Origin: Candidatus Omnitrophota bacterium
Lineage (GTDB): Bacteria > Omnitrophota > Gorgyraeia > B26-G9
NCBI GenBank assembly: GCA_018813905.1
Contig: JAHJAO010000086.1
Location: 702 to 64,701, forward strand
DNA length: 64,000 nt
Direction of reading: 5' to 3'
Shown here: piece by piece, positions 1 through 64,000 of the stretch
How positions within the stretch are numbered: position 1 is the first letter of the stretch
Layout of the letters: every line of letters starts with the position of its first letter
Notes under the pieces: generated by a model
The model's input: the letters and a program-made list of their open reading frames with translations, nothing else
Databases searched by the model: none
What the model was told of the DNA's origin: nothing
Position numbers and translations under genes: made by a program

Positions 1-394
1 AGCCTTTGGCGTCGGTATTTATATATCCTACCCCATCACCCATTTTCTTCACCGTGTTTACCGCGCCGGATATCCGGACATGAGAACCAACATCTATTGG
101 AGCTAAATTCTTAGAAAAATTTTTTTCAATTATTTCCCGCGCTCTGACTTTATGCGGAATGGTTATATTAAAACCTAAAATATCGCTTGTGCGATAAGGC
201 TTGCCTGTAATATCTTTTACTTCTATATCCTTCAGCAAAAAATCCTCCAGCTTTTCCGGTTTTACTTCGAACAATTCATACCGGGCATTAATACCGAGGC
301 GTTCAAACGCCGCGTTATGCATTGCCTTGGAAAAGCTGTGCTTTACCGGATAGCCGATGAGGCCGTATGTTTGGGGTGAGCTGGAATGTTTCAT
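1..394 (-). CDS. aroE: shikimate dehydrogenase, N-terminal part (3' end runs off the window)
   Basis: Manual minus-strand translation from the ATG at 394 gives MKHSSSPQTYGLIGYPVKHSFSKAMHNAAFERLGINARYELFEV...GFNITIPHK...AVNT, the AroE N-terminal substrate-binding signature. Start is 4 nt downstream of the leuA stop. Confidence 0.8.
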   Translation of the reverse strand, partial: MKHSSSPQTYGLIGYPVKHSFSKAMHNAAFERLGINARYELFEVKPEKLEDFLLKDIEVKDITGKPYRTSDILGFNITIPHKVRAREIIEKNFSKNLAPIDVGSHVRISGAVNTVKKMGDGVGYINTDAKG

Positions 395-397
395 GTC

Positions 398-1936
398 CTA
401 CAATCTTATCCTGCGCGCGGCTTTGGTTTTGAACAAAAACCGGTTGATAACGTTAAGATACGCCTTGACGGAAGCTTCAATAATATCGGTGCTGGCAGCT
501 CTACCGGAAATCTCCTGCTTCGCCACCTTTAATTTTATATTCACTTCACCCAAAGCGTCTTTTCCGGAAGTTATCGCTTGAATGGAATAATCAATTAATT
601 TCGCCCGGATTTTGGTAATCTTTTCAATCGCCCTGTAGCAGGCATCCACCGGGCCGTCGCCGTAAGAGGTCGCCTCGTACGCCTTATTCTTCTTCCCAAG
701 GCAAACGGTGGCCTGCGGGTTGATTTGCGTGCCGCCGCAGAATTTAAAACTTTTAATCGCCCAAACCCGGGGCAGTTCTTTCATCTGTTCTTCCACGATA
801 GAAATCAAATCTTCCTCGAAAATCTCTTTTTTCTTATCCGCGAGCTTTTTGAACCGGCCAAACGCGTTTTCAAGCTGCTGCTTATTTAGTTTAAAGCCCA
901 ACAGTTTCAGCCGTTCAATTAGGGCGTGCCGGCCGGAATGTTTGCCCAGAACAAGCCCCTCTCCGTAAAAGCCGACATCTTCGGGCCGGATAATTTCATA
1001 GGTCTGTCTTTTTTTTAACACTCCGTCCTGATGAATTCCGGATTCGTGGCGGAAGGCATTACCTCCGACAATCGCCTTGTTCGGGGCGACAACAAAACCG
1101 GTTAACTTGCTCACCAGGCGGCTGGTTTTGTAAATCTGTTTTGTGTCGATACCAGTTGTTTTGCCTTCAAAAAATTCCTTTCGGGTATTCAAGCTCAAAA
1201 CAAGTTCTTCAAGCGCGGCGTTTCCCGCGCGTTCGCCGATGCCGTTGACCGTGCATTCTACTTGTCTTGCTCCGTTCTTTATCGCGCCTAGAGAATTCGC
1301 CACGGCCAGCCCTAAATCATTATGGCAGTGTACGGATATTATCGCCCGGGAAATATTGGGCACATTATTACAAATCGCCCGGATAAGTTCGCCGAACTCG
1401 CCCGGCTGCGCGTACCCTACGGTATCCGGGATATTCACCGTGGTCGCGCCGGCGTCAATTACCTCTTCAATAACGCGGAACAAAAACTCTCTTTCGGTGC
1501 GCGACGCATCCTCGGGTGAAAATTCGATATCGTTACAAAAACGGCGCGCGTACTTTACCGCCGCCTGCGCGATCTTTATTATTTCCGCCTCGGCCTTTTT
1601 CAATTTGTATTTCATGTGGATTTTGGAGGTGGCCAAAAATACGTGGATACGCTTTCTCTTTGCCGGCGCGAGCGCCGCGGCCGCGGCGTCAATATCTTTA
1701 TTCAAAGACCGCGCCAAACCGCAAATCGTCGCTCCCTTTACCCTTCGGGCGATCTGCTTAACCGAATCAAAATCACCGGGTGACGATACCGGAAATCCGG
1801 CCTCGATAATATCGACGCCCAGGCGCACCAATTGATGGGCAACTTCTATCTTCTCCTGAACGCTCAGACTTGCCCCCGGCGCCTGCTCGCCGTCTCTTAA
1901 TGTCGTATCAAATATATATATTCTCTCGCCAGCCAT
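398..1936 (-). CDS. leuA: 2-isopropylmalate synthase (LeuA/CimA family)
   Basis: 512-aa ORF. N-terminus IYIFDTTLRDGEQAPGASL plus HCHNDLGLAVANSL are the DRE-TIM metallolyase motifs of LeuA. Has the C-terminal regulatory domain. Sits in the ilv context. Confidence 0.85.
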   Translation of the reverse strand: MAGERIYIFDTTLRDGEQAPGASLSVQEKIEVAHQLVRLGVDIIEAGFPVSSPGDFDSVKQIARRVKGATICGLARSLNKDIDAAAAALAPAKRKRIHVFLATSKIHMKYKLKKAEAEIIKIAQAAVKYARRFCNDIEFSPEDASRTEREFLFRVIEEVIDAGATTVNIPDTVGYAQPGEFGELIRAICNNVPNISRAIISVHCHNDLGLAVANSLGAIKNGARQVECTVNGIGERAGNAALEELVLSLNTRKEFFEGKTTGIDTKQIYKTSRLVSKLTGFVVAPNKAIVGGNAFRHESGIHQDGVLKKRQTYEIIRPEDVGFYGEGLVLGKHSGRHALIERLKLLGFKLNKQQLENAFGRFKKLADKKKEIFEEDLISIVEEQMKELPRVWAIKSFKFCGGTQINPQATVCLGKKNKAYEATSYGDGPVDACYRAIEKITKIRAKLIDYSIQAITSGKDALGEVNIKLKVAKQEISGRAASTDIIEASVKAYLNVINRFLFKTKAARRIRL

Positions 1937-1942
1937 TTTATT

Positions 1943-2962
<1,020 letters not shown>

Positions 2963-2973
2963 TTATTAACAAA

Positions 2974-4047
2974 TTATCTTTGTTCTTCTGCTCTCTTGAC
3001 TAACGTGTTTAATTCCTCTTCATCCAGCGTATGTTTTAATGCCTCGGCGTAACTGATTTTACCTTTTTCCACCAGCTCGCTTAAAGACTGGTTCATGGTT
3101 TTCATACCGTATTTTCTTCCCGTCTGAACCAGGGAATATATTTGATGGAGCTGGTTTTCCCGGATTAAATTTTGAATCGCCGGCATAACCGTCATCACTT
3201 CCGTCGCCAGGCACCGGCCGGTACCGCGCACGTCGGGAACAAGCTTTTGCACGAGCACGCCGATCAAGACCAAAGAAAGCTGTACTCTAATCTGCTGCTG
3301 CTGATAAGCCGGAAAAACATCCACGATCCGGGTAATAGAATGGGTACAGCTACCGGTATGCAGCGTCGCCAAAATCAGGTGCCCGGTTTCCGCCAGCGTC
3401 AACGCCGCCTGAATCGTTTCCAAATCTCTCATCTCGCCGATAACGACAATATCCGGATCCTGACGGAACACGTGCTTAAGCGCCTCCTGATATGAAAGCG
3501 TATCCGTTCCCAACTGCCTCTGGTTTATCGTGCTTAAATTGTGTTTATGCAAATACTCTATGGGGTCTTCGATCGCAATAATATGCGCGTGCCTTTTCTT
3601 GTTTATATAATTTATTATCGCCGCCTGCGTGGTTGATTTACCGCTGCCGGTCGCGCCGGTTATCAATACTAAGCCGCTGGGCTTATCCGCATAGTCTTTT
3701 ACAATCTCCGGCAGCGTCAATTCTTCAATCGTCGGGATGCGAAACGGAATAACTCTCGCGGCCATGGCAATAGAATCGCGCTGGTAATAGAGATTTATGC
3801 GGAACCGGCTGAGGTCACGAATCCCCCAGGAAAAATCCAGCTCTTTTTCCCGTTCAAACCGTTCAATCTGCTCTTTTGTCAATATATCGTAACACATGCT
3901 TTTAATATCTTGCGGCGAAAGCGGCTCAAAATCGGTATAAATAAGGTTACCCGCTACTCGCAACTGCGGCGCAATACCAACGGTAAGATGCAGGTCCGAA
4001 GCTCCCTTTTCTACGATTAACCGCAAAAGCTGTTCGATATTCAGCAT
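2974..4047 (-). CDS. pilT: type IV pilus retraction ATPase PilT (PilT/PilU family)
   Basis: 357 aa. Walker A GATGSGKSTT, typical PilT N-terminal domain and His box. Sits between ilvN and ilvC. Confidence 0.85.
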   Translation of the reverse strand: MLNIEQLLRLIVEKGASDLHLTVGIAPQLRVAGNLIYTDFEPLSPQDIKSMCYDILTKEQIERFEREKELDFSWGIRDLSRFRINLYYQRDSIAMAARVIPFRIPTIEELTLPEIVKDYADKPSGLVLITGATGSGKSTTQAAIINYINKKRHAHIIAIEDPIEYLHKHNLSTINQRQLGTDTLSYQEALKHVFRQDPDIVVIGEMRDLETIQAALTLAETGHLILATLHTGSCTHSITRIVDVFPAYQQQQIRVQLSLVLIGVLVQKLVPDVRGTGRCLATEVMTVMPAIQNLIRENQLHQIYSLVQTGRKYGMKTMNQSLSELVEKGKISYAEALKHTLDEEELNTLVKRAEEQR

Positions 4048-4076
4048 TTTATACCCCGTGCAAATATAAGCAATTT

Positions 4077-4550
4077 TTATTTAGCGATCGCCACGCGGCC
4101 GGTCCGGACAAGTTCACAAATCTTCATCCCGCCTAAAGCCGCAAGCAGCGCGCTGATTTCATCTTTATCGCCGACGGCTTCGATAACCGCCTTTTTGCCC
4201 TCATAAGATAAAACCTTCGCGGAAAATTTATCCGTTAACTTATGCAGTTTTTGTTTGGAGCAGGAAGAGGAATCAACCTTTATCAACACCAGTTCCCGTT
4301 CAAAAAACCCTTTCTTGGTCAAATCTTCCACGCTAATAACATCAATCAGTTTATGCAGCTGTTTTTTTATCTGCTCCAGAATCCGTTCGTCTTTCGCGTC
4401 GACAATTATGGTCATACGCGAGATGGTCGGGTCATGCGTTTCGCCTACCGCTAATGAATCAATATTAAAGGCGCGGGCGCTGAACAGGCCGGATATGCGC
4501 GCAAGCACTCCGGGCCGGTTTTCAACCAAGGCAAAAATTGTGTGTTTCAT
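4077..4550 (-). CDS. ilvN: acetolactate synthase small (regulatory) subunit
   Basis: ACT-domain N-terminus MKHTIFALVENRPGVLARISGLFSARAFNIDSLAVG. AGGAGAG SD 7 nt upstream of ATG at 4550. Immediately downstream of ilvB. Confidence 0.9.
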   Translation of the reverse strand: MKHTIFALVENRPGVLARISGLFSARAFNIDSLAVGETHDPTISRMTIIVDAKDERILEQIKKQLHKLIDVISVEDLTKKGFFERELVLIKVDSSSCSKQKLHKLTDKFSAKVLSYEGKKAVIEAVGDKDEISALLAALGGMKICELVRTGRVAIAK

Positions 4551-4569
4551 TATTATCTCTCCTGCTAAC

Positions 4570-6243
4570 TTATGCCATTCCGCCAATCATTCTATTTATC
4601 GCTTCACCCGCCGGAACCATGGGAAAAACATTTTCTTCCTCTTCCACAACAAAGTCGATAAACACCACATTCGGCGCGGCGATCGCCTCTTCAATTGCTT
4701 TTTCTACGTCCTGCTTTTTCTCGACGCGGAGACCTAACGCCCCGTAACTTTCGGCCAGTTTCACAAAATCCGGGTTCAGCAGCTTTGTATGCGAATACCT
4801 CTTTTTATAAAACAGCTCCTGCCATTGCCGCACCATGCCCAGATACCCGTTATTGAGAATAGCGACTTTAACATTAATTTTGCTCGCAATGGCGGTGGCG
4901 AGTTCCTGGATATTCATTTGAATCGAGCCGTCGCCGGCGATATCAAACACTACCTTATCCGGCCGGCCGATTTTCGCGCCGATAGCGGCCGGGAATCCGT
5001 AGCCCATGGTCCCCAACCCGCCGGAAGAGATGAACGTACGCGGCTTGGTATATGTATAATACTGGGCCGCCCACATCTGGTTCTGGCCCACTTCCGTACA
5101 GATAATCGCGTCTCCCTTGGTTGCTTTATAAATCTGCTCGACCGCATACTGCGGAGTTATTTTATCCCCTTTATCTTTATAGGTGAGCGGGTAACGCCGC
5201 TTCCATTCCCTAATCCGCTCAAGCCATTCTTTTGTCTGTCCCGCTTTTACCAGGCGATTCAGTTTAACCAATACGTTTTTAACATCGCCCACGATGGGAA
5301 CATGCACATGCACGTTCTTGCTTATCGCGGTGGGGTCGATATCGATATGGATAATTTTTGCGTGCGGCGCGAATTCGTCAATCTTACCGGTTACGCGGTC
5401 GTCAAAACGCGCGCCAATAGCAATAATCAAATCGCTTTCCATAACCGCATGGTTGGCGTAGACCGTTCCGTGCATGCCCAGCATCCCTAAGGACAAATCA
5501 TTATCCTCGGGGAATCCGCCCAGGCCCATTAACGTCGTCGTCACCGGCGCTTGAACCTTTATCGCCAGCTCCAACAGCTCTTCGGACGCGCCGCTGATAA
5601 TCACCCCGCCCCCGGCATAGATTATCGGCCGCTTGCTCTGATTGATTAATTTAGCCGCTTTTTTTATCTGGCCCGGATGGCCTTCGAGCGTCGGCTGGTA
5701 AGAACGGATACACACCGTATGCGGATAATTAAATTCCGCCAACTGCATCTGTACGTCTACCGGCACATCAATCACCACCGGCCCCGGCCGGCCGGTAGAA
5801 GCGATATGAAACGCTTCCTTAATCGTGCAGGCCAGTTCGGATATATCTTTCACCAGATAGTTATGCTTGGTTATCGGCCGGGTTATGCCCGTAACATCCG
5901 CTTCCTGAAAAGCATCATTGCCGATGAGGAATGTTTTTACCTGGCCCGTTATTGCCACCATCGGTATTGAATCCATATGCGCCGTAGCCAGTCCCGTTAC
6001 CAGATTCGTCGCGCCCGGGCCAGAGGTAGCAATACAAACGCCCACTTTACCGGTCGCGCGCGCATATCCGTCGGCGGCATGCGCCGCGCCCTGTTCATGC
6101 CGGACAAGCACAAAATCCAAAGGCGCATCGTAGAGCGCGTCAAACAGCGGCAATACCGAACCGCCGGGAAATCCAAAAACCACGCGCACACCTTCTTTAA
6201 GCAGAGATTCAATCAGAATCTGCGCTCCGTTTTTCTTTTCCAT
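4570..6243 (-). CDS. ilvB: acetolactate synthase large subunit (ThDP-dependent)
   Basis: 557 aa. ThDP-binding GDGS...N motif, FAD domain, typical AHAS N-terminus. Followed by ilvN. Confidence 0.9.
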
Positions 6244-6254
6244 AACCTATTTCC

Positions 6255-7925
6255 TTATTTTTCCAGTACCGCACCGAAACTGGCGGAACTAACCATTTTA
6301 GCGTAGCGTTTTAACCAGCCCTTGTTAATTTTAGGAGCGGGGTGCCTGACTTTTTTTAAGCGCTGGAATAAATCGTGCTTGGTGATTAATAATTCCAGCT
6401 TTCTCCTTTTTATATCGATAAGGATCCGGTCCCCGTTTTTAATCGCCGAAATCGGCCCGTCGGACGCGGCTTCCGGAGAAATATGGCCAATGCACGGCCC
6501 GCGCGTACCGCCGGAAAACCGTCCGTCGGTAATTAAAGCCACATCCTGCGCCAGCCCCATACCCATAATCGCGGCCGTGGGCGCAAGCATTTCTCTCATG
6601 CCCGGGCCTCCTTTGGGCCCTTCATACCGCACAACCAGCACCGACCCTTTCCTCACCCGGCCGGCTAAAATATCTTTCATCACCGCTTCTTCGCTGTTAT
6701 ACACGCAAGCCCGGCCCTTAAAGCACATCATTTTCCGGCTCACGGCCGTCTGCTTTACGACCGCGCCTTCCGGCGCCAGATTCCCGAACAGTATCGCCAT
6801 ACCGCCTTCTTGATGGTAAGCGCGTTTAAGCGGCCGGATAACATCCTCATCAAAAATCTCCGCTTCCGCGGCAATCTGCTTTATTTTCTTTCCGGAAACC
6901 GTAAGGTTGTCCTGCAGTTTTTCCTTCAAGCGTTTTAACACCGCGGGTATTCCGCCGGCAAATTCCAAGTCCTCCATAAAATATTCCCCGCCCGGACGTA
7001 AATCCGTAATATGCGGAGTGGACTTGCTGATCTGGTCAAACCGGCCTAAAGACAAGTCGATATTGCATTCGTTCGCAATCGCCAGAAGATGCAAAATCGT
7101 ATTGCTCGAACCGCCCAAAGCCATATCCACGCGGATAGCGTTTTCCAGAGATTTCTTGTTCATGATCTTTAACGCGCTTGTTTTATTTTTTACAAGCTGG
7201 ACAATTCTCTCCCCGCTCGCCTGCGCGATCCGTTTTTTCTTCGCCATGCCCGCAAGCCCCGTCGCGCACCCCGGCAGCGACATGCCCATGGCTTCGGTAA
7301 TACAGGCCATGGTATTCGCCGTATATAATCCCTGACACGAGCCCTGGCCCGGGCAGGCCTCCATCTCCAGGCACGAAAGCTCCTTGTTTGTAATCTCGCC
7401 CTTTTTTGCTTTTGCCAAAGCCTCGAACGTATCCCGCACAAAAGATAACCGCTTCATCTTGTACCGGCCGGATAACATCGGGCCGGCGGTAACGATTATC
7501 ACCGGGATATCCAACCGGGCCGCGGCCATAAGCATCGCCGGCGTTATCTTATCGCAATTAGTCAGGCAAACCAGCCCGTCGACACAATGCGCTTTGACCA
7601 CGGACTCGATACAGTCCGCGATTAACTCCCGCGACGCCAGCGGATAATGCATGCCCTCATGCCCCATGGCAATACCGTCACATATTCCCGGCACGCCAAA
7701 GAAAAACGGCACTCCGCCCTGGCTGCAAATACCGCGTTCGATAAACCGTTCCAAATCCCGCATGCCCACATGTCCGGGTATAAAATCGCTAAAAGAAGTA
7801 GCTACGGCAATAAAGGGCTTATTCATGTCCGGCCGGGAAATCCCCGTACCGAACAAAAGCGCCCGGTGCGGAGCACGTTCATACCCTTTGGTTATCTTTT
7901 CGCTTTTTAACATCATCATAACCAC
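6255..7925 (-). CDS. ilvD: dihydroxy-acid dehydratase
   Basis: 556 aa. RAPHRALL N-terminal motif, [15 protein letters not shown] and Fe-S ligand cysteines of the IlvD/EDD family. Confidence 0.9.
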
Positions 7926-7967
7926 CCCTTTTTTTAAAAAGATATAACGCCTTAAATAGAGTACCGA

Positions 7968-8783
7968 TTACTGATTAACCAGGATATTTATCTTGCCAAT
8001 TTTCTCGGTTAGCGCCTCTAAAGCCGTCCCGATAACCATGCCCGGCATAATTTCCTCTATCCCGGCGCGCATTGCGTGCCCGGGCAAAGACGACGTAACC
8101 AGCAAATCCCCTTTTTGTATGGGCCCGTTTTCCGCGGTTACCTTGCAGGAAACAATCCCGGCCAGGGCCACGGCTTGACTGTCCGCAGCCGCACCTAAGA
8201 GCAGCCGGGGATTTTCGGAAATCACGCCCGCAACTTTCGTGTCAAATTTATGTACAGAACGGGTTACGGTCAGCTCTTCCTGCTCGCTGATGACCACGAC
8301 ATCGGCAACAGCCGCTTCTTTCGCCCGCATGCCTTCGGCAATATCATATACGTGTTTTCCCGCAATCGGCGGAGAATTCGTATCCGGAGGAAAGCCTTCC
8401 ATTGTAATCCTATTCGCGGTCGTCAAGTTAAGCAATTGCCCATTTCCGGTATAGAAGTCAATACTGTAAGCGCCCGAGCCCACTCCGGCAGAACTGATAT
8501 TGGTCATATCAATACCGCCCGCACAAGTAAGCGCGTATAAGTACGAGCGGCCAGCCGGGTCAAGATAATATGCGGCATTCTCCAGGTCCTGAAAAATATG
8601 TGTTCTTATTTTATTATAAGCCGCAACTGCATACTGAATCCTGTATGTTTTTATGGCAATTGTTTTCTGGCTTCCGGCTTGCGCAAAACAAACCGGGTCC
8701 GTTATAACCCACTCTATGCCTAAGGCGATAAATAATACGATAAATATCCGATACATTATATGCTTTTTTACTGCTCTTTTCAT
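7968..8783 (-). CDS. exported protein of unknown family, paralog B of a tandem pair (signal peptide)
   Basis: 271 aa. N-terminal signal peptide. Shares PIAGKHVYDIAE, VAGVISENP.L.LG and LAGIV.CKVTAENGPI..GDLLVTSSL.G.AMRA blocks with the upstream paralog. 4-bp overlap with it. Confidence 0.6.
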   Translation of the reverse strand: MKRAVKKHIMYRIFIVLFIALGIEWVITDPVCFAQAGSQKTIAIKTYRIQYAVAAYNKIRTHIFQDLENAAYYLDPAGRSYLYALTCAGGIDMTNISSAGVGSGAYSIDFYTGNGQLLNLTTANRITMEGFPPDTNSPPIAGKHVYDIAEGMRAKEAAVADVVVISEQEELTVTRSVHKFDTKVAGVISENPRLLLGAAADSQAVALAGIVSCKVTAENGPIQKGDLLVTSSLPGHAMRAGIEEIMPGMVIGTALEALTEKIGKINILVNQ

Positions 8784-9598
8784 TGCTTATTTACCAGGAT
8801 AAATATTTTTCCTTTGCCTTCTGTATGCGGCTGTAACGCCTTGCCCAGCAGCATACCCGGTTTTATCTGCCCGGCCGCGGCGCGCATAGCATACCCGGCT
8901 AAAGATGAAGTTACCAGCAAATCTCCGTTTTTAATCGGCCCGTTCTCGGCGGTTACCTTGCATTTAACAATACCTGCCAACGCCAGCGGCAGCTCTCCTT
9001 CGCCTTGGCCCAGGCATAACTTTGGGTCCTCGGAAATGACCCCGGCAACGCGAGTATCATACGGGATTTGAGACCTGGCCAGGACACAGTCTTTGTCCTG
9101 GCTGATAACGACGGTATCGCCGGGCTGGCAATCCTTCGCGCTGATAGATTCGGCAATATCATATACGTGTTTTCCCGCAATCGGCGGGTTTGTGCCTCCC
9201 GGAGTTGCGGCGCCCATGGTAATCCTGTTTTGCACGGTCAAATTATTCAAGTACGCTCCGCCGCTTGAGAAATTAATACTGTATCCAGAAGCAGTTGATC
9301 CGATCATCGGCGTGTTAATGCCCGTAGCTATCTGAAGCTCCCGCATTTGGCTTGTGCCGTTGGGGTCAACCTTATAAGCCTGGTCGTCATAATCAAGCAG
9401 TACTCTTGCCTTTAAAGTAGTAAACTCGCCGAACGGAAACGGGTAAAACGTGGTTAAGGTAATCTGTTCCGGCGGGGATTGGGATATTGCCGATACCGAA
9501 TAGATAAGTAAACCCGCCAATACCAGCACAAAAAAAAGCAGCACATATTCCCAATTAACTTTTTTCGTGTTTTCGCGCGTTTGTTTAATTATGGACAT
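8780..9598 (-). CDS. membrane-anchored or exported protein of unknown family, paralog A of a tandem pair
   Basis: Start set at ATG 9598 (AGGAGG SD 8 nt upstream; track ORF begins earlier at 9676). 272 aa. N-terminal hydrophobic anchor VLLFFVLVLAGLLIY. Conserved C-terminal ~130-aa region shared with paralog B. Confidence 0.6.
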   Translation of the reverse strand: MSIIKQTRENTKKVNWEYVLLFFVLVLAGLLIYSVSAISQSPPEQITLTTFYPFPFGEFTTLKARVLLDYDDQAYKVDPNGTSQMRELQIATGINTPMIGSTASGYSINFSSGGAYLNNLTVQNRITMGAATPGGTNPPIAGKHVYDIAESISAKDCQPGDTVVISQDKDCVLARSQIPYDTRVAGVISEDPKLCLGQGEGELPLALAGIVKCKVTAENGPIKNGDLLVTSSLAGYAMRAAAGQIKPGMLLGKALQPHTEGKGKIFILVNKQ

Positions 9599-9678
9599 AA
9601 ATATCCGCCTCCTGAACTTTAAAATTAAACAGCTGTTTTCAAAGCCAACCCGCGTTTTATCTATTTCTTCCGGCAAAA

Positions 9679-10011
9679 TTACCGCCAGTTAGACACGATT
9701 GCCGTTATCCTCAACCCGGAAGGCACGTTTTCCTGGGCCAAGCTCACCTGGAGCCAATTGCCGACACCAAATAAATATTCGAGATTGAAACTATCGGTAC
9801 ACGCGGTACCGTTATAAAGCTCGGTAATACGGTGAACCAGGCCCGCTTCGGCGGCATAATAGCCCTGGGCGTGGTTGAGCTGATACACTACGGCTTGATT
9901 AAAACCGGCGGCGTAATACATAATCGCCACCGCGCAAATCGAAACCACCCCGATATAAACAAAGACCATAATCATCGCCTGCGCTCGGTTATTCTTATCC
10001 AACTTTTTCAT
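9679..10011 (-). CDS. PilX-like type IV pilus minor component (N-terminal PilX-type hydrophobic domain)
   Basis: 110 aa. N-terminal hydrophobic segment followed by AQGYYAAEAG, resembling the PilX N-terminal domain. Adjacent to two prepilin genes. Confidence 0.5.
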   Translation of the reverse strand: MKKLDKNNRAQAMIMVFVYIGVVSICAVAIMYYAAGFNQAVVYQLNHAQGYYAAEAGLVHRITELYNGTACTDSFNLEYLFGVGNWLQVSLAQENVPSGLRITAIVSNWR

Positions 10012-10069
10012 TTTTAACTCGTATCTTTTTAACTTATAACTTATAATTTGTAATTTATAACTCTAAATT

Positions 10070-10807
10070 TCACCAGTTATCATTAGTAGGTCCGCCGGCC
10101 CAGGGTTCGCAGGTATCTGCAGGCGCGCACCTTAAATTCAAAACCGTATATATCTTGGCTACAGTGTATTCACCGGACACCGGCTCAAGGACTTTACCTG
10201 TAACCTCTAATTCCACCATCAACGCATTAAAACTGATTTTACGAAAATCCAGTTTGCTCACGTTTCGGGCAACGACAAAACCAGCGCTCTGGTTCGGCGC
10301 AATCGGCCCAATTGCGCTCTCGATACGAATTTCTCCCGTACTTGAATGGTATTGAATAAGTGTTATCTGATCATCGGTATAATCATCGGCCTGGGGGTCA
10401 ACCGCCGGGCCTAAAAAATCCGGCTGCTCGTCCTGGCGCAGGTATAAACAAACCGGATCATACCCGCCCCACCAGCTACTCGATATAATCTCAGTTCCCA
10501 AGGTCGGCATATCGGGGAAAGCGCTTAAATCCGTACCGCCGGCACTATAAACACTATTGGCCGGCGGAGACCAGGTTGGGCCCTGCACCCAGCCGTAGCG
10601 GTTCGCCTTCATTACTTCCTGGCTGATTGCCTTCATTGCCGATTGGGCGTTAGAATAAACCGTAAACGCGTCCTGCATAAACCGCAGGGAATTCAAAGCA
10701 AAATAAAAAATCACGCCGGTCGCGACCAGTAAAACCATCATGATTACCGCGCCGATTTGCAGCTCGATTAACGTCAATCCTTTTTGTCTATTATGCTTAT
10801 TGATCAT
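10070..10807 (-). CDS. prepilin-type minor pilin/pseudopilin (PilW/GspJ-like)
   Basis: 245 aa. N-terminus KGLTLIELQIGAVIMMVLL is the class III signal G|xTLIE with Glu at +5. Start overlaps the stop of the upstream pilin by 1 nt. Confidence 0.7.
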   Translation of the reverse strand: MINKHNRQKGLTLIELQIGAVIMMVLLVATGVIFYFALNSLRFMQDAFTVYSNAQSAMKAISQEVMKANRYGWVQGPTWSPPANSVYSAGGTDLSAFPDMPTLGTEIISSSWWGGYDPVCLYLRQDEQPDFLGPAVDPQADDYTDDQITLIQYHSSTGEIRIESAIGPIAPNQSAGFVVARNVSKLDFRKISFNALMVELEVTGKVLEPVSGEYTVAKIYTVLNLRCAPADTCEPWAGGPTNDNW

Positions 10808-11115
10808 TATTCTGTCCAGTTAACATTTACCGTAACCAACTGCATGGCTCCTAAATTGGTTACAGTTTCCGGGCGGGTAGCGTTTTTTGAGATCGTTATT
10901 GCGCTCGGTAAATTCTGTGTAAGACACCCCGCCCTTATTTCTTCTAATCTCGCCTGCGCCCAGAATACGGCCATGGATTTATGAAAACCCATGGCCACGA
11001 CATCGCGTGAATTCTTATACACCGCGAATAATCCGGCCAAAAGTATGGTCAAAATCATCGCGGAAATAATAACCTCAATAAGCGATAACCCCTTACAATT
11101 TAACAACTTCTTCAT
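10807..11115 (-). CDS. prepilin-type minor pilin/pseudopilin (PilV/GspI-like)
   Basis: 102 aa. N-terminus KGLSLIEVIISAMILTILLAGLF is the prepilin peptidase cleavage/methylation motif with E+5. Confidence 0.75.
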   Translation of the reverse strand: MKKLLNCKGLSLIEVIISAMILTILLAGLFAVYKNSRDVVAMGFHKSMAVFWAQARLEEIRAGCLTQNLPSAITISKNATRPETVTNLGAMQLVTVNVNWTE

Positions 11116-11161
11116 AAAAAAAACCTCTAGACGTTAAATTATAACACCCGTGTCTTCAATG

Positions 11162-12151
11162 TCAATCTCTTTTAAAGAACCGCGGTATTCGTTCGCTTAT
11201 CGCGCAGGAAATTTCATAAGGGATGGTGGAGCAAATTTTGGCCAAATCTTCAGCGCTCACCCGCTTCTTACCTGCCGCGCCGATTAGAATCACCTCATCG
11301 CCTATCTTTACCTTCGGGATATGCCCGACATCAACCATGATCTGGTCCATGCACACCCGGCCGATAACCCGAGCATATTTGTTGCGGATTATAACTTTTG
11401 CGCGGTTAGAAAGAGCGCGCATATAGCCGTCCGCATAGCCGACAGCCACGGTAGCAACACGGGTATTTGCGCGCGCGGTAAAGGTGCGGCCGTAACTTAT
11501 GCTGCGGCCGGCCGCTACATCTTTTAAATAGACAATCCGGCTTTTAAAACTCAATACCGGCTTTAAATCAAAAAATTCTTCTAAATTTTTGTGCGGATAC
11601 ATCCCGTAAAGCATAATTCCCGGCCGCACCATATTTAAAGACAAATCACGCAGCCTGCCTACGGCGCTGCTGTTGGAAGCGTGCTTGAACGGGATCTCTA
11701 TTTTTTTTGCCTTTAAGCGGCGCAGTAATCCTTCAAAAATTTCTACCTGTTTTCCCGTAAACGCCATGTCCGTATCCGCGCTGGAAAAATGCGTGTACAG
11801 CCCCTCGATAAATATCCGGTTAAGTTTTGCAACTTTCACAATAAAATCTTCCGCCGCCGTATGCCAGACGCCGATGCGGCCCATGCCCGTATCAATTTTT
11901 ATATGCACCGGAACTTTCTTCTTTCCCAACAGCCGCGCCCAGCGGTCTAAAAGCCGTGCCGTGCGGTAATCCGGCACGGTAACGCGAACATTCAATTTTA
12001 ACGCCTGCTTGATTTCAGAGGAAGAAAACATCGCCCCTAAAATCAAAATGGGCGTTTTGAGGCCGGCGCGTTTTAAAACCTGCGCCTCTTCCGTATTCGC
12101 CACGCCCAGGTAATCCGCTCCGCAATATGCGAGTATTTTCGCCGTTTCCAC
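11162..12151 (-). CDS. alr: alanine racemase, main frame (residues after the PLP-Lys region); N-terminal 24 codons lie in another frame
   Basis: 329-aa ORF (GTG in track) with alanine racemase C-terminal barrel motifs. Manual back-translation shows the in-frame upstream sequence KKIVGKNIKILAPVKANAYGHG (PLP lysine motif) runs to a stop at 12221-12223. Confidence 0.8.
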   Translation of the reverse strand: METAKILAYCGADYLGVANTEEAQVLKRAGLKTPILILGAMFSSSEIKQALKLNVRVTVPDYRTARLLDRWARLLGKKKVPVHIKIDTGMGRIGVWHTAAEDFIVKVAKLNRIFIEGLYTHFSSADTDMAFTGKQVEIFEGLLRRLKAKKIEIPFKHASNSSAVGRLRDLSLNMVRPGIMLYGMYPHKNLEEFFDLKPVLSFKSRIVYLKDVAAGRSISYGRTFTARANTRVATVAVGYADGYMRALSNRAKVIIRNKYARVIGRVCMDQIMVDVGHIPKVKIGDEVILIGAAGKKRVSAEDLAKICSTIPYEISCAISERIPRFFKRD

Positions 12152-12293
12152 TATCCCATGGCCGTAAGCGTTGGCCTTTACCGGGGCCAGAATTTTTATG
12201 TTTTTTCCGACAATTTTTTTTTACCTGATGGAAATTATAAACTAAATTCCTCAAATTTATCTCGACCCAGGTTCGCTTATCTTTATTTTTCAT
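12015..12293 (-). pseudogene. alr: alr 5' segment in alternate frame (MKNKDKRTWVEINLRNLVYNFHQVKK), then out-of-frame read-through
   Basis: The first 26 codons match the alanine racemase N-terminus. The frame departs from the main alr frame at an A9 run (T9 on the plus strand, 12214-12222). Deleting one A restores a continuous Alr. Confidence 0.6.
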
Positions 12294-13000
12294 GCTTTTA
12301 CCCGTTTCTTTTTACTTTGAACCGTACAGGTATCCGGATAAAGGTATAACGCCGAGACGAAATCCGCGCGTTCCGCTTTGCCTGCCTGGCACCGGTTAAG
12401 ACATGCCTGCGCCAAAGCCTGTGCGTTCGGAAACCAAAAATCCGCCTTTGCCAGGGTGAATTTGCGCGTTATCAGCCGTTTGAGGTCCTGCTCGTATAAA
12501 CCCGCGCCGTCACCCGTAAAAACAATATCCTTTTTATACCTCGCTATTTTTTTCAAAAACCCCCCGAGTTTGCCCAGATAATAACCGGTTATCCGGACGG
12601 GATTTCCGGACCGGTTTTCATAAAGCGCGGCGTATACCTGCCCTCTTTTCGCGTCAATAACCGGGCAGATCAAGCCGCTGGTTTTATTTTTAAGCCCCCA
12701 GGCCAGAATATCCAGGCTGGGAACACCGGCAATCTTTACGCCTAAAGCCAACCCTAACCCCTTTACCAAAGCGATGCCGATACGGATACCCGTAAACGAT
12801 CCCGGGCCGATATCAACGCCCAAGAACCTTATATCATTTATCCGGATGCGGGCTCTTTTGAGCAGCCGTCCGATTTCATCCGGTAAAAGCTGCGCGTGCG
12901 CTTTTTCTCTTTCTTTGCGGCAAACCGCGATTACCTTACCCTGCCTGGCCAAGACCGCGCACAAAAATTTTGTAGACGTATCAATACCCAAAAATACCAT
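12290..13000 (-). CDS. tsaB: tRNA threonylcarbamoyladenosine biosynthesis protein TsaB
   Basis: 236 aa. LGIDTSTKFLCAVLA N-terminus (inactive Kae1/YeaZ fold). Adjacent to tsaE. Confidence 0.8.
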   Translation of the reverse strand: MVFLGIDTSTKFLCAVLARQGKVIAVCRKEREKAHAQLLPDEIGRLLKRARIRINDIRFLGVDIGPGSFTGIRIGIALVKGLGLALGVKIAGVPSLDILAWGLKNKTSGLICPVIDAKRGQVYAALYENRSGNPVRITGYYLGKLGGFLKKIARYKKDIVFTGDGAGLYEQDLKRLITRKFTLAKADFWFPNAQALAQACLNRCQAGKAERADFVSALYLYPDTCTVQSKKKRVKA

Positions 13001-13022
13001 TTTAAAAATACCTTTTTTTCTA

Positions 13023-13508
13023 TTAGAAACGCAGTTTTTTCGTTATTCTTTTTAAAATATCCCGATGCCGCCGGCCCGCCGCGCAAAAAGAAAACCGGCG
13101 CCGGTTTTTACTTAAAAAATTGATGGTAATCCGTAAATGCTCAAGCGGCAAAATGCCTTTAGTTTTATCCGCCCATTCCACGGCCAAAACGCCTTTACGG
13201 TTAAGATAATCTTCCACTCCCAGCTCCATAATCCGCTCCTTCGATTCTAAGCGGTATAAATCAGAATGAAAAAAAGGCAGGCGGCCGCGGTGATATTCGC
13301 GCATTAACACAAACGACGGGCTGACTACGGAATGTTCGTCTATGCCCAAACCCCGCGCGATCCCTTTTGCCAGCATAGTTTTGCCCGAGCCGAGTTTGCC
13401 GCAAAGGGCAATTATGGTGTTTGGTTTTAAAAACGCGGCGATGGTTTCGCCCAGTTTCCGCGTCTTGTGCGGACTTTCCGTAATCAGGCTGAAGTTTTTC
13501 TTGGCCAA
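13023..13508 (-). CDS. tsaE: tRNA threonylcarbamoyladenosine biosynthesis ATPase TsaE
   Basis: 161 aa. P-loop LCGKLGSGKT and TsaE/YjeE conserved core. Confidence 0.85.
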   Translation of the reverse strand: MAKKNFSLITESPHKTRKLGETIAAFLKPNTIIALCGKLGSGKTMLAKGIARGLGIDEHSVVSPSFVLMREYHRGRLPFFHSDLYRLESKERIMELGVEDYLNRKGVLAVEWADKTKGILPLEHLRITINFLSKNRRRFSFCAAGRRHRDILKRITKKLRF

Positions 13509-13549
13509 ACTAATCTTCCCTTTTTTTTAAAACAATCTGTCCAAAATAC

Positions 13550-14482
13550 TCAGAAGTGCCTGAACCCGCCAGCCTTTAATTTTTTCCTTACGCCATTTTT
13601 GTCTTCCGCTTTCAAGCCGAAGTTACCGCTCTTTATCTGCCCGATACAGGATAATTTCGTTTTAAATTTTTCCGGCCAGGACTTGAGCAATTTTTTAGCA
13701 AGTCGTTTCGGCACGGTAAAAAGCAGTTCAAAATCTTCGCCCGCGTAATAAGCTTTTTCTATTCCATTTTCTCTTTTTGAAGCCAGCGGAATATTGTCTT
13801 GCCATAACAAAGCGCCGGCCCGGCTCGTACTTAAGATATGGCCTAAATCCGCAAGTAATCCGTCAGAAATATCAATCATTGAATTTAACTTGAAATTCCC
13901 GGCCAGATACTGCGCCTCAGGCAATCTCGGCGCGAATTTCAAATGTTTTCCCTTATCTGCCGCCCCTCCCAGCGTGCCGGTTACAAAAATATAATCGCCT
14001 TCTTTTGCCCGGCTTCTTAAAACCAAATTATTTTTTCTTACCGTCCCCGCAACAAAGGAGGCGATAACTATTTTTCTCGAGCAATTCGTATCCCCGCCCA
14101 CAACTTCGATGCCGTAATCCCGGGCGGTCCGGCGGATACCTTCGAATATCTTTTTGGCAAAAGATAAACTTAACTTTTTCGGCAGCCCGACACTGATCAG
14201 GGCGTAACGCGGGATACCGCCCATCGCGGCAATATCGCTGATGGAAACGGCGAGCGCTTTGTGGCCGATATCATAAGGCGGATGACTGCGCTTGAAATGA
14301 ACGTCTTCAAGCAGCATGTCGGTTGTCAGCAGCAAAAAGTTATCCCGGTTAAAAGGAATAACGGCCGTATCGTCGCCGATGCCGGAGATTATTTTTGGCT
14401 TTCCCGTTTTTTTTAAAAACAATCTCGAGATAAGTTTTATAAATCCGAATTCACCGACATCCATCAATTTTTTCATTTTCAA
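13550..14482 (-). CDS. thiL: thiamine-monophosphate kinase
   Basis: 310 aa. GDDTAVI and DMLLEDVHF, GGDT motifs of the AIR-synthase-related ThiL family. Confidence 0.75.
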   Translation of the reverse strand: MKMKKLMDVGEFGFIKLISRLFLKKTGKPKIISGIGDDTAVIPFNRDNFLLLTTDMLLEDVHFKRSHPPYDIGHKALAVSISDIAAMGGIPRYALISVGLPKKLSLSFAKKIFEGIRRTARDYGIEVVGGDTNCSRKIVIASFVAGTVRKNNLVLRSRAKEGDYIFVTGTLGGAADKGKHLKFAPRLPEAQYLAGNFKLNSMIDISDGLLADLGHILSTSRAGALLWQDNIPLASKRENGIEKAYYAGEDFELLFTVPKRLAKKLLKSWPEKFKTKLSCIGQIKSGNFGLKAEDKNGVRKKLKAGGFRHF

Positions 14483-15516
14483 AATACACGCTTAATCTTT
14501 TGCGCGTAGGGAAAACGCAATACGGTCCTATCGGTTACTATCGCCGTAATCAACCGGGCGGGAACGACATCAAAGGCCGGATTATAGATTTTAACCTGAG
14601 CCAACGCTATCGGCTTCTTAAAAAATAACTCGCTTACTTCCTTGCCGCTGCGTTGTTCTATCGGTATCCGCGAACCGCTCGGCAGGCGCTTATCAACGGT
14701 TGAGTGAGGAGCAACAACATAAAAAGGCACGCGGTGCTGCCGCGCCAGGACCGCCAAGCTGTAGGAACCGATTTTGTTTGCGCTGTCGCCGTTGGCGGCA
14801 ATCCGGTCCGCTCCGATAAATACTTTATCGATTTTACCCTGCTGCATCAGGTATCCGGCCATGTTATCGCAGATCAAGGTAACATCGACTTTGTTCTTTT
14901 TAAGTTCCCAGCAGGTTAACCTCGCGCCTTGAAGCAAAGGCCGTGTTTCGCAGGCATATACTTTAATCCGCTTGCCCAACTGTTTTGCCCGGTAAACAGC
15001 CGAAAGCGCCGTGCCCAGGCCGACGGTAGCGAGTTGCCCGGTATTGCAATAAGTTAAAATGGTATCTTTATCTTTGATAAAACCCTGCGCCAAATCCGCC
15101 ATCTTCCGGCAGCTGGCAATTTCCTCGTTTGATATGAGCTTTGCCTCATCAAGCATAAGCTTTTTTATCGCGGCAATATTTTCGTGTTTATTTTTCAACA
15201 CCACATTTTTTACCCGCTTAAGCGCCCAGACAAGATTGACCGCGGTCGGGCGCGCGGACGCCAGATATTTAAACAGTATGTCCGTCTTTTTCTTAAGCTG
15301 CGCGTAGTTTCGTATTTTTTTATTATTTACGCCAAGCACCAGGCCAAACGCCGCCGCAACGCCAATAGCCGGCGCACCGCGCACTTTCAAAACACGAATA
15401 GCTTCCCGCGCCTGGCGCACATCCGAACAGCTAACATAAACCACCTTTGCCGGCAGTTTCGTCTGGTCGAGAAGAACCATCTTCCCTTTTTTCCAAGCGA
15501 CACTTTGAATCTTCAT
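14479..15516 (-). CDS. mtnA: methylthioribose-1-phosphate isomerase (eIF-2B alpha/beta/delta family)
   Basis: 345 aa. LLDQTKLP...VRGAPAIGVAAAFG N-terminus typical of MtnA. Confidence 0.75.
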   Translation of the reverse strand: MKIQSVAWKKGKMVLLDQTKLPAKVVYVSCSDVRQAREAIRVLKVRGAPAIGVAAAFGLVLGVNNKKIRNYAQLKKKTDILFKYLASARPTAVNLVWALKRVKNVVLKNKHENIAAIKKLMLDEAKLISNEEIASCRKMADLAQGFIKDKDTILTYCNTGQLATVGLGTALSAVYRAKQLGKRIKVYACETRPLLQGARLTCWELKKNKVDVTLICDNMAGYLMQQGKIDKVFIGADRIAANGDSANKIGSYSLAVLARQHRVPFYVVAPHSTVDKRLPSGSRIPIEQRSGKEVSELFFKKPIALAQVKIYNPAFDVVPARLITAIVTDRTVLRFPYAQKIKRVF

Positions 15517-15531
15517 CAGCTTTTTCCTGTT

Positions 15532-16491
15532 CTAGTGTTTATTATTAGCGTTTCTCTGCTGGTACACCACTTGCTTAAACCGCTCAAGGTCGACTTTGCG
15601 GCCCCAGATATTAGTCTGGTCCCGGCCTAATCTCTTGGACTGATAAAGAGCGACATCGGCTTGGGCAATCATTTCATCCACCACCATCGATCCGCCGTCT
15701 AAAAACGAACTAATGCCGCAGCTGAAAGTAACTTTTATAGAATGCTGAGGCGCGCCTAAATCTTTTTCCTTAACGATTATTCTTAGCCGTTCCATTAAGA
15801 TATAAGCGCCTTCATATCCGGTTTCAAGAAGCACCAACCCAAATTCATCGCCGCCAAAGCGGCAAATAATATCCGTAGAACGCATATTGCACCGCAATAC
15901 CGAAGCCACGCCCTTTATGACTTTATCCCCGACCGGGTGCCCGTAAGTATCGTTTATGTTTTTGAAATGGTCAATATCCACGATTACGCCGCAAAAATCC
16001 CGTTTATACCTGCGGCCCCGTTCAAATTCGTCGGCAAGCCGCTGCTGAAAATAGCGGCGGTTATAAATATAAGTAAGGCTGTCAATAACGGTAAGGCGGA
16101 ATAAGTCGTCATACACCTTTTTTAATTTTAAAAGATTTTTAATCCGCAAGAGTAATTCCCGTTCGTCCCCGCCCTTGGTCAGAAAATCAGAAGCGCCCAG
16201 TTCCAAACCCAGTAATTTATTATCGAGGTTGCCGCTGGAAGTAAGAAAAAGGATCGGCAAACTCGCCAGGTTTTCATTCTGCCGGATGCGTTTACAGATT
16301 TCGAAGCCGTCCATACCCGGAAGATATATATCCAAAATCACCAAATCCGGCGTTTCTTTTTCCAGCGCCGGCAGCACAAGTTCGCCCTTATCGATATGGG
16401 TTACTCTATAATTCGGTTCTTTATCCAGGCTCTTCTTTAAACGCTCAAAATCATTTTTATCGTCTTCCACTACCAGAATTTTGGCTTTCAC
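15532..16491 (-). CDS. response regulator with receiver domain and GGDEF diguanylate cyclase domain
   Basis: 319 aa. REC domain (ILVVEDD...LVILDIYLPGMDG) followed by an intact GGDEF (RFGGDEF) motif. Confidence 0.85.
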   Translation of the reverse strand: MKAKILVVEDDKNDFERLKKSLDKEPNYRVTHIDKGELVLPALEKETPDLVILDIYLPGMDGFEICKRIRQNENLASLPILFLTSSGNLDNKLLGLELGASDFLTKGGDERELLLRIKNLLKLKKVYDDLFRLTVIDSLTYIYNRRYFQQRLADEFERGRRYKRDFCGVIVDIDHFKNINDTYGHPVGDKVIKGVASVLRCNMRSTDIICRFGGDEFGLVLLETGYEGAYILMERLRIIVKEKDLGAPQHSIKVTFSCGISSFLDGGSMVVDEMIAQADVALYQSKRLGRDQTNIWGRKVDLERFKQVVYQQRNANNKH

Positions 16492-17597
16492 TCTTGTCGC
16501 CTCCTATTTAAAAACCGGATATAAATTGCGTTATTCGGACAAACCTCGCCGCAGCAAAAACAAAGAATACAACGCTGCGGATTTATTGACAACTTGTCCG
16601 AGGCAAGGATTATCGCCTGCTGCGGACAAGAATTCTTGCACATAAAACACAGGTTGCATCTTTTCCGGTCAATCCCGATCACAAGCGGTATAACTTTTAG
16701 AATTGTCCGGCTAATAATATTCGGCAGCTTGAACAGCTTCGCTATCCGCGGCGGTTTAAATCCAGCTGCCAAAACCTCGCCTATTTTTTCACCGACAATA
16801 TTAATCTTAGCTATATCCGCCTCTCCCAAGCCCAACTTATAAGCCTCTCGGGTACTAACCACATCCCCAGCGTTTAACCCGACTATTTTTGAAATTACAC
16901 TATCCAGCGCCACGGCATCGCTGGCTGCGAGTACAAGCCCGATTTTTATCGGCCGGCCGGAACTTGGGCCATCGCCGTCCATAGCCTCGATGGCGTCAAG
17001 GATGGTTAAATGCGGTCGCACCATCCCGTAAATCTTCGCGATCAAAGAGCTAAACTCCCGGTGGTTCGGAGCCTGTTTATGACAATATACCTTATACAAT
17101 CCCGGGATAAAACCAAATACATTTTTCACCCCTGCGGTTATCGTCGTTAAGTTGTGTGTTTTAAACTTGGGTAAAGACACGCAAACATCAACCTGCCGCA
17201 AAAGTTCCGCAAAGGGAATACCGTTTATTTCTATAATCCGGTCGAATTTTACCAGATTAACTTTTTCTTCCCGGCAGACCTGAGTAATACCGCACTTCTC
17301 ATAAACCGCATCTATTTTTACCAGTCCCGCCGGGCTGTCCCCGACAAATATCTGAGTTTCTTTTTCTTTAAAAACTCTAATCACCGCCCGCACGAATTCC
17401 GGGTGCGTGGTAACCGCCTCATCCGGTCGTGCCGCCCTTAACAGGTTTGGCTTTATCAATACCTTCTGCCCGGGCAAAACAAATTTATCTATACCGCCGA
17501 CCAATCCAATAGCTGCCTTAACTGCCTTGTATGTTTGTTGAAAATTATAGTCTGCGCAGCGGACCAGGCTTACCGTGCTCATCTTAAAATTTGGCAA
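16488..17597 (-). CDS. DUF362-family protein with C-terminal 2x[4Fe-4S] ferredoxin domain
   Basis: 369 aa. C-terminus CNLCFMCKNSCP...CILCFCCGEVCP gives two CxxCxxCxxxCP clusters. 4-bp overlap with the GGDEF regulator gene. Confidence 0.7.
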   Translation of the reverse strand: MPNFKMSTVSLVRCADYNFQQTYKAVKAAIGLVGGIDKFVLPGQKVLIKPNLLRAARPDEAVTTHPEFVRAVIRVFKEKETQIFVGDSPAGLVKIDAVYEKCGITQVCREEKVNLVKFDRIIEINGIPFAELLRQVDVCVSLPKFKTHNLTTITAGVKNVFGFIPGLYKVYCHKQAPNHREFSSLIAKIYGMVRPHLTILDAIEAMDGDGPSSGRPIKIGLVLAASDAVALDSVISKIVGLNAGDVVSTREAYKLGLGEADIAKINIVGEKIGEVLAAGFKPPRIAKLFKLPNIISRTILKVIPLVIGIDRKRCNLCFMCKNSCPQQAIILASDKLSINPQRCILCFCCGEVCPNNAIYIRFLNRRRQE

Positions 17598-17610
17598 TCT
17601 GTTTAAAAAG

Positions 17611-18417
17611 TTAATTCAGCGAGAAAAGTTTATAAGCATTTTCCGTAGTAACCCGGCAAATTTCGGCCGTAGCTATTCTTTTTATTCCGGCAATCTCCTG
17701 CGCTGTAAATTTAAGGTAAGCCGGCTCGTTCCGCTTCCCGCGTAATGTCTGCGGCGCCAGATACGGCGCATCCGTCTCCAAAAGCAGCCGCTTAAGGGGC
17801 GTATAGCTAACCAACTCCCTTAAGTTTTGCGAATTCTTATAAGTGATATTCGCGGTAAAAGAAATATACAGGCCTAAATCAAGACACGTCCGCAAAAATT
17901 TCTTATCCTGCGAAAAACAATGCATCACGCCCCGCATACCGGCTTTACCCTCTTTTGTGATTACCGAAAGCATATCTTGTGCCGCATCCCGGCAGTGAAA
18001 GATTAAAGGTAATTTTAATTCCGCGGCCAACTGCATAAAACCTGCCAACATCCTTCGCTGTTTGGCTTTTGACTCGTCAATCCCACAGGCTTTACTTTGT
18101 GTTTTGCCGAGACGATAATAGTCCAAGCCGACTTCTCCGATAGCTACTACTTTGGTATTTTTAGCTAAAGACCGGATTATCTCTATAGCTTTTTCTCCTT
18201 GCAGTTCGTTAACATAATGCGGATGAACGCCCACGGCGGCAAAAATATCCGTATAACTGGCGGCCAAATCCACGGATTGCTTTGATGTCGCCATATCCGC
18301 GGCCACATTTATAATGATTTTTACATCTTGCTCTTGAGCGCGTTTTATAACCAGATCCCTGTCCGCATCGAACTGTGAAAAATTTAAATGGCAATGCGTA
18401 TCAACTAACATTCTCAA
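17611..18417 (-). CDS. tatD: TatD-family metal-dependent hydrolase/DNase
   Basis: 268 aa. N-terminus LVDTHCHLNF and conserved His/Asp/Glu ligands. Confidence 0.85.
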   Translation of the reverse strand: MRMLVDTHCHLNFSQFDADRDLVIKRAQEQDVKIIINVAADMATSKQSVDLAASYTDIFAAVGVHPHYVNELQGEKAIEIIRSLAKNTKVVAIGEVGLDYYRLGKTQSKACGIDESKAKQRRMLAGFMQLAAELKLPLIFHCRDAAQDMLSVITKEGKAGMRGVMHCFSQDKKFLRTCLDLGLYISFTANITYKNSQNLRELVSYTPLKRLLLETDAPYLAPQTLRGKRNEPAYLKFTAQEIAGIKRIATAEICRVTTENAYKLFSLN

Positions 18418-19876
18418 TCCGCGGAAAAAGCGGCTCGCCCTTTTTTAGAATTTGCGCCGCAAACTGTTTTCTGATTTTCTCGGCGGTCTGCGGCATAAAG
18501 GGGGCCAACTGTTCTCGTACCCTATTTATAACATAAACCAGCGTAAAAATAAAGCCGCCCAGCTGCTCGGCTTTTTTTTCCTTAAACAACACCCAAGGCT
18601 TTGTATCTTCGACAAACTTATTGGCCGCGTTAACCAGTTCCCAAATTTTAGCCAGCGCCTGGTTAAAATTATACTGGGCCATCTCTTTTTCTACCGTCTC
18701 GGGCAGCATATCGGCGGCGGTTAAAAGTTCGCTGTCCAGTTTTTCCCGTTTTATGGCCGGCACTTTGCCCTGATAATATTTTTCCACCATCGTCAGCGTA
18801 CGGTGCACAAGATTACCCAGGTCATTGGCCAGGTCGCTGTTTATCCGGCGGATAAGCGCGGCTTCCGAAAAATTTCCGTCTTCTCCCAACGAAAACTCTC
18901 TTAAGAAAAAATACCGTAAACTATCCGAACCGTATTTTTCGATCAGTTCCACGATATCTGTTCCGGCGGCACTTTTGCTTTTTGATATCTTTTCGCCGCC
19001 GAGATTTATAAACCCGTGCACACAAATACGCCGCGGCAGCTCAATTCCCGCCGCCAGCAATATCGCCGGCCAGACCATAGCGTGAAACCAGAGGATATCT
19101 TTACCGATAATGTGCATATCCGCCGGCCAAAACGTCTCAAACCTCTTTCCTTCGGGCCAATCCAACGCGCTGATATAATTGATTAAAGCGTCAAACCAGA
19201 CAAAGATGACCTGGTCTTTATCGTTGGGCAGGGGGATCCCCCATTTAAAATTTGAACGCGATACGCTTAAATCCCGCACCCCCTCTTTAATCCGGTTAAT
19301 TATTTCATTACGCCGCGTTTTTGGCATTATAAAATTTTCGTTTTTATTCATGTAATCCAAAACCGCCTGCTGGTATTTGCTCATTTTAAAAAAGTAGCCT
19401 TCCGCTTCCATCCAATCAGGTTTACGAGCGTGAATGGGGCAATTGCCCTCTTTTAAATCGCGTTCTAAATAATACGACTCACAATCGATACAGTAAAAAC
19501 CTTCATATTTGCCTTTATAGATGTCTCCTTTTTCGAGCACCCGGGAAAAAATACGTTCGGCCGCTTTAATATGGCGTTCTTGGGTTGTACGGATAAAATC
19601 GTCGCATGAAATATCCAGCATCCGGCACAATTCCATAAATTTTCCCGACATCCGGCCAACAAAATCTTCAATGCTTTCTTGTGAAAGCGCGGCATATTTC
19701 TCCATCTTTTGGCCGTGCTCATCGGTGCCGGTGAGAAAAAAAACATTCTTGCCTTTTTTTCTCTGCCAACGGGCGATAACATCAGCTATTATTTTTTCGT
19801 AAGCATGACCGATATGTGGCGGGCCGGACGGATAATCAATCGCGGTGGTAATATAAAACTTATCTTCTTTTTTCAT
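18401..19876 (-). CDS. metG: methionine--tRNA ligase (short form)
   Basis: 491 aa. HIGH motif PHIGHAY, KISKSK (KMSKS), MetRS connective peptide with Cys knuckle. Confidence 0.9.
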   Translation of the reverse strand: MKKEDKFYITTAIDYPSGPPHIGHAYEKIIADVIARWQRKKGKNVFFLTGTDEHGQKMEKYAALSQESIEDFVGRMSGKFMELCRMLDISCDDFIRTTQERHIKAAERIFSRVLEKGDIYKGKYEGFYCIDCESYYLERDLKEGNCPIHARKPDWMEAEGYFFKMSKYQQAVLDYMNKNENFIMPKTRRNEIINRIKEGVRDLSVSRSNFKWGIPLPNDKDQVIFVWFDALINYISALDWPEGKRFETFWPADMHIIGKDILWFHAMVWPAILLAAGIELPRRICVHGFINLGGEKISKSKSAAGTDIVELIEKYGSDSLRYFFLREFSLGEDGNFSEAALIRRINSDLANDLGNLVHRTLTMVEKYYQGKVPAIKREKLDSELLTAADMLPETVEKEMAQYNFNQALAKIWELVNAANKFVEDTKPWVLFKEKKAEQLGGFIFTLVYVINRVREQLAPFMPQTAEKIRKQFAAQILKKGEPLFPRIENVS

Positions 19877-20690
19877 CCTCTTTCTGCTCTTTACGGTTTT
19901 CTTTTAAACAAATCTCTATTTTTCTTTCATCTTCCAGCTCCACGACATATTTCTGTTTCAATGTCTGCACGCTTATCACCCGGCCTTTTCCTTCGCCGGT
20001 TTCCACATATTGGCCTTCCTTGGGAAGAGATTTTGAATATTCTTTATAGGTCTGATACTCATACCCCAGACAACACATCAAGCGGCCGCAGCAGCCGGAA
20101 ATTTTCTCAGGGTTCAAAGGCATATTTTGCTGTTTGGCCATACGGATCGTCACCGGTTCAAAATCTTTAAGAAAAGACGAACAGCACAACCTGCGGCCGC
20201 AGCAGCCGAAACCGTCAAACATTTTGACCTCATCTCTTACTCCGATCTGTTTGAGTTCGATCCGGGCTTTAAACAGCGACGCCAGATCCCGCACCAGCTC
20301 CCGGAAATCAACCCGGCCTTCGGCGGTGAAATAAAAAATTATCTTACTGCGGTCAAAAGAATATTCTGCCTCTACCAGTTTCATGGATAACTTGCGTTCT
20401 TCGATTTTTCTCGCCGTGGTATCAAAAACATTGCTGATATCTTGTTTATTCTTCCCGATTTGAGCCAGATCCTGCGCTGTAGCTTTACGGACAACGCGCC
20501 GGATCACGCCTTCCGGTTTATTTTTACTCGTTTGCGTGCCGTCGGAAATAATCTGCCCGTAATCCAAGCCGCGCTCCGATTCGATAATTATGATATCGTG
20601 TGTTTTTATCTCTAAGTTATTACTGTCAAAAAACGCACTTTTCCCCTGCCGCCGCAATTTAACTTCTATAAGTTTACCAGACATATTCAC
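19860..20690 (-). CDS. ricT: PSP1 C-terminal domain protein (RicT/YaaT-like)
   Basis: 276 aa. PSP1 domain and C-terminal Cys cluster (CCGRRLCCSSF...CCGRLMCCLGYE). Follows holB as in the conserved holB-yaaT arrangement. Confidence 0.75.
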   Translation of the reverse strand: MNMSGKLIEVKLRRQGKSAFFDSNNLEIKTHDIIIIESERGLDYGQIISDGTQTSKNKPEGVIRRVVRKATAQDLAQIGKNKQDISNVFDTTARKIEERKLSMKLVEAEYSFDRSKIIFYFTAEGRVDFRELVRDLASLFKARIELKQIGVRDEVKMFDGFGCCGRRLCCSSFLKDFEPVTIRMAKQQNMPLNPEKISGCCGRLMCCLGYEYQTYKEYSKSLPKEGQYVETGEGKGRVISVQTLKQKYVVELEDERKIEICLKENRKEQKEDEKRR

Positions 20691-20704
20691 CTCTTAAAAT
20701 TAAT

Positions 20705-21592
20705 TTAACCGCACCGTGCCGATTCCATATCTTTGATTATGGAATCTACGGCAATTTTTATGTTGGCATTGCCCCGGACAAAATCCTTAACCCGCATAAC
20801 TTTTTCCAAAAGCATTTGAATATCAGAAGCGCAGTAAAATTTTACCCATCTTTCTAAATCCGCTTTAAACTCCGGGCTCATCAAGGCACAATCCCTTGCG
20901 TTCAGTTTTAAAAATAAACCGTCCCTGAGCATAAATAAGACCTCTCCCAAAACGGTTTCCACTTCCCGCCTCTCGAGCAAACAAAGTTCATCTATTAATC
21001 TATTGCTTGAAAAGACATCGCTTTTTTCGAAAAATCTCGCTGCTATTTTTTTAAGATCATCAACAGCTGTTTCCGGCCCAGCTTTATCTTGAGTGATGCG
21101 GACAAGCCGGCACCGGGAAACAACCGTCGGCAAAAGCTGGCTCGCATTTTCGCAGGTCAAAATCAGCAAAGCATCCGGCGGCGGTTCCTCTAAGATTTTA
21201 AGCATGGCGTTGGCGGCCTGCGGGGTAAGACGCTGCGCGTTTTCAATCACAAATATTTTCTTCTGCGCCTGGTACGGCTTCAAATATACCTTTTCTTTTA
21301 AGTGCCGGATGTCTTCTATTTTTATCGAGGCCGTATCTATAGAAGGCGCAAGCCAAAGCACGTCTGGATGCTGTTTTTTTTCTATCATCCGGCAATTCTT
21401 GCAGGTATCGCAGTAGCCGTCTGATTTGGAATTCCCTTCTTCATCTAAACAATTTACCCGTTTTACCAGCGCCAAAATTTCATCACAGATTACGCCGGCA
21501 TTTGAGCCGACAAACAGAAAACTGCGGCCGGACTCAAGTCCAATACGGGCCGATGAACCAGCATTTTCTTTTAATAACTGTGTCTTTGTCAT
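20705..21592 (-). CDS. holB: DNA polymerase III delta' subunit
   Basis: 295 aa. Clamp-loader AAA+ fold, zinc module CDTCKNC, FVIENAQRLTPQAANAMLKILEEPP box. Confidence 0.85.
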   Translation of the reverse strand: MTKTQLLKENAGSSARIGLESGRSFLFVGSNAGVICDEILALVKRVNCLDEEGNSKSDGYCDTCKNCRMIEKKQHPDVLWLAPSIDTASIKIEDIRHLKEKVYLKPYQAQKKIFVIENAQRLTPQAANAMLKILEEPPPDALLILTCENASQLLPTVVSRCRLVRITQDKAGPETAVDDLKKIAARFFEKSDVFSSNRLIDELCLLERREVETVLGEVLFMLRDGLFLKLNARDCALMSPEFKADLERWVKFYCASDIQMLLEKVMRVKDFVRGNANIKIAVDSIIKDMESARCG

Positions 21593-21606
21593 GAAGTTAG
21601 AGCGCG

Positions 21607-22239
21607 CTATATTTTATTTTTACACCCCAGCCGATTGTGGATTATCTGCTGGATTTTTTCTTCCACATTTTCTATCGAGGTATCGGTAGCAATAACTTTT
21701 ATTCTTTTTTTATCTTTTTTCGCCAGCCGCAAATATCCGTTTCTTACTTTTCCGTGAAAGGCCAAATTACGCTTTTCAAACCGGTCACCCCGGCCAGAAC
21801 GGCTTATTCCTGTTTTGGGGCAGACATCCAGGAGTATTGTCAGATCCGGGACCAATTTTCCTACCGCGGCTTTATTCAATTGTTTTATCAGCCGAACATC
21901 CACGCCCGCCCCGTAACCCTGGTAAGCTAATGTCGCGTCGATATACCGGTCCAGAATAATCACGTCTTTCGTGTATAAATTCTTCTTAAGCTTTTGCGTA
22001 ACTAACTGTTCCCGCGCCGCTACAAATAACAGCGTTTCACAAAAAGCAGTCAGCTCATTTTTGCCATGCAGTAAAATCTCGCGTATTTTCTCGCCTACGC
22101 TTGAGCTGCCGGGTTCACGAAAAATACATACTTTATACCCCTGCCTTTTTAAAAACCGGCTCAAAATCCGGCAATGCGTGCTTTTGCCCGTGCCTTCGAT
22201 TCCTTCCATACTCAACAAAAAAGCGCGTTTTTTAGTCAT
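21607..22239 (-). CDS. tmk: thymidylate kinase
   Basis: 210 aa. P-loop EGIEGTGKST, DRY motif region. Precedes holB. Confidence 0.9.
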   Translation of the reverse strand: MTKKRAFLLSMEGIEGTGKSTHCRILSRFLKRQGYKVCIFREPGSSSVGEKIREILLHGKNELTAFCETLLFVAAREQLVTQKLKKNLYTKDVIILDRYIDATLAYQGYGAGVDVRLIKQLNKAAVGKLVPDLTILLDVCPKTGISRSGRGDRFEKRNLAFHGKVRNGYLRLAKKDKKRIKVIATDTSIENVEEKIQQIIHNRLGCKNKI

Positions 22240-22333
22240 AATTAGTAACTTAATTTTAACAGATATTTATGGATATAGCAAGCCTGCGCATATCCCGCAA
22301 GAAGAGGTTTATAAAGAAGTGCCGACACCGATA

Positions 22334-22753
22334 CTAAATCAGCTTTTTACCGCTGGTGGTCGTAGTAAAAGAGGCGTGTTTAATGCCTTTTACGGCACGC
22401 AATTTGTGGGCTAAGCCCACAATTGCCTGCGCCTGGCCTTTAGCAGCAATGATCTCCAAACAATTTTTATGGTCGAGATGGATATGCTGGGTAGAGATAA
22501 CTAGTTTTTGAAAATCGTGCTGAATATCTATGATTTTATTCACTAAATCGCGTCTGTGGTGGTCATAAACCAACCCGATTATCGCCGCAACCCTTTTGTT
22601 TTTAAACTGCCAGTCCCGTTCAATAAGCGAATCGCGGATCAGATCCGCTATCGCTTGTGAGCGGTTTTTGTAGTTGCGCCCGGAGATTAAACGGTCAAAA
22701 TCTTTCAAGAGCCGATCATTTAAAGATACGCCAAAACGGATAGTTCGGGACAT
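22334..22753 (-). CDS. nikR: nickel-responsive transcriptional regulator NikR (RHH + ACT-like metal-binding domain)
   Basis: 139 aa. N-terminal ribbon-helix-helix (RFGVSLNDRLLKDFD). C-terminal HxxxxxxxxxxH...C pattern (HIHLDHKNC) matches the NikR high-affinity Ni site. Confidence 0.8.
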   Translation of the reverse strand: MSRTIRFGVSLNDRLLKDFDRLISGRNYKNRSQAIADLIRDSLIERDWQFKNKRVAAIIGLVYDHHRRDLVNKIIDIQHDFQKLVISTQHIHLDHKNCLEIIAAKGQAQAIVGLAHKLRAVKGIKHASFTTTTSGKKLI

Positions 22754-22774
22754 AATTATATTTTTTAAAAAAAG

Positions 22775-22996
22775 TTATACCGCCTCAACTACTTTTACGG
22801 AAGGCAGTTCCTGTTTTAATTTATTTTCTATGCCCATTTTCAGCGTCATCTGACTCATGGGACAGCCGCGGCAAGCTCCGGTCAGCTTCACTTTTACCCT
22901 TCCATCTTCGGTAACTTCAACAAGTTCTACGTCGCCGCCGTCGGCCTGAAGTGCCGGGCGAATCTTTGCCAATACTTTTTCCACATCTTCCCGCAT
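22775..22996 (-). CDS. NifU-like C-terminal domain protein (Nfu-type Fe-S scaffold/carrier)
   Basis: Start set at ATG 22996 (GAGAGGAG SD 9 nt upstream; track ORF starts at 23050). 73 aa. CRGCPMS CxxC motif of the Nfu family. Confidence 0.75.
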   Translation of the reverse strand: MREDVEKVLAKIRPALQADGGDVELVEVTEDGRVKVKLTGACRGCPMSQMTLKMGIENKLKQELPSVKVVEAV

Positions 22997-23067
22997 AACA
23001 TTTTCTCCTCTCATCTTGCCAGTAGGTAAATTACAGATTACAAATCTCAAACAAATCTAAAATTTCA

Positions 23068-23096
23068 AATTGTTAATTGTTAATTTTCAATTGTTA
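23068..23096. promoter_or_regulatory. three tandem AATTGTTA repeats (with embedded CAATTG palindrome) ~70 nt upstream of the nfu-nikR start; candidate operator/promoter element
   Basis: aattgtta at 23068-23075, 23075-23082 and 23089-23096. AT-rich. Lies between the DUF167 stop and the nfu start. Confidence 0.3.
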
Positions 23097-23327
23097 TTTC
23101 CGTTCTTCTGTCTTAATATTTAGAATCTTTTTAGAATTATATTTTCCCTTTACGAACATAATCGCCGATTTTGGCACCTTAAAATATTCGGCGAGCATAT
23201 CTAAAAGTTTGCGATTGGCCTTGCCCCGTTCGCGAGCGGTAATCAATTTTACCAAAAATTCGCCCTTGGATTGCTGAATTATTTGGTTAACCGAAGCACT
23301 GGTTATTACCTTTACGCTTATAAACAT
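23094..23327 (-). CDS. DUF167 (YggU) family protein
   Basis: 77 aa. VKVITSASVNQI...GEFLVKLITARERGKANRKLLDMLAEYFKVPKSAIMFVKGKYNSKKIL matches the DUF167/YggU pattern. Confidence 0.65.
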   Translation of the reverse strand: MFISVKVITSASVNQIIQQSKGEFLVKLITARERGKANRKLLDMLAEYFKVPKSAIMFVKGKYNSKKILNIKTEERK

Positions 23328-23334
23328 GCTTTTT

Positions 23335-24696
23335 TTATTCTACCTGGGGCAATTCTTTTAACGCCTCTTCAATTTTGTCCTTAGGATATTCATAATCCTC
23401 GAGTTTATCGGCAAAATATTTGTCATAGGCTCCCAGGTCAAAAAATCCATGGCCGCTGTAGTTAAATACGATGGTCCGAGCGACCTTTTCCTGTTTACAC
23501 TTTATGGCCTCATCAATCGCCGCCCGCACCGCATGCGCTGTTTCCGGAGCGGGAATCCGGCCCTCCGCGCGGGCAAAAGTAACCGCGGCCTCAAATATAG
23601 CTCTTTGATGAAAACTTGCCGCTTCCACTATTTTTTCCTGGGCAAGTAAACTCACCAGCGGCGCCATACCGTGATAACGCAGGCCGCCGGCATGAATGCC
23701 CGGCGGGACAAAGTTATGTCCGAGCGTAAACATCTTAATCAAGGGCGTCATCTGAGCGGTATCGCCGAAATCATAGCGGTAAGGCCCTTTGGTTAGCGTC
23801 GGGCAGGCCGTAGGCTCGGTACCGATAAAACGTATCTTTCTATCTTTATTCAAATCCTCGTCAAAAATGAACGGAAAAACAAACCCGGCGAAATTACTTC
23901 CGCCGCCACAGCAGCCGATCATGATATCCGGCTTCTCGCCGATTTGCATCAACTGTTTTTTGGTTTCAAGGCCGATGATACTCTGGTGCATCAATACATG
24001 GTTTAATACGCTGCCTAAAGAATATTTAGTATCCTTACTCGTTACCGTATCCTCAATCGCCTCGCTTATGGCGATACCGAGGCTGCCCGGGCAGTTCGGG
24101 TCTTTTTCCAGAATCATTTTTCCGGTTTTGGTGCGGGTACTGGGACTTGGAAAAATCTGCGCTTTCCAGATTTGCATAAGCGAACGCCGATATGGTTTTT
24201 GTTCATAACTGACTTTAACCATATAGACCACGCACTCCAGGCCGAAAAAATTAGTGGCAAAAGCCAGGGCGCTGCCCCACTGGCCGGCGCCGGTTTCAGT
24301 AGCTAATCTTTTTGTGCCGGCCTTTTTGTTATAGTAAGCCTGCGCAATCGCGGTATTCGGTTTGTGCGAGCCGGGCGGACTGACAGATTCATCCTTAAAA
24401 TATATCCGGGCCGGTGTATCGAGAAATTTTTCCAAACGCCTTGCCCGAATCAAAGGTGTCGGTCTCCAGATGGACAAAATATTCAGTATTTCCTCCGGAA
24501 TATCGATCCAGCGCACAGTACTTACTTCCTGCTCAATTAAAGACATCGGAAAAATCGCGGCAAAGTCCTCCGGGGTTGCCGGCTTTCCCGTACCCGGATT
24601 AAGCGGCGGCGGCAGAGGGTGAGCCAGATCTGCCTGGATATTGTACCATTTCCTGGGCATATCTTTTTTTGAAAGCAGAATTCTATTATCTTCCAT
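23335..24696 (-). CDS. trpB: tryptophan synthase beta chain, TrpB2-type (stand-alone)
   Basis: 453 aa (TrpB2 length class). PLP lysine region [14 protein letters not shown] loop. No trpA or other trp genes nearby. Confidence 0.85.
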
Positions 24697-24725
24697 CTTT
24701 CCCTCCTTAATTTTGTTTTTGAGAA

Positions 24726-24754
24726 CAATTTAGTTTAAAATAGCACAAAAAGGC
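24726..24754 (-). promoter_or_regulatory. candidate sigma70 promoter for trpB2 (TTGACG-N17-TATTTT)
   Basis: On the minus strand: -35 TTGACG (24749-24754), 17-nt spacer, -10 TATTTT (24726-24731). AAGGAGGG SD 7 nt before the trpB2 ATG. Confidence 0.4.
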
Positions 24755-24847
24755 GGGTTCGTCAACGACAAGGAAAAGTTAAATAATTTTTCCAAAAGAT
24801 CGCAATTTTTAAGGCGAGAGCTATCCAACTGTCATCTGTTAACCAAA

Positions 24848-26035
24848 TCATATTGCTTGTTCCACAAACACCATATTGGCAGATAATCCGCTTTGGGTCT
24901 TTATGCTGAACAGGTCTTTTATTTGCTCCAAAGCAGCGTTGTGGCCATAAACACTATTATCCAGCATAACCGGAAGTCCTAAGTTTATATAGTGCTCGAT
25001 TAACCGTTGCTGCGCCGAATAGGCGGCGGAAGATTCAAAAGTAAACAATCGGCGCAAAAATTTATCCATGAGCAGCGTTAATCTCTCTCCGACATAAGTG
25101 CTGTAGGGCAGATTATCCTTTTCCGCGGCCGGGCCATAGTACGCCCGCTTGGCCAGGCGGTGATAGGCCCAGGCGAAAAATTCGGAAGCGATGCTAAACG
25201 GCGGGTTTTGATATTCAGCCAAAATATTTCTCAAACCCGCGCCGGTTAAGTTAAAAAACATTTTTTGCCCCAGGTCGAAGTCGACTTCGATACCGCCCCA
25301 CGCCACTGTATAAGAAAATCGCGGCAGCTGATTACCGAAAAATTTCAACATCAAGCCTTCCGCCTCAACCTTAGTTATATTTCCTTTTATAAAATCGTTT
25401 ATGACGATACCCGGATAATTATACTGGAAACGCAATAACTGTTTAATCTCCATAAAGATATTCCATAACTCTTTATCCTGCGCATAGTACAGATCAGCCT
25501 CGATCCTATTAAAATCCTGGATAAAACTTATCTCCTTATCTACCGGCCGGCGGCTTCTATAAACGGCAATATGTCCGGCATGCACGGCCTCATGCGTCAT
25601 GCGTTCATGTAAACTGATCTCATCCGCGCCTTTGGCGAAAATCCAGATATTCAAGTGCGCATCAAAGCAACCGACGGTTGTCGGATGAAATCCTTTTTTC
25701 AAAATAAACTCCTGCCACCATAACTCATCATAGATAAAGTTTACGTTCGCGCCTTTTTTCTGCGCGATCCTACGGTAAAAATCCACGTTGTCCGGCACCC
25801 CAAACAAAGAAGAACCGTTTGTATCTTCTGCCCGGCGTGATCGTTGCGGAGCAGCGGTTATTATGGAAAATTCAGCCTTATTTATCGCTGCCTGTTGAAA
25901 AGGCGCTTGAAACTGCTGGTAAGCGATTTGCAGCGCCGGCGCAAGATAGTCTCCTCTGGCCCAAGCTGTTGGGCAAAGTAAAACTCCCGGCAAAAGCAAC
26001 ACGGCTATAATTTTAAAAACTAATTTATTATTCAT
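24848..26035 (-). CDS. secreted protein with HEXXH zinc-metallopeptidase-like motif, family unknown
   Basis: 395 aa. N-terminal signal peptide (KIIAVLLLPGVLLCPTAWA). Internal HERMTHEAVHAGH (HEXXH + downstream H). No other domain recognised. Confidence 0.55.
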   Translation of the reverse strand: MNNKLVFKIIAVLLLPGVLLCPTAWARGDYLAPALQIAYQQFQAPFQQAAINKAEFSIITAAPQRSRRAEDTNGSSLFGVPDNVDFYRRIAQKKGANVNFIYDELWWQEFILKKGFHPTTVGCFDAHLNIWIFAKGADEISLHERMTHEAVHAGHIAVYRSRRPVDKEISFIQDFNRIEADLYYAQDKELWNIFMEIKQLLRFQYNYPGIVINDFIKGNITKVEAEGLMLKFFGNQLPRFSYTVAWGGIEVDFDLGQKMFFNLTGAGLRNILAEYQNPPFSIASEFFAWAYHRLAKRAYYGPAAEKDNLPYSTYVGERLTLLMDKFLRRLFTFESSAAYSAQQRLIEHYINLGLPVMLDNSVYGHNAALEQIKDLFSIKTQSGLSANMVFVEQAI

Positions 26036-26077
26036 ATCCTGAATGTAATTTTGAAACTATAAAAAGTGTTAAAGTAT

Positions 26078-26106
26078 ACCACAAGAAATTGGTCTTGGCA
26101 AGCAAA
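26078..26106 (-). promoter_or_regulatory. candidate sigma70 promoter (TTGCCA-N17-TATACT) for the HEXXH-protein gene
   Basis: On the minus strand: -35 TTGCCA (26101-26106), 17-nt spacer, -10 TATACT (26078-26083), about 45 nt upstream of the ATG at 26035. Confidence 0.5.
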
Positions 26107-26203
26107 GCGGTACTTAGAACCTAGGGCGGGTTACTTATCTTAACTTATTGATATAAAATGAGTTATGGATGAGCAAGGCCTGTTTTATATCCAGCCGCCT
26201 AAC

Positions 26204-26264
26204 TCCAATATGCGCATGTGCACGGTATTATTTTCCGTTATCTTGACGTGCGCTTGTTGGCCGA
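26204..26264. repeat. 61-bp perfect direct repeat, copy 1 (orphan duplicate of the cupin gene 3' end; homology with mismatches extends to ~26186-26273)
   Basis: tccaatatgcgcatgtgcacggtattattttccgttatcttgacgtgcgcttgttggccga is identical to 30105-30165. On the minus strand it encodes VGQQAHVKITENNTVHMRILELGGWI*, against the cupin gene's ...LGQQAHVKITENNTVHMRILELDEWIPAKSKRGLK*. Confidence 0.9.
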
Positions 26265-26304
26265 CATAAAACTGCGGGGGTTATTTGGACACCAAATATG
26301 ATAA

Positions 26305-27537
26305 TTATTCAACGCTGGAAATATTGATATCTTTTACTCTCGTATTTTCCAAGCTAACATTAAGCGCAATCTCTTTCCTTAAAGGTTCATTCTTAAAATC
26401 ATAAATCAGAACATCTTTATATGTTATTGCCGCAGGGGTTTTAGAAACCTTTAATTTTTCCGGTAATATCGTTTTTATATCAGAAATGTCCATTCCTTTA
26501 TATACCCTTCCATAAAAAGTATAGACTTCACTGACCGGTTTTTCTTTATAATGCTTTTTAACCAGTTTCTCTCCTGTCAATAGCAAATAATCTTCTTTAA
26601 ATTCTTCTTTATAACAAAATTCTTTCATCGATGTTCTTTCTATATGATTTTTCTCGCCTACATAAAATTTTGACTTTTCTTTGACAAACATACTTTCTTT
26701 TATATAGTTTTCTATCTTTTTTATCCTGTCAGGCACGGGGGGATGTGTTGAAAAATATCTTACGAGCAGTCCTACAGTCGCTCTTGCCGTATCTCCAACT
26801 GGCGTAATTGGTTCAAAAAATTCTCCTTTAGATAATTCCTTTTCAAAGATACGTTTAAAGACAGAAACAGCAGCTAAAGGATGATATCCCGCTTTGTAGG
26901 CCAAATATACTCCTCCCAAATCCGCCTCCGTTTCCTGAAATTCAGAGTATCCAGTTTTTAAAAAAATTTGGTAGCCGATATCCACATAAGTATCTAAATC
27001 CATCACCCCTATAATTTTTTCCAACCTAATTTTATATTGAATTGCTCCAATACAATGCTTTGCGTCAACATGCACTATCTCGTGCCCTAAGATAGCTGCT
27101 AGTTCTGCTTCGGATTTGAGTTGAGCGATTAACCCCATTGAGATATAAATATGCCCTCCGGGAAGCGCAAACGCTTCCGGATAGAAACTATCTAAGATAT
27201 GGGTTTTATAATTAATTTTTTTTCTCTTTACGTTTTTACAAATTATCTGTGCCACCTCATCTATATATTTATGTATTGGGGTATTATTAAACTTTTCTTT
27301 TCCATAAGAAACGCTAATTTTCTTATGTATTTTATTTCCGACCTCCATTTCTTCTTCATCGGTTAAAGAAGTTAAAATATGCCCGGCCTTGTCCGCATGA
27401 TGCAAGATACTTTCAACAAACTCGGAAACCGAATTAAAACTCACTTTATCCGAAGGATTGCCTTTAATCATAATAAATGCAATCGCCAGAATGCTGACTA
27501 ATAAACTAACCGCTAAATAAACATTCCTTAGTTTCAT
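26305..27537 (-). CDS. M48-family zinc metalloprotease (BepA/YfgC/HtpX-like), N-terminal membrane anchor
   Basis: 410 aa. N-terminal TM helix. ILGHEIVHVDAKH matches the M48 HEXXH..H consensus (cf. BepA AHEISHVTQRH). Markedly AT-rich relative to its neighbours. Confidence 0.75.
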   Translation of the reverse strand: MKLRNVYLAVSLLVSILAIAFIMIKGNPSDKVSFNSVSEFVESILHHADKAGHILTSLTDEEEMEVGNKIHKKISVSYGKEKFNNTPIHKYIDEVAQIICKNVKRKKINYKTHILDSFYPEAFALPGGHIYISMGLIAQLKSEAELAAILGHEIVHVDAKHCIGAIQYKIRLEKIIGVMDLDTYVDIGYQIFLKTGYSEFQETEADLGGVYLAYKAGYHPLAAVSVFKRIFEKELSKGEFFEPITPVGDTARATVGLLVRYFSTHPPVPDRIKKIENYIKESMFVKEKSKFYVGEKNHIERTSMKEFCYKEEFKEDYLLLTGEKLVKKHYKEKPVSEVYTFYGRVYKGMDISDIKTILPEKLKVSKTPAAITYKDVLIYDFKNEPLRKEIALNVSLENTRVKDINISSVE

Positions 27538-27548
27538 AAAAACTTCTA

Positions 27549-30062
27549 TTATATAAACTTTTTGATTGTATCTTTATATTTCGTATAAATAAATGAGACG
27601 AAAAGCAATATCGCACCCAGCGCTATTAAAGACAATATGTAATGTAACGTGGATAGTTGTCTCAAATCAATCAAAAACGCTTTTAATAACGTTCCGAACA
27701 AAATTATAAGCCCATATATACGCCAATTTTTGTCTTTAAACCCAAACCCAAACAAAAATAGCAATAATCCCTCTGTCCCCAAACCGATAGTTAACATTAC
27801 CCCGCTTAATTTTACCATCAAAATCGTCGTTAAGAGAATAGTTGCCGATAAACCAAAAACAAATCTCGGCCAATATAAAAACTTCCTTATAAGCCCTCTT
27901 TTTAATTCTGTAACATTTTCGATTATTTGCCTGGCAGTCAAATAGATAAAATTACCGGCGTACAAAGCCCCTACGGTAATACTTGAAAAAAACATATCGC
28001 CGGTCATCCCTACCAGATATTTTTCCTGCAAAACATTGACAAAAATAGCTCTTAATGCGGCGGCGATTGCGGCGATTGAACTGATAGCAAGATAACAGTG
28101 TTTTTTTGATCTTATCGCGATGAATGAATATATTAAGGCGATAATTCCCCATGCAGCTGCGACAACATGCTTAGGTGCTTCAGCTCTCGTTAAAAACATG
28201 ATGCTGCCAAAAATTAAATAATGATAAACTATCCCCATCTTTTTTTCCGCTTCGTTTAATATCGCCTTTATTTTTTCGTCATTTAAAAGCATGACGCAAT
28301 AGTAAAAAAGCATGATGACGGGTGTTACACTCAAAATTCGATAACTAATCCCTCCGATCTCACCGTCAATGGACATATTGGACATGAGCAGCCTTAGAAA
28401 ACTTCCTACTCCCAACACAAAACCTTGCAACCTTTGATAATTCGTATTATTCGAAATCCCCAATCGCAATAAGATAACTCCTAATATCATCCAAGCCGGA
28501 GCTGTCAAAACTTTTGGCAAATCAAGCCATGTTCCCAGCACGTAGATAATAATATAAGCGTAAGAAATTATTGGCGGATGACTCTTTTCCTTTTCGATAA
28601 GCATTTTTTTTCTTTCAAGACGTTGATACGCGAGATAGTCGATTAAATAGGCAACCGCCGCAAAACATAAGAAAAGAATCCGTTTACTTAAATGATAACT
28701 TAACGGTATGTTCTCTATTAAGGGGATATCGGCAAATAAAATTTTACCTAAAATCAGCATCAAAAAGCTAAATGAGAATATCCGCCAGTAAGGCTCTTTC
28801 AATACTATACCTGTCAAAAATACAACTTGTGCAAGAATGATGTAAGATACCGTAAGTTTATATCCCGCATATTCCAACGCTAAAAAGTAAGCTGTAAATA
28901 AGATGGAAAAGATAGAGCTGATCAAGCATAATTGTCTCTGCTTAAAACAATAAGAAATAATAGTGAGCATTAAATACAATCCTGCCCCAATTAATAATGC
29001 TGGTCGCACATACTCCATAAATCCGTTTTGCAGCAAAAAGTAAGTTAAAAACGCGACAACTACAGCATTAACGATGTGGGTCGCTTCTTTTATCCTGATA
29101 TATAAATTGTTATTGTCATTGTCCCGGATAAGAAACGTCGCTAAAACAAAAATTGCCCAGTAAAGGCCAAGGAATCCTATTGCCGTAAAAAATTGCGTTT
29201 TCCCTAAAATCACGCCCGGTGTTGGCGTAAACCAGCAAAGATAAGTAAAATACGTCATGGCCATTCCATATAAACCGAATTTTGCCCATTGCTCTTTAAC
29301 CAGAAAGAAAATGAGGGATAGAGCTACAAGGGTAGTCGCTAACATCGTGTACAGAGACAAAGGGGAAACCATCAAGGTTATAAACATTAAAAGGTATGAA
29401 AATACAGTTGCCAATTCCGATCTATATTTATATATGTGGGCTGCCGCCGCGAATGATACACCCAAGAGAAATACTATTCCGATCAAGGGGCTTTTTATTA
29501 ATTGGACATCGGCAATATGATGCATCGCGTATGTCGTAAAATACAATATTGCCCATGCACCACCAATTAAAGTTTTACCGTAAACAGAAAAGTTATTTTT
29601 CTTTTCAATTTTAGCCCCAAAAATAAGTATACCTAATCCGCTTACATATCCTATGGAAATTTTACCGACAGCCCCTAAATACTTGAAGGAATATCCAATT
29701 AAAAGGGCAATCCCGATTACAACCGCAAGAATACCCAGCTTATTGAATAATTTTCCACCTAAAATCTGTTCAAAATTCTCTATCCAGCTCTTTTTTTGTT
29801 TAGGTAATTCTGTTGTTGTTTGAAACTTTGGTTTTTCAGTTTTTTTTACCTCTTCTTTTTTTACGTCTTGCGGTTTTTCTTCTTTTGCAACTATTTGCTT
29901 GCCGCTTCTTATCTCCTCTATTTCTTTAAGAATCCTCTTTGCCTGGTTTTCCAATTGAGCGAGTCTATCTTCGCTGCCTAAAAGTTCTAGAGGAATCCTG
30001 CAAAGTAAACATACTCCCCATAAATCGCCATACTGCTTACCGCATTTTGGACACTCTTTCAT
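27549..30062 (-). CDS. large polytopic membrane protein with N-terminal zinc ribbon and coiled coil (DUF2339-like)
   Basis: 837 aa. MKECPKCGKQYGDLWGVCLLCRIP C4 ribbon, K/E-rich coiled-coil linker, then >20 predicted TM helices in repeated blocks. AT-rich. Start overlaps the cupin stop (ATGA). Confidence 0.65.
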   Translation of the reverse strand: MKECPKCGKQYGDLWGVCLLCRIPLELLGSEDRLAQLENQAKRILKEIEEIRSGKQIVAKEEKPQDVKKEEVKKTEKPKFQTTTELPKQKKSWIENFEQILGGKLFNKLGILAVVIGIALLIGYSFKYLGAVGKISIGYVSGLGILIFGAKIEKKNNFSVYGKTLIGGAWAILYFTTYAMHHIADVQLIKSPLIGIVFLLGVSFAAAAHIYKYRSELATVFSYLLMFITLMVSPLSLYTMLATTLVALSLIFFLVKEQWAKFGLYGMAMTYFTYLCWFTPTPGVILGKTQFFTAIGFLGLYWAIFVLATFLIRDNDNNNLYIRIKEATHIVNAVVVAFLTYFLLQNGFMEYVRPALLIGAGLYLMLTIISYCFKQRQLCLISSIFSILFTAYFLALEYAGYKLTVSYIILAQVVFLTGIVLKEPYWRIFSFSFLMLILGKILFADIPLIENIPLSYHLSKRILFLCFAAVAYLIDYLAYQRLERKKMLIEKEKSHPPIISYAYIIIYVLGTWLDLPKVLTAPAWMILGVILLRLGISNNTNYQRLQGFVLGVGSFLRLLMSNMSIDGEIGGISYRILSVTPVIMLFYYCVMLLNDEKIKAILNEAEKKMGIVYHYLIFGSIMFLTRAEAPKHVVAAAWGIIALIYSFIAIRSKKHCYLAISSIAAIAAALRAIFVNVLQEKYLVGMTGDMFFSSITVGALYAGNFIYLTARQIIENVTELKRGLIRKFLYWPRFVFGLSATILLTTILMVKLSGVMLTIGLGTEGLLLFLFGFGFKDKNWRIYGLIILFGTLLKAFLIDLRQLSTLHYILSLIALGAILLFVSFIYTKYKDTIKKFI

Positions 30063-30502
30063 TTTAGACCTCTTTTCGATTTAGCCGGTATCCACTCGTC
30101 CAGTTCCAATATGCGCATGTGCACGGTATTATTTTCCGTTATCTTGACGTGCGCTTGTTGGCCGAGGGTAACAATGCCGTGCCAGATACCTTTTTTAAGC
30201 ACAATGGGTTTATCCAAGATAAATGCCTCAATATCCCGCGGCTTTTTCTGGGTAGAAACATAAAGAATTGATTTTCCCTTTACCGGTTCAAAACTCTCCA
30301 TGGAATAAGGATGCCGCTCTAACCGGTTGATCCGCTTCTCGCGCACAATAAGGTAGGCAATGCGCCAGCCTGTGACTTTAGCATCATTTACTACAATCCG
30401 GAACTGATTTTTGCTTTTTTTATTCTCTGGCCCCTGCCATTCGATAACCCAGCCGAATTTTTTAAAATTATTTTTGTTTATCTTCTTTGCCGTTATGTTC
30501 AT
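30059..30502 (-). CDS. small cupin-fold protein (ureidoglycolate lyase/AllA-like HPxSxExF motif)
   Basis: 147 aa. HPYSMESFEPVKG resembles the cupin metal-site motif. Its 3' end contains repeat copy 2. Confidence 0.5.
   Translation of the reverse strand: MNITAKKINKNNFKKFGWVIEWQGPENKKSKNQFRIVVNDAKVTGWRIAYLIVREKRINRLERHPYSMESFEPVKGKSILYVSTQKKPRDIEAFILDKPIVLKKGIWHGIVTLGQQAHVKITENNTVHMRILELDEWIPAKSKRGLK
30105..30165. repeat. 61-bp perfect direct repeat, copy 2 (inside the 3' end of the cupin gene)
   Basis: Identical to 26204-26264. The two copies are 3,901 bp apart and bracket the AT-rich M48 + membrane-protein segment. Confidence 0.9.
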
Positions 30503-32445
30503 CTTCCCTTTTTCCCTTTTGTAAAGTTCAATAATCCCCCGGCTTTTATAATTTCCTTTTGACGCGCGCTTAAAACATAGCTCAGCTCAAACTCTATCTT
30601 CTTCGTATCGTCTTGAATTACGATATTCCTGTTTTTATTCAAACACTTAAAAATGTCCGATATGGTAATTACGTCGTATTTTTCGATCCGGTCATAATCA
30701 TGCTTTCTAGCAAATACTAGCGGCAGAATGCCGAAATTCACTAGATTCGCCGCGTGAATACGTTCGAACGATTTGGCAAAAACCGCTTTTACCCCTAAAT
30801 ACATCGGGCACATGGCCGCATGCTCCCGGCTTGAACCTTGGCCGTAACTTTCACCGGCTAAAATAAAGGCGGCTTTCTTTTTCGCCTTTAATTTAAGCGC
30901 CCGACAGGCAAAATCAGGATCAATTTCTTTAAACACAAATTCGGAATACTTTTCTACGTTGGAACGGTATTTAAGATAAGACCCCGCGGGCATAATATGG
31001 TCGGTAGTAATTTTATCTGCGACTTTAATGGCGATATTACCCGTTAATTTATCTAAAAGAGGCGTATTTTTCGGCGGCGTGCCGATGTTTGGGCCGCGGT
31101 AAATAGTGACACTAGAAGAAACTTTCTGGTTTTGGATAATCATGCGATCATCGATATCAAATTTATCCGGCATTTTAAAACGGGGGATATCTTTACCCTC
31201 TTTATCCCATGGGTTTGCAATTCGCCCGGTGATCGCGGAAAAAGCCGCGGTTTCCGGCGATACCAAATACACTTTTGCTGATTTTGTACCGCTGCGGCCT
31301 TCGAAATTACGGTTACTTGTACGCAGGGATATTGCGTTTGTCTTTGGCGCCTGGCCAATGCCGATACAAAATCCGCATACGCTTTCCATTATTCTCGCAC
31401 CGCTATCGATTAAGCTGGATAAGGTACCATTTTTGGAAATCATGGACAAGACCTGACGCGAACCGGGCGCTATCGCCAAAGACACGTCCGGATGCACTGT
31501 TTTTCCTTCCAGGATTTTACCCGCCACCATTAAATCCCGTAACGAAGAATTAGTACAGCTGCCGATAATAACCTGATCCACTTTTTCTCCGGCTACTTTT
31601 TTTATGGGCACGACATTTCCCGGTGAATGCGGTAAGCTGGCCATAGGCACAATTTTCGACAAGTCGACGGTTAGTGTCTTTGCATACTCGCACTGGGCAT
31701 CTGCGGACAACTGCTGCCAATCCTTCTTTCTGTCTTGCGCTATCAAAAACTGCCGCGTTATTTCATCGGAAGGAAAAATGCTTGTAGTCACCCCGGTTTC
31801 CGCGCCCATATTCGCAATGGTCGCACGTTCCGGCACAGAAAGAGTCCTTACGCCCTCGCCGCAATATTCCAGCACGTTATTCACGTTGCCCTTTGTGGAC
31901 AGGATGCTTAAAATATAAAGAATAACATCTTTTGCCGAGACCCAACTGCGTAATTTGCCCTCCAGTTCGACCCGGATAACCCGGGGCACGGTAAGATAAA
32001 ACGCACTTCCGCTCATGGCCACGGCGACATCCAATCCCCCCGCCCCAATAGCGAGCATACCGATACCGCCCGCGGTCGGAGTATGGCTATCCGAACCGAG
32101 CAATGTCTTGCCCGGCTTGGCAAACCGCTCAAGATGCACCTGATGGCAAATACCGTTTCCCGCTCTTGAGAATTTAATCCCGTATTTTGCCGCTACGGTC
32201 TGTAAGTACCGGTGGTCGTCCGCATTTTCAAAACCAACCTGGAGCGTATTATGGTCCACATAGCTTACGGACAGCTCCGTCTTAATGCGCGGTATCGCCA
32301 TAGCTTCAAATTGTAAATAGGCCATGGTTCCGGTCGCGTCCTGAGTCAGGGTCTGGTCGATTTTAATCCCGATTTCTTCCCCTGACGCTAATTTCCCGGA
32401 GACGAGATGATTTTTTAAAATTTTATAAGTTAGGTTAAGTCCCAT
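30499..32445 (-). CDS. aconitase-family hydro-lyase, compact 648-aa form, catalytic domains 1-3 + C-terminal swivel domain
   Basis: GSDSHTPTAGG, IGSCTNSS and swivel-domain SREHAAM motifs. AcnA-type domain order. Substrate (aconitate vs isopropylmalate vs homoaconitate) not decidable from sequence. Confidence 0.75.
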   Translation of the reverse strand: MGLNLTYKILKNHLVSGKLASGEEIGIKIDQTLTQDATGTMAYLQFEAMAIPRIKTELSVSYVDHNTLQVGFENADDHRYLQTVAAKYGIKFSRAGNGICHQVHLERFAKPGKTLLGSDSHTPTAGGIGMLAIGAGGLDVAVAMSGSAFYLTVPRVIRVELEGKLRSWVSAKDVILYILSILSTKGNVNNVLEYCGEGVRTLSVPERATIANMGAETGVTTSIFPSDEITRQFLIAQDRKKDWQQLSADAQCEYAKTLTVDLSKIVPMASLPHSPGNVVPIKKVAGEKVDQVIIGSCTNSSLRDLMVAGKILEGKTVHPDVSLAIAPGSRQVLSMISKNGTLSSLIDSGARIMESVCGFCIGIGQAPKTNAISLRTSNRNFEGRSGTKSAKVYLVSPETAAFSAITGRIANPWDKEGKDIPRFKMPDKFDIDDRMIIQNQKVSSSVTIYRGPNIGTPPKNTPLLDKLTGNIAIKVADKITTDHIMPAGSYLKYRSNVEKYSEFVFKEIDPDFACRALKLKAKKKAAFILAGESYGQGSSREHAAMCPMYLGVKAVFAKSFERIHAANLVNFGILPLVFARKHDYDRIEKYDVITISDIFKCLNKNRNIVIQDDTKKIEFELSYVLSARQKEIIKAGGLLNFTKGKKGR

Positions 32446-32478
32446 TACGCTTTTTCCTTTCTTATTTGTTTTTTAAAA

Positions 32479-33435
32479 CTATAACCTTACAAGTTTCGGT
32501 TTTCCGCGTTCGTTCACGATAAAAATCACCCGCATATGCATCTGCGGCATTTGTTTTAAAAAATCTTGCGTCTTATCTTTTCCCATCACAAAAAAAGCCG
32601 TGGCAAACACGTCCGCATCTAGAGCCTTGCCGGATATAACCGTAACACTCAAAATGTTATCCGCCTCTGCGGATACGGCGATGCTCTCTGACGCCGGATT
32701 TACGATATGCTTTTTTATATAATTGCCGGACGTCGTCACCGCGCGGTTTTTAAGGTTAAACGGTTCAATTATCTCCTCGTGCCTTAGCGGATTTCTTATG
32801 CCCACCCGCCAGAGGCGTCCGGCCGCGTTCAGACCGTGCGCATACACGTCGCCGCCGATATCCACAAGAAAATTCTCTATTCCCGCATCTTCAAAGTACT
32901 CAATAACTTTATCCAGGCAAAATCCGGCCGCGATACCACCCAAGTCGATTTTTGCATTAGGCTCTTTAAAATAAACCGTCCTTTCGTTTTTATCCAAGAC
33001 AATACTACCATATCCGCCTTTTCGCTGTAAAGAGGTAGCTGTAACATCAAACGTTCCGTGCGTAATTTCAGCATAATAAACCGCCTTATCGATTATTTCA
33101 AACATATCACTGCTTACCCGAACCGGTTCTAACATCGCTCGCCTGTTGATAAAGCTTAATTCACTCTCTTTTTCATAAAAATTAAACATCCGGTCATACT
33201 TTTTTATAAGCGAAAACGCCTCTTTTAAATAATTCGCCGCGCCCGGAGACTTAGAAACAACCGTCACGCGCACTTCGGTTCCCATTAGAATCATCTTCCG
33301 GTTTAAAACGGTATCGGTTTTCGCGCAGCGGGACAAGCTCACCGCACAAACAGAAATAAACAGAACTATAAAAATGGATCTTGCTTTTAAACGGTGTGTT
33401 TTAACTGGAAAGATAGGCAATATTTTTTTTGACAC
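32479..33435 (-). CDS. apbE: FAD:protein FMN transferase (ApbE family), exported lipoprotein-like
   Basis: 318 aa. Signal/lipobox-like N-terminus (VSLSRCAK). ApbE conserved GGIAKG-like GGIAAG and MGTEVRVTV blocks. Confidence 0.75.
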   Translation of the reverse strand: MSKKILPIFPVKTHRLKARSIFIVLFISVCAVSLSRCAKTDTVLNRKMILMGTEVRVTVVSKSPGAANYLKEAFSLIKKYDRMFNFYEKESELSFINRRAMLEPVRVSSDMFEIIDKAVYYAEITHGTFDVTATSLQRKGGYGSIVLDKNERTVYFKEPNAKIDLGGIAAGFCLDKVIEYFEDAGIENFLVDIGGDVYAHGLNAAGRLWRVGIRNPLRHEEIIEPFNLKNRAVTTSGNYIKKHIVNPASESIAVSAEADNILSVTVISGKALDADVFATAFFVMGKDKTQDFLKQMPQMHMRVIFIVNERGKPKLVRL

Positions 33436-33444
33436 AACCTGAAT

Positions 33445-34365
33445 TTATTTTTTTAAGCGGCTGAATGTGTCCTTTACTGATTGCGCATAGTTGGACAGTT
33501 GCTTTTGTTCTTTGGGATTGAGTTTTACCTGAATAATTTCTTCAATTCCGTTTCTGCCGAGTTTTACGGGAACGCCGATGCAGATATCTTTTAAGTTATA
33601 CTCGCCGGAAAGCCAAACGCAGGCGGGAACAACTTTTTGCTCGTTTTTTAAGATAGCCTTAACCATCAAAAAAACCGCGGCCGAAGGAGCGTAATAAGCG
33701 CTGCCTTTGCCCAAAAGGGAAACGATTTCCGCGCCACGTTTTATCGTGTTCTCGACAATCAGATCTAATTTCTCCCGGGATAAAAGTTCCAAAACACCGA
33801 TACCGTTTACCGTACAATAACGCAACAGCGGCATCATCGCCTCGCCATGCGCGCCGATAACCAGCGTTTTAACCGATTCTGCACTAACATTCAACTCCTG
33901 GGCGATAAGATTAGAGAACCGGGAAGCATCCAACACTCCGCCCATTCCCATCACTCTCTTCGGATTAAAATTGCTTTCTTTTAAAGCCACGTAGGTGAGA
34001 ATATCCAAAGGGTTAGTGACCATAATCAAGATGCAATCGCGGGCATACTTTGCCACTTCCTTAACCACCTGCCTGGTGATAGAAACATTTTTCTTTAATA
34101 AATCTTCTCTGGTCATGCCCGGCTGCCGGGGAAAACCCGCCGTAACTACGACAATATCGGAGGCGCAAATCTTTTTATAATCGCCGGTGCCTTCCACTTT
34201 TGCCGTGATGGAGGTAAGTGATTTGGCATCCGCTAAATCCAATGCCTTTGCCCGAGCCATGCCGGAAGCAATATCCACCAGCACCACATCACATAAATCC
34301 GCCTCGACAATCCTCTGGGCTAAAGTTCCGCCTACATTACCGGCGCCGATTACCGCTACTTTCAT
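33445..34365 (-). CDS. mdh: malate dehydrogenase (LDH-like, NAD-dependent)
   Basis: 306 aa. [15 protein letters not shown] Rossmann motif. Arg in the substrate-specificity loop ([10 protein letters not shown]) as in MDH. Confidence 0.85.
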
Positions 34366-35456
34366 AATTTTTCTTTCACTTTCTTTATAATCGCGTCCGT
34401 CATCTCTTTTGTGCCTACCGCGGTCGGATCATCACGGCTCTCTTTAAAATCATATGTTACGAATTTTCCTTCTTTGATAACTTCAGCTACCGCTTGCTCT
34501 AAAATTCGCGCAAGTTTCTCTTCTTTCAAATGCTCCAGCATCAACACCCCGGATAAAATCATGGCTACCGGACTAACTTTGTTTTTTCCCTTGTATTTGG
34601 GCGCGCTGCCGTGCGTCGCTTCGAACAAAGCGCCGCGTTCACCGATATTAGCTCCCGGAGCAACCCCCAGCCCGCCAACCAAACCAGCGCATAAATCAGA
34701 AATTATATCTCCATACAGATTGGGCAAGACCAAAACATCATAAATCTCGGGCTTCTGAACCAGCTGCATGCACATGTTGTCTACGATGCGGTCCTCAAAC
34801 TCCACTTTATTTTCGTATTTGAGCGCGACCTCCCGCGCAACCTTTAGAAATAAACCGTCCGTATGCTTCATGATATTTGCCTTATGCACGGCCGTAACCT
34901 TTCGGCGTTTGTGCGCCAACGCATATTCAAAAGCGAACTTTACGATACGTTCTGTCCCGGAAATTGACATCGGCTTGATACTGAGCCCGGAGTCTTGCCG
35001 GATGACGCTTTTAGAAAGCGCGTTAATTTTTTCGATTAATTCCCGGGTGGACTTCTGATTCACTTCGAATTCGATACCTGCGTATAAATCCTCCGTATTT
35101 TCCCGGACGACTACGAGATCGATATTCTGATAGCGGGATCTTACTCCCGGATATGACTTACAAGGACGCACACAGGCATAAAGATCCAAGGATTTGCGCA
35201 AGGCGACATTTATGGACCGAAATCCACTGCCTACCGGGGTAGTGATCGGGCCCTTTATCGCCGTTTTGTTTTTTGTTATCGAATCCAGAACCAATTTTGG
35301 CAGAAGCTCCCCTGTTTTCTCAAGCGCCTCGGGCCCGGCAATAACCTCTTCAAATTCAATATCCACACCCGTCGCTTTTATGCAACGCCGCGCGGAATTA
35401 GCTACTTCCGGACCAATGCCATCGCCGGGGATAAAAGTGACTTTATACTTTGCCAA
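34362..35456 (-). CDS. icd: isocitrate dehydrogenase-type beta-decarboxylating dehydrogenase (IDH/IMDH family)
   Basis: 364 aa. [11 protein letters not shown]-terminus. [15 protein letters not shown] resembles the ICDH HGTAPKYAGQDKVNP rather than the LeuB APDIAG motif. Confidence 0.65.
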
Positions 35457-35498
35457 CTGTTCTCCTTTGCGAAAATAATTTGGGATTTGAAATTTATA

Positions 35499-36662
35499 TT
35501 ATAACTTCCTTACCCATTCTTCAATTCTATCTAAGCCTTTAGTTATCTGTTCCATGCTTGTGGCAAAACTTAAGCGGATATATTTGTCGTCGCCAAAGCC
35601 GACGCCGGGCACAACCGCTACCCGGGCCTCATCTAACAGGCGTGCGGCAAAAGTAACGGAGTCAAGACCGACCCGGGATATGTTAGAAAAGGCATAAAAC
35701 GCCCCTTGCGGGCAGAAGACGCTCATATTTTTCATGTTAGAGATGCGTTCGACTAAATAATCACGCCGTTTTAAAAATTCATCCCGCATCTTATTTACAA
35801 AATCGTCCGGCCCCTCGAGCGCCGTCACCGCCGCGGCCTGGGCAATGGAATTAGGACAAGAAGTGGAATGATCCTGCAAATTCGATATTTTCTCGACCGG
35901 CTCCTTTGGTCCCGCCAAATAACCGATTCTCCAGCCGGTCATTGAATACGCTTTAGAAAGGCCGTTTACGGTGAAAGTCCGCTTGTAGACTTCCTTATCC
36001 AAGCCGGCTATTGAATAATGACGCGCATCACCATAGATAAGCTTTTCATAGATCTCATCGCTTATGACAAAAATATCTTCTTTTGCGGCAATACGCGCAA
36101 TCTCCAAAAGTTCTTCTTTTGTGTAAACAGCGCCCGTGGGGTTGGAAGGAGAGTTTATAATAACCGCTTTTGTCTTTTTTGTAAGCGCGGCTTGTAATTT
36201 TTTCGGTGTGATTTTAAATCCGTCTTTTTCGCCTGTTCCAACAAATACCGGAGTTGCTTCGGCAACCTTGACCATCTCCGGGTATGAAACCCAGTAAGGT
36301 GCGGGAATTATTACTTCATCACCCCGCTCGCAGAGAACTTGAAAGATACTGTAGAGGGCATGCTTTGCGCCGCAAGACACTACAATCTGTTCCGGACGGT
36401 AATGCAGAAGATTGTCGCGTTCTAACTTACCGATTATCGCCTCTTTTAAAGCCGCGGTGCCGGTAGAAGGGGTATATTTGGTCATTCCCTGCTGAAGTGC
36501 ACATACCGCTGCGTCTTTTATGTATTGCGGCGTATCAAAATCCGGTTCTCCCGCGCCAAAGCTTACGACATCCACACCGCTTTTTTTCAATTGCTTTGCT
36601 TTGTTTGTAATTTGCAGCGTAGGAGATGAGGACAGACTTTTAACCCGGCCGGCAAGTTTCAT
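35499..36662 (-). CDS. aspartate/aromatic aminotransferase (class I PLP fold)
   Basis: 387 aa. PLP lysine in SKAYSMTGWRIGY. Typical AAT class I organisation. Confidence 0.8.
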   Translation of the reverse strand: MKLAGRVKSLSSSPTLQITNKAKQLKKSGVDVVSFGAGEPDFDTPQYIKDAAVCALQQGMTKYTPSTGTAALKEAIIGKLERDNLLHYRPEQIVVSCGAKHALYSIFQVLCERGDEVIIPAPYWVSYPEMVKVAEATPVFVGTGEKDGFKITPKKLQAALTKKTKAVIINSPSNPTGAVYTKEELLEIARIAAKEDIFVISDEIYEKLIYGDARHYSIAGLDKEVYKRTFTVNGLSKAYSMTGWRIGYLAGPKEPVEKISNLQDHSTSCPNSIAQAAAVTALEGPDDFVNKMRDEFLKRRDYLVERISNMKNMSVFCPQGAFYAFSNISRVGLDSVTFAARLLDEARVAVVPGVGFGDDKYIRLSFATSMEQITKGLDRIEEWVRKL

Positions 36663-36680
36663 CTTTACTATTTAATACTC

Positions 36681-37310
36681 TTAGTCTTTTGGTTTCTTTA
36701 AAAATTTACGCAACCCGCCTAAAAATCCTTTTTGCTCGTCTTTCTTCTTTTGCGCCTGTTTTTCCTCTTTTCCGGAAGCCGCATGTTCCGGTTTCTTTAT
36801 AGCATCCGCGGTTTTTTCTTCTTTCTTTTCCTCAAGAACTTCAGCCTCTTCTATTTCTTTCGGCTCTTTTTGTTTTAGAGCCGACTTTACTTCCTTTTTT
36901 GGCTCTTTTCTATCCTTAACTTCTTTTTTGCCTTTTTTCTCTTCTTTTTTTTCTTTTTGTTCTACAAGCTCCAAGATCGCCAGCCTCGCATTATCGCCCC
37001 GCCGGTTACCAAAATGAACAATCCGCGTATAACCGCCGTTACGTTTTGCAAAGCGGGGGCCGATTTCGCCAAACAACAATTTAACCAGCGCGTGATCGGT
37101 AAGTATTTTAAAAGCCTGGCGCCGGGCAGAAAGTGTATCTTGCCGACCCAAGGTAATAAGCCGTTCCGCGAGCTTTCTCGCTTCCTTGGCCAGCGCTAAA
37201 TTCGTGTTAATTTTCTCTTTTACAAGCAGGCTCTTAACCACATTCTTCAAAACCGCCCTGCGGTGAGCGCTTTGCCTGCTTAACCTCTTACTATTTTTCC
37301 TATGGCGCAT
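36681..37310 (-). CDS. rplQ: 50S ribosomal protein L17 with ~90-aa C-terminal Lys/Glu-rich extension
   Basis: The N-terminal 120 aa are canonical bL17 (MRHRKNSKRLSRQSAHRRA...). The C-terminus is low-complexity KE-rich (KKEEKKGKKEVKDRKEPKKEVK...). Confidence 0.9.
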   Translation of the reverse strand: MRHRKNSKRLSRQSAHRRAVLKNVVKSLLVKEKINTNLALAKEARKLAERLITLGRQDTLSARRQAFKILTDHALVKLLFGEIGPRFAKRNGGYTRIVHFGNRRGDNARLAILELVEQKEKKEEKKGKKEVKDRKEPKKEVKSALKQKEPKEIEEAEVLEEKKEEKTADAIKKPEHAASGKEEKQAQKKKDEQKGFLGGLRKFLKKPKD

Positions 37311-37315
37311 AACGA

Positions 37316-38302
37316 TTATTCCTTCTTATTTAAAAGGTCATCTATCTTCATGCCGAAAGATAACCCCATTGCCTGCAATATTAAGTTAATTTCGGCAAGA
37401 GATTTCTTCCCGAAATTGCGGTACTTAAGCATCTCCAGCTCCGTCTTTCTTACCAATTCCCCGACCACTTTAATTTTCGCTTCTTTAAGACAATTCGCGC
37501 TTCTCACCGACAAATCCAGCTCGGCTACCGGCATCTTCAGCTTTTCTAGAAACTCTTCATCCACGCCCGCTTTTTCTTCCTCTATTTCTTCCTCTTCGAT
37601 ATGGCCGAACTTCATAAAAATATCCAGGTGCCGCTGCGCGATATGTGCGGCATGCAGCAGGGCATCTTTCGGGTTAATACTGCCGTTGGTCCAAATTTCC
37701 AAAATCAGCCGGTCATAATCGGTTATTTGTCCGACGCGCGCATTTTCCACGTTAAAGTTTATTTTGGTAACCGGGGTATAAACAGCGTCCATTTTGATCA
37801 CACCAATAGTCTTCTCTTCCTCTTTCATCCTGTCTACGGGAACATAGCCGCGGCCTTTGGTTATGGTTAATTCCATGTTTAATTTAGCATCTTTCGCCAA
37901 AGTAGCAATATGCAAGTCCGGATTTACAATTTCCACGGTTTCATCAACGATTAAGTCACCGGCTGTGACTTCCTGCTTCTTCTCCGCTTTAATGTAAATA
38001 ACTTTTGGTGTCGTGCCATGCGTTTTTAAAACCAGTTTTTTTAAATTCAATATTATCTGGGATACATCTTCCAAGACTCCATCCACCGTGGAGAACTCAT
38101 GCTGTACGCCGGCAATCTTTACGGCGCTTACCGCGGCGCCTTCTATAGAAGAAAGCAGAACCCGTCTTAAGGTATTGCCGATTGTAATACCAAAACCCCG
38201 TTCAAAAGGATCCGCAATAAACTTCCCATATGTGCTCGTAAGGGTCGTTTCATCACAAACTATATTTTTTGGCATTTGAAAATCTTTCCAGCGCGCTCCC
38301 AT
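37316..38302 (-). CDS. rpoA: DNA-directed RNA polymerase alpha subunit
   Basis: 328 aa. Alpha NTD and CTD motifs. Position after rpsD/rpsK/rpsM. Confidence 0.95.
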   Translation of the reverse strand: MGARWKDFQMPKNIVCDETTLTSTYGKFIADPFERGFGITIGNTLRRVLLSSIEGAAVSAVKIAGVQHEFSTVDGVLEDVSQIILNLKKLVLKTHGTTPKVIYIKAEKKQEVTAGDLIVDETVEIVNPDLHIATLAKDAKLNMELTITKGRGYVPVDRMKEEEKTIGVIKMDAVYTPVTKINFNVENARVGQITDYDRLILEIWTNGSINPKDALLHAAHIAQRHLDIFMKFGHIEEEEIEEEKAGVDEEFLEKLKMPVAELDLSVRSANCLKEAKIKVVGELVRKTELEMLKYRNFGKKSLAEINLILQAMGLSFGMKIDDLLNKKE

Positions 38303-38346
38303 AAATACCTCCTTAAAGATCTAATAGACCAATATAAAAAAATTTA

Positions 38347-38976
38347 TTATTTCGAATACAACTCTACAATCAGCTGTTCCTGTACCGAAAAAGGAACATC
38401 CCCTCTTGCCGGCAAAGCAATGGTTTCCGCCTTTAAATTAGCTGCGTCCACTTTTAACCAGGGTGGAACGATTCGGTCTTTGGTAACTTCTAAGTTTTCC
38501 TTTATAAGTTTAATCAGTGTTACTTTGCCCCGCAACTGAATCTTTTCTCCCGCGCTTACCTGATACGACGGGATATCAACCTTGCGGCCTTCCACTAATA
38601 CATGACCATAACGGACAAACTGGCGACCTTGGGCTAAAGATGCGGCAAACCCGCAGCGAAAAACCACATTATCCAGCCGCCGCTCTAACATCTGCAGTAA
38701 TAACTCACCGGTAACTCCTTTGGCTCTTGCCGCATCATGAAAATATTTCCGGAACTGCCGCTCTAAGACACCGTAAATCCTCTTTACCTTCTGTTTTTCC
38801 CTAAGCTGCAAGCCATAATCGGATACTTTTATACGTTTATTCCGGCCATGCTGTCCCGGCGAATAACTGCGCCGACTAAAAGAGCATTTCTCGCTGCTGC
38901 AACGCAATCCTTTGAGAAATAATTTTGCCCCTTCTCTGCGACACATCCTGCATGTTGGTCCAATATAACGTGCCAT
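38347..38976 (-). CDS. rpsD: 30S ribosomal protein S4
   Basis: 209 aa. [17 protein letters not shown]-terminus with zinc knuckle, S4 domain. Confidence 0.95.
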
Positions 38977-39082
38977 TACGCCTCCAAATCTTGTTTGATT
39001 TTAATGCTCTTTTTTATAATTCTGTTTTTGATTTTTTTATTTTGAATTTTTAACTTATGATTTATACCTTTTAACTTCCCGG

Positions 39083-39472
39083 CTATACTCTTCTGCGTTT
39101 CGGCGGCCGGCAGCCATTATGCGGAATCGGCGTTACATCTTTAATTAAATTAATCTGTAGTCCCGCTGCCTGTAAAGCGCGGATTGCCGATTCTCTTCCC
39201 GAACCCGGACCTTTAACATAAACGGCTATTTCTTTCATCCCCGTATCTTTTGCCGTCTTAGCCGCTTTAGCGGCGGCCATTTGAGCGGCAAACGGCGTGG
39301 ATTTGCGTGATCCTTTAAACCCGCTAGTGCCGGCGCTTGCCCAAGCAACGGAATTACCTTTTAAATCGGTTATCGTAACTATCGTATTGTTGAATGTCGC
39401 CTGAATATGCGCGATACCCTCCGTCAGGTTGCGTATAATCTTTTTTTTCGATTTAAATTTTTTCTTTGCCAC
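39083..39472 (-). CDS. rpsK: 30S ribosomal protein S11
   Basis: 129 aa. Canonical uS11 sequence. Confidence 0.95.
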
Positions 39473-39491
39473 AATTCCTCCTTAAAAACTT

Positions 39492-39869
39492 TTAAGTTGC
39501 CGCTATCTTTTTCATCCCGAGATTGCGCCGCGGCCCTTTACGTGTGCGGGCATTAGTTTTTGTGCGTTGGCCCCGTACCGGCAAACCCCGTTTATGGCGC
39601 ATGCCCCGGTAAGCGCCGATTTCCATCAAGCGTTTAATGTTTTGAGAAATCTCGCGCCGCAAATCCCCTTCAACCTGGTGGTCTTTCTGAATAATTGCGG
39701 CAATCCGTGAAATCTCCGTCTCCGTTAAATCCTTTGCCCGGGTATTGGGATCAACCTTGGCGATACTTAAAATCCTGTTGGAAACAGCTCTGCCAATACC
39801 GTATATATAAGTCAACGCAATCTCTATCCTCTTTTCCTTCGGTAAATCAATACCAACAATTCTCGGCAC
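39492..39869 (-). CDS. rpsM: 30S ribosomal protein S13
   Basis: 125 aa. [26 protein letters not shown] canonical uS13. Confidence 0.95.
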
Positions 39870-39878
39870 AATCTCCTC

Positions 39879-39992
39879 CTACCCTTGTTTTTGCTTGTGT
39901 TTAGGGTTTTTACAAATAACTCTCACAACGTTTTTTCTTTTAATTATGTGGCAGTTTTCACAAATCCTGCGCACGCTGGAACGAACTTTCAT
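39879..39992 (-). CDS. rpmJ: 50S ribosomal protein L36 (zinc-ribbon form)
   Basis: Not in the ORF track. Manual translation gives [37 protein letters not shown] (37 aa, C-x2-C-x12-C-x4-H). Lies between infA and rpsM as expected. Confidence 0.9.
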
Positions 39993-39993
39993 A

Positions 39994-40212
39994 TTATTTC
40001 CCTCGATAAATTATCCTTCCCCGGGTTAAATCATACGGGGAAAGTTCCAGAGTAACCTTATCTCCCGGCAAAATCCTTATAAAATGCATACGCATCTTAC
40101 CGGAAACATGCGCTAAAACGCGATGCCCGTTTTCGAGTTCCACCTTGAACATCGCATTTGGCAATGTTTCTAATATCTTCCCTTCTACCTGAATACCGGC
40201 TTCTTTTGCCAT
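39994..40212 (-). CDS. infA: translation initiation factor IF-1
   Basis: 72 aa. S1-like OB fold, canonical IF-1 sequence. Confidence 0.95.
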
Positions 40213-40227
40213 AATTTAACTTTATAT

Positions 40228-40971
40228 TTAAATCGTAAAAATTTCCGCGACACTATCCGTTATGCAAATATCATGCTCAAAATGAGCGGAGATCTTTCTG
40301 TCTCGAGTTACGGCTGTCCACCCGTTTGGCAAAATTTCCACCTCATACCCGCCGGCGTTTATCATCGGCTCAATCGCCAAAACCATTCCCGCTTCAAGTT
40401 TCACGCCCTGGCCGGGCTTGCCGAAGTTGGGTATCTGCGGTTCCTCATGGAGTTTCAACCCAATACCATGCCCAACGAAATCCCGCACCACCGAAAATCC
40501 CGTTTTCTCCACATAATTTTGTATCGCAAAAGAGATGTCCGATAAATGCCGGCCGCATCTCGCGGCGGCGATACCTTTATAAAGAGCGTCTTTTGTTATT
40601 TTGAGCAAACGCTGCGCTGTTTTGCTAATTTTTCCCACCGGCACGGTTATCGCCGCGTCCGCAAAATATCCTTCAAGCTCAACCCCGACATCCAAACTTA
40701 CGATATCTCCGTTTCTTACCATTCGGCCAGAGGGTATCCCGTGCACAACCTCTTCATTTATAGACACACAAATATGCGCCGGAAATCCGTGATAGCCCAA
40801 GAATGCGGCTTTACCGCCCGATTTTTCTATAAAAAGCGCCGCGTCCGCGTCCAATTCTTTAGTCGTAACTCCCGGCTTAACTTTCCCAGCCAAAAATTTC
40901 AAAGTTTTAGCGACGATAACACCAGCCTGTTTAACCTTTTTCAGCTCATTTTTTGACTTTACTGGTATCAT
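40228..40971 (-). CDS. map: methionine aminopeptidase type I
   Basis: 247 aa. Pita-bread fold with metal ligands D, D, H, E, E in the conserved spacing. Confidence 0.9.
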   Translation of the reverse strand: MIPVKSKNELKKVKQAGVIVAKTLKFLAGKVKPGVTTKELDADAALFIEKSGGKAAFLGYHGFPAHICVSINEEVVHGIPSGRMVRNGDIVSLDVGVELEGYFADAAITVPVGKISKTAQRLLKITKDALYKGIAAARCGRHLSDISFAIQNYVEKTGFSVVRDFVGHGIGLKLHEEPQIPNFGKPGQGVKLEAGMVLAIEPMINAGGYEVEILPNGWTAVTRDRKISAHFEHDICITDSVAEIFTI

Positions 40972-41624
40972 GTCAATCCGGCACTTCTAAAAATTTTCTC
41001 TAATTCTTTAAAAAGCGGTTCTACGTCCAAATCTCCGGATACTTTTTTAAGCAACTTTTCCTTATCATAATAATCAATCAGCTCTTTTGTCTGTTGATTA
41101 TAAACTTCGATCCTCTTTTTTATCGTCTCCTGCCGGTCGTCATCCCTCTGAAAAAGTTCACCGCCGCACCTATCGCAAATATTTTCTTTTTTCGGCGGGA
41201 TATTAACGAGATGATAATTGAACCCGCACTTTCTGCAAACCCGCCGGCCCGTAAGACGTTTTAATATCGTATTTTCCGCAGTCTCAAAATACAATACTAA
41301 ATCCAAAACAATTTCAAGCTGCCTTAAAGTTTTATCTAGAATCTCGGCCTGTCTGCGCGTGCGCGGATAACCGTCCAAGATAAAACTTGCGCTTGTATCT
41401 TTATCTTTTAATTTTTCCTCAATTATCGCCGCGACAATTTCATCCGGGACAAGTTCGCCCCGATCCATAAAACTCTTGGCTTTTTGCCCGACAGGTATCT
41501 TATCTTTTATTACCTGCCGCAGGAGGTCTCCGGTCGAAATATGCGCCATCTTATACCGTTGACAAAGAACATCAGCTTGAGTACCTTTACCCGCTCCCGG
41601 CGGCCCAAGTAGAATCAAACGCAT
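40968..41624 (-). CDS. adk: adenylate kinase (zinc-binding LID: CRKCG...CDRCGG)
   Basis: 218 aa. P-loop GPPGAGKGTQ, Cys4 LID. Confidence 0.95.
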   Translation of the reverse strand: MRLILLGPPGAGKGTQADVLCQRYKMAHISTGDLLRQVIKDKIPVGQKAKSFMDRGELVPDEIVAAIIEEKLKDKDTSASFILDGYPRTRRQAEILDKTLRQLEIVLDLVLYFETAENTILKRLTGRRVCRKCGFNYHLVNIPPKKENICDRCGGELFQRDDDRQETIKKRIEVYNQQTKELIDYYDKEKLLKKVSGDLDVEPLFKELEKIFRSAGLT

Positions 41625-41651
41625 TTATAATTTCTCCGAACAAAAAACTTC

Positions 41652-43004
41652 TTATCTTCTGCCCCGCAAGTGCCCTTTTTTCATAAAACCGTCGTAATGG
41701 CGCATCAAAAGATGCGATTCGATCTGCCGCATCGTATCAAGCATTACTCCGACTATAATTAAAAGCCCGGTGCCGCCGAAGAAACTTGCGACAATATAAG
41801 GCACTTTCAGCCAAGCCATTATCCAGTCGGGAAATACGGCTATTGCCGCCAAGAATATTGCGCCCGGCAATGTGATATGCGTTAATACATGGTCCAAATA
41901 TTCCGCCGTGGGCTTTCCCGCGCGGATGCCCGGGATAAACCCGCCGTATTTTTTCATATTCTGCGCTACATCCTGCGTGTTGAAAGTAACCGCGGTATAA
42001 AAATAGGCAAAGAAAATTATCAACAAACTATACACGATCGTATATAACAGGTGCCCTCGCATCAGGCTTTCGGCAAAACGCTGTAAACTAGGTATAAACT
42101 GTCCAATGGTCGCGGGAAAAAGAATTATCGACTGTGCAAAAATTATGGGGATAACACCGGCCTGATTAACGCGCAGGGGAATATAGGTGCTATGCCCGCC
42201 ATAAACTTTGCGGCCGATAATGCGCTTGGCGTACTCGACCGGAATTCTCCTTTGTCCTTCGGTAATCAACACCACAAAAATAATTACGGCCAACAGCAGC
42301 CCCACCATGATTACCGGCGTATACGGTTCGATCTGCCGCTTTTCCGGGCTGAACGGTGAAAGTAACTGAACGACAAAACGCAAAGCGGTCGGCAGGCGCG
42401 AAATAATACCTACCGTAATAATAATTGACATCCCGTTGCCGATTCCGCGTTCGGTAATTTGTTCGCCTAACCACATTATAAACGCTGTGCCGGAGGTAAG
42501 CGTAATGATCGTTAATAATCTAAAACCCAAACCGCCGTGTTCGACAATCGGCAATCCCATAAAATGCGCCGGATCTTCCAAATACACACTAATAATAAAA
42601 GACTGAAACAGGGCCAGGCCAATCGTGCCGTAACGCGTATACTGGGTAATCATCTTCCGGCCATGGTCGCCGCCTTCTTTAGCCAGGCGTTCGAAATGCG
42701 GTATTACCACCGTCAACAACTGCATGATAATCGAGCTGGAAATATACGGCATAATCCCTAAGGCAAATACGGTCATCTGGCTTAGGGCCCGGCCGGTAAA
42801 TAGATCCATAACGTCAAAGAGCGTTCCGCCTTGTTTATTGGCAACATTGGCAAAAAATTGAGCTAATGCTTCACCGTTTATTCCCGGGATAGTAATATAA
42901 CAACCCAAACGATAGACAACAATCATGCCTAAGGTAAATAAAATCCGCTGCCTCAGGTCCGGTATTTTGAAGGAATTGATTAATGCTTTTAATGTTTTAA
43001 ACAT
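41652..43004 (-). CDS. secY: preprotein translocase subunit SecY
   Basis: 450 aa. 10 TM helices, canonical SecY blocks. Confidence 0.95.
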   Translation of the reverse strand: MFKTLKALINSFKIPDLRQRILFTLGMIVVYRLGCYITIPGINGEALAQFFANVANKQGGTLFDVMDLFTGRALSQMTVFALGIMPYISSSIIMQLLTVVIPHFERLAKEGGDHGRKMITQYTRYGTIGLALFQSFIISVYLEDPAHFMGLPIVEHGGLGFRLLTIITLTSGTAFIMWLGEQITERGIGNGMSIIITVGIISRLPTALRFVVQLLSPFSPEKRQIEPYTPVIMVGLLLAVIIFVVLITEGQRRIPVEYAKRIIGRKVYGGHSTYIPLRVNQAGVIPIIFAQSIILFPATIGQFIPSLQRFAESLMRGHLLYTIVYSLLIIFFAYFYTAVTFNTQDVAQNMKKYGGFIPGIRAGKPTAEYLDHVLTHITLPGAIFLAAIAVFPDWIMAWLKVPYIVASFFGGTGLLIIVGVMLDTMRQIESHLLMRHYDGFMKKGHLRGRR

Positions 43005-43027
43005 GAAAATTATTCAATACTATTGTG

Positions 43028-43513
43028 TTATCCGTTTTTCTTTTCCGAAGCCGCCGCCGCATCCGCCAGCCTTACTATCTCGGTTTTACCACCTAAATCT
43101 TCGATCGCTTTCTTCGCCGTGATGGAGAACTTCGCCGCCTGAATGGTCAAGCGTTTGCTCAGTTTACCGTTTCCCAGAACTTTAATCGGGATATTTCGCT
43201 TTCTCACCAGGCCTAAATCCACAAATTCTTTCGCCGTCAGCACCGTATCTTCTTTTACCCGATTCAACTGATCCAGATTCACAATCTGATATTTCTTTCT
43301 GAATTTACTGTTAAACCCCCGTTTTGGTATTCTCCTGATTAACGGCATCTGTCCGCCTTCGAATCCCGGCCGTTTTGTCTTTCCGGTACGCGACAGCTGC
43401 CCTTTATGCCCGCGGCCAGAGGTCTTGCCGTGTCCTGTGCCTGAACCGCGGCCTAGAATTTTTTTCTTCTTTCGGGCGCCTTTTGGCGACCTTAAATCAT
43501 TAAGCTTTAACAT
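43028..43513 (-). CDS. rplO: 50S ribosomal protein L15
   Basis: 161 aa. Gly/Arg-rich N-terminal region typical of uL15. Confidence 0.95.
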   Translation of the reverse strand: MLKLNDLRSPKGARKKKKILGRGSGTGHGKTSGRGHKGQLSRTGKTKRPGFEGGQMPLIRRIPKRGFNSKFRKKYQIVNLDQLNRVKEDTVLTAKEFVDLGLVRKRNIPIKVLGNGKLSKRLTIQAAKFSITAKKAIEDLGGKTEIVRLADAAAASEKKNG

Positions 43514-44054
43514 CTTCCTGCTTATCCTCTTTTTTTACTTCTTTCTTTACCAGAGCGACATCACTGCCGGGCATTTCCCGGCATACTTTTAGTTCCATGT
43601 GTTTCGCCAGAGCTTCTAATCCCTGCATCGTTGCCTTAGCGACATTAATAACATTATCCGAACGCATGGATTTTGTAAGAATATCCTTAATTCCGGCCAG
43701 TTCACAAATCGCCCGCACCGAACTGCCCGCGATTACTCCCGTACCTTCACAGGCCGGTTTAAGCAATACCCGTGCGGAACTGTAAGCTCCGATGATTTCA
43801 TGCGGTATGGTTGCTCCTTTGAGCGGGACTTCAATCAGGTTCTTACGGGCGGTATTAACGCCTTTGCGAATCGCATCGGCAACTTCGTTTGCCCGGCCCA
43901 ATCCGCAACCCACATGTTTTTTACCGTCCCCAGCAATCACCAGCGCCGTAAATGACATTTTTCTCCCGCCCTTATGGGCTTTGGATACGCGGTTTATGGC
44001 GATAACCTTATCTACTATTTCCTGTTCTTGTCTTTGGGTTTCTCTCTCCTTCAA
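43500..44054 (-). CDS. rpsE: 30S ribosomal protein S5
   Basis: 184 aa. INRVSKAHKGGRKMSFTALVIAGDG canonical uS5. Confidence 0.95.
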   Translation of the reverse strand: MKERETQRQEQEIVDKVIAINRVSKAHKGGRKMSFTALVIAGDGKKHVGCGLGRANEVADAIRKGVNTARKNLIEVPLKGATIPHEIIGAYSSARVLLKPACEGTGVIAGSSVRAICELAGIKDILTKSMRSDNVINVAKATMQGLEALAKHMELKVCREMPGSDVALVKKEVKKEDKQEDVKA

Positions 44055-44096
44055 GTTACCTCCTCTTTCGCCGGCAAGGATATCCAGCTATATTTT

Positions 44097-44444
44097 TTAA
44101 AATTTTAATCCGTTTTTTCGGGCCGATTCGGCCAAGGCCTTAATCAAACCGTGATACAAATAACCGCTGCGGTCAAAAACGACCGCTTCGATGCCTTTCT
44201 CTTTAGCTTTTTTCGCAATAATCTCTCCTAAGAGAATCGCGGTTTTGATATTAACGCCTTTGCTTTTGTCCTTTACCTCTTTTGCCAGAGTCGTACAAGT
44301 AAGCAAAGTATTGTTCTGTTCATCGTCAACGAGCTGGGCATATATGTTTTTCAGGCTTTTATATACACACAGGCGCGGTTTTATTTTGGTCCCGAATACT
44401 TTCCGGCGGATCCGTTTATGTCTTTTTAGTCTGGCTATTTTCAT
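44097..44444 (-). CDS. rplR: 50S ribosomal protein L18
   Basis: 115 aa. Canonical uL18. Confidence 0.95.
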   Translation of the reverse strand: MKIARLKRHKRIRRKVFGTKIKPRLCVYKSLKNIYAQLVDDEQNNTLLTCTTLAKEVKDKSKGVNIKTAILLGEIIAKKAKEKGIEAVVFDRSGYLYHGLIKALAESARKNGLKF

Positions 44445-44447
44445 CTC

Positions 44448-44987
44448 TTATTTTGCCACTGCCTTTCCTGCTTTGCGTCTGACATACTCACCTACATAAC
44501 GAATACCTTTTCCTTTATACGGCTCCGGCGGCAAAAAACCCCGGATATTCGCAGCGGCCTGGCCCACCTTTTGCCGGTCAATACCTTTGACCACAATCTG
44601 CGTAGGTTTCGGTGTTTCTATTGTAATACCCTCTGAAATAAGGCATTCCACCGGATGAGAAAAACCCAGCTGTAAAATTAATTTTTTTCCGGAAATCTGG
44701 GCGCGATACCCCACGCCGATCATTTCGAGCTGCCGGCTATACCCCTCAAGCACGCCTTTAACCATATTCGCAATCATTGCCCGGGTCAGGCCATGTAACG
44801 CACGCACATTTTTCGCGTTGCTGCCCCGGGATACTTTAATTTTATCCGTCTCGATTGCGACTTGAATCAACGGACTTTTAGCAAACTGCAGCTTGCCTTT
44901 TGGCCCTTCGACATGCACCAAATTTTTATCGATGCTTGCCTTAACACCCGCGGGAATTATTACCGGTTTTATTCCTATTCTAGACAT
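44448..44987 (-). CDS. rplF: 50S ribosomal protein L6
   Basis: 179 aa. MSRIGIKPVIIPAGV canonical uL6. Confidence 0.95.
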   Translation of the reverse strand: MSRIGIKPVIIPAGVKASIDKNLVHVEGPKGKLQFAKSPLIQVAIETDKIKVSRGSNAKNVRALHGLTRAMIANMVKGVLEGYSRQLEMIGVGYRAQISGKKLILQLGFSHPVECLISEGITIETPKPTQIVVKGIDRQKVGQAAANIRGFLPPEPYKGKGIRYVGEYVRRKAGKAVAK

Positions 44988-44993
44988 AATTGT

Positions 44994-45398
44994 TTACCAC
45001 ACGTAACATAAGATTTCGCCGCCAATTTTTGTTTGGCGCGCTTGTTTACCTGTCATTATTCCGCGCGAGGTAGAAAGCACCGCTAGTCCGGTACCGCCGT
45101 AAACATAAGGTATTTTTTCGTAGTTTACGTACATCCGGCGGCCGGGCTTTGAAATCCGCCTCATTCCGGAAATCATCGCGTCCTTATTTTTATTGCTTGC
45201 GTACCTCAGATACACGCGCAAAAGCCCCTGTCGACCGTCTTCGATTCTACGGTAATCGACGATATAGCCATTTTCTTTCATTATCTTTAAAATCTCTTCC
45301 TTGACTTTGGAAGCCGGCACATCGGTCTTTTCTTTTTTTACTCTTTGCGCTGTATTAATCACGGCTAACATATCAGCAATCGGATCGGTAATACTCAT
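44994..45398 (-). CDS. rpsH: 30S ribosomal protein S8
   Basis: 134 aa. MSITDPIADMLAVINTA canonical uS8. Confidence 0.95.
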   Translation of the reverse strand: MSITDPIADMLAVINTAQRVKKEKTDVPASKVKEEILKIMKENGYIVDYRRIEDGRQGLLRVYLRYASNKNKDAMISGMRRISKPGRRMYVNYEKIPYVYGGTGLAVLSTSRGIMTGKQARQTKIGGEILCYVW

Positions 45399-45463
45399 AT
45401 CGTTTCATGCTCCTATTTCGAAAATATATTAAAACCGCCTTCTGTTTAAAACCACCCTTGGTT

Positions 45464-45649
45464 TTACCAGCTGGCTTTAGTCACCCCGGGGATCATGCCG
45501 CGGGACGCTAATTCACGAAAGCAAATCCGGCATAATTCAAAACGCCTCATGAACCCGCGGGACCGTCCACAGACTCTGCACCGCACGTATTTTCTCGTTC
45601 TAAACTTGGGTTTTCTCTCGGATCTGACTATCTGACTTATTTTGGCCAT
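45464..45649 (-). CDS. rpsN: 30S ribosomal protein S14, type Z (zinc-binding, 61 aa)
   Basis: 61 aa with [20 protein letters not shown] Cys4 motif. Confidence 0.95.
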
Positions 45650-45654
45650 AATTA

Positions 45655-46218
45655 TTAACTCCGAAACGGCATGCCAAAAAGACGCAGTAACTCTTTGGCA
45701 TATTCTTTTTTCTGGGCATTGGTAACAATAATAATATCCATACCCTGCACCTGCTTGATTTTATCAATTTCAATCTCCGGGAAAATCGACTGCTCCGTAA
45801 TCCCTAAGGCATAATTACCGGCCTCATCGAACGAATCCGCCGATACGCCGCGGAAATCTCTAATACGCGGCAGCGTCACATTGACTAACCGGTCCAGGAA
45901 TTCATACATTTTTGTCTTTCGCAAAGTTACCTTGCAGCCTACCGGCAGGCCTTTTCTGATTTTAAAATTCGCGATCGCTTTTTTTGAGCGGGTAATAACG
46001 GGTTTTTGCCCGGCAATTAGCGCCAAATCCTGCATCGCCGCTTCCAGAATTTTAATATCTTCGTGCGCTTTGCCCACTCCCATATTGATTACGATCTTCT
46101 CAAGACGCGGCACCTGCATCTTGCTCGTAAAGTTAAAACTTTTTATCATCTCCGGGACAATTTTATCTCGATATTTTTCCAATAATCTCGGTATCATGGT
46201 TACACCATCTCTTGACAA
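45655..46218 (-). CDS. rplE: 50S ribosomal protein L5
   Basis: 187 aa. Canonical uL5. Confidence 0.95.
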
Positions 46219-46508
46219 TTTTTACATATTCTTGTTTTAGAACCGTCCGACAAAAGTTTTACCCCCAACTTTGATGCCTTATTGCAACGCGGGCAATAAA
46301 ACACGAGGTTCGACATATGTATTGGGCTTTCTTTCTGCAAAATTCCGCCGGGTTGATCCTGGCGGGTCTGGCGCGTATGCTTTTTTACAAAATTTATTCC
46401 CTGCACCAAAATTCTGCCCGTATCGGAAGAAAAACGCAATACTTTTCCCGTCTTGCCTTTTTCTTTGCCCGCAATCACCAAAACTGTATCGCCTTTTTTT
46501 ATTCGCAT
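46200..46508 (-). CDS. rplX: 50S ribosomal protein L24 with Cys4 motif in the C-terminal tail
   Basis: 102 aa. KOW motif [19 protein letters not shown]-terminus [29 protein letters not shown] where E. coli has [26 protein letters not shown]. Confidence 0.9.
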
Positions 46509-46525
46509 CTTCTTCTATCCTTTTC

Positions 46526-46894
46526 TTAAATCACTTCCGGCGCTAAAGAAACGATTTTAGTGAAATTCTTATCCCGTAATTCTCTGGCTACCGGCCCAAA
46601 TATTCTTGTGCCGCGCGGATTCTTCTGCGCATCAATGATTACTACCGCATTGTGATCAAACCTTAAGTAACTGCCATCCCGGCGGCGTATCGGAAGACGC
46701 GTGCGCACGATAACCGCTTTTACAACTTCCCCTTTTTTGACCGTTGCCGTAGGCAAAGATTCTTTAACGTTACAAGTAATAATATCACCGATAGATGCCG
46801 TTCTCTTTCCCGAACGCTCAAGCACACCGATACAGCTTACCCGTTTTGCTCCGGTATTATCCGCCACATCTAAAATACTGCGCATCTGAATCAT
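46526..46894 (-). CDS. rplN: 50S ribosomal protein L14
   Basis: 122 aa. [17 protein letters not shown] canonical uL14. Confidence 0.95.
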
Positions 46895-46901
46895 GCTCTT
46901 G

Positions 46902-47165
46902 TTACTCCTTATGAGACTCCAAAATCTTTATCAATCTCCAGCGCTTATCTTTGGACAGGGGCCTTGTCTCCACCACCCTGATTTTATCACCGATTTTGGA
47001 CTCATTCTTTTCGTCATGCACTTTAAACTTAATGAATTTTCTAATCACTTTCTTATATACAGGATGACGGGTGGTTCTTACCACGCGAATCACCCGGGTT
47101 TTATTCATCTTATCGCTAACAACTATACCTGTTCTCTGCCTGCGCTCGCCTTTCGCTTTACTCAT
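46902..47165 (-). CDS. rpsQ: 30S ribosomal protein S17
   Basis: 87 aa. Canonical uS17. Confidence 0.95.
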
Positions 47166-47168
47166 TTT

Positions 47169-47387
47169 TTAATTTTCACCTTTCACTTTTTCTTTTAATT
47201 CCAGTTGTCTTAAAAAAGTTCTTATGCGCGCAATATCCCGCCGGATGAGTGTAATCTTGTGCGGTTTATCCAGTTTTGCGGTTTTCGCCTGAAATTTCAG
47301 CTTAAATAATTCTTCTTCCAGCTGCCGCAATTTATCATCCAATTCCGGCTTTGTAAAATCTCGGTATTCTTTAGATTTAATCGCCAT
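47169..47387 (-). CDS. rpmC: 50S ribosomal protein L29
   Basis: 72 aa. Canonical uL29. Confidence 0.9.
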   Translation of the reverse strand: MAIKSKEYRDFTKPELDDKLRQLEEELFKLKFQAKTAKLDKPHKITLIRRDIARIRTFLRQLELKEKVKGEN

Positions 47388-47399
47388 GTTTTTCCTTTT

Positions 47400-47816
47400 T
47401 TAAGCTCCTTCTCGGCCGATAAACCTGGTTCGCAGTGGTAATTTCGAAGCGGCCAGCCGCATTGCCTCTTTGGCCATATCCCGCGGAATTCCTTCTATTT
47501 CAAAAATAACTTTCCCCGGCTTGACCACGGCTACCCAATACTCCGGCATACCTTTTCCTTTGCCCATCCTTGTTTCCGCCGGTTTTTTAGTAACGGATTT
47601 ATCGGGAAAAATGCGAATCCACACCTTTCCCCCTCTGCGTAACGACCGGTTCAAGGCAACGCGTGCGGCTTCCAGCTGCGTATTTTTTATCCAAGCAGCT
47701 TCGAGCGCCTGCAGGCCGAACTCGCCAAAGTTAATTTTATTTCCCTGGCTGGCCACGCCCTTTCTGCGGCCGCGATGGTATTTTCTATATTTTACCCGCT
47801 TGGGCATTAAAACCAT
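47400..47816 (-). CDS. rplP: 50S ribosomal protein L16
   Basis: 138 aa. [17 protein letters not shown] canonical uL16. Confidence 0.95.
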
Positions 47817-48499
47817 TACTTGGCCTCGCTTTCCGTACCCACGGCCTTTAATTCTTCCTGATTTTTCTTGCCCAAAATCACATCCCCTTTATAAACCCAG
47901 CATTTTACGCCGATGACCCCATAGGTCGTATGGGCTTCCGCAAATCCGTAATCTACATCCGCGCGCAATGTGTGCAGCGGAATTTTTCCGGCCTTATATT
48001 TTTCCGAACGCGCTATTTCCGCTCCGCCCAGACGGCCTGAGCAGATAATTTTTATACCTTCGGCGCCGGAAGACATCGCCTGGGAAACCGCTTTTTTCAT
48101 GGCGCGGCGAAACGCGACTCTTTTTTCCAGCTGAAAAGCAATATTTTCGGCTACCAGCTGCGCATCCGCCATCGGAGCAGCTATTTCTTTAATATCCACA
48201 TATATCTCTTTCCGGGTCATGGACTGCAATTCATCGCGCAACCGGTCAATATCCGCGCCGCGCCTTCCAATAATAACCCCGGGGCGCCCGGAAGAAACAA
48301 TAATTCTTATCCGGTTGCTGGACCGTTCAATTTCTATGCGAGCAACGCTGGCCGAAGAAAAATTCTTTTTTATATACTTCCTGATTTTGATATCCTCAAA
48401 CAGGTTATTCGAATAATCTTTCCGCTTTGCAAACCAGCGCGAATTCCAGTCTTTAATAAAGTTTAATCTCAGACTTAAAGGATGTACCTTCTGACCCAC
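47816..48499 (-). CDS. rpsC: 30S ribosomal protein S3
   Basis: 227 aa. [13 protein letters not shown]-terminus, KH domain. Confidence 0.95.
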
Positions 48500-48500
48500 T

Positions 48501-48953
48501 TTACCTCCTTACTTTATCCGCCTTTGCTTTTCTTACCGCAACTTTCTTCTTCTTTACAACGGCCTTTTTTACTTCTTTCTCCTTATGTAGCGTCTTTAAC
48601 GGCGGTGTAACTTTATTCGCGGTTTCTTTGCGGTCCAGTTCAACCGTGATGTGCGCAGTGCGTTTATTGATACGGTTTGCCCGGCCGAAACTTGCCGCCC
48701 GGGAACGCTTCCAAGTCACCCCGTCATCAGCGTACACTTTAGAAATAAAAAGATTTTCGTTTTCAAAACCTTTTTGTTTAGCATTGGCCACGGCCGAACG
48801 TAAAAGTTTATCGATAACCTGCGCGGCGCGCTTATGCGTGCCGCTCAAAAAGGCAAGTGCTTCCTGCACGGATTTACCTTTGATCAGGCTCGTAACCAGC
48901 CGTACTTTTCGCGGCGCAATTCTAACAAAACGTGCTTTTGCTTTCGCAATCAT
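48501..48953 (-). CDS. rplV: 50S ribosomal protein L22 (with Lys-rich C-terminal extension)
   Basis: 150 aa. uL22 core. Tail [27 protein letters not shown]. Confidence 0.9.
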
Positions 48954-48976
48954 TACGAATTCCTTACAGTTAAATT

Positions 48977-49264
48977 TTAAGTTTTCTGCATTGCTTCTTT
49001 TGCTTTAAAGCCGCCGTGTTTACGAAAAATACGCGTAGGGGAAAATTCTCCCAGCTTATGCCCCACCATATTCTCCGTAACAAATACCGGAAGAAATGCC
49101 TTACCGTTATGCACGGAAAACGTATATCCCACAAATTCCGGCAAAATAGTTGAACGCCGGGACCAGGTTTTTATCGGCCTGCGTTCATGGCTTTTTGACA
49201 TTTTTTCCACTTTTTTCAATAACTTCGGATCAATGTAAGGACCCTTTTTTATTGAACGCGACAT
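48977..49264 (-). CDS. rpsS: 30S ribosomal protein S19
   Basis: 95 aa. [19 protein letters not shown] canonical uS19. Confidence 0.95.
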
Positions 49265-49278
49265 AAAATTACCTCACT

Positions 49279-50127
49279 TTATTTTTTTAAACGACGTTTC
49301 GTAACTCGCCTTTTAATAATAAACCTGCTTGACGCTTTCTTCTTTTTCCGGGTACGATAACCTTTAGTCGGCATCCCCCAGGGAGTAACCGGATGGGGAT
49401 TGCCTTGCCCCGCTTTTCCTTCTCCTCCGCCATGCGGATGGTCAACCGGATTTTTCGCTACGCCTCGAACCAGAGGCTTCCTTCCCAGCCAACGCGTCTT
49501 TCCCGCTTTGCCGTAGGTGATAGCTTCATGCTCGATATTGCCCACCTGTCCAATTACCGCATAACAATTCGTACGGATCAACCGGATTTCTCCGGACGGC
49601 ATTTTGATATGAGCATACGGGCCTTCTTTGGCCATAATCTGGGCCGCGGCGCCGGCACTGCGCGCCATCTTTGCGCCTTGACCGGGTGTAAGCTCGATAT
49701 TATGAATAAACGTGCCCATCGGAATATTAGCAATCGGCAATGCGTTTCCCGTCTTAATCTCCGCGCCCTCTCCCGCATTTACTTCGTCGTGGACATGCAA
49801 TTCGCTGGGAGCGATGATATAACGTCTTTCTTTATCCTCATATTCTAAAAGGGCAATCCGGCTTGAACGATTAGGATCGTATTCTATCGTGATAACTTTT
49901 GCCGGCATGTTATGTTTGTCCCGTTTGAAATCAATAATCCGGTATCGGCGTTTATGCCCGCCGCCGCGCGTACGATTAGTTACCCGCCCCAGATTATTGC
50001 GGCCACCGCTTTTCTTTAATGCCGTCGTTAAGGATTTTTCCGGCTTTGCCGCGGTGATTTCGGAAAAATCAGCGTTTTTCTTCCATCTTAAGCCCGGAGT
50101 TATCGGTTTATAAGTTTTGATTCCCAC
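49279..50127 (-). CDS. rplB: 50S ribosomal protein L2
   Basis: 282 aa. Canonical uL2. Confidence 0.95.
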
Positions 50128-50137
50128 TTTTTTGCTC

Positions 50138-50416
50138 CTAAGTTATATTTATCTTCTGCCCCGGCATAAGTGTTACCACCGCTTTCTTCCAGGACGAAGT
50201 CTTTCCCATTTTATAACGTACGCGTTTTGGTTTTCCCGGTATCGTCAGCGTATGAATCATATTTATTTTCACCCGATAGATAAATTCAATCGCGTGTTTA
50301 ATTTCAATTTTATTTGCTTTTTTATCCACGCTGAATATATATTTGTTTTCCTTTTCCTGCGCCGTTCCTTTTTCTGTGCGCAAGATATATTTTACGATTT
50401 TGTATGGACTCTGCAT
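50138..50416 (-). CDS. rplW: 50S ribosomal protein L23
   Basis: 92 aa. Canonical uL23. Confidence 0.9.
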
Positions 50417-50424
50417 AACCCTGC

Positions 50425-51060
50425 TTATTTAACCCCTTTTTTCAATCGCGCCGTTAACTCCTCAAGCGCGTTCTTGGTTATTACCAGATTATTAACTTCA
50501 AGCACATCCAGCGCGTTGATGTCTTTTGAACCTTTAAGTTTTATAGACTGGATATTCCGGCAGGAACGCACAAGCGAATCCTGCGACTCGCTGGAGATAA
50601 AAAGGGTCTTTCTTTCCAACTTCAACGCCTTAATAATCTGTACAAATTCTTTCGTCTTGCCGGAATCTACTTTTAATTCTTCCAATACTTTTACGAGGTT
50701 ATCGTTTAAACGGGAATTCAGGCTTGAAATCAAAGCTTTAACTTTCATTTTTTTCGGCATCTCATACCGGTAACTTCTCGGATGCGGGCCGAAGACTATT
50801 CCGCCTTTACGCCATAACGGACTGCGGCTTGAACCCGCCCGGGCCCGGCCGGTGCCCTTCTGGCGCCAGGGCTTGGAATTACCGCCGCTGACATTGGCGC
50901 GCGTCTTGGTGCCAGATGTCCCCTGCCGCTTATTTGCCTGATACATAACAACGATCTGATGTAGAAGCGGGACATTGACTTTCCCGTCAAAAACTTTCTT
51001 ATCCAGGTCGATATTACCGGTTTCTTTTCCCGTCAGGTTATAAATAGAAAGGGTAAACAT
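50425..51060 (-). CDS. rplD: 50S ribosomal protein L4
   Basis: 211 aa. Canonical uL4. Confidence 0.95.
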   Translation of the reverse strand: MFTLSIYNLTGKETGNIDLDKKVFDGKVNVPLLHQIVVMYQANKRQGTSGTKTRANVSGGNSKPWRQKGTGRARAGSSRSPLWRKGGIVFGPHPRSYRYEMPKKMKVKALISSLNSRLNDNLVKVLEELKVDSGKTKEFVQIIKALKLERKTLFISSESQDSLVRSCRNIQSIKLKGSKDINALDVLEVNNLVITKNALEELTARLKKGVK

Positions 51061-51071
51061 TTTTTTATCTC

Positions 51072-51710
51072 TTATTCTTTACTTTTTTTCTTTTTCGCTT
51101 TTTTAACCACTAAATAAGAACCTTTGTGGCCGGGAACCGCTCCCCGAACCAGCAAGATATTATTATCCTTATCCACTCTTACCACTTCCAAGCTCTGTAC
51201 GGTAATCTTCTTATTTCCCATATGCCCGGGCATATGATGTCCACGCAATATCCGGCCGGGCGTGGTGTTTGTGCCGACAGAACCAATGCGGCGGTGGCTC
51301 ATAGAACCATGCGCTTCCGGCCCTCCGGACCATCCCCATCTTTTCATGCCGCCCTGAAAACCTTTACCGATGGATTTGCCCGCGATATCCACAAAATCCC
51401 CTTCTTGGAATATATCTACTTCAATCTTTTGTCCCGCTTTATATTCCTTAACATCATCAACCCGGATCTCCCGAATAAATCTTTTTGGAGTTACCGTCCC
51501 TTTTTTAAAATGGCCCAGTTGCGGTTTATTCGTCCTCTTCTCTTTTTTATCTTCAAATCCGATTTGAATCGCGCAATAACCGTTTTTATCCGCAGCCTTT
51601 ACCTGGACGACAAAACAGGGGCCGACGACGATAGCCGTAACCGGCACGCAGGTTCCGTCTTCCTTAAATATTTGGCTCATTCCAATTTTTTTTCCCAAAA
51701 TCCCAAACAT
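51072..51710 (-). CDS. rplC: 50S ribosomal protein L3
   Basis: Start set at ATG 51710 (MFGILGKKIGMSQIF; SD-like AAGGAAC upstream, immediately after the rpsJ stop). The track ORF extends 9 codons further. Confidence 0.9.
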   Translation of the reverse strand: MFGILGKKIGMSQIFKEDGTCVPVTAIVVGPCFVVQVKAADKNGYCAIQIGFEDKKEKRTNKPQLGHFKKGTVTPKRFIREIRVDDVKEYKAGQKIEVDIFQEGDFVDIAGKSIGKGFQGGMKRWGWSGGPEAHGSMSHRRIGSVGTNTTPGRILRGHHMPGHMGNKKITVQSLEVVRVDKDNNILLVRGAVPGHKGSYLVVKKAKKKKSKE

Positions 51711-51720
51711 ATTATGTTCC

Positions 51721-52023
51721 TTATTTAAGCTCCACATCCACGCCCGCCGGCAAATCCAGCCTTTTTAAAGCATCGATGGTCTTGGCGGTCGGTTCAATAA
51801 TTTCCAATAACCGTTTATGAATTCTTAGTTGGAACTGTTCTCTTGACTTCTTATCAATCACCGGAGACCGCAATACCGTATACAACGACCTCTTGGTCGG
51901 AAGCGGCACAGGACCGATTACTTTAGCGCCAGTTCTTTTTGCCGTGTTCACAATCTCTTCGGCAGACTGATCCAGAACCCGATGGTCATACCCTTTTAAT
52001 TTTATTCTTATCTTCTGCGCCAT
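51721..52023 (-). CDS. rpsJ: 30S ribosomal protein S10
   Basis: 100 aa. [20 protein letters not shown] canonical uS10. Confidence 0.95.
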
Positions 52024-52052
52024 GTCCTTTACCCTTTCCTCTTCCTAAAAAT

Positions 52053-53258
52053 CTATTCTACGATTTCCGAGATAACACCCGCGCCGACCGTACGTCCGCC
52101 TTCCCGAATCGCAAACCGCAACTCCTTCTCCATCGCGATCGGTACAATCAACTCAACGTCCATCGCCGCATTATCACCCGGCATGATCATCTCTACATTC
52201 GCCGCTAAAGTAACCACTCCGGTTACATCTGTCGTCCTAAAATAAAACTGCGGACGATAACCCTTGAAAAACGGGGTATGCCGTCCGCCTTCTTCTTTCG
52301 TCAATATGTATACCTGCGCCTTAAACTTCGTATGCGGCGTAATCGAGCCGGGTTTAGCCACAACTTGGCCCCGCTCAAGGTCGGTCTTTTCGACGCCGCG
52401 CAAAAGCAGCCCGACGTTGTCTCCGGCCATGCCTTCGTCCAATAGCTTACGGAACATCTCAACGCCCGTAACTACCGTCTTCTTTATTTCCTTCTTCATC
52501 CCGATAATGGCTACTTCTTCTCCTACCTTGACCTTGCCGCGTTCCACCCGGCCTGTACCCACGGTCCCGCGGCCCGTAATCGAAAATACGTCTTCCACCG
52601 CCATTAAAAACGGCTTTTCTATATCACGCTGCGGCGTCGGTATAAAATCATCCACCGCCTTCATTAAATCCAATATCGACTTCACGTTCTCGCCGTCAAA
52701 TTTGCCCGCGTCGATCTCTTCCAGCGCTTTTACCGCCGACCCTTTGACGATCGGGATCTTGTCCCCGGGATATTCGTATTTCTTCAGCAAATCCCTTACT
52801 TCCAGCTCCACCAATTCCAGCAACTCCGCGTCATCCACCATGTCCGTCTTGTTTAGATATACTACTACCGCCGGTACGTTTACCTGGCGCGCAAGCAAGA
52901 TATGCTCCCGCGTCTGCGGCATCGGTCCGTCCGGCGCCGAAACTACCAGTATCGCTCCGTCCATCTGCGCCGCTCCCGTAATCATATTCTTGATGTAGTC
53001 GGCGTGCCCGGGACAATCTACGTGCGCGTAATGACGGGCTTCCGTTGCGTATTCGGCATGGTGTACGTTTATCGTTACGCCGCGCTCTTTCTCTTCCGGC
53101 GCGTTATCGATCTCATCGTAATTCTTCGCCTGTGCCAACCCCTTATGCGCCAAGACCTTTGTTATCGCGCTCGTTAAGGTGGTCTTGCCGTGGTCTACGT
53201 GCCCGATTGTACCGATGTTTACATGCGGCTTCGTTCGTTCAAATTTTTCCTTCGCCAT
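52053..53258 (-). CDS. tuf: elongation factor Tu
   Basis: 401 aa. [18 protein letters not shown] GTPase motifs. Confidence 0.97.
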
Positions 53259-53278
53259 TGTTATCCCCCTTTATTATA

Positions 53279-55405
53279 TTAATACCTTTTTCCCACTAAA
53301 ACTTCCTGAATTTGCTTCGGAACCTCTGTATAATACGAAGGTTCCATTGTATAGGTTCCCCGCCCTTGTGTCAAGCTTCTTATCGCCGTCGCATAACCAA
53401 ACATTTCCGCTAAAGGGCAAAAACCACGCACTACTTTCGCGTTTGCCCGATCAGTCACTGATTCAATCTTGGACCGGCGCGAACCTAAATCTCCGATAAC
53501 ATCTCCCAAATATTCGGACGGGATTATCGCCTCGGTCGACATAACCGGTTCAAGCAATATTGAATTTGCTTTTCTCAATGCGTCCGTAAAGGCCATAGAA
53601 CCTGCCATCCGAAACGCGATATCCGAAGAATCAACTTCGTGGGACGAGCCGCCGATAAGTTTAACCTCGACATCAATGACCGGATACCCGGCTAAAACAC
53701 CGGCACAGGAAGAGGCCATTACGCCCTCTTTAATGTGCGGTATAAATTCTTTAGGAATTATATCTTTGGTCGTTTCGTTTATAAATACTACCCCTTTACC
53801 CCGGCTGGCTGGGGATACCTGTAAAACCACATGCCCATATTGGCCGCGGCCGCCGCTTTGCTGTATAAACTTTCCCTCTACGCGTACCAGTTTCGAAATC
53901 GTTTCCTTATACGCAACCTGCGGTTTACCAATACGGACTTCCACTTTGAACTCCCGGATTAAGCGATCGACGATTATCTCAAGATGCAACTCGCCCATGC
54001 CCGAAATCAAAGTTTCCCCGGTTTCATCATTAAGTTTAACTTTAAAACTCGGATCTTCCTCCTGAATTCTGTTTAACACCAACGCCAGCTTATCCTGCGC
54101 CGCCGTTGTTTCCGGTTCAATCGCCATAAAAATTACGGGGTCGGGAAAATGCATACTTTCTAAAACTATCGGATTATCCATATCACACAGGGTATCTCCG
54201 GTTTTTGTATTCTTAAGCCCTACGGCCGCGGCGATTTCACCCGCATGCACCTCGCCTACCACTTCCTGTTTGTTGGCATGCATGCTGACGATCTTGCCGA
54301 TTTTTTCTTTAATTTTCTTATTAGAATTATAAATATATGTGCCGGATTTGACTGTTCCCGAATAGACCCGGAAAAACGTTAATTTTCCGACATAAGTATC
54401 CGACATAATTTTAAACGCCAATGCGCTCGTATATTCGTCATCGCTTACGGCGCGTTTAATAACATTACCCGACTCCGGCTCCCGCCCTTCCATCGGCGGC
54501 ACATCCAGAGGATTCGGCAAATAATCGCAGATCGCGTCCATCAACGGCTGCACGCCTATATTGCGCAGGCTTGAACCGCACAATACCGGAACATACCCGC
54601 ATTTTACCGTCGCCGTCCGGATCGCTCTTTTGATTTCCTCTTTTTCCGGCTCTTCATTATTAATAAAACGCTGCATTAAACCGTCATCCGCTTCGGCGGC
54701 GGTTTCAATCATTTGCATTCTGTATTTGCGCGCCTCGTTTAACAATTCCGGCGGTATCGGCATTTTTTTAAAAGATATACCCGACTTCTCCTGGGTAAAT
54801 ATAACCGCTTCCATATCGATTAAATCAATTACCCCTTTAAAAGAATCTTCCGCCCCAAAAGGGATTTGAACCGGGATAATTGTCGCCGCCAGTTTTTCCT
54901 TCAGCTGCTTCAACGTACCATAAAAATCACAGCCGATCCTGTCCATCTTGTTTATATACGCGATACTCGGTATATTATACCGCTGCGCCTGGCGCCATAC
55001 GGTTTCTGATTGCGGCTGGACCCCGCCTACCGCACACAAGACAATTACCGCTCCGTCTAACACCCGCAGAGACCGCTCCACTTCCACCGTAAAATCCACA
55101 TGTCCCGGAGTATCGATTAAATTAATCCGGCAATCTCTCCAAAAACAAGTGGTGCTGGCACTGGTAATTGTAATACCCCGTTCCTGCTCCTGCAGCATCC
55201 AGTCCATAGTTGCCGTTCCCTCGTCGACCTCTCCGATTTTATAAACCCGGCCGGTGAAATACAAAATTCTTTCAGTAGTCGTGGTCTTGCCGGCATCAAT
55301 ATGCGCCATGATGCCGATATTTCTGGTCTTTTCTAAAGAATATTGTCTATTCATCCGCGTAACGTCTTTGGTTTTACTCTGGTTGCGTATTTTAACTTTC
55401 TGCAT
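53279..55405 (-). CDS. fusA: elongation factor G
   Basis: 708 aa. [18 protein letters not shown]. The first 17 residues of the track ORF ([17 protein letters not shown]) are atypical, so the start may instead be the ATG at 55354 ([15 protein letters not shown]). Confidence 0.93.
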
Positions 55406-55432
55406 TATCTTTAATTCTCATTCCTCTAAAAA

Positions 55433-55900
55433 TTACCAACGAAAATGGGCAAAGGCCTTATTAGATTCAGCCATCTTGTGCGTATCTTCTTTCTTTTTTA
55501 TCGTGGCTCCTTCGTTATTATAGGCATCAAGCAATTCCTGCGCTAATCTTTCCTGCATGGGCTTGCCTTTGCGGGCCCGCGCAAAATTACGTATCCAGCG
55601 CAAAGCAATTATCGTACCCCGTTCGGAGCGTATTTCCTGCGGTACCTGATAAGTTGCGCCGCCGACCCGTCGGGGCTTTACTTCAAGTAAGGGCCTGGCG
55701 TTTTCCAGTGCTTTTTTGAGCACTTCCAAGCCGTTCTTACTGGTTTTCTTCTCTAAAATATCGAAGGCCGAATAGACAATCCGTTCAGCCAAAGATTTTT
55801 CCCCTTTAACCAAACAAATGCTTACAAGTTTAGCTACTAGTTGGCTGTTGTATTTCGGATCTGACTGAATCTCTCTTTTTATCGCGCGTCTGCGACGCAT
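55433..55900 (-). CDS. rpsG: 30S ribosomal protein S7
   Basis: 155 aa. Canonical uS7. Confidence 0.95.
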
Positions 55901-55953
55901 GTTCCCTCCTTTAATTAATGCGCCCCGCTGCGGCGGGACGAATTATATTTTAA

Positions 55954-56328
55954 TTATTTTTTCGGCTTCTTTGTTCCATAAGCAGAACGGCTTCTTTTTC
56001 TGTCGCTAACCCCGGCCGTATCCAGCGTTCCCCGCACGATATGATACCGCACCCCCGGCAAATCCTTAACCCGGCCGCCTCTAACCAAAACAATCGAATG
56101 CTCTTGCAGATTATGCCCTTCTCCCGGAATATAAGCGGTAACTTCTATCCCGTTTGTAAGCCGAACCCGGGCAATCTTGCGCAGGGCCGAATTCGGTTTC
56201 TTCGGCGTCATGGTTCTGACCTGAAGACACACGCCTCGTTTCTGGGGACAGCGTTGCAAAGCCGGCGATTTTATCCGGCCGCCCGATTTTTTCCTGCCTA
56301 TTCTTATTAACTGATTAATTGTCGGCAT
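55954..56328 (-). CDS. rpsL: 30S ribosomal protein S12
   Basis: 124 aa. [14 protein letters not shown] and [10 protein letters not shown] canonical uS12. Confidence 0.95.
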
Positions 56329-56411
56329 AACCTCTTTTTCTCCTTAAGCTTTTTAACAGCCCTTCGCGAAATTCACTTAAGGGCTGAACGAATTTTGTGA
56401 AGCCCTGCTTT

Positions 56412-59400
56412 TTAACTTACTTCTACCGTATCTATAGCTTTTTCTTCGACAGCTGCGGCCTGTTCCGGTACTAATTCAACTCTCTGGTGCGCATGAAAGC
56501 CCGTACCCGCCGGTATCAGATGCCCCATGATTACGTTTTCCTTTAACCCTAAAAGCTCATCCCGTTTTCCGCTCGCAGCGGCTTCGGTTAATACCCGCGT
56601 TGTCTCCTGAAAACTCGCGGCCGAGATAAAGCTCTCCGTTGTAAGCGACGCTTTGGTTATCCCTAAAAGCAGCGGTGTCGCGCTTGCCGCTTTGCCTTTC
56701 TTCTCACGAACGCGCTTATTTTCTTCATCGAGTTTATATTTATCCACCTGCTGCCCGGGCAAAAATTCCGTATCGCCCGGATCTTCTATTTTGACCTTTT
56801 TGAGCATCTGGCGAACAATAACTTCGATATGTTTGTCATTAATGCGCACTCCCTGCAGACGATACACCTCCTGAATTTCATTAACCAAATGCTCCTGCAG
56901 CTGCTGCACGCCGCAAACTCTCAATATATCCTGCAATACTAAGGGTCCGTCCGTTAAAACCTGACCGGTGGTTACGGGATCCCCCTGATAGACATTTAGA
57001 TGTTTACCCGGCGGTATCAAATATTCTTTGCTCATTCCCGAAACACTTTTTATTATTATGCGCCGATGCCCTTTTTTGGACTCGCCGAAATTCACTATCC
57101 CGTCGATTTCGCTGATAATTGCCGGATCTTTCGGACGACGCGCTTCGAATATCTCCGCTACGCGCGGCAAGCCGCCGGTGATATCTTTGGTTTTGGTAAT
57201 CTTTCTGGGGGTCTTAGCCAAAAGCGCTCCCGCTTCTACTCCCTGGGCATCCTTTACCACGACATGCGCCCCTGAAGGAATGCTGTAGAAAGCGACTACT
57301 TCGTCGCTGGCGCCTAAGATTATAATCTGCGGATGATAATCTGATTTATGGTCGATAATTACCCGCTCCGTCAATCCGGTAGAACTATCCAGCTCTTCCC
57401 GCATAGTAACGCCTTCTTTAATATCCTCATAACGAACCCGGCCGCTGGCTTCCGTCAATATCGGCGAAGTGTACGGGTCCCACTTTACAAAAACTATATT
57501 TTTCTCGATATGTCCGCCGTCCGGCACGCTGATAATTGAACCAATCGGCACGCTATGCATTTCCAGCTCCCGTTCGGCGTCATCATGAATGCTGATTTGG
57601 CCGTTGCGGTTAAAAACAATGATTTCGTTATTTTTCGTAGTTACGGTCTTCAAATTATGATATTTTATAAACCCGTCATTTTTGGTCTTCATGAAAGATT
57701 GTTCAATAATCCGGGAAGCCGTTCCTCCGATATGAAAAGTTCTCATTGTAAGCTGAGTTCCCGGCTCTCCGATAGACTGGGCAGCAATAATTCCCACCGC
57801 TTCTCCCAATTCCGTCAATCTCTGCGTAGCTAAATTACGGCCGTAACACTTGGCGCAAACACCGCGTGAGAGCTCACACGTCAACACGCTTCTAATCCTG
57901 ATTTTTTCTATGCCCAGTTCTTCGATCCGGTCCGCTTTTTCTTCGGTAATTTCTTCCCCCTGCGACACAATTACTTTATCCGTAACGATATCTACAATAT
58001 TATCCAAAGCAATTCTACCGACAATTCTTTCCTTTAAATTTACCACGATTTCGTCGCCTTCGGTAATCGCGGAAATCATAATTCCGTTAAGTGTCTGACA
58101 ATCATCAATGGTAATAATCATATCCTGAGCCACGTCAATCAGCCGCCGGGTGAGATACCCCGCGTCTGCGGTTTTCAGCGCCGTATCCGCAAGCCCCTTA
58201 CGCGCACCGTGCGTAGATATAAAAAATTCAAGAACAGTCAATCCTTCGCGAAAGTTTGCCGTAATCGGATTTTCGATAATTTCGCCTGAGGGCTTGGCCA
58301 TCAATCCGCGCATACCCGCTAACTGTCTTATCTGCAATTTCGAACCCCGCGCCCCGGAATCCGCCATCATAAATATGGGGTTGAAATGATCCAGGCCTTT
58401 GAAAACCATTTCACTGATTGTATCGGTCGCGTGCGTCCAAAGGTCGATTATCTTATTATAACGTTCTCCCTCAGTTATGATCCCGCGTTTATATTGTTTT
58501 TCCACATTGGACACTTCCTGATGCACCTTTTCCAGGATTTTAACCTTTCCTTCCGGGATTTTTAAATCCTCCATCGAGATAGAAATGCCGCCGAGGGTCG
58601 CGTGCTCAAAACCGATCTTCTTCAAATCATCCAGCAGAATAACGATACGATGGTGGCCGAATTTTTTATAACATTCGGTAATTATTTTACTCAGTTTTGT
58701 TTTTTCCATCTGTTCATTAACATAACCAAAACCCGGCGGGATCAGCTGGTTAAATATTATCCTGCCGACGGTAGTTTCAATAAGTTCATGCCCCACCCTT
58801 AAGCGGCAACGTTCATGAATTTGTACCTGCTCGCATTGATAAGCGGTAATCGCCTCATCCATATCCGCAAATAATCTCAAATCCTCCAACTTAAAATTCG
58901 GATCTCTCGGCCCGACCGTAGTAAGATAATAACATCCAAGCACGATATCCTGGCTGGGTGCAATTATCGGCCGGCCGTCGGATGGAGTAAAAATGTTATT
59001 TGTCGCCAGCATAATCAAACGCGATTCCATTTGCGCCTCGGTAGACAAAGGCACATGCACCGCCATCTGGTCACCGTCAAAGTCCGCGTTAAACGCAGTA
59101 CATACCAAAGGATGAACACGAATCGCTTTTCCTTCGATTAACGCCGGCTCAAACGCCTGAATTCCCAACCGGTGCAATGTCGGCGCGCGGTTAAGCAATA
59201 CCGGATGTTCGCGGATAACCTCTTCCAAAATATCCCAGACCTCCAGGCGGGCGCGTTCGACCATCCGCTTTGCGCTTTTTACGGTATGCACCAAACCTCT
59301 TTCTCTTAATTTCTTTATAATAAACGGCTCAAATAACTCCAGCGCCATCTTTTTCGGCAATCCGCACTGGTGCAGTTTTAATTCCGGCCCGATAACGATT

Positions 59401-60434
59401 ACGGAACGGCCGGAATAGTCCACGCGTTTACCCAACAGGTTCTGGCGAAACCGTCCCTGCTTGCCTTTTAACATATCGCTTAAAGATTTAAGCGGCCTAT
59501 TCCCCGGCCCCAATACCGGCCGGCCATGGCGGCCGTTGTCGAAAAGAGCGTCAACCGCTTCCTGCAACATGCGTTTTTCATTGCGGATAATAACATCCGG
59601 CGCCTTAAGTTCTATCAGCTTCTTTAGGCGGTTATTCCTGTTTATAACTCTGCGGTAGAGGTCATTTAAGTCACTAGTGGCGAATCTGCCGCCATCTAAA
59701 GGAACTAACGGCCTTAAATCCGGGGGAATAACCGGCAACACTTTCAGCACCATCCAGCGCGTTTCATTCCCTGATTTTTTGAAATCTTCGATCATCTTTA
59801 ATGTCTTGGTAAGTTTTTTTATCGTTGCTTCCGCTTTCGCGTCTTCAAGCAGTTTACGTTTTTTCTTGCTTAGTTTGCCCAGATCCACTTCATCCAAAAG
59901 TATAGCGATAGCTTCGGCGCCCATCATCGCTTTGAATTTACTTCCATATCTTCCCAGATACTCCTGATACCGGTCTTCGGTAAGCAATTCTTTCTTTTTT
60001 AAAGGTGTTTCACCCGGATCAATAATAATATGTTCTTCGTAATAGATAACTTTTTCCAGTTCTCTCTGCGTTAAATCCAGAATCGCGCCCATACGCGAGG
60101 GCATCGCCTTAAAAAACCAAACGTGTGATACCGGCGCGGCAAGTTCAATATGCCCCATGTGTTCGCGCCGCACTTTAGAAAGCGTAACTTCCACCCCGCA
60201 ACGGTCACAAACAATTCCTTTATGTTTTATGCGTTTGTATTTACCGCAATTACACTCCCAGTCTTTAGTCGGCCCGAAAATGCGTTCACAGAAGAGGCCG
60301 TCTTTCTCCGGTTTCAAAGTCCGATAATTTATGGTCTCCGGTTTCTTGACCTCGCCAAAGGACCATGCCCGGATCACTTCCGGAGAAGCAATTTTAATTG
60401 ATATAGCATCAAATGCGTTGGCATCTTGTGCCAT
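56412..60434 (-). CDS. rpoC: DNA-directed RNA polymerase beta' subunit
   Basis: 1340 aa. Zinc finger [30 protein letters not shown] catalytic loop. Confidence 0.97.
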
Positions 60435-60467
60435 GTTTTTACCTTTCTGTTTTTTTATGTAGATTAT

Positions 60468-63400
60468 CTATCTACTTCTTTTTTTTTCCGGCTTTTCTTT
60501 ACCGTCTGTTTTCGATTCCGTACGCACATCCAGCGCTAAACTCTGCAGTTCTTTAACCAGAACGTTAAACGATTCCGGAGTGCTCGGATTCAACGCGTTC
60601 TCGCCCTTAACGATAGATTCGTATATCCGCGTGCGACCAATCACATCGTCGCTTTTTACGGTCAGAAGTTCCTGCAGCGTAAACGCCGCTCCATACGCTT
60701 CCAAAGCCCACACTTCCATTTCTCCAAAACGCTGTCCGCCAAACTGGGCCTTTCCTCCCAACGGCTGTTGAGTTACCAAAGAATATGGGCCGATGGAACG
60801 CGCGTGAATCTTATCATCAACTAAGTGGGCAAGTTTGACCATATAGATGTAGCCCACGCTTACTTTCTGGTCAAAATTCATCCCGGTAAAACCGTCCCGA
60901 AGAACAATCTTTCCATCCTCCGGCAGATTGGCTGCCTTTAATTCCTGCCTTAACTCCGCCTCCGAACATCCGTCAAATACGCTGCTGGCCACTCTAAATC
61001 CCAACACTTTTGCCGCCCAACCCAAGTGTGTTTCCAAAATCTGCCCGACGTTCATACGCGAGGGTACCCCTAAAGGATTAAGCACTATTTCCACCGGCGT
61101 ACCATCCGGTAAAAACGGCATGTCCTCTTCCGGTAAAATGCGGGCAATAACGCCTTTGTTGCCGTGGCGGCCGGCCATTTTGTCGCCCACGGAAAGTTTT
61201 TTCTTGCCGGCGACAAGGACAATTACTTTTTTCAACACTCCCGGAGGAAGCTCATCGCCTCTTTTTACTCTTTCGAGCTCTCTTTCCTGTTCTTCAATAA
61301 GTTCTTTTATCTGATCATCTAAAAGATCAATTATTTTCTTTATCTTCTCCGCGACCTCGGGTTTGTCCGCAATCTTGATACTATCTAAATCTACGCGGTC
61401 GATCTTTTTGATATCTTTTTTCTTTACGGTTTTGTTCGCGGGGATAAGGACGGCTCCGGTTTCTTCATCCAATAAACTTGCCGCGAGTTTTTTATGAAGC
61501 AGCAAACTATATAATTTTTGGTTGCGGTCCTGCTTCAATTTCTTTATCTGCTCGCTATAATATTTACGGATTTTATTAGCTTCCTTTACCTCCTCGCCCA
61601 TCTGCTCCTTGGACTTGCCTTTCACCCCTTTGCGGGTGAAAACACGCACGTCAATAATCACGCCTTCGATCCCGGGCGGAACAGTCAACGATGTATCTTT
61701 AACATCCTGCGCTTTTTCTCCGAATATCGCGCGCAAAAGTTTCTCTTCCGGCGACAATTCCGTCTCGCTTTTCGGAGTAACTTTTCCCACCAGAATATCC
61801 CCGGGGCTTACTTCCGCGCCGATGCGGACAATCCCGTCTTCGCCTAAATCTTTCAGCGATTCCTCGCCGATATTCGGGATATCGCAAGTTATTTCCTCAT
61901 TGCCCAGGCGCGTATCCCGCGCCTCGCACTCAAACTCTTCGATATGTACCGATGTATAGATATCTTCCTTTATGACCTTTTCGCTGATGAGGATCGCGTC
62001 TTCAAAATTATATCCCCGCCACGGCATAAACGCGACCAGAACGTTTCGGCCTAAGCCCAACTCTCCGTCTTTTGTCCCGGCTCCATCAGCGATAACCTGT
62101 CCCCGCTTTATCTTCTGCCCGACTTTTACTATCAGCCGCTGGTTGATACAGGTCGAGGCATTCGAACGGCTGAATTTTTGAAGATTGTAAGTTATGCCGT
62201 CTATAATAATCTTTTTGGCATCGGCATATTTCACTACGCCCTCACTCTTACAGATAACTATCGCGCCCGTATCCCGCGCAACTTTCGCCTCCATCCCGGT
62301 CCCCACAAGCGGGGCTTCCGTATCCAATAAAGGAACGGCCTGCCGTTGCATGTTCGAGCCCATCAGAGCGCGGTTTGCGTCGTCATGTTCCAAAAACGGA
62401 ATTAAGCTTGCGGCCACGCTTACAATCTGGCGCGGAGAAACATCCATATAATTAACGCCGTCTCTGGACATTTTCGGAAAATCTCCTTTATAGCGGCAGG
62501 AAATAAGATCGTTTATAAAACGCCCGCTTTTATCTATCGGCGCGTTCGCCTGGGCGATAACATACTGGTCCTCGATATCCGCGCTTAAATATTCTATTTT
62601 GTCGGTAACTTTCCCGTTTACTACCTTGCGATACGGGGTTTCAATAAACCCAAATTCATTAATGCGGGAAAAAGTTGTAAGCGATGCGATCAAACCGATA
62701 TTCGGCCCTTCCGGTGTTTCAATCGGGCAGATTCGTCCGTAATGCGAATAGTGTACGTCGCGAACCTCAAAACCGGCTCTTTCCCGGCTCAATCCTCCCG
62801 GCCCAAGCGCGCTTAAACGCCGTTTGTGCGTAAGCTCGGATAGGGGGTTTGTCTGGTCCATAAACTGGGACAGTTGGCTGCGGCCAAAAAAATCTTTGAT
62901 TACCGAAGACACCAGTTTGGAATTGACGAGATTATGGGGCATTACCGAATCCATATCATATATCCCCATTCTTTCCCGCACGGAACGCTCCATCCTGGCC
63001 AGACCAATCCGAAACTGGTTTTGAACTAGTTCCCCTACAGTCCGCACCCGGCGATTTCCTAAGTGATCGATATCATCCGTTTTCCCTTCTCCGTTTTTCA
63101 ATTTGATCAGGCTTTTAATAACAGCAATAATCGTTTTATTGTCCAGCGCCCGCATCTCCAGAGGCACTTTCATTTCCAGTTTCCGGTTCAAAACAAAACG
63201 CCCGACTCTTCCCAAATCATAGCGTTTATGGTCAAAAATTAATCTTTCAATCAAAATCTGCGCGGACTCGATAGTCACCGGATCTCCGGGCCGCAAGCGC
63301 CGGTAGATTTCAAAAAGCGCTTCCTCCTTATTAGTGGTACGGTCGCGTTCTAATGTATTAAGAATCTCCTGCCCGTCCGTGATAAAGCATTTTACCTGCT

Positions 63401-64000
63401 TTAATCCGGCGTCAAGTATCTGTTCGGCCATCTGCCGGTTAAGCTGGGTCCCGGTAGAAACTAAAGAATTCACTTTATCTTTCGGATTGGGGACATCTTC
63501 GGCCAGGATTAACGCGTTAATTTCCTCGGCCGATTTTTCCGATAGCTTTACTTCTTCTACCGGATAAAAGAGTTTTAAAATATCGGTATTGGACGAATAT
63601 CCAATCGCTCGCAAAAAAGTAGTCGCATAAAATTTGCGCCGGCGGTCAATATAGACATAAATAACATCGTTGTGGTCAAATTCAAATTCCACCCATGCTC
63701 CGCGGTAAGGAATAATCCGCGCCGAATATAACTTTTTACCGGATGTATGTATTGTGTGTTCAAAGCAAAGCCCGGGAGAACGGTGCAACTGGCTAACGAC
63801 AACCCGTTCATCTCCGTTAACCACAAAAGTGCCGACATCCGTCATCAGCGGCAATTCCCCTAAGTATACTTCCTGCTCCTTCACGTCTTTACCGGTACGC
63901 AGGCGTAATTTAACCTTAAGGGGCGAGGCATAACTCAAACAGCGCCGCTGACATTCCAAAACTTCATATTTGGGTCGATCGAGTGTATAGTTTACATATT
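60468..64000 (-). CDS. rpoB: DNA-directed RNA polymerase beta subunit (5' end runs off the window)
   Basis: The ORF stays open to the window edge. Upstream codons read ...[33 protein letters not shown], which corresponds to about residue 100-130 of RpoB. The track's 63959 start is an internal TTG. Confidence 0.95.

Follow-up and report, generated by a model that had tools for sequence, protein, structure and literature searches.

Two exported paralogues encoded beside minor-pilin-like genes in Omnitrophota share a C-terminal domain remotely homologous to the phage phi29 gp12 autochaperone

Background

Omnitrophota are ultra-small, uncultivated bacteria that are thought to live on other cells. 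Type IV pili occur almost throughout this group and have been proposed as its organ of host attachment, in a study in which we found no description of tip proteins of the type proposed here (PMC10066038). Two described kinds of fibre protein are relevant here. In phage phi29, the C-terminal domain of gp12 is an intramolecular chaperone that is cleaved off once folded (PMC3357383). The beta-tulip fold is typically trimeric, and beta-tulip decoration proteins are uncleaved trimers that bind their target via an N-terminal arm (PMC7602432). On the cellular side, the mosaic adhesive trimer (MAT) fibres of the predatory bacterium Bdellovibrio are Sec-exported, phage-like trimers whose N-terminal module is conserved and whose tips vary; 13 of 21 have a self-cleaving C-terminal chaperone, and the study describing them raises a possible interplay between the fibres and type IV pili (Caulton et al. 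2024; PMC10769870).

Here we analyse two tandem genes, encoding proteins A and B, in a 64-kb stretch of DNA from a Candidatus Omnitrophota bacterium (the window, meaning that stretch at its full length). Our preferred reading, to which we give a probability of roughly 0.55, is that A and B are made as pro-forms of small, secreted proteins, either fibres or knobs, of the phage-tail-fibre kind, that they belong to the tip of the Omnitrophota type IV pilus, and that their C-terminal domain removes itself.

Results

Proteins A and B and the genes upstream

All genes of the window lie on the minus strand. A and B stand at the end of a five-gene unit (pilV-like, pilW-like, pilX-like, A, B) with its own consensus promoter, a putative TTGACA-16 nt-TATAAT site with a TG extension (12/12 matches; 11138..11165, minus strand) that is located between the end of alr and the start of the pilV-like gene and is the sole perfect match within 7700-12300. 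The first gene (10807..11115, minus strand) encodes a PilV/GspI-like minor (pseudo)pilin of 102 aa, with a prepilin site, KG/LSLIEV, recognised by motif scan (in cleavage sites, a slash marks the cut; in the consensus motifs given below, it separates alternative residues); it scores above cut-off with Pfam N_methyl (1.4e-5) and with NCBIfam TIGR02532 (prepilin cleavage/methylation domain), its PilV and GspI matches being weak. The second (10070..10807, minus strand), which overlaps the first by 1 bp, encodes a PilW/GspJ-like minor pilin of 245 aa with the prepilin site KG/LTLIEL, an N_methyl match slightly under cut-off (5.7e-4) and orthologues in all syntenic loci. The third (9679..10011, minus strand) encodes a PilX/GspK-like tip pseudopilin of 110 aa, whose hydrophobic N-terminus (NRAQAMIMVFVY) lacks Glu5 and which has a YAAEAGL motif and ends in a conserved VSNWR. 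PilX_N is the top or sole Pfam match of its orthologues, under cut-off (1.7e-4 in L003 and 5.7e-3 in L002), and a protein-database search with the window protein returned 2 proteins only, the word pre-filter being too strict for such variable sequences.

Protein A (type 1) is a pro-fibre of 272 aa encoded at 8780..9598 on the minus strand. Its open reading frame extends over 8780-9676; the real start is placed at ATG 9598, because an AGGAGG lies 9 nt upstream and homologues use the same start. It comprises a Sec-type signal peptide (aa 1-39, nt 9598-9482) ending in A-I-S/Q40, a mature part (aa 40-146, nt 9481-9161) that begins QSPPEQ-ITLTTFYPFPFGEF, and an autochaperone-like C-terminal domain (aa 147-272, nt 9160-8783) that begins D147-I-A-E150. 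Protein B (type 2; 7968..8783, minus strand), a pro-fibre of 271 aa, is built likewise from a Sec-type signal peptide (aa 1-34, nt 8783-8682; C-F-A/Q35), a mature part (aa 35-146, nt 8681-8346) whose N-terminal motif is degenerate (IAIKTYRIQYAVAAY), and an autochaperone-like C-terminal domain (aa 147-271, nt 8345-7971). The end of gene A and the beginning of gene B share 4 bp (8780-8783), and the two genes are translationally coupled. By BLASTP, A and B are 45% identical over 258 aa (E = 6e-72); taken separately, the C-terminal domains are 59% and the mature N-terminal parts 35% identical. These data bear out what a preliminary description of this DNA had observed, namely that the two genes of about 272 codons are tandem paralogues overlapping by 4 bp, that both products carry N-terminal signal or anchor sequences, that they share a conserved C-terminal region of about 130 aa, and that pilV-, pilW- and pilX-like genes precede them in the same orientation (three same-strand genes, 9679-11115).

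In both signal peptides a small-x-small site immediately precedes an invariant Gln (49/49 homologues). Neither protein gave an N_methyl match or shows a class III signal (G/F-T-L-I-E followed by a hydrophobic helix); their signals are of the Sec type, cleaved after the hydrophobic core. A conserved N-K-E-Y before the hydrophobic core of the type-1 signal peptide was considered as a Flp/Tad-type or prepilin-type signal and rejected, since no Gly lies at the right distance, the tetrapeptide is absent from type-2 paralogues, and the gene fusions described below delete the whole segment.

Synteny of the locus

Gene contexts and tblastn revealed a strictly conserved block, mtnA-thiL-tsaE-tsaB-alr-pilV-pilW-pilX-(2 or 3 paralogues)-(ilvD)-ilvB-ilvN-pilT-ilvC-leuA, followed in the three loci that reach further (L001-L003) by aroE and a prepilin peptidase gene (A24 domains), a few genes beyond pilT. 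The PilT-like retraction ATPase of the window (2974..4047, minus strand; GATGSGKST in translation) is encoded among the ilv genes, outside the operon; its orthologues match Pfam T2SSE and keep their position in all syntenic loci. Flanking housekeeping genes of the block are 75-86% identical to those of the window, in contrast to 30-50% for the pilins and the A/B paralogues, which are therefore fast-evolving. Full-length homologues of A/B numbered 183, nearly all from Candidatus Omnitrophota and often with adjacent locus tags; as synteny spans the whole region from mtnA to leuA, the adjacency of pilin and A/B-type genes represents a single arrangement inherited within the lineage.

The remainder of the window carries core-chromosome genes (metG, holB, aconitase, mdh, icd, rpoA, secY, adk and map among others), and no phage genes other than the A/B-type fibres, and no capsid genes, were found in its 64 kb. 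A fold and a repeat unit of the phage tail-fibre type, presented below, might suggest that A and B are prophage tail-fibre remnants without a cellular role, yet their chromosomal position between alr and ilvD is conserved in many species, no other phage gene lies in the 64 kb, and their Sec signal peptides and reading frames have stayed intact under long divergence. We consider such an origin scarcely credible and, given the synteny, effectively refuted.

The C-terminal domain and its kinship to gp12

Across 49 aligned homologues, mean identity is 60% in the C-terminal domain and 30% in the mature part, and D147 and E150 of the D-I-A-E motif at the start of the domain are invariant (49/49). 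The motif lies 123-137 aa from the C-terminus in nearly all of 120 homologues. An AlphaFold2 model of B reaches pLDDT >95 over residues ~150-270 and shows a beta-tulip, with no propeller. Structure comparison with predicted viral structures (BFVD) gave 41 viral matches, including a 'preneck appendage protein' and tail-fibre proteins, and alignment of the domain profile with phi29 gp12 by hhalign (E 1.7e-5, probability 79%) placed D147-I-A-E150 on D692-F-A-E695 and paired VAGVISENP..LG of the window with IIGVISETAGFVLG of gp12. The gp12 sequence translated from the phi29 genome reads TWS691/D692-F-A-E695 around the reported cleavage site, between S691 and D692; the released fragment starts at D692, since the 163 residues of 3gqh_A equal 854 - 691. 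The Asp and Glu of the gp12 cleavage motif (D692-x-x-E695) are accordingly matched by residues present at the N-terminal boundary of the domain in the A/B family.

This link emerged only when structures were compared and profiles aligned with each other. With the domain alignment as query profile, nothing was found among PDB sequences, and the Pfam model PF11962 (Peptidase_G2) matched neither A nor B and only 2 of 31 domain sequences, at E 0.019. As the same model finds gp12 in a positive control (2.6e-97) and not the A/B domains, the latter constitute a separate, unannotated branch. The family had previously been left unassigned; this stands at the level of sequence, where neither A nor B matched Pfam, NCBIfam, PHROGs or PDB sequences, and gives way for the C-terminal ~130 aa, which is a remote homologue of the gp12 autochaperone (Peptidase_G2) domain.

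A scan for relatives of this domain in one genome per species identified 515 of them, in Omnitrophota, Chloroflexota, Acidobacteriota, Gemmatimonadota, Bacteroidota, Planctomycetota, Patescibacteria and some archaea, and HMMER against 1.84 billion representatives retrieved 26,804 proteins at E <=1e-3 and 784 at E <=1e-30. Outside Omnitrophota, the domain terminates secreted proteins that range from 340 to >5,000 aa and have fibre-like regions at the N-terminus, and prepilin-motif genes were found nearby in only 2 of ~62 such loci. In a number of giant homologues it is internal or duplicated, which implies that it is not always a terminal throw-away module. In the jumbo phage PA5oct it ends a virion protein detected by mass spectrometry, whose gene adjoins a tail-fibre gene and whose motif reads Y-A-D-L-A-E. 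A Gemmatimonadaceae contig (L025) encodes two paralogous fibres that have their first ~330 aa in common (49% identity), of which one terminates in the gp12-like domain and its partner in Pfam Peptidase_S74, the chaperone of endosialidase. Of the contextual arguments for a role of the domain as a fibre-assembly chaperone, this exchange is the strongest; Peptidase_S74 replaces the G2-like domain also in the protein P0171. No match to Peptidase_S74 (PF13884, S-D-x-x-x-K motif) was obtained in A or B. The family, with ~27,000 clusters at 50% identity, is very large, probably consists of self-cleaving chaperones, and is unannotated in current domain libraries.

A conserved domain following a variable mature part is what would be expected of an assembly module, not of a receptor-binding tip, and the domain is probably a discarded assembly module and not the pilus-binding or adhesive part. 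One could instead keep the pilus-tip location and suppose that the beta-tulip stays attached, as in the decoration proteins, so that a trimeric knob forms the distal head and the N-terminal arm binds pilins as the arm of a decoration protein binds the capsid. We think this unlikely: the invariant D-x-A-E falls exactly at the domain boundary, aligned to the gp12 cleavage site, the domain is interchangeable with the cleaving S74 chaperone, and a receptor-binding head should be variable, yet this domain is the most conserved part of the protein.

The mature part and its fusions to a PilX-like pilin

A few residues after the invariant Gln, the mature part carries the motif I-T-L-T-T-Y/F-Y-P-x-P-x-G-x-Y (also given as I-T-L-T-T-F/Y-Y-P-x-P-F-G-x-F/Y), which is degenerate in the type-2 paralogue B and which also opens longer proteins bearing the same C-terminal domain. 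It is followed by a fibre repeat unit, F-x-D-x-D-N...D-P-S-G-x-S-x-L; this segment (profile positions ~45-100) is repeated 15-22 times in giant fibre proteins, among them one with a terminal S74. Being composed of a putative docking motif, one repeat unit and a chaperone domain, A and B look like minimal fibres. A protein-database search with the N-terminal half of A returned a near-identical copy only, the word pre-filter again being too strict for variable sequences.

Every Omnitrophota short-form locus with enough upstream sequence has three minor-pilin-like genes directly before 2-3 tandem paralogues, and a long form in a rearranged locus (L021) likewise has pilin genes directly upstream. 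In three cases the PilX-like protein and the fibre are fused in frame (P0073, 368 aa; an ORF of L016, 386 aa; P0132, 383 aa). At the junction, the PilX-like C-terminal VS(N/G)W is followed by ~10 residues and then by the fibre, entered at its mature N-terminal motif, the signal peptide having been deleted. The fusions are 71% and 37% identical to each other, and share the same junction, the same operon position and the involvement of the first paralogue. The AlphaFold2 model of P0073 (mean pLDDT 64) is confident for its N-terminal helix and C-terminal domain alone and too poor elsewhere to show a contact between PilX and fibre.

The fusions also bear on whether A and B might be cargo that a type II secretion-like pseudopilus, made of the three upstream pseudopilins, releases into the medium. 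The first pseudopilin matches GspI about as well as PilV, and A and B carry Sec signal peptides, as type II substrates do, but a covalent fusion to a pseudopilin would make no sense for a released cargo, and the nearby PilT-like ATPase, a retraction enzyme, indicates a true type IV pilus. We regard secreted cargo as very improbable.

Distribution of the N-terminal motif beside pilin genes

A scan of metagenome DNA for the pattern of the N-terminal motif yielded 69 loci. In all of them the motif comes after a signal peptide, while the C-terminal parts are very diverse (S74 in 6, tail-collar-like, Cys-rich heads). Among the 27 loci with >=1.5 kb of upstream sequence, 8 have same-strand prepilin genes <=2.5 kb upstream, usually as a run of three, and shorter contigs add four further cases. 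Control loci give a background of 0.005 per search window, so that the enrichment has a binomial P of ~1e-12. The adjoining pilins represent ~8 lineages at <60% identity. By BLASTP, the PilW-like protein of the window shows no similarity to the pilin beside the L025 fibre, from which it follows that pilin partners differ between lineages. About 70% of the motif-bearing proteins are without an adjacent pilin gene, and the motif may therefore have further docking sites, on other structures or on partners whose genes lie elsewhere.

These numbers have to be weighed against the idea that A and B are fibres of the cell envelope held by a non-pilus anchor (outer membrane, peptidoglycan or surface layer), their place beside pilin genes reflecting co-regulation or inherited gene order. 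Most relatives do lie away from pilin genes, the Omnitrophota block is one inherited syntenic arrangement, and it is not known what anchors the analogous MAT fibres (PMC10769870). However, three in-frame PilX-like fusions have been kept across 37% identity, the motif is enriched beside pilin genes that diverge strongly between lineages (binomial P ~1e-12), and in a diderm cell the outer membrane has to be crossed, for which the pilus offers a route; on balance an anchor other than the pilus appears improbable to us.

Overall, the linkage to pili is supported for the short Omnitrophota subfamily. The preliminary description had proposed that A and B may be a pilus-tip or pilus-associated pair and had named homologues lying mostly outside pilus loci as evidence against this. 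Within the short subfamily an association with the pilus is supported by synteny and the three PilX-like fusions, and it needs amending as to the conserved C-terminal domain, which is probably discarded and not pilus-binding; homologues of that domain are mostly found outside pilus loci (~60/62 non-Omnitrophota loci lack pilin genes), which is not the case for the full-length short family.

Discussion

The preferred reading, a self-processing fibre at the pilus tip, can be laid out as a sequence of steps. A and B would be exported via the Sec pathway and the signal peptide removed before the invariant Gln. The C-terminal beta-tulip would then act as an intramolecular chaperone, by analogy with phi29 gp12, registering three chains as homotrimers or A/B heterotrimers, and would cut itself off at Y146/D147 of the invariant D-I-A-E motif; trimer formation and cleavage are both proposed from this homology. 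About 110 residues per chain would be left, consisting of the N-terminal docking motif, one fibre repeat unit and a short beta segment. The mature N-terminus may bind the minor-pilin tip complex, most likely beside the C-terminus of the PilX-like cap, as the arrangement of the fusions suggests, and the resulting mini-fibre would be carried through the secretin at the pilus tip, where it would probably serve as a fast-evolving contact or adhesin element. The main doubt about this mechanism concerns the cleavage and release of the domain in the periplasm. Xiang et al. are said to have found in 2009 that release of the gp12 chaperone needs ATP, and the periplasm is without ATP.

A broader and more tentative idea, which we rate as possible though doubtful, is that the motif I-T-L-T-T-Y-Y-P-x-P-x-G-x-Y, which directly follows the signal peptide, is a general tag that docks trimeric receptor-binding proteins of the phage-tail-fibre type on minor-pilin tips. 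With exchangeable tips and self-removing chaperones, Omnitrophota and several uncultivated lineages might then possess a swappable set of pilus-tip fibres for recognising hosts or prey, and MAT-type fibres of predatory bacteria could be anchored in a similar way.

A and B probably combine a phage-type self-processing fibre with a pilus-tip accessory protein, both of known kinds. If the mini-fibres are the tip element, they are likely to be host-recognition molecules, a role in keeping with how fast they evolve and with a copy number that varies (2-3 paralogues). Through the PilX-like fusions, a specific and testable point of contact of pilus and phage-type fibre can be named, and the same contact could explain how similar fibres, such as the Bdellovibrio MAT proteins, are anchored.

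Comparison with known systems

Among described systems, the gp12 autochaperone is the closest structural relative of the A/B domain and the MAT family the closest cellular analogue. With gp12 (Peptidase_G2; PDB 3GQH/3SUC), the A/B domain shares the beta-tulip fold of the released C-terminal fragment; it differs in its length (~125 aa vs 163), in being missed by the Pfam model, in being encoded by a chromosome and not by a phage, and in being exported to the periplasm, where the ATP for a gp12-type release is lacking. Peptidase_S74 resembles it by context, as a C-terminal module on trimeric fibres that is exchangeable with the A/B-type domain in L025 and in the giant fibres that carry the repeat unit of A and B, whereas its sequence and its catalytic motif (a Ser-Lys dyad) are unrelated. 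The capsid decoration proteins also have the beta-tulip fold, but they belong to a module of phage head genes and bind capsids, whereas A and B are encoded in the chromosomal core without capsid genes.

On the pilus side, PilY1/PilC of type IVa pili is a non-pilin, Sec-exported protein whose gene comes right after pilV-pilW-pilX and which is presumed to ride on the minor-pilin tip complex. The preliminary description had placed A and B in the slot of PilY1, and the likeness is one of gene position only: PilY1 exceeds 1,000 aa and has a beta-propeller, A and B are of ~270 aa and of another fold, and no PilY1/PilC domain was matched in either by Pfam or NCBIfam. Precedents for a trimer at the pilus tip and for a pilin with an extra functional module are given by the CofB/TcpB trimeric tip minor pilins and the modular pilins of Streptococcus sanguinis; the PilX-like fusions resemble the latter. 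These pilins have other folds and no chaperone domain, and the fibre in the window is a separate polypeptide.

The MAT fibres, compared with A and B by architecture only, are much larger (hundreds to ~1,000 aa), use S74, begin with a ~130-aa beta-rich N-terminal domain, and have not been reported in pilin operons. Their order of elements is a signal peptide, a conserved N-terminal domain, a trimeric fibre and then an S74 chaperone or another tip.

Fibre proteins and the gp12-like domain in related sequences

The Gemmatimonadaceae contig DASWGU010000193 (L025) was found to encode two paralogous fibre proteins (L025:1698-3371 and L025:4877-6625), which have their first ~330 aa in common and differ at their C-terminal ends, one carrying the gp12-like domain and the other Peptidase_S74, the endosialidase-type intramolecular chaperone domain of tail fibres. 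Directly 5' of the first of these fibre genes lie two prepilin genes, themselves paralogous to each other. In four metagenome contigs (L107, L138, L160 and L118), proteins starting with the I-T-L-T-T-Y-Y-P motif, which opens the mature fibre part, are often encoded in tandem by 2-3 genes, and the C-terminal parts of these tandem proteins differ, resembling a cassette of alternative tips.

Among the proteins recovered by the profile search, four giants of 1,500-4,500 aa (P0144, P0160, P0162 and P0150) contain the gp12-like domain internally, sometimes in 2 copies, with another domain and a long acidic tail on its C-terminal side. Self-cleavage of the gp12-like domain, if it occurs in this setting, would split the giant proteins.

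A 3.1-kb contig labelled Patescibacteria group bacterium (JAHJZF010000063; L010) is near-identical to the window, with protein-level identities of 99% for ilvD, 94% for the type-2 protein B and 92% for the type-1 protein A; the assignment of this contig to Patescibacteria probably arose through misbinning.

Genomic surroundings of the pilin operon

In the window, a pilT-like ATPase gene (2974-4047) sits between ilvN and ilvC, and in the syntenic Omnitrophota loci L001-L003 the prepilin peptidase gene comes after aroE, the gene order in which pilus and amino-acid biosynthesis genes are thus interleaved being conserved across Omnitrophota. A response-regulator/GGDEF protein is encoded at 15532-16491, six genes 5' of the pilin operon, and relatives carry 1 or 2 copies of this gene at the equivalent position.

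Every gene identified in the window (1-64000) is carried on the minus strand, and GC skew is negative along its entire length; apparently, all of it belongs to a single replication arm. GC content falls to 0.34-0.37 at 26000-30000, versus about 0.46, and this stretch, which may be acquired DNA, harbors one gene for a Peptidase_M48 protein (26305-27537) and another for a large membrane protein with DUF2339 (27549-30062). An ORF of 395 aa on the minus strand (24848-26035) had no Pfam match.

Signal peptides of type-1 proteins

The type-1 signal peptides, in the window (9598-9482) as well as in the type-1 homologues, display a conserved N-[KR]-E-Y immediately ahead of the hydrophobic core, a sequence that is atypical for the n-region of a Sec signal.

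Follow-up and report, generated by a model that had tools for sequence, protein, structure and literature searches.

Within the 64,000-nt stretch of Candidatus Omnitrophota DNA that we analysed (the window), a cupin/ureidoglycolate-lyase-like gene is followed by 3,822 bp of inserted DNA holding only two open reading frames, one for a zinc-ribbon membrane protein with a DUF2339 domain and one for an M48 zinc metalloprotease (Table 1). Alignment to the empty site of a sister strain, L001, set the limits of the insert proper (26267-30088). At 0.356, against 0.445 and 0.450 in the 10-kb flanks, the insert has the lowest GC content of any 3.8-kb stretch in the window (window mean 0.456, s.d. 0.029). 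Its genes have a GC3 of 0.30-0.37 versus 0.47-0.53 in neighbouring genes, showing no amelioration whatsoever. The DNA between the repeats, which an earlier sequence-only reading had described as AT-rich and proposed for window-wise GC analysis, is compositionally foreign. The closest M48 homolog lies on a contig with a GC content of 0.356, and the closest available donor reaches at most 58% protein identity for either cargo gene.

Table 1. Features of the insertion locus, in gene order along the minus strand (coordinates are those of the window).
Feature	Coordinates	Strand	Evidence or remarks
Cupin / ureidoglycolate-lyase-like gene, 147 aa	30059..30502	-	PF04115, E 2.6e-9
Repeat copy 2 (attL-like)	30089..30167	-	Last 79 nt of native cupin CDS through final codon ATA; perfect core 30105-30165
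Left end of insert, 26 nt, ccggctaaatcgaaaagaggtctaaa	30063..30088	-	Carries DUF2339 ribosome-binding site; junction conserved in L003
Arc3A-family protein (assigned by profile match), 837 aa	27549..30062	-	N-terminal CxxC...CxxC zinc ribbon, helix, disordered linker, then DUF2339
M48 zinc metalloprotease, 410 aa	26305..27537	-	PF01435, E 4.5e-26
Right end of insert, 38 nt 3' of M48 stop	26267..26304	-	Sequence; boundary set by empty-site alignment
Repeat copy 1 (attR-like)	26188..26266	-	Orphaned original cupin 3' end; perfect core 26204-26264

The insert is bracketed by direct repeats whose 61-nt cores are identical and spaced 3,901 nt apart, as the sequence-only reading had noticed, and dinucleotide shuffles of the window contained no such match in any case. 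A single 79-nt stretch of the L001 empty site (8251-8329) aligns to both window copies and defines the full extent of the repeat. The homology does extend past the core, as had been claimed, though for copy 1 it ends at 26188 and 26266 and not at 26186 and 26273. On the gene-proximal side the two copies differ at two edge positions, and towards the gene-distal end they differ at six of the final 16. This contrast between core and distal part (0/61 versus 6/16 mismatches, Fisher p = 3.4e-5) means that the core was homogenised or exchanged recently. Window-specific bases also occur in both copies, which dates the duplication or homogenisation to after the split between the window lineage and L001. 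In its distal part copy 2 has two states in common with L003, a more distant relative, and that of copy 1 is L001-like. Over its length the orphan differs from L001 at 9/77 positions, six of which it has in common with copy 2.

Copy 2 is the in-frame end of the cupin gene and copy 1 an orphan in the same frame, translating to ...VGQQAHVKITENNTVHMRILELGGWI followed by a stop, both as the sequence-only reading had it. The original cupin stop, TAA, lies at 26185-26187 directly after copy 1, and the sequence beyond it is collinear with that of the empty-site strain. The intact gene has indeed received a replacement, homeologous 3' end, the displaced native end being the orphan copy. The last nine codons of the intact gene (PAKSKRGLK, then stop) come from the inserted DNA, and its TGA stop overlaps the DUF2339 start codon (ATGA). 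The empty-site strain encodes a 138-aa form ending in ELGEWI. At the C terminus the orphan copy reads GGWI, the empty-site strain GEWI and the outgroup L035 AWDI.

Several comparisons establish that DNA has truly been inserted here into an ancestral gene order that lacked it. The empty-site check called for at the outset found L001 and L002, representing the sister strain, exactly unoccupied, with 95-97% identity to the window on both sides and the one 79-nt stretch in place of two copies. In 24 more distant, species-level genomes the cupin gene is present and DUF2339 and M48 are absent within 10 kb, and the outgroup L035 likewise lacks both at its cupin gene. Occupancy is patchy, the window and L003 being occupied and L001, L002 and L035 empty. 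The insert is a real strain-level gene gain or loss, with movement of its own no more than a possibility. The proposal of site-specific integration into the 3' end of a gene holds insofar as a true insertion with an empty site exists; nothing shows the mechanism of a site-specific recombinase.

The junctions are not products of assembly. Apart from the source assembly, L005 (GCA_018826325.1) runs across cupin, copy 2 and DUF2339, L009 (ENA ERZ928008) runs across M48, copy 1 and the next gene, and L004 spans both junctions, the spanning contigs having unique sequence on both sides of each repeat copy. The artefact that had been envisaged as a refutation is thereby ruled out. Direct repeats flanking an insertion might also be read as a transposase-type target-site duplication from a staggered cut, but 79 nt far exceeds known target duplications, a duplicated target does not account for mismatches concentrated in the distal positions (p = 3.4e-5), and neither a transposase nor terminal inverted repeats were found at the insert. 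Target duplication and artefact together are refuted by these observations, and we regard this explanation as next to impossible.

ORF and Pfam searches identified no recombinase in the insert or within 10 kb on either side, which bears out the initial remark that an integrase is absent. No attC-like imperfect palindrome was found at the insert boundaries in an inverted-repeat scan, no intI or other integron integrase within 10 kb, and no inverted-repeat core is visible in the direct repeat. The motif GTTAGGC, seen by eye once in the distal part of copy 1, was rejected as an integron core site: the other junction lacks an equivalent, and roughly 0.15 occurrences per 79 nt are expected by chance on two strands. 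A dif/Xer-like site was also rejected by eye, the repeat containing no XerD-type arm, as was a tRNA-linked island, since tRNA and Rfam scans gave no match in the whole window. IMG/VR viral contigs contained no relative of the DUF2339 protein or the cupin, and thus no sign of a phage vehicle. In JGI metagenomes, a 41-nt degenerate pattern made to match the repeat core in all three lineages had 0 hits and so supplied no additional site, occupied or empty. The 38-nt right end contains an AT-rich 7-bp hairpin (TATTTGG-TGT-CCAAATA).

These observations bear on whether the insert could be a site-specific integrative cassette, carrying its own copy of the cupin 3' end as an attP-like site, excising as a circle and reintegrating at the cupin 3' end through a recombinase encoded elsewhere or a host enzyme acting on a specific site. 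We consider this possible though unlikely. It would accommodate the exact attL/attR topology, with arms that remain homeologous past a sharp identity boundary (0/61 versus 6/16), the replacement 3' end on the intact gene and native end on the orphan copy, the empty site in the sister strain and the patchy occupancy, as well as the near invariance of the insert (99.97-100% identity across five datasets, in which flanking genes differ by up to 1.8%). It would also accommodate contig L056, a closed 3,901-bp cycle with a circle-type (attP-type) junction from another sample, whose dominant strain carries the empty site and whose run also yields that empty site. However, in a k=31 de Bruijn graph any segment between direct repeats that exceed k in length gives rise to such a cycle, so L056 is no proof of a circle; it may be either a real excised circle or a graph artefact. 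Also against a site-specific cassette are the absence of an integrase from the insert and the 10 kb around it, the lack of a visible inverted-repeat core, and the lack of any window-type empty site among 144 cupin homologs. Four other DUF2339-M48 modules (L006, L007, L008 and L010) have no flanking direct repeats, and those examined sit in ordinary operons. Finally, the left end of the insert resembles the tail of a marR gene and not an att arm: within the 26-nt linker, the ~21 nt nearest the DUF2339 start codon are similar to the 3' end of marR, which precedes DUF2339 in L006 and L008 (window, atcgaaaagaggtctaaaATG; L008, atcgctaaggaggtctaagATG). This marR-like tail suggests that the pair was captured from an ordinary operon.

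The age of the fusion is judged from L003 as the sole basis, a single 1.9-kb contig that stops short of the right junction. Its cupin::DUF2339 junction is identical base for base to that of the window. Identity to the window is 85% for aconitase, 73% for the repeat, 77% for the linker and 78% over the initial 90 nt of DUF2339. An identical junction in a relative this distant, with insert DNA diverged as much as its flanks, shows by sequence divergence that the cupin::DUF2339 fusion is old. The same pattern argues for co-descent of L003, the only other occupied cupin site, and not repeated visits, which counts against a site-specific cassette. A simple recent integration is not borne out, the insert DNA of L003 being only 77-78% identical.

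The flanks are mosaic. Between the window and L001, dS is 0.07-0.12 in flanking genes, 0.39 in the 3' half of the cupin gene (a step from 0.11 at mid-cupin) and 0.60 in the next gene. The 130-nt spacer from the orphan copy to that gene is only 3% diverged from L001. L005 differs from the window by 22 SNPs in aconitase and by zero from the cupin start onward. At three-way informative sites the window and L001 group as sisters, with L003 outside, all the way to the junction, and on these grounds we rejected an L003-like lineage as the source of an imported cupin 3' end. The dS step, as expected for an imported tract, the block identical between strains that differ in aconitase, the unameliorated GC3 and the window-specific bases in both copies would all fit a recent one-off acquisition, in which the fusion is old in another lineage (perhaps without the orphan), the window lineage was formerly empty, and uptake anchored in the cupin gene, by Campbell-type or homology-facilitated illegitimate recombination, created the repeat only then. 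Under such an event, however, the orphan should be L001-like (~3%), yet it shows the 9/77 differences described above, so that gene conversion is still needed. Moreover, the window cupin 3' half is still nearer to L001 than to L003, and no donor above 58% protein identity is known for either gene. We view a one-off acquisition as quite unlikely.

We give about an even chance to the explanation that we prefer, that the insert is a non-autonomous chromosomal islet and not a self-mobile element. Its source would be a lower-GC Omnitrophota donor with a normal marR-DUF2339-M48 operon, of which it received a piece lacking the promoter. The breaks would have fallen about 26 nt ahead of the DUF2339 start codon and 38 nt past the M48 stop codon, and the piece would have been fused to the cupin gene precisely after its final codon, directly ahead of the stop. 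The presence of the terminal 79 nt of cupin on both sides would reflect a single-crossover topology between two homeologous cupin 3' ends. Expression would come from the aconitase-cupin operon by read-through and translational coupling via the ATGA overlap, releasing the pair from marR control. In its later history the islet would be subject to presence/absence polymorphism through host homologous recombination: gene conversion or excision-reinsertion cycles would hold the 61-nt core identical as the edges diverge, crossing-over between the repeats would delete the segment precisely, which would explain why the sister strain (L001/L002) lacks it, and the block from mid-cupin to the next gene would be swapped between strains through flanking homology. 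The locus would then be a natural example, from an uncultivated phylum, of how an operon for defence or maintenance can be attached to a housekeeping operon and subsequently be gained or lost between strains via very short repeats.

Some observations sit uneasily with an islet of this kind. A perfect 61-nt core over the timescale of L003 needs frequent conversion between very short repeats, which may plausibly occur. The same recombination should often delete the insert, which obliges us to assume that selection continues to maintain it. The L056 cycle, from a sample dominated by the empty site, would be expected of a genuine excised circle; the near-invariant insert also fits a recent spread; GC3 is unameliorated; and the 130-nt spacer, so close to L001, is at odds with a single old haplotype block. 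A more adventurous alternative is that the insert is a promoterless cassette with no recombinase of its own, which forms a 3,901-bp circle, reinserts through its 79-nt decoy cupin 3' end by host or trans-acting recombination and so, as a cassette system directed at a protein gene, spreads anti-phospholipase defence between strains. We hold this to be improbable, although the locus would be an unusual kind of minimal mobile cassette if L056 reflects real circles.

Known systems share parts of this architecture. Prophage e14 and phage 21, both prophages larger than 10 kb with an integrase and excisionase of their own, use the 3' end of the Escherichia coli gene icd as their integration site. Like the window insert, they supply an alternative, slightly different 3' end to a protein gene, leave the orphaned original end on the far side and have ends that form direct repeats. 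The window insert differs in comprising two cargo genes with no recombinase and in having a junction shared, by apparent co-descent, with a distant relative. Homology-facilitated illegitimate and Campbell-type integrations are laboratory-documented one-off events in naturally transformable bacteria; they too use a short homologous anchor and no element-encoded enzyme, and a single crossover with a circle duplicates the anchor on both sides. The window structure, in contrast, is old and its repeat core was apparently homogenised afterwards. Integron cassettes resemble the insert as compact, promoterless, repeat-bounded and possibly circularisable units served by an upstream promoter, whereas the insert carries two genes in 3.8 kb, has no attC-like palindrome and no intI within 10 kb, and has a repeat that is host coding sequence, also present in the empty site.

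The cargo, which the sequence-only reading could not assign to a described system, can be placed. The larger protein matches PF10101 (DUF2339) at E 1.1e-29 over profile positions 1-658 of 659, which is the criterion for relatives of Arc3A (PMC8926400), and by this match it is a member of the Arc3A family. Arc3 is an antagonism-resistance pathway of Pseudomonas aeruginosa consisting of Arc3A (PA5114) and Arc3B (PA5113) (Ting et al., eLife 2022, PMC8926400). The Arc3A family defends against phospholipase toxins, arc3 adjoins LplT/Aas-type genes, and Arc3A relatives also occur without Arc3B (PMC8926400); a role of Arc3 has been confirmed for other lipase effectors (bioRxiv 10.1101/2024.10.26.620397). 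As in Arc3A, the 837-aa protein has many densely packed transmembrane helices and no evident catalytic residues. It differs in being shorter, in its N-terminal zinc ribbon and in its ~26 long helices (residues 93-828 of the predicted structure), against 35 reported for Arc3A. Its neighbour also differs: it matches PF01435 (M48) and no other family, the place being taken in P. aeruginosa by Arc3B (PF13163), which is not adjacent here.

The DUF2339-M48 pairing is a conserved operon. The neighbourhood search for co-occurrence that had been recommended found M48 directly 3' of DUF2339 in 15 of the 16 loci with visible downstream DNA. The pair is adjoined by LplT/Aas-type fusions, alpha/beta hydrolases or phospholipid-synthesis genes in L048/L054, L053, L006, L041 and L007, a context resembling that of arc3. 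The text of PMC8926400 makes no mention of an M48 partner. From this genomic context, the window pair has a putative role in protection against phospholipase toxins or lysophospholipid accumulation. It may form an Arc3-like envelope module in which the Arc3A-family protein limits phospholipase or lysophospholipid damage and the membrane-anchored M48 protease acts as its partner where Arc3B would otherwise stand. Neither cargo protein was matched by PADLOC, nor were the cupin and the next gene, and the label of anti-phage defence was therefore dropped. Arc3A-family proteins have a second, widely conserved partner in the M48 protease, often beside LplT/Aas-type lysophospholipid-repair genes, and this partner offers a concrete, testable handle on the mechanism of Arc3A.

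The protease itself begins with a membrane anchor at its N terminus, followed by the protease domain, in which HEIVH occupies residues 152-156, and a C-terminal beta-rich domain (~333-408), the last with weak matches only (BamE, 5tgn) and no confident structural match. It shares the M48 fold and HExxH site with BepA, LoiP and 3c37-type peptidases. Assignment as a BepA (M48 plus TPR) equivalog was rejected: with the NCBIfam BepA model it scores 56, where the cut-off is 570, and Pfam identifies no TPR domain in the protein, which has instead the anchor and the small C-terminal domain. Its best solved match is PDB 3c37 from Geobacter (E 2.8e-22), followed by the BepA protease domain. The structure model (pLDDT 77.6) agrees with 3c37 in Foldseek (E 7.6e-11, TM 0.78 on the target), and H152, E153 and H156 are invariant in 31 homologs.

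Every gene of the region around the insert lies on the minus strand. Within it, positions 26204-26264 and 30105-30165 are identical across 61 nt at a distance of 3,901 nt, as the sequence-only reading had reported, and no comparable match occurred in any shuffle of the window. The orphan copy, translated in frame, reads ...VGQQAHVKITENNTVHMRILELGGWI*. The bracketed DNA has a GC content of 0.356 versus 0.445 and 0.450 in the flanks, which makes it the lowest-GC 3.8-kb stretch in the whole window and bears out its earlier description as an AT-rich insertion. The shift extends to GC3 (0.30 and 0.37 for the insert genes, 0.47-0.53 for comparison genes); because the difference sits in third codon positions, the AT-richness is not merely an amino-acid effect of membrane proteins. 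Elsewhere in the window, two repeat pairs both spaced 815 nt (7967-8170 vs 8782-8985 and 8317-8372 vs 9132-9187; 72% identity in one, 88% in the other) probably mark tandem paralogous genes.

Features around the insertion, listed in gene order
Feature	Position	Strand	Remark
Aconitase	30499-32445	-	first in gene order
Cupin / ureidoglycolate-lyase-like	30059-30502	-	147 aa
Zinc-ribbon + DUF2339 protein	27549-30062	-	837 aa
M48 peptidase	26305-27537	-	410 aa
Orphan cupin 3' end	between M48 and 395-aa gene	-	
Secreted protein	24848-26035	-	395 aa
PLP-dependent enzyme	after 395-aa gene	-	

The window matches contig JAHJFN010000044.1 of GCA_018824825.1 at 99.995% identity, the source being an Omnitrophota MAG. 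A sister strain (L001, GCA_043826625.1), 96.8% identical to the window left of the insert and 95.2% right of it, carries aconitase, a 138-aa cupin and a 394-aa gene in that order with nothing between, and a Logan contig (L002, run SRR26275510) is 100% identical to L001 across 1,788 bp; the empty site predicted for related genomes was thus found in both. Both window copies align to one L001 stretch, 8251-8329, which sets the insert at 26267-30088 (3,822 bp), flanked by 79-nt copies, with the left junction falling precisely after the final codon of the cupin (ATA) and before its stop codon. Independent assemblies span the left junction (L005, GCA_018826325.1) and the right junction (L009, ENA ERZ928008), each with unique sequence on either side of the repeat, which disposes of the assembly artefact that the sequence-only reading had allowed for. 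In none of 24 species-level cupin-bearing genomes is DUF2339 or M48 encoded within 10 kb of the cupin; the usual order in these genomes is aconitase, one gene, cupin and PLP enzyme, and the nearer outgroup (L035), whose cupin ends ...AWDI*, is also without the DUF2339-M48 pair. It follows that the orphan copy is the original cupin end, displaced as had been proposed, that a replacement end now serves the intact gene, and that the occupied state is derived. We conclude that this is a strain-variable insertion of foreign origin, real and well delimited.

The same neighbourhood has a second rearrangement. In L035 aconitase and cupin are separated by an OsmC-family gene (9605-10000), and more distant species (L011-L020 and L034) have a gap of ~1.2 kb there. 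In the window, L001 and L003 (a Logan contig of a more distant relative with an occupied cupin), aconitase and cupin overlap by 4 nt and the gene at the OsmC position is missing; this rearrangement is specific to the window/L001/L003 clade. In a distant MAG, JAHITE01, the cupin is split over two contig ends near residue 65 (L026 1-203, L033 8453-8647), which an ordinary break in the assembly or a variant of the gene within the population could explain.

The junction between cupin and DUF2339 is old. L003, whose lineage is sampled in run SRR22388082, is 1.9 kb long and its aconitase is 87% (protein) and 85% (DNA) identical to that of the window; its cupin is of the same 147-aa type, ending ...WISVESKGAPK*, and its junction is that of the window to the base, with a zinc-ribbon DUF2339 gene starting after it. 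The L003 repeat is 73% identical to that of the window, the linker 77% and the opening 90 nt of DUF2339 78%, values that do not exceed those of the flanking genes, and right up to the junction the window and L001 are the closest relatives with respect to L003. The shared junction and flank-like divergence mean that the fusion was made once before the lineages split, or passed between them long ago. A recent one-off acquisition anchored by homology appears improbable. The empty state of L001 and L002 may have arisen by secondary precise deletion across the repeats, or may be an old empty allele retained in the population.

The repeat copies combine parts of different age. They differ at 0/61 positions in the core but at 6/16 in the last 16 nt (Fisher p = 3.4e-5), a pattern that excludes simple target duplication, and the first two positions of the 79-nt homology both differ as well. 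Common to both copies are bases specific to the window lineage (CAACAA, where L001 has CGGCAG and L003 CGCGAG). Over the distal part, L001 stands midway between the copies, three differences away from copy 1 (the orphan) and three from copy 2 (the end of the intact gene); copy 2 has two states in common with L003, and copy 1 carries three private changes. The core thus has a recent common origin and the edges are old. Three routes could give an identical core: gene conversion between the repeats while the edges diverged, repeated excision and re-insertion via crossing-over in the core, or a recent crossover between two homeologous cupin ends.

Divergence across the region is that of a recombination mosaic. 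Between the window and L001, dS is 0.07-0.12 in ApbE, aconitase, Ldh, the PLP enzyme and the first half of the cupin, 0.39 in the second half of the cupin, and 0.60 in the 395-aa gene (dN/dS 0.2). L005 and the window differ at 22 aconitase sites but at none over the 857 nt that run from the start of the cupin into DUF2339, and L009 is identical to the window over 3.85 kb of insert and downstream gene, bar one homopolymer indel. From these patterns it seems that the insertion-bearing block was exchanged between strains via flanking homology; because the 130-nt spacer that separates the orphan copy from the following gene has diverged by just 3%, the block does not form a single simple tract. 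Our leading reading, which we consider an even call, is a non-autonomous islet whose maintenance, loss and exchange depend on homologous recombination of the host.

The 395-aa protein itself has a signal peptide and a HEAVH motif, found no match in Pfam, NCBIfam or PADLOC, and is 78% identical to its L001 ortholog, with neighbours at 97-99%. Its dS against a background of ~0.1, together with its dN/dS, indicates an old or imported allele and not positive selection. A 412-aa gene without a Pfam match occupies this position in L035. Between the window and L009, strains otherwise near-identical, a dense cluster of substitutions and indels at 22850-23080 falls in the area of two small minus-strand ORFs, 22775-23050 (NifU, PF01106) and 23094-23327 (PF1765-like, PF02594).

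A look-up of the exact M48 protein added two Logan contigs, L056 and L057. L057 (SRR2544004; 3,900 bp, 100% identical to the window) ends 30 nt into the repeat on both sides, which is normal k=31 assembler behaviour at a branching repeat. L056 (SRR26275510_183091) closes into a cycle of 3,901 unique bp, its ends overlapping by 30 nt, and corresponds to window 26204-30165. Read from M48, it passes through 38 nt, the repeat core, a distal part of copy-2 type and the linker into DUF2339; the M48 side of copy 1 and the DUF2339 side of copy 2 meet in it, as they would in an excised circle or a tandem copy. Run SRR26275510 yields both L056 and the empty-site contig L002, in keeping with the view that L056 may reflect a real circle or tandem copy. 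Equally, it may be a k=31 graph artefact, as any direct repeat longer than k gives such a cycle, and the sparse links that tied a minor occupied strain to the flanks of a dominant empty-site strain may have been pruned during assembly. A window-type empty site (cupin ...TLGQQ...ELGGWI*) was found in 0 of 144 cupin homologs, and no recombinase in the insert or within 10 kb, in agreement with the earlier remark that no integrase is present. We regard a site-specific cassette mobilised in trans as a tentative possibility.

The 837-aa protein matches DUF2339 (PF10101) across the whole profile, and its structural model has a small N-terminal zinc ribbon, a helix with a disordered linker and ~26 membrane helices. 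The family was characterised in Pseudomonas aeruginosa as Arc3A, which stops lysophospholipid accumulation and is the most critical factor for survival of the type VI phospholipase toxin Tle3; a PF10101 match served there as the criterion for Arc3A relatives, whose genes aas often adjoins (PMC8926400). A later preprint confirms the role of Arc3A against other lipase effectors (bioRxiv 10.1101/2024.10.26.620397). The 410-aa protein is a true M48 peptidase (PF01435 match, invariant HExxH motif) that among solved structures is closest to Geobacter 3c37, followed by the BepA protease domain. An N-terminal membrane anchor is present, a TPR domain is not, and the small C-terminal beta-rich domain found no confident structural match.

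The co-occurrence check that had been proposed for M48 and DUF2339-like proteins showed that M48 directly follows the DUF2339 homolog in 15/16 loci with visible downstream DNA, and the pairing extends to a distant homolog only 31% identical (L053). The cargo, which the earlier reading could not assign to a described system, consists of a protein of the Arc3A family and the M48 peptidase that is its conserved partner. Such modules are adjoined by MFS + PlsC-acyltransferase + AMP-binding fusions of LplT/Aas type (L048/L054, L053), by alpha/beta hydrolases (L006, L041, L048, L008) and by a phospholipid-synthesis cluster (L007), neighbours that point the same way as the Arc3 literature. The text of PMC8926400 makes no mention of the M48 partner, and PADLOC gave no match for the pair. 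From family membership and genomic context, we interpret the two proteins as an Arc3-like lipid-damage module, with M48 in the place that Arc3B has in P. aeruginosa. The locus varies on two known themes, the Arc3-like module and insertion at a gene end, and is no new category; its noteworthy points are the Arc3A-M48-LplT/Aas association and the circular contig.

The insert opens with a 26-nt linker ahead of the DUF2339 start codon, and in L006, L008 and L045 a marR gene precedes DUF2339 with a gap of 1-2 nt. Compared with the marR tails of L008 (atcgctaaggaggtctaagATG) and L006 (atcgtaaaggaggcataagATG), the window linker (...atcgaaaagaggtctaaaATG) would fit capture of a promoterless operon fragment cut within the last marR codons; as part of the match is the ribosome-binding site, it is no more than suggestive. 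The cupin frame continues through the linker, adding PAKSKRGLK to the protein, and stops at a TGA overlapping the DUF2339 ATG. No promoter-like site stands out at the new position, and the pair would depend for expression on read-through from the aconitase-cupin operon and on translational coupling. For the DUF2339 and the M48 protein alike, identity to the nearest known homolog is just 58%, which leaves the donor unsampled; the closest M48 homolog sits in a contig of GC 0.356.

Several module-bearing contigs have further features. L054 reads marR, the LplT/Aas-type fusion, alpha/beta hydrolase, small membrane protein, DUF2339 and a 712-aa M48; with fusions of 1,138-1,167 aa (L048 / L054 434-10295, L053 1571-9239), this arrangement looks like a larger conserved lipid-repair cluster around Arc3A relatives. 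In L050 (1-3279, JGI Ga0315294_10025501), which begins inside DUF2339 and so covers the downstream side, a PLP-enzyme gene 60% identical to the gene two downstream of the window's insert follows the pair by ~15 nt; this could be chance, or the pair could occupy the same neighbourhood in a second lineage. L010 has, right after the M48 stop, a 32-nt direct repeat (3643-3674 and 5274-5305, 84% identical) enclosing three small ORFs (133, 191 and 142 aa) without a Pfam match. The sole difference between L009 and the window in the 3.85 kb, a base that L009 lacks in an A8 run at window 27223, splits M48 there into ORFs of 114 and 232 aa; it could be a true frameshift or an error in reading the homopolymer.
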